From positions 14,018 through 28,493 of the forward strand of contig CAXTKV010000047.1 in assembly GCA_964244895.1 (NCBI GenBank): a stretch of 14,476 nt of DNA, given 5' to 3'. The DNA comes from an uncultured Deinococcales bacterium. Its GTDB lineage: Bacteria; Deinococcota; Deinococci; Deinococcales; JAAFIG01. The notes beneath the pieces were generated by a model. That model did not search any database and had not been told where the DNA came from. It saw nothing but the letters and a program-made list of their open reading frames with translations. A program made the position numbers and the translations under genes. Below, one piece after another: positions 1-14,476 of this stretch (position 1 is its first letter; each line of letters begins with the position of its first letter).

Positions 1-33
1 CCAGTGCTCAAATCCAGTGCTCAAATCCAGTGC
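1..33. repeat. 13-bp tandem repeat (CCAGTGCTCAAAT x ~2.5), truncated by window edge
   Basis: ccagtgctcaaat ccagtgctcaaat ccagtgc read directly at 1-33. Confidence 0.9.
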
Positions 34-40
34 CCGAGAC

Positions 41-91
41 GAGAACACTGTCCTGGACGGTATTCACAGATTGCGTGCTAGACGGTGTTCT
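41..91. repeat. Palindromic GAACACCGTCC-family element, copy 1 (dimeric)
   Basis: gagaacactgtcc-t-ggacggtattc followed by a degenerate second unit ending gacggtgttct. Confidence 0.85.
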
Positions 92-110
92 GATCCATAT
101 CCTCCCTATC

Positions 111-1013
111 CTAAAGCTCCGTCCTGACCTGCCACAACTCCGGGAACAGCACCACGTCGAGCGCGCGGCGCAAGTACGGCACACCCGCCGTGCCGCCAGA
201 ACCGCGCTTGAAACCGATCACGCGCTCCACCGTCACGAGGTGGTTGAAGCGCCAGCGCCTGAAATTGTCCTCCACGTCCACCAGCTTTTCCGCCAGCGCG
301 TACAAGTCCCAGTATCGCGCCGTATCGCGGTAGACCTCGAGCCAGGCGTTCAGCACGGCCTCGTTCGGTTCGTAGGGTTGAGCAAAATCGCGTTTCAGGA
401 CGCCCTCTGGGATGTTCAGCCCTCGAGACGCGAGCAATCGAATCGAGAGGTCGTAGAGGCTCGGCGTTTGCAGCGCGTCCTCGAGCGAGCGGTGATGATC
501 CGGCCTGTGCTCGTGCGGGCGCATCATGAAGGACTGACGGTTGCCGAACAAAAACTCGATCAACCGATACTGGTGCGATTGAAAACCCGACGCCTGCCCA
601 AACGCTGATCGGAACACCAGGTAATCGGCGGGCGTCATGGTCTTCAAGACCTCCCAGGCGTTCGTCATCTGCTCCTGCGCCCTGGACACGCGCGCCAGCA
701 TCTTCATGGCCGGGTCGATCACGCCACCTTCCAGGCAGCGCATCGCGCTCGAGAGTTCGTGAATTAAAAGCTTCATCCAGAGTTCCTGCACTTGATGAAT
801 GGCGATGAAGAGCGGTTCGTCGTGCGCGTCCGTCAGGGGTCGTTGCGCGCCCAGCAGTTCGTCCAGCGCCAGGTAATCGCCGTAAGAGAAGGCGTTCTTG
901 AAGTCCGTGTGCGCGGTTCGGAACGTGGTTTCATCCCGAGGAGCACCGTCCTGGACAGCATTCTCAGGGATCGCGTCTGGGACGGTGTTGTTTCGTTTCG
1001 AGTCGTCTGGCAT
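111..1013 (-). CDS. kynA: Tryptophan 2,3-dioxygenase
   Basis: Motifs SYGDYL, HDEPLFIAIHQVQELW, SGFQSHQYR, WRFNHLVTVERVIGFKRGSGG and LFPELW. Start is ATG 1013 or the adjacent GTG 1016; there is no in-frame Met between these and the conserved core. Confidence 0.96.
   Translation of the reverse strand: MPDDSKRNNTVPDAIPENAVQDGAPRDETTFRTAHTDFKNAFSYGDYLALDELLGAQRPLTDAHDEPLFIAIHQVQELWMKLLIHELSSAMRCLEGGVIDPAMKMLARVSRAQEQMTNAWEVLKTMTPADYLVFRSAFGQASGFQSHQYRLIEFLFGNRQSFMMRPHEHRPDHHRSLEDALQTPSLYDLSIRLLASRGLNIPEGVLKRDFAQPYEPNEAVLNAWLEVYRDTARYWDLYALAEKLVDVEDNFRRWRFNHLVTVERVIGFKRGSGGTAGVPYLRRALDVVLFPELWQVRTEL
941..989. repeat. Palindromic element copy 2, inside the 5' end of the TDO ORF
   Basis: gagcaccgtcc-t-ggacagcattctc...gcgtctgggacggtgtt; the first unit is near-identical to that at 10751-10772. 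Confidence 0.85.
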
Positions 1014-1037
1014 CACATCGCTCGATTCTCGAGATCA

Positions 1038-1150
1038 TGCGTAGGCCGAGTCTCGAGTAATTGTTTCCGCTCGAGGGCGAACACGTCACGTGAAGCGTGC
1101 TGAAGCACGATACCTGCAGCGTGCTGAAGCACGATACCCGCCCCTACGCA
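1038..1150. repeat. GTAG-type REP/REPIN-like element with an internal 24-bp tandem hairpin duplication
   Basis: Terminal inverted repeat tgcgtagg (1038-1045) / cctacgca (1143-1150). agcgtgctgaagcacgatacc occurs at 1094-1114 and 1118-1138, each containing the hairpin CGTGCT-GA-AGCACG. The right end reads GTAGGGGCG on the minus strand. Confidence 0.6.
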
Positions 1151-1176
1151 AGCATCAAGGTTTCTCGAGCAACCAA

Positions 1177-1225
1177 AAACACCGTCCCAGACGACGTTTT
1201 CTCGAGCGCGTCCAGCACGGTGCTT
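1177..1225. repeat. Palindromic element copy 3 (dimeric, CTCGAG at the junction)
   Basis: aaacaccgtcccagacgacgttttctcgagcgcgtccagcacggtgctt. Confidence 0.8.
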
Positions 1226-1233
1226 CCCCATCG

Positions 1234-1626
1234 TCATTCCGGGATCACCGCCGTCGCCTCGATCTCTACCTTGGCCGCATCCTCGATCAGCGCGGAAACC
1301 TCGACCACGCTCATGACGGGGTAATGCCGCCCCATCACATCCCGATACGCCGGGCCGAGATGCTCGAGCGAAGCCAGGTATTCGCGCTTGTCCGTCACGA
1401 ACCAGGTCAGGCGCACGATGTGCTCCGGCCCGCCGCCCGCCTCGCGCAGCACGGCCACGATGTTGGATAAAGCCTGATGAACCTGACCCGCAAAATCGTG
1501 CGTCTCGAACTGACCATCCTGGTTCCAGCCGATCATTCCGGCCACGAACACGAGTTGGCCTCTGGCTGAAATACCGTTCGCGTAGCCTTTCGGTTTCGCC
1601 CAGTTTGGGGGTTGCAGCCTCTTCAC
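1234..1626 (-). CDS. RidA/YjgF/UK114 family enamine/imine deaminase
   Basis: 130 aa; LQPPNWAKPKGYANG, VFVAGMIGW, YPVMSVVEVSALI and KVEIEATA. GTG start overlaps the ligase TGA (GTGA). Confidence 0.92.
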   Translation of the reverse strand: MKRLQPPNWAKPKGYANGISARGQLVFVAGMIGWNQDGQFETHDFAGQVHQALSNIVAVLREAGGGPEHIVRLTWFVTDKREYLASLEHLGPAYRDVMGRHYPVMSVVEVSALIEDAAKVEIEATAVIPE

Positions 1627-3257
1627 GGGTTCTCTCGTCTCTCGAGCGCGTCCTGGCGCAACCTGAAGCGCTGCAATTTGCCCGTCTGGGTCTTCGGCAG
1701 CGCGTCGCGGAACTCGATGGCTCGAGGGTACTTGTAGGGCGCGATGGTTCGCTTGACGAAATCCTGGAGTTCCTTGGCCATCTCGGGCGATGGCTCAATT
1801 CCGGCGCGCAGCACGACCACCGCCATCACGATCTGTCCGCGATCCGCGTCCGGCGCACCGATCACGGCGCACTCCGCGACGCTTTTGTGCTGCAAGAGCG
1901 CGCCCTCGACTTCTGGCCCGGCGATGTTGTACCCCGAGGAGATGATCATGTCGTCCGTGCGCGCTTGGTAGTGAAAGTAGCCGTCCTCGTCCATCAGGTA
2001 CGCGTCACCGGTGACGTTCCAGCCGTCGCGCACGTAATGGCGCTGACGATCATCCGCCAGGTATCGGCAACCCGTCGGCCCCTTGACCGCCAGCTTTCCG
2101 ACCTGACCGGGCGGCAGCACGTTCCCATCGTCGTCCATGACGCAGGCCGCGAATCCCGGCACGGGCTTGCCGGTCGCACCCGCCCTGGCCTCGCGTTCGT
2201 CCGCCGAGATGAAGATGTGCAGCATCTCGGTCGCGCCGATGCCGTCGATCAACTCGATGCCCGTCGCTTCGCGCCACAGCGTCCGGGTCGCGGCGGGCAG
2301 CACCTCGCCCGCAGACACGCACTTGCGCAGGCTCGAGAGATCAACATCGCGCACCAGTCCCGCCATCGCGCGGTACGAGGTCGGCGCGGTGAAGACGACG
2401 CTGATCCCGAATTCCGCAATCGCGGGCAGGAGCAATTCCGGCGCGGCCTTTTCCAGCAGCACCGAACTCGCGCCGATTCGCATCGAAAAAAGCACGATCC
2501 CGCCCAGCCCAAAGGTGAACGCGAGCGGCGGGCTTCCCGTGAAGACATCGTCCGCGTTCGCCTTGAGCGTGTGCTTCGCGAAGGTGTCGCAGATGGCGAG
2601 CGCGTCGCGGTGGAAGTGAACGCAGCCCTTCGGCTTGCCGGTCGTGCCCGACGTGAAGGCGATCAACACCACGTCGTCGCGGTGCGTGTCCACGTTCTCA
2701 AAGCTCCCGGATTTGAGCGCCATGCGCGCCTCGAGACCCTCAGCGTCAGCGTTCCCAAAGCGGCAAACGTTCGTCAGCGACGGACAATCCGGCAGCGCGT
2801 TCTCGAGTTCCTCCGCCAGCCTGGCGTCCACCAGCGCGTGCGAGATTTCCGCTTTCGTGACCACATCGGTCAGTTCCTTCGCGCGCAGCAGCGGCATGGT
2901 CGCGACCACGATCCCGCCCGCCTTGACGATCCCGAACCAGCACGCGACCATCATCGGGTTGTTGAACCCGTGCAGCAGCACCCGGTTTCCCGCCTCGAGC
3001 CCATGATCTTCGACCAGCACGCGCGCGATCCGGTTGGATCGATCCAACAAATCCTGGTACGTCCAGGTCACGCCCGGCGCGCGGAACGCGACGCGCTCGC
3101 CCCAACCGCGTGAGATCGCAGCATCCAACAGTTCCGTGGCACAGTTCAGGTGCTCCGGGTAGCGCAACTCGGGCAACTCGAACACGAATTCGGGCTGGAA
3201 TTCCGTGGGCGGCAAGTGATCCCTGGCGAACGTGTCCGTGTGCGCCGTCCAGTTCAC
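1623..3257 (-). CDS. abmG: 2-aminobenzoate-CoA ligase-like AMP-dependent aryl-CoA ligase
   Basis: AMP-binding motif [11 protein letters not shown], plus DGIGATE, TGD, RTDDMI and [11 protein letters not shown]. The N-terminal [14 protein letters not shown] is typical of this subfamily, and the operon context fits. Substrate is inferred. Confidence 0.88.
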
Positions 3258-4447
3258 GCGAGTTTCGCCTCCTCTCGAGATTGGCGTTCCTTGAAAGATT
3301 TCAGCACTTCGCGCGCAATGATCATCTGCTGCACTTCGGTCGCGCCCTCGTAGATGCGGAGCGTGCGAACCTCGCGGTAGAGGGATTCCACGACGCTACC
3401 GCGCGTCACGCCCAACCCGCCGAAGATCTGCACGGCGTTGTCGATCACGCGCTGCGCTTCCTCGGTGGCGGTCATCTTGGCCATCGCGGCTTCCTTGGTG
3501 ACGCGCTCGCCGCGATCTCGCATCCAGGCCGCGCGATACACGAGGAGCGCACTCGAGTCCACGGCGGTGGCCATGTCCGCCAGTTTTGCTTGCGTCAACT
3601 GAAAATCCGCCAGCGTCTGCCCGAACATGGTTCTCGAAGTCGCACGCCCCAGGGATTCGTGCAGCGCGCAGCGCGCGAAGCCGAGCGCGGCGGCGGCCAC
3701 GGACGTTCTGAAGACATCCAGCGTGCTCATGGCGATCTTGAAACCCTGACCGGGTTCACCGATCAATCGGTTTTTGGGCACGCGGCAATTCCTGAACTCG
3801 AGCCTGGCCAGCGGGTGCGGCGCGATCACCTCGATGCGCTCTGCGATCTCGAGGCCGGACGTATTGGCGTCCACGATGAACGCGCTGATGCCCCTCGAAC
3901 CCGCCTCCCCGGTGCGCGCGAACACCACGTAGAAATCCGCGATGCCACCGTTGCTGATCCAGGTTTTCGCGCCGTCCAGCACGTAGTAGTCACCCTCGAG
4001 CCGCGCGGCGCAGGTCATGGCCGCCACGTCCGAACCAGCAAGAGGTTCGGAGAGCGCGAAGGCTGCGATCATCTGGCCGCTCGAGACGCCAGGCAGGTAC
4101 GCGCGTTTCTGATCCGGCGCGCCGAACAACGAGATCGCGCCCGAGCCCAAACCCTGCATCGCGAAGCAGAAATCCGCCAGTCCATCGTGCCGCGCCAGCG
4201 TCTCGCGGATCAGGCAGATGGCGCGCGTGTCGATCTGGTCGGCCTTTCCGCCGTTTTCCCGACCCGCCACCGCATAGCGGAACCAGCCACCCGCACCCAG
4301 GCTCGAGACGCGCTCCTTGCAGGCAGCGTCAACATCAGCACCGTGAAAATGCTCCAGGTTCCGCGCCGCCCACGCGTCCAGATCGCGCTCGAGGTCGGCG
4401 TGGTGCGCATCGAAGAAGGGCCACTCGAGATACGACTTATCGGTCAT
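3254..4447 (-). CDS. Acyl-CoA dehydrogenase
   Basis: [33 protein letters not shown] and IYEGATEVQ. Start placed at [12 protein letters not shown] (ATG 4447, GAGGG upstream); the longer ORF start at 4495 lies within a repeat. Confidence 0.93.
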
Positions 4448-4487
4448 GATTCTTGCCCTCGCTCGATCGAGACTCGAGAGGAATGAA

Positions 4488-4555
4488 GAGAACACCGTCC
4501 CAGACGCACTTTTTCGAAATCACGAGGACACCGTGCTGGACGGTGTTCTCTCGAG
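4488..4555. repeat. Palindromic element copy 4 (perfect 13-bp terminal inverted repeats)
   Basis: gagaacaccgtcc (4488-4500) / ggacggtgttctc (4538-4550), running into ctcgag (4550-4555). Confidence 0.92.
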
Positions 4556-4579
4556 GCGCACCGATCATCTCGGGCATCG

Positions 4580-5449
4580 TTAATCCCCCTCGAAGCGCGG
4601 CTTTTCCTTGGCGGCAAAGGCGTGAAATGCCCTGTGGAAATCTCGGGTCGCCATGCAGATCGCCTGCGCCTGAGCTTCCGCTTCGATGGCCTCATCCAGC
4701 CCCATGTTCCATTCCTGGTGCAGCATTTTTTTGGTCATGCCGTGGGCGAAGCTCGGCCCAATCGCCAATTCTCGAGCCAGGGCTTGCGCATCCTCTAGAA
4801 CGCTTTCAGGCGCGCAGATACGGTTGAGAAATCCCCAGCGCTCGGCCTCGTCACCACCCATCGAGCGGCCCGTGTACAACAGTTCCGATGCGCGACCCTG
4901 ACCGATCACCCTGGGCAAGAGCGCGCACGCGCCCATGTCGCACCCGGCCAGACCGACGCGGGTGAACAAGAAGGCCGTCTTGCTGCGGGCCGTGCCCAAA
5001 CGCACGTCGCTCGCAAGGGCGATCATCGCGCCCGCGCCGACGCACACGCCGTCCACGGCACTGATGATCGGTTGCGGGCAGGCGCGCATGGCCTTGACCA
5101 GATCGCCGGTCATGCGCGTGAACGCGAGAATGCCGGGCATGTCCATTTGGGTCAGCGGCTCGATGATCTCGAAGACATCGCCGCCGGAAGAAAAGTTCTG
5201 GCCCGCGCCCGTCACGACGATGGCCTTCACGTCGGATGCGGAGGCAAACGCGCGAAACAGGTCGCGCAACTCGGCGTAACTCTCGAAGGTCAGCGGGTTC
5301 TTGCGCTCGGGACGGTTCAGCGTGATGGTCGCCACGCCGTCAGTCGCGGCGTACCCGAAGTGCTGCGCCTCGTAGTTCGCGAGCTCGAGCGCGTTTCCGG
5401 GCAAGCGCACCCTCCCCTCGGCTCGGGTCAGATTTCCGGGCAGCTTCAT
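4580..5449 (-). CDS. Enoyl-CoA hydratase/isomerase (crotonase family)
   Basis: [30 protein letters not shown] and [16 protein letters not shown] overlaps the marR stop (ATGA); an alternative GTG start lies at 5410. Confidence 0.93.
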
Positions 5450-5943
5450 GGGTTCACCTCCGCGTTCAGATGCGATTTCAGTTTGGCGAGCAAGCCGTAC
5501 ATGGCGTCCTTTTCTCGAGCCGACAGACCACAGAAGAACTCGATCACCCAGCCCTCATGAACCCGCGCCATCTGCGCGAAGGTCTTGTGCCCCGACTTCG
5601 TGAGCTTGACCGTGAACGAGCGCCGATCCGACGCGTCCACCTCGCGCGCCACCAATCCTTCGCGCTCGAGCTGATCGGTGATACCGGTGACGTTGCCGCT
5701 CGTGACCATCATGCGTTTTGAAAGTTCGCCCATCTTCAAACCTTCCGGGCTGCGCTCGAGTTGCGCCAACAGATCGAAGCGCGGCAGGGTCGTGTCGAAC
5801 TCCTCGCGCAATCGCGACCTGATCTCGGTTTCGATCAGGTTGGTGCAGGTCAGCAAACGCAACCAGAGCTTGATGGCCTGGTGGTGATCCGCCTCGATGC
5901 GCGTCTCGAGGTCGATGGGTAGGGGTTCAAGGGTGGCTGTCAT
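5446..5943 (-). CDS. MarR family transcriptional regulator
   Basis: Winged [52 protein letters not shown]. Confidence 0.95.
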
Positions 5944-6714
5944 TCACATCACCTCTCCGCCCGCTACTGGAATGGCCTGACCCGTGACGGACGCGGAACC
6001 GGGCTGGCACAGCCACAGCACGGCCTCGGCAATTTCATGGGGTTCGATCAGGCGGCCTTGCGGGTTCGTCTTGACCAGTTCGGCTCGAGCCTCGCGTTCT
6101 TCGCGTCCGGTTCTGGCGACGATGTTGGCCACGGCATCGCGCACGATGTCGGTGTCGGTGTAACCGGGGCAGACCGCGTTGACCGTGATGTTTTTCCTGG
6201 CCAGCTCGAGCGCCAGGGCGCGCGTCAAACCGATCACGCCGTGCTTGGCCGCGCAGTAGGCCGTCACATACGGATACCCGACCAATCCCGCCGTGCTGGA
6301 CACGTTCACGATCCGTCCCCAGCCCGCCTCGAGCATCCCCGGCAGCGCCGCCTGAGCGCACAGGAACGCGCCCGTCAGGTTGACCTCGAGCATCGCGTTC
6401 CATAGCTCGAGACTTGTTTTGAGGAACGCCTGACTCTGCGCCTGCCCCGCGTTGTTGACCAGGATCGTGACCGGACCGAGCGCATCGGACGCGCCAGAGA
6501 ACGCGCCCAGGACGCTCTGCTGATCGGTCACGTCGGCGGTCTCGAGATGCACTTCCGCGAACTCGCGCAATTTCTGGGCGCGCTGCTCGAGCGCGTCCAA
6601 TGATCGCCCCATCAGCGTGACCTTCGCACCGGATCGCGCCAACGATTCCGCGATGGCCGCGCCGATGCCGCGCCCACCACCCGTCACGACCGCGTGCCTG
6701 CCAGCGAGGGTCAC
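5944..6714 (-). CDS. SDR family NAD(P)-dependent oxidoreductase (3-hydroxyacyl-CoA dehydrogenase-like)
   Basis: [12 protein letters not shown], catalytic YCAAK and VCPGY. GTG start with GAGG 6 nt upstream. Confidence 0.94.
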
Positions 6715-6740
6715 GGTGCGCCTCGAGATACAACGTTCAG

Positions 6741-6801
6741 GAACACCGTCCGGGACGGTGTTTTCTCGAGATCAAAAAATCGCGTGCCAGACGGTGTTCT
6801 C
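6741..6801. repeat. Palindromic element copy 5 (dimeric)
   Basis: gaacaccgtcc-g-ggacggtgttttctcgag...gtgccagacggtgttctc. Confidence 0.9.
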
Positions 6802-6823
6802 AAAAATATACCCAGAATTCCGT

Positions 6824-9169
6824 TCATCTCGAGGCCAACTCCTCGGCCTTGTCCACCTGCACGCGCGCCAGGTTGCGCTCGAGTTGCGCCTTGCCCGTCA
6901 GGTACGGCTTGGGCCATTCCACCTCGCGGTAGCCGAGGTTGGCGGCCTGGTGGAGCGTCCAGGCGGCGTCCGCCAGGTGCGGTCTGGCGATGGCGCACAG
7001 GTCGGCGCGTCCCGCCGCGATGATGCTGTTGACGTGATCGGCCTCGAAGATCGCGCCGACGGCCATGGTCGCCATGCCGAGCTCGTTGCGGATGCGGTCG
7101 CTGAATGGTGTCTGGTACATGCGCCCGTACACGGGTCGGGCATCTCGGGTGGTCTGACCGGAGGACACGTCCATCAGATCCGCACCCGCCGCCTCGAACA
7201 TCCGGGCAATCCGCACGGCGTCCTCGGGCGTGTTGCCGCCCTCCGCCCAGTCGTGCGCGCTGATGCGCACGGACATCGGCAGGTGGTCGGGCCAGACGGC
7301 GCGCATGGCGGAAAAAACCTCCAGCGGGTAGCGCATCCGGTGCTCGAGACTGCCGCCGTAGTCGTCGGTGCGCTGGTTGGTGAGCGGGCTGATGAAGGCT
7401 GAAATCAAATAGCCGTGCGCGGCGTGCAGTTCCAGCCAGTCGAAACCCGCATCGATGCCCATGCGGGTCGCCCTCACGAAGTCATCCAGCACGCGATCCA
7501 TGTCGGCGCGGGTCATGGCTCGCGGAACCTGATTGCGCGGGCCGTAGGCAATGCTCGAGGGCGCGATCAACGGCCAGTTTCCGGTCGGCAGCGGTTCGTC
7601 GCCGTCCTCCCAGCCGAGTTGCGTGCTGCCCTTCGGCCCGGCGTGCCCGAGTTGCAGGGCGATCTTGGCGCTCGAGTTCTGATGGACGAAATCCGCGATG
7701 CGCCGCCAGGCGCGAACGTGTTCCGGCGCGTACATCCCGGCGCAACCGGGCGTGATGCGCGCGTCCGCAGACGGGCAGGTCATCTCCGTGAAGACCAGTC
7801 CCGCGCCGCCCATCGCGCGCGTGCCCAGGTGGACGAGATGGAAATCTCCGGCGATTCCGTCCTGCGCCGAGTACATCGCCATCGGGCTGACGACCACGCG
7901 GTTTTTCAAGGTCACGCCGCGCAAGGTGAACGGCGTGAACATCGGCGGTACGGGCTTCGGTGGCAATCCTGATCGCTGCGCCAGCCACGATTCCATGCCC
8001 TCGACGTAGCGCTCGTCGCGCAACCGTAAATTCTCGTGCGAGATGCGTTGCGAGCGCGTCAGCAGGCTGTACGCGAACTGTTCGGCCTCGAGCGCGGTGT
8101 AACGATCCACGTTCTCGAACCATTCGGTGCTGTTGCGCGCGGCGTTCTGAATTTTCAGGACTTCAACGCTCCGCTCCGCGACGTAGGCCTCGAGAATCTG
8201 CTCGAGGTTCCCCGACGGATCGGTTCCGCCGTGCTTCTCGAACGCCCTGGAGAGGCCGATCGCGTCCTCGAGCGCCAGCTTCGTGCCGGAACCGATGGAA
8301 AAATGTGCCGTGTGCGCCGCGTCGCCCATCAGCACGACGGGCACGCGCTGGCCGTCCAGGTCGTTCCACTGCACCCAACTTTTGCAGATCACGCGCGGGA
8401 ACCTGATCCAGATCGCGCTGCCGCGCAGGTGCGCGGCGTTCGAGATCAGGCCGTGACCGCCCAGGTACGGCTCGAACAGTTTCTCGCAGAACGCAATGCC
8501 GTCTTGCTGGCTCATGGCTTCCAGCCCCGCAGCGCGCCAGACGTGCTCCGGCGTCTCGACGATGAAGGTGCTGGTGTCGCCATCGAACTGGTACGCGTGC
8601 GCCTGGAACCAGCCGTGTTCGGTCTGGGCAAAGGCGAAGGTGAAGGCGTCGAATTTCTGTTTCGTACCCAGCCACACGAAACGGCACTGTCGCAATTCCA
8701 CGTCCGGTTGAAACGTCGCTTCGTACTTTTTTCGGATGCGCGAGTTCAACCCGTCGGATGCGATCACCAGATCGGCCCGGTAACGCCGCGCGATTTCTTG
8801 ATCGTCCGCGACATCGGCCTCGAACTCGAGCCTCACGCCCAATTCGGCGCAGCGATCCTGAAGGATGTTCAGCAAACGCTTGCGCCCGATGCCGCAGAAG
8901 CCGTGCCCGCCGGAGGTGATCGTGCGGCCCTTGAAATGCACGTCGATGTCGTCCCAGTGGTTGAAGGCGCTCTGAATGGTGGCGCTCGAGGAGGGGTCTG
9001 CAATTTCCAGATTCCCCAGCGTCTGGTCGCTGAAGACCACGCCCCAGCCGAAGGTATCGCCGGGTCGGTTGCGTTCCAGGACGGTGATGTCGAATTCCGG
9101 GTGGCGTTTTTTCAGCAGCAGGGCCGAGTACAACCCCGCTGGCCCGCCGCCGATGCAGACGATTCGCAT
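6824..9169 (-). CDS. abmA: Bifunctional 2-aminobenzoyl-CoA monooxygenase/reductase (salicylyl-CoA 5-hydroxylase/oxidoreductase family)
   Basis: 781 aa. N-terminal FAD monooxygenase ([38 protein letters not shown]) fused to an Old Yellow Enzyme domain ([26 protein letters not shown]). GAGG RBS upstream. Confidence 0.93.
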
Positions 9170-9209
9170 GGGAACCTCATTGGATCGTTGAAGCTCGAGA
9201 TTCGAGTTT

Positions 9210-9265
9210 GTTTGAAGTCTAAACTATTGAGGCTTAAGATAGTACGCGCGACACCCAAAATGCAA
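9210..9265 (-). promoter_or_regulatory. Putative operon promoter with two candidate MarR operator boxes
   Basis: AT-rich patch. Minus strand reads TTGCAT (9265-9260) N18 TATCTT (9241-9236). Related boxes ttgaagtctaa (9212-9222) and ttgaggcttaa (9227-9237) have dyad character and overlap the -10/+1 region. Confidence 0.5.
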
Positions 9266-9333
9266 ATCGAGGGAACACCGTCCAGGACGCCATTCTTGTA
9301 TTCTCGAGAAACACTGTGCTGGACGGTGTTCTC
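9266..9333. repeat. Palindromic element copy 6 (dimeric), in the divergent promoter region
   Basis: gaacaccgtccag (9273-9285) / ctggacggtgttc (9319-9331) form a perfect inverted repeat; internal ctcgag at 9303. Confidence 0.92.
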
Positions 9334-9363
9334 GTCGTAACATGAGCCAGAGGGGGAATGGGC

Positions 9364-9711
9364 ATGAGCGAAATTGACGATTCCTTTGACCTGTACGACC
9401 TGCGCGTGGAATGGACGCCCGGTGACAAACCCTGCTACTGCAGCGGCAAACCCGGCGATCACTTCGAGCTTCACGGCGAGCAACTACAATTCCCGCCCGG
9501 TCAGACCTGGAGCATCTACACGCTGGCGGCGCTGTTGCCGATCCTGCCCGCCAAGCAGCGACCAACGCACCCGAACGACTGGATCACCACGGACGCGCTG
9601 ATCGCCTGCCCGGACCCGAACTGCGGATCGCGGTTCAGGATCACGCGTTCCGGGACGCGCAGCTTCAAGCACAGCGAAGTCACCGCCGTACCGCTCGAGG
9701 GCAACTCGTGA
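9364..9711 (+). CDS. TIGR04076-like small Cys-motif protein
   Basis: FDLYDLRVE, CYC, LAALLPILPAKQR and ACPDPNCG. GGGGG RBS 7 nt before ATG 9364 (alternative ATG 9358). Stop overlaps the AKR start (GTGA). Family recognised from memory. Confidence 0.8.
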   Translation: MSEIDDSFDLYDLRVEWTPGDKPCYCSGKPGDHFELHGEQLQFPPGQTWSIYTLAALLPILPAKQRPTHPNDWITTDALIACPDPNCGSRFRITRSGTRSFKHSEVTAVPLEGNS

Positions 9712-10748
9712 GCCTCGAGCGCCAGGAAATCGCGCCCGGTTACTCGATCTCGAGGGTCATCAAGGGCGGCTGGCATCTGGCGGGCGGACACGGACAGATC
9801 GACCGCACCCGCGCGATTGACGACATGGCGAGCTTCGTGGAAGCCGGCATCACGACCTTCGATTGCGCCGATATCTACACGGGCGTCGAGGAATTGATCG
9901 GCGACTTCCGCCGCGCGTACCCCGAACTCGCAAAACGCATTCAAGTTCACACCAAGTTCGTGCCGGACTACGACAAACTCCAAGACCTCGAGCCCGCGTC
10001 CATCGAATCCATCATCGACCGCTCGAGAACCCGGCTCGGTGTAGACGCCCTCGATCTGGTGCAGTTCCACTGGTGGGATACCAACGTCAAAAAGTACGTT
10101 CAGGCCGCGCTCGAGCTGAAGCGCCTTCGGGACGCGGGCAAGATTCGGCACATCGGGTTGACGAACTTCAATACGGCTTGCACCAAAGAAATTCTCGAGG
10201 CTGGCGTGCCCGTCGTCTCCACACAAGTTCAATACAGCGTTCTCGATCAGCGTCCGACCCGAGAACTCGCGGATGACTGCGTTCAGAACGGTGTGGCGCT
10301 GCTGTGCTACGGCTCGCTGGCGGGCGGATTGCTCTCGGACGAATGGCTGGGCAAACCGAAACCGACGGAACCGTTCGAGAACCGATCCCACACGAAATAC
10401 GAGCTGATCATCGAAGATTTCGGCGGTTGGGAACTGTTCCAGGAATTGCTCGGGACGCTTCAAGGCATTGCTGATCAGCACGGCTCGAGCATCGGACAGA
10501 TCGCCTCGAGCTGGACGCTGCACCAACCCGGCGTGGCCGCCGCCATCGTCGGCGCGACCTCCACGCGCCACCTGACGCAGAACCTTCGCATTCCAGCCAT
10601 CCAGCTTTCACCCGATGACCTGGCCGCGATCCGGCGCGTCACGATTCGGCGCTCCGGCCCGAAGGGTGACGTCTACGACCTCGAGCGCGACAAGGACGGA
10701 CGGCACGGACGCATCATGAAGTACAACCTGAACGAGGATCGCACGTAG
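9708..10748 (+). CDS. Aldo/keto reductase
   Basis: Catalytic tetrad context FDCADIY, HTKF and VQFHW; also IGLTNF, QVQYS, YGSLAGGLL and AIVGATS. Confidence 0.94.
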   Translation: MSLERQEIAPGYSISRVIKGGWHLAGGHGQIDRTRAIDDMASFVEAGITTFDCADIYTGVEELIGDFRRAYPELAKRIQVHTKFVPDYDKLQDLEPASIESIIDRSRTRLGVDALDLVQFHWWDTNVKKYVQAALELKRLRDAGKIRHIGLTNFNTACTKEILEAGVPVVSTQVQYSVLDQRPTRELADDCVQNGVALLCYGSLAGGLLSDEWLGKPKPTEPFENRSHTKYELIIEDFGGWELFQELLGTLQGIADQHGSSIGQIASSWTLHQPGVAAAIVGATSTRHLTQNLRIPAIQLSPDDLAAIRRVTIRRSGPKGDVYDLERDKDGRHGRIMKYNLNEDRT

Positions 10749-10801
10749 AACACCGTCCTGGACAGCATTCTCGAGAGTACGTCCTGGACGGTGCTCTCGA
10801 G
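10747..10801. repeat. Palindromic element copy 7 (dimeric), overlapping the AKR stop codon
   Basis: agaacaccgtcc-t-ggacagcattCTCGAGagtacgtcc-t-ggacggtgctCTCGAG. Confidence 0.92.
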
Positions 10802-10880
10802 AACGACCCCTCCGTCTCGAGCAGCACGAACACCAGAGGCATGCCGCTCGAGCCATCTCTCTCAACCAAGCAGGGGGACG

Positions 10881-10927
10881 AAAAACGAATCAGGCACGAG
10901 AGGACGTGACCCCTCGAGCCTGAGTCG
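10881..10927 (-). terminator. Probable intrinsic terminator of the binding-protein gene
   Basis: Imperfect stem cgaatcaggcacgagag / ccctcgagcctgagtcg followed by TTTTT on the minus strand (aaaaa 10881-10885), starting 8 nt after the stop. Confidence 0.6.
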
Positions 10928-10935
10928 TGCTGCAT

Positions 10936-12114
10936 TTACTTCGGTGAGGGCGCGTTCACGGTGATCGTGTTGAAGACCTTGTTGTCGTTGTACTCCGGTT
11001 GCGCCGCGATGATGAAATACTTGGCCACGGGCAGATCGCCGCGCTCGTTGAAGGCGATCTTGCCGGTCAAGCCGGTGAAGTTCACGCTGCGCACAGCCTT
11101 CGCCACGGCCTCGCGCGTGGGCTTCGCGCCCTTGCCCGCGCGGATGGCGTCAGCGATGCCCTGAAGGATGGCTCGGGCGGCGTCGTAGGCGTAGGCGCTG
11201 TAACCTTCGGGGTCTTTGCCGAATTTGGCCTTGTAGCGTTCCGCGAAGCGCTTGGCGCTCGGCAACGCGCTCAGCGGCGCACCCATCGTAGCGAAGTACA
11301 CGCTTTTCATCATGTCCGGCCCGGCGATCTTCTGCAAATCGCTGCCGTCGTACCCGTCGCCGCCCAATAAGGGGGCCGTCACGCCCTTCTGGCGCATCTG
11401 CTTCAACAAGACCGCCGCCTGATCGTAGATCGCGCCGAAGAACACGGCGTCGGGCTTGTCCACCACGGCGCGGTTGAGCACGGAACTGAAATCGGTTTCG
11501 GTGCTGGCGATGCCACCCTCGTACACAATCTCGACGCCCAGGGTTTTGAGCGTCCTCGAGACTTCCGCCGCGATGCCATCGCCGTAAGCGGTCTTGTCGG
11601 ACAGCACGTACATGCGTTTGGCCTTGAGGGTCTTGGCGGCGAACTCCGCGATGGCTGGCCCGGCCACATCATCTCGACCGCAGACGCGGTTGACGTTCGG
11701 CAAGCCGCGATCCGTGACTTTCGTACCCGTGTTCGTCGGCGAGATCATCACCAGCCCGACCTTGGCATAAACCTCGCTGGCGGGGACGCTGACGCCGGAA
11801 TTGAAGTGACCCATCACGCCCAGCACGTCCGGATCGTTGATCACACGGTTCGCGTTGGCCGTACCCACGTCCGGTTTGGCCTGATCGTCGTAGGGTTCAA
11901 ACGCCAGCTTGAAACCCCAGCTCGTGACCAGCTTGCCAAAATCGTCCAACGCCAGTTGCGCACCGTTCCTGACGGCCTCGCCCAGCACCGATTGCCCGCC
12001 GGAAAGCGGCGATTGCGACACGACCTTGATCGTGCCCTTGCCCTGCGCCGAAGCGATCATCAAACCGCCCACCAGCACGCCCGCACCGATTGCCGCCACC
12101 GCTTTCAGCTTCAT
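10936..12114 (-). CDS. Branched-chain amino acid ABC transporter substrate-binding protein (LivJ/LivK family)
   Basis: Signal peptide MKLKAVAAIGAGVLVGGLMIASAQ; SQSPLSG, YDDQAKPD, GHFNSGV, DKTAYGDG and AYAYDAA. Strong GGAGGAGG RBS before ATG 12114. Confidence 0.94.
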   Translation of the reverse strand: MKLKAVAAIGAGVLVGGLMIASAQGKGTIKVVSQSPLSGGQSVLGEAVRNGAQLALDDFGKLVTSWGFKLAFEPYDDQAKPDVGTANANRVINDPDVLGVMGHFNSGVSVPASEVYAKVGLVMISPTNTGTKVTDRGLPNVNRVCGRDDVAGPAIAEFAAKTLKAKRMYVLSDKTAYGDGIAAEVSRTLKTLGVEIVYEGGIASTETDFSSVLNRAVVDKPDAVFFGAIYDQAAVLLKQMRQKGVTAPLLGGDGYDGSDLQKIAGPDMMKSVYFATMGAPLSALPSAKRFAERYKAKFGKDPEGYSAYAYDAARAILQGIADAIRAGKGAKPTREAVAKAVRSVNFTGLTGKIAFNERGDLPVAKYFIIAAQPEYNDNKVFNTITVNAPSPK

Positions 12115-12350
12115 ACGACCCCTCCTCCACCCTCGAGATTGGCCCAAAACCCTGCTCGAGCGTGGCGCGATTCTAAGCGCTAGGAGGGTCAACATGGATT
12201 TCTCGAGAGCGCCACAGCCGTACCCGTCAAAAAGTGCGGTTTTTTGCGGGCACGCCCCGATGCGGTGCTACCGTCCGGCCAGGCCTTCGGCCTGCGAACC
12301 TTGAAAACTCGCCCGCCAGGATCTGTTCCACTTCTTTTTTGGAGATTTTT

Positions 12351-12560
12351 ATGCAAGTAACAATCAAACGCGCCAGCTTTTTATTACTCGGTATGGTGTT
12401 GGGAACAGCTACATATTTTGGTGGCTGGATGATTTATTTTTACTTCAATCCGCCGAAAGAGTGCTTCACGCCCGTGTACTCATCCGATCCACTGATGAAG
12501 GCATATCAATTTGGTACGGATCGTAACGCGAGTGATCAGACGATCTGCGCTGAGGACTGA
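12351..12560 (+). CDS. Small hypothetical single-pass membrane protein (69 aa)
   Basis: GGAG at 12341-12344 precedes the ATG. Basic N-terminus, then hydrophobic FLLLGMVLGTATYFGGWMIYFYF, then a short tail with two Cys. AT-rich, with a downstream hairpin. Confidence 0.55.
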   Translation: MQVTIKRASFLLLGMVLGTATYFGGWMIYFYFNPPKECFTPVYSSDPLMKAYQFGTDRNASDQTICAED

Positions 12561-12607
12561 GCGGGCGACAAGGTGGGTTCTGGTCAGGATTTCCCTGGCT
12601 GAACCGC

Positions 12608-12651
12608 AGCGCTGGAAGTGTCGGCATTCGCCCACATTTCCAGCGCTCTTT
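12608..12651. terminator. Long hairpin between the convergent small ORF and cobW; probable terminator
   Basis: agcgctggaa (12608-12617) / ttccagcgct (12638-12647) pair perfectly and extend inward with one G-U and one mismatch to the loop attc; followed by cttt. Confidence 0.6.
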
Positions 12652-12669
12652 GATGCAACCTCGATAAAA

Positions 12670-12718
12670 AGAACACTGTCCCACACGATGTTCTCGAGAA
12701 TACGTGCAGGACGGTATT
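12670..12718. repeat. Palindromic element copy 8 (degenerate dimer), overlapping the cobW stop
   Basis: agaacactgtcccacacgatgttCTCGAGaatacgtgcaggacggtatt. Confidence 0.8.
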
Positions 12719-13679
12719 AGCGCACGATCTTTTTGACCACCTGCGATTTCCCGAGCTTCGCGAACGCATCGCGGTACTCGGTTTCGTCCAGGCCGCGCCC
12801 AATCACGACCAGGCTGGATCGCGCGCTCTGCTTCGGGTTGCCCTGGTGGGCGGAAAAAATCTCGCGCACGCTCTGGAACACGATCTCGTGGTGGACTTCA
12901 GGGAACATCAAAAAACCTTTGGCGCGGAAAACGCTGCCGGGCCTGGAAAGAATTTTTTCCTCGAGAAACGTGTTCCAGGCGAACACGTCCAGGGGTTCGT
13001 CGTTGACGAGGCTGAAGCTGACCATGCCGGGCGTGTGTTCGTGGTGGTGGCCTTTGGGCTTCCAATCCGGCGAGAACGCGTCCTGCGCGATGATTTCTTT
13101 GGCGTCCACGTTCGCGTTCTGGGTTTCGGTCACGTCGGACATCGGGTTCAGCCCGCGCAGCAGACCCCTGGCTTGCTCGAGATCATCAGGTGTGGCCAGA
13201 TCGGTTTTGTTCAGCACGATGGCGCTCGCGTACGCGAGTTGCACCGCGCCTTCCGGACCTTCGGTCAGGGTTTTTTGCAGGTTGCGCGCGTCCGCCACGC
13301 CGATGATGCCGTCCAGGTCGAACAAGCCGCGCAACTGTGGGTCGAGCACCGTCTGCGCGACCGGAACCGGGTCGGCCAACCCGGAGAGTTCGATCAGAAG
13401 GTGTTCCGGCGGGTTTTTTCGCAAAGCGAGCTTGAGCATCGCTTCGGCCAGATCGTCGCGGCCCGCGCAGCAGATGCAGCCGCCCGCGAATTCCGCCACG
13501 CCGTCATCGTCGAGGTTTTCGATCAGCGCGCCGTCGATGCTGGTCTCGCCGAATTCGTTGACGATCACGCCGAAGCGTTTGCCACCGTCCTTGATGATGT
13601 GGTTGACCAGCGTGGTCTTGCCCGCGCCCAGGAAACCGCCGACGATGGTCACGGGAATGCGCTGTTTGAACTGGAACAT
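12717..13679 (-). CDS. CobW/COG0523 family metallochaperone GTPase
   Basis: Walker A GFLGAGKTT, VNEFGE, metal motif GCICC, IELSGLADP, LNKTD, short His stretch GHHHEH and CobW_C FRAKG. Confidence 0.94.
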   Translation of the reverse strand: MFQFKQRIPVTIVGGFLGAGKTTLVNHIIKDGGKRFGVIVNEFGETSIDGALIENLDDDGVAEFAGGCICCAGRDDLAEAMLKLALRKNPPEHLLIELSGLADPVPVAQTVLDPQLRGLFDLDGIIGVADARNLQKTLTEGPEGAVQLAYASAIVLNKTDLATPDDLEQARGLLRGLNPMSDVTETQNANVDAKEIIAQDAFSPDWKPKGHHHEHTPGMVSFSLVNDEPLDVFAWNTFLEEKILSRPGSVFRAKGFLMFPEVHHEIVFQSVREIFSAHQGNPKQSARSSLVVIGRGLDETEYRDAFAKLGKSQVVKKIVR

Positions 13680-13685
13680 GAAAAG

Positions 13686-13694
13686 ACTCTATCA
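13686..13694 (-). promoter_or_regulatory. Extended -10 promoter for probable leaderless cobW mRNA
   Basis: Minus strand reads TGA-TAGAGT-cttttc-ATG: a TGn-TANNNT element 6 nt before the start codon, with no SD sequence. Confidence 0.6.
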
Positions 13695-13790
13695 GCGCGA
13701 GGCGCGCCGAACCGTCATCCTCGAGACGAGGACAAAGATCGCGCCTCGAACGTGATGCTCGAGCGACCCCTCCGGCATCGGACAAAAGCA

Positions 13791-13821
13791 AGAACACCGT
13801 CCAGGACGGTGTTCTCTCGAG
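13791..13821. repeat. Palindromic element copy 9 (perfect monomer)
   Basis: agaacaccgtcc-a-ggacggtgttct is a perfect 25-bp palindrome (13791-13815), followed by ctcgag (13816-13821). Confidence 0.95.
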
Positions 13822-13846
13822 ATCAACATATGCGTGCTACGCGGTG

Positions 13847-14476
13847 TTACTTCAATCCGGCCTTACGGCGAATCTCGGTGATGCTCCAGCCGGTCAGGTT
13901 GGCCAGGGTTTGCGCCTGACGCTCGAGGCGCTTGGGCAGGTCAGCCTGGTACGTTTTGGCCTCGTCGCACTTGGCCTCACCCTGCCAGGCGTGGCGAAGG
14001 ATGTAGCGACCCTGGAAGTTCTGGTTGCTGGGCGTCTCGCGGAACATCAGGTCTTCCTTGAACCGCAACTTGCTGTAGCGCACGTGCAATCGCGTCAGGA
14101 AGACCCCGCCGCTCTGCCCGACCCAGCCCGCACCCGCGCGTTGCAATTCGTCCGGTGTGGGCGGCGCGCTGGCGCACGGGTCGCACCAGGACGTGTCCCA
14201 GGCGTATTCCATGAAGACGCTGCGGCGGTTCTCGCGCTTGAAGGCAGTATCGAACATGGATTTGTAAAAGCGGCTGAATTCGTCCTTCACGAACAGCGGG
14301 ACTTCAGCGTCCGATGGCACGGGCACGGTCGAGTAATTGACCGTCTCGACCCGGCCCTTGCGCGTCAGGGCGTACACGATCAGATCCTGATCGCCGACCG
14401 CGTTGACCATGCCCAACCGCAACGGCAGCATGAAACCGGGGCTCTCGAAGCTCATCTGACGCGGGCGCAAGGGGGT
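13847..14476 (-). CDS. DUF2330-like protein, C-terminal part (gene begins beyond the window)
   Basis: Open frame to the window edge; FMLPLRLGMVNA, EYAWDTSWCDPCA, FLTRLHVRY and NFQGRYILRH. Family recognised from memory. Confidence 0.8.
   Translation of the reverse strand, partial: TPLRPRQMSFESPGFMLPLRLGMVNAVGDQDLIVYALTRKGRVETVNYSTVPVPSDAEVPLFVKDEFSRFYKSMFDTAFKRENRRSVFMEYAWDTSWCDPCASAPPTPDELQRAGAGWVGQSGGVFLTRLHVRYSKLRFKEDLMFRETPSNQNFQGRYILRHAWQGEAKCDEAKTYQADLPKRLERQAQTLANLTGWSITEIRRKAGLK

Follow-up and report, generated by a model that had tools for sequence, protein, structure and literature searches.

CTCGAG sites at the locus

The stretch of DNA analysed here (the window) comprises 14,476 nucleotides from an uncultured Deinococcales bacterium. 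The palindrome CTCGAG occurs in it 81 times (5.6/kb), between positions 336 and 13927. Clusters of the hexamer, its occurrences at protein ends and a REP-like palindromic repeat are listed below. REP elements are small hairpin repeats, to which the repeat found here is likened.

1028..1075, no strand: three CTCGAG in the intergenic DNA upstream of the tryptophan 2,3-dioxygenase gene (Pfam Trp_dioxygenase)
1641..1646, minus strand: C-terminal CTCGAG in the AMP-ligase ORF (Leu-Glu)
3274..3279, minus strand: C-terminal CTCGAG in the acyl-CoA dehydrogenase-like ORF (Ser-Arg-Glu)
4491..4547, no strand: REP-like palindromic repeat, CTCGAG nearby at 4473 and 4550
6742..6798, no strand: REP-like palindromic repeat, internal CTCGAG at 6765
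6828..6833, minus strand: CTCGAG in the final codons of the 781-aa flavin oxidoreductase ORF (Ala-Ser-Arg)
9274..9330, no strand: REP-like palindromic repeat, hairpin z = -5.9, CTCGAG at 9303
9694..9719, plus strand: two CTCGAG where the C-terminus of a 117-aa ORF meets the aldo-keto reductase N-terminus
10749..10795, no strand: REP-like palindromic repeat
10770..10918, no strand: five intergenic CTCGAG in the gap between the aldo-keto reductase and periplasmic binding protein genes, the first two overlapping or abutting the palindromic repeat
13793..13813, no strand: short 21-bp REP-like hairpin, CTCGAG at 13816

A first-pass annotation had estimated about 80 CTCGAG, an approximately 15-fold excess at about 63% GC. 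Our count agrees with this estimate: at the actual GC content of 62.4%, base composition predicts 4.85 copies, a 16.7-fold excess, and 200 dinucleotide shuffles of the window gave a mean of 6.58 and a maximum of 15. Both clusters described by the annotation (three sites in 1028-1075, five in 10770-10918) are present, as is CTCGAG at all five protein ends that it named. The excess is confirmed as real and genome-wide. With 21,883 copies (4.27/kb, about one per 230 bases), CTCGAG is the most frequent of all hexamers in the genome, its order-2 observed/expected ratio (O/E) is 9.8, and every contig above 5 kb carries at least 1.59/kb.

Codon usage, TCGA bias and the repeat do not explain the excess

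Could CTCGAG simply result from codon usage, from a bias towards TCGA or from the REP-like repeat? In the window, 38 sites encode Leu-Glu, 14 lie in frame 2 (x-Ser-Ser/Arg), 6 in frame 1 (x-Arg-x), and 23 are intergenic. With gene limits as set within the present analysis, this corresponds to 23 sites per 1,502 bp of intergenic versus 58 per 12,974 bp of coding DNA; genome-wide, the densities are 6.3/kb and 3.8/kb, respectively. Leu-Glu is the most enriched dipeptide of the proteome (2.11x). That it is encoded by 10,972 of the 14,946 coding sites speaks for a codon effect, but synonymous shuffling leaves a 4.7-fold excess (by frame 4.1-, 15.5- and 7.4-fold, the latter two in the other frames), and CTC makes up 87% of CTN preceding GAG versus 21% of Leu codons elsewhere. 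The earlier argument that sites in several frames and in intergenic DNA exceed the reach of codon bias is thus borne out. Bias towards the tetramer, a check that the annotation had named, is likewise excluded as the cause: 81 of the 164 TCGA in the window sit within CTCGAG, and ATCGAT, TTCGAA and GTCGAC are under-represented in the genome (order-2 O/E 0.46, 0.21 and 0.22). CGATCG is depleted in the genome as well (O/E 0.32).

The annotation had further suggested a mechanistic tie to the palindromic element. CTCGAG does precede 336 of 2,721 repeat arms, but only 1,246 of the 21,883 sites in the genome have an arm within 20 bp, and relatives with 0-2 repeat arms per locus hold more CTCGAG. A motif scan (regular expressions only) returned no RAYT-like transposase. 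A small hairpin repeat beside an iterated word recalls SDR5 inserted in HIP1 (PMC4390886, in excerpt); the present case differs in that target duplication by the repeat was not found, CTCGAG stands at both ends of just 9 of 671 elements, and the repeat is nearly absent from sampled relatives. The REP-like repeat is a passenger, not the driver of CTCGAG, and the causal tie is not supported. Taken over all three proposed sources, the by-product reading is refuted; we assign it practically no probability.

Sites favour places of low constraint, as had been supposed. Genome-wide density reaches 5.72/kb in the last 60 nt of genes versus 3.58/kb in the middle, and protein stretches around sites are less conserved (neighbour identity 0.872 vs 0.906). 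Crowding at protein termini thus stands for C-termini, while at N-termini it is weak (3.94/kb in the first 60 nt). The site-encoded Leu and Glu themselves are more conserved (0.981/0.966 vs 0.946/0.913). Density by decile of codon score, which fell from 4.6 to 2.3/kb, was discarded as a circular measure.

Sites are gained faster and lost more slowly than controls

In a six-genome alignment of the sister genus g4, CTCGAG is kept in 1,274 of 1,580 cases (81%), compared to 45% for all hexamers, and ranks first of 462. The word is thus genome-wide, frame-independent, resistant to codon-preserving shuffles and conserved, and its description as HIP1-like is upheld.

Rates of gain and loss were estimated in g4, the source genome being alone in its genus. 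Maximum likelihood (ML) on 391 conserved Leu-Glu columns of the six genomes yields a 6.5-fold gain (bootstrap 5-95%: 4.9-7.4) and a loss of x0.12 (0.10-0.16), about eight times slower than in matched controls. Frame 2 (35 columns; gain x6.9, loss x0.14) and frame 1 (74 columns; gain x13.9, loss x0.08) behave similarly; Leu-Asp controls (61 columns of a smaller first alignment) give gains of 1.2-1.5 and losses of 0.6-1.5. The model with both effects reaches a log-likelihood (LL) of -1498, against which loss-only (-1614) and gain-only (-1620) are both rejected, and with them the one-way mutational ratchet put forward earlier. Terminal-branch parsimony offered just 94 opportunities for gains, and ML was used in its place; parsimony gave a synonymous loss ratio of 0.33, less pronounced than the loss estimated by ML.

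The motif-forming base is favoured wherever synonymous variation is possible, at all six positions and with transversions included, and the bias is therefore not that of one deamination or repair type. Similarly, depletion is not seen for most of the nine one-off words (O/E 1.0-2.6 in the source genome and 0-3.8 in small samples of relatives, with the background trained without CTCGAG), which argues against any single-type ratchet. Position 6 by itself (gain 4.3, loss 0.13) fits a fixation bias of about 3.5. The higher turnover at the other positions can, by reasoning rather than simulation, reflect variants segregating on terminal branches or controls selected against CTC, CGA and GAG codons. 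A product of gain and loss near 1 was rejected as proof of repair bias, because selected controls and polymorphism yield the same pattern. Drive and weak selection fit the rates equally well, and the rates cannot tell the two apart.

Spacing and the case for selection

Is the word, then, held in place by selection? With a scaled coefficient of about 4 per site, weak selection could maintain many places where a nucleoid, SMC or repair protein binds, an idea already raised for HIP1. Consistent with this, CTCGAG tops hexamer conservation, and a one-parameter selection model (S 3.85) explains most of the signal (LL -1509 versus -1498 for gain plus loss). The gaps between sites have an exponential tail and a coefficient of variation of 0.95, slightly more even than in controls (1.03-1.10), which hints faintly at selection on spacing. 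Against selection, pair correlation is flat (0.96-1.04), with no periodicity seen up to 15 kb, as measured on contigs of at least 25 kb in a fragmented assembly and by a method other than that of PMC5861425. A cluster at the origin was not found: the 500-bp dnaA-dnaN gap with its 6 DnaA-box matches holds 1 CTCGAG, and eight samples around the single-contig relative range from 3.85 to 5.25/kb. Densities between 4.3 and 6.8/kb give no hint of a set spacing, and a candidate binding protein is lacking. We regard selection on binding sites as unlikely, while leaving it a substantial share of the probability. Near-random spacing without a privileged position is what drive predicts.

Distribution across Deinococcales

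In each of the 19 family genomes CTCGAG occurs at 4.3-6.8/kb, or once per 150-230 bases, amounting to 12,000-35,000 copies, compared to 0.01-3.4/kb in other Deinococcales families; a graded series from 0.01 to 6.8/kb thus exists within one order. The closest named relatives of the source genome are Deinococcales metagenome-assembled genomes. In 11 of 11 named Deinococcales loci the O/E of CTCGAG is 16-36; the maximum is 5.4 among 80 RecA loci of other genomes, a set that includes 2 Trueperaceae and was kept as background, RecA being too conserved for the search. CTCGAG density marks this uncultured family even in short contigs. Separately, 126 loci with triple CTCGAG were seen on viral contigs, an ascertainment-biased set whose sole host link is one 37% match.

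Candidate methylases appear not to track the word

The first-pass annotation had pointed to a PaeR7I/XhoI- or TaqI-like methylase and to a correlation of such a gene with enrichment across relatives. Neither was found. Six-frame profiles detected no cognate CTCGAG methylase in the source genome (assembly 91% complete), and no family-wide methylase emerged from four Pfam classes searched in the 19 family genomes. XhoI-family nuclease PF04555 occurs in 0 of 19 family genomes and 6 of 151 genomes of the order. Several candidates were rejected: the TaqI_C domain is missing from the source genome and from the single-contig relative (G030) and occurs patchily in other genomes (9 of 19 at E 0.05); the beta-class methylase adjoining XhoI-family nucleases in family f4 matches 21 of 24 family beta ORFs, but at only 23-45% over partial lengths; and the DUF6094 methylase of the source genome sits in a mobile-looking island. 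Restriction-methylase genes of the family are patchily distributed and enriched in CTCGAG; 68 of 76 family methylase ORFs contain it (340 sites per 85.9 kb). Among sequencing runs matching the stretch, none covers more than 0.08 of it; two reach this share, and no RNA run is listed.

These data bear on an Elhai-type methylation ratchet, in which CTCGAG is marked by an orphan methylase and the marked strand is preferred in repair, the methylase gene being missing from the assemblies or too divergent to detect. Cultured relatives do methylate CTCGAG (Blow 2016, in excerpt): Marinithermus hydrothermalis, Meiothermus ruber and M. chliarophilus have active m6A CTCGAG methylases with no nuclease listed in PMC4752239 Table S3. 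Moreover, all 10 genomes of genus g13 (1.4-3.0 CTCGAG/kb) carry one of two gamma-class methylases, versus 1 of 36 in the CTCGAG-poor family f3, at 27% identity. Contrary to this model, candidate classes A and B of relatives occur in 0 of 19 family genomes and class C in 1 of 19, a 29% match; the source genome has no C5 methylase, G030 no beta-class enzyme, and Vsr is absent from the 5 genomes examined. Density in family f2 is 1.47/kb with candidate methylases (20 genomes) and 1.32/kb without (17; p 0.22, kin not independent). Genus g9 has a TaqI-like enzyme in 22 of 22 genomes, yet just 0.6-1.1 CTCGAG/kb, the three candidate classes are all missing from two genomes at 2.9-3.4/kb, and the rate bias is not restricted to particular positions. 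The methylation ratchet therefore appears improbable to us, albeit not negligibly so.

Biased recombination or repair as the proposed cause

The reading we favour, tentatively and at a little under even probability, is that CTCGAG is a HIP-like word brought to fixation by a bias in recombination or repair (molecular drive). A candidate sequence-reading step of recombination or mismatch repair would let the strand spelling CTCGAG win. A mismatch inside the hexamer, most plausibly from donor-recipient heteroduplex after natural transformation and otherwise from a replication error, would be resolved toward the intact site, raising gains and lowering losses regardless of mutation type. The rise would halt at 4-7 sites/kb, where mutation and protein constraint balance drive. 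The word may have started as the target of m6A CTCGAG methylases in related families and would now be read without a methylase, or with an unrecognised one. There is precedent for parts of this scheme: uptake-sequence drive doubles encoded tripeptides (PMC2817400, in excerpt), and HIP1 increases transformation efficiency (10.1101/2024.09.10.611283, in excerpt). Competence and repair genes are present (DprA, ComEA-like, ComEC, ComM-like, ComF-like, MutS and MutL). NucS was rejected, as it does not track CTCGAG (15 of 18 in f1 versus 22 of 36 in f3). Counting against drive, competence genes and NucS do not set the family apart, and no reader protein for CTCGAG was identified.

The same competence genes would also suit a DNA uptake sequence in the strict sense, recognised at the cell surface by a receptor ahead of transport. 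The distorted proteome resembles that seen with known uptake sequences (PMC2817400, in excerpt), and for HIP1 a role as uptake signal has been put forward (PMC13756078, in excerpt). Yet a 6-bp palindrome discriminates poorly between self and non-self, CTCGAG octamers with many differing flanks are all abundant in the genome, leaving no flanking consensus, and a receptor candidate is lacking. We consider an uptake sequence very unlikely.

Beyond biased fixation as such, a wider form of the drive proposal is conceivable but more doubtful: the whole family may write a methylase-independent self-mark every 150-230 bases, with a CTCGAG-reading factor driving fixation against protein constraint and the word taken over from m6A-marking relatives. 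If true, this HIP system would be independent and denser, and cultured Meiothermus-type relatives could reveal its reader.

Comparison with known systems

To our knowledge, HIP1 has remained unexplained for three decades and linked to methylases in one phylum. In the literature searched, whose coverage excludes most subscription journals, no paper on an excess of CTCGAG in Deinococcota came up. Like HIP1 (GCGATCGC) and the alternate HIPs GGCGCC, rCCGGy and GCsGC of cyanobacteria, CTCGAG is a short palindrome, genome-wide and clade-wide, present in all frames and intergenic DNA and conserved beyond codon effects (PMC4390886 and PMC5861425, in excerpt). It is an over-represented palindrome found in all frames and non-coding DNA and conserved between genomes, and so belongs to the HIP class. 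It is not HIP1 proper: the word is another, and the host is a member of the Deinococcota, not a cyanobacterium. CTCGAG reaches 4,300-6,800 copies per Mb, versus 300-2,700 for HIP1 and 1,000-2,000 for alternate HIPs (same excerpts). According to Elhai, methylases directed at some portion of the word occur in every HIP genome, the CGATCG one being absent from four (PMC4390886, in excerpt); here, by contrast, no cognate methylase was found. Pair correlation showed no periodicity to 15 kb.

Orphan methylases M.Mhy14884I, M.Mru1279II and M.Mch9957IV recognise the same hexamer in the same phylum (PMC4752239, in excerpt), but the family has no ortholog of the candidate classes and a far higher genome-wide excess. 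A Nocardia m5C CTCGAG enzyme has its sites clustered at the origin (same source), unlike the family studied here. Uptake sequences of Pasteurellaceae and Neisseriaceae likewise number in the thousands, enrich encoded peptides about twofold and have been ascribed to molecular drive; they are 9-10 bp long, non-palindromic, present in hundreds to a few thousand copies and experimentally proven in uptake (PMC2817400, in excerpt), whereas CTCGAG is 6 bp long, palindromic and present in 12,000-35,000 copies. Here, a DNA word is shown to double a dipeptide proteome-wide, and drive versus selection becomes testable in cultured relatives. An independent HIP-like case built on another word, at two to twenty times the density and with no apparent coupling to a methylase, CTCGAG separates methylation from iteration.

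Results

CTCGAG in the window, its genome and the order

How far does CTCGAG exceed expectation? The window holds 81 sites, where dinucleotide shuffles predict 6.58 and base composition 4.85; of the 81, 38 encode Leu-Glu, 14 and 6 lie in frames 2 and 1 respectively, and 23 are intergenic. Every cluster and protein-end site named in the first-pass annotation was found in place. In the genome of the window (G000; 5.12 Mb, GC 62.7%, completeness 91%) CTCGAG is the commonest hexamer, with 21,883 sites (4.27/kb) and an observed/expected ratio (O/E) of 9.8 under an order-2 Markov model, and the majority of the remaining hexamer palindromes are depleted. Each contig longer than 5 kb carries at least 1.59/kb. 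Density is 6.3/kb in non-coding versus 3.8/kb in coding DNA, and genes are richer at their ends (5.7/kb across the last 60 nt). Gaps are near exponential (CV 0.95 versus 1.03–1.10 for five controls), pair correlation is flat up to 15 kb, and the dnaA-dnaN gap holds no CTCGAG cluster.

Could codon usage produce this pattern? Three synonymous-codon shuffles of 4,068 G000 genes, predicted by our own gene caller, left a 4.7-fold excess, the highest among all hexamers tested, with values of 4.1, 15.5 and 7.4 in the three frames; the earlier claim of a frame-independent excess beyond codon bias is thereby upheld. Leu-Glu is the top dipeptide of the proteome (2.11-fold), and CTC GAG encodes 10,972 of its 18,508 occurrences. 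The runner-up hexamer after shuffling is TTCAGG (3.9-fold), and CTT makes up 47% of CTN codons before CAG in coding DNA.

With the window's CobW protein as query, 11 records named Deinococcales MAGs matched at 69–75% identity, and O/E was 16–36 at all 11 loci; a twelfth locus, from Clostridiales, had no CTCGAG. Among 80 background RecA loci from other genomes the median was 0.59 and the maximum 5.4. The order was surveyed across 151 genomes; the window's own family (f1) accounts for 19 of them, each with 4.3–6.8 sites/kb, and the f1 loci read have a GC of 47–62%. Densities elsewhere, which like those of all relatives rest on rounded genome sizes, are 0.3–2.6/kb in family f2, 0.01–0.27 in f3 and 0.7–2.9 in f4, and 0.6–1.1 in genus g9, 1.4–3.0 in g13 and 2.9–3.4 in g22. 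The excess is real; that an artefact should account for it is barely conceivable.

GAGCTC is almost missing from f1, despite CTCGAG flanks that should often generate it: G000 has 568 sites, and of its 18 relatives 16 have 0–25 each, with 114 and 161 in the remaining pair. GGCC, CAGCTG, CCGCGG, GCGCGC and TTCGAA are among many palindromes at or near zero in sampled f1 loci. This scarcity is unusually strong restriction-site avoidance.

The palindromic repeat does not cause the excess

Features of the window
1–30: short tandem repeat of ~14 bp (two copies plus a partial third), directly downstream of the tryptophan dioxygenase gene
111–9169, minus strand: aromatic-catabolism-like cluster (genes named in part from Pfam matches)
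44–89: REP-like hairpin
1178–1224: REP-like hairpin
4491–4547: REP-like hairpin
6742–6798: REP-like hairpin
9274–9330: REP-like hairpin
10749–10795: REP-like hairpin
12672–12715: REP-like hairpin
13793–13813: REP-like hairpin

Pfam matches apart, we take the cluster genes to encode tryptophan dioxygenase, RidA-like, AMP ligase, acyl-CoA dehydrogenase, enoyl-CoA hydratase, MarR-like and SDR proteins and a 781-aa FAD/FMN fusion.

G000 contains 2,721 repeat arms and 671 paired elements, chiefly of 21, 46–47 or 56–57 bp, which fold into hairpins. A motif scan of G000 revealed no RAYT-like gene, and the hairpins are nearly absent from sampled relatives. The suggested causal tie to CTCGAG did not survive: just 1,246 sites have an arm within 20 bp, flanks are inverted, not duplicated, and 20 loci of relatives have 0–2 arms each, yet 4.8–7.9 CTCGAG/kb. 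Both ends read CTCGAG in 9 paired elements and one end in 166. Since arms mostly end in GAG, their flanks were probably pulled into CTCGAG like any unconstrained DNA.

Methylases and the XhoI nuclease

Active m6A enzymes for CTCGAG without cognate nucleases are listed for Marinithermus and two Meiothermus species in Table S3 of Blow et al. (PMC4752239). The order holds three classes of gamma-class methylase candidates, A, B and C, with a presumed specificity for CTCGAG or TCGA. Class A, a TaqI-like type (E 1.5e-126 against M.TaqI), is strong in 24 genomes; with 22 of 22 genomes of g9 among them, it resembles a conserved gene there, unlike a patchy restriction methylase. At the loci fetched from g9 and two further relatives (L127–L150), the match in one of the latter, G125, carries an internal stop. 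Class B occurs in 25 genomes, and class C, with 9 strong matches, adjoins an XhoI-family nuclease gene in G016. At two f4 loci (L349, L350) such a nuclease lies tail-to-tail with a beta-class (SPPY) methylase, not a gamma-class one.

The PaeR7I/XhoI- or TaqI-like cognate methylase envisaged earlier was not borne out in f1: classes A and B were found in 0/19 genomes, class C in 1/19 at 29% identity, and the XhoI nuclease in 0/19. Vsr was found in 0/5 genomes searched. Might another enzyme, possibly of an unrecognised class, drive a hidden-methylase ratchet? Other methylases abound in f1 (PF07669 18/19, PF01555 17/19, PF00145 18/19, PF02086 18/19). Those fetched for clustering (C5 30 of 70 matches, beta 30 of 65, alpha 25 of 34, gamma 43 of 78) fall, within f1, into patchy groups of at most 9 genomes each, often adjoining nuclease-like genes. 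The whole set found in G000 comprises BREX-type, type I-type, DUF6094, one beta and one alpha methylase, the last two each adjoining a likely nuclease gene; no C5 methylase was found there. The single-contig relative G030 has one C5 and two alpha matches (one fetched) and no beta. We consider the ratchet unlikely. On G000 contigs C139/C50 lie what we take to be a BREX-like cluster, divided across contig ends, and a mobile-looking island bearing the DUF6094 methylase and PRTRC-like genes.

Gains and losses of CTCGAG

Because G000 is the sole member of its genus, six genomes of the sister genus g4 (83–89% identity) were aligned instead. CTCGAG ranked first of 462 hexamers for conservation over the initial 60 kb: it was kept in 81% of pairwise comparisons (1,274 of 1,580), versus 45% for all hexamers. 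The set was then enlarged to 75 genes with 78 kb of coding sequence, and a tree-based model was fitted to its 391 conserved Leu-Glu columns; the baseline rates came from control columns (578 Leu, 714 Glu). Gains ran at 6.5-fold (4.9–7.4) and losses at 0.12-fold (0.10–0.16) the control values; cruder parsimony gave a weaker loss ratio, 0.33. Gain-only and loss-only models were each more than 115 log units worse. Gain and loss ratios were 4.3 and 0.13 for A>G at position 6, 10.7 and 0.30 for T>C at position 3, 14.8 and 0.07 for G or A>C, 6.9 and 0.14 in frame 2 (35 columns), and 13.9 and 0.08 in frame 1 (74 columns); the pull therefore acts on all six bases, in gains and losses alike. Non-synonymous changes into Leu-Glu numbered 30 versus 13.6 expected, only 7 going directly onto CTC GAG. 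This two-way pull is equivalent to a fixation bias near 4 and compatible with drive (biased recombination or repair favouring CTCGAG) and with selection. Selection for protein-binding sites, which fits the gain and loss rates as well as drive does, is a somewhat unlikely keeper of the sites.

Discussion

What, then, maintains CTCGAG? Biased DNA turnover by a putative reader is a possible explanation, and the one we tentatively favour. Such drive would favour the entire hexamer whatever the mutation, would be blind to site position and spacing, and would give way to protein constraint. CTCGAG is present in 68 of 76 patchily distributed methylase ORFs. The pull seen here, acting on any mutation, blind to position and spacing, filling patchy genes and limited by protein constraint, matches the prediction for biased turnover in PMC2817400. 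The competence and MutS/MutL genes that drive would require are present in G000. HIP1, the highly iterated palindrome of cyanobacteria, helps transformation in a cyanobacterium, according to 10.1101/2024.09.10.611283. An uptake receptor reading CTCGAG is quite improbable as the explanation.

Our literature search found no paper on CTCGAG excess in Deinococcota. The present analysis goes beyond abundance to gain and loss rates per position and to the methylase distribution class by class, and rejects the repeat as cause. CTCGAG is not HIP1 proper, and it departs from the HIP class, as characterised by Elhai (PMC4390886) and Xu et al. (PMC5861425), in the matter of a cognate methylase; in abundance, spread over frames and conservation it resembles the class, and it works like a HIP.
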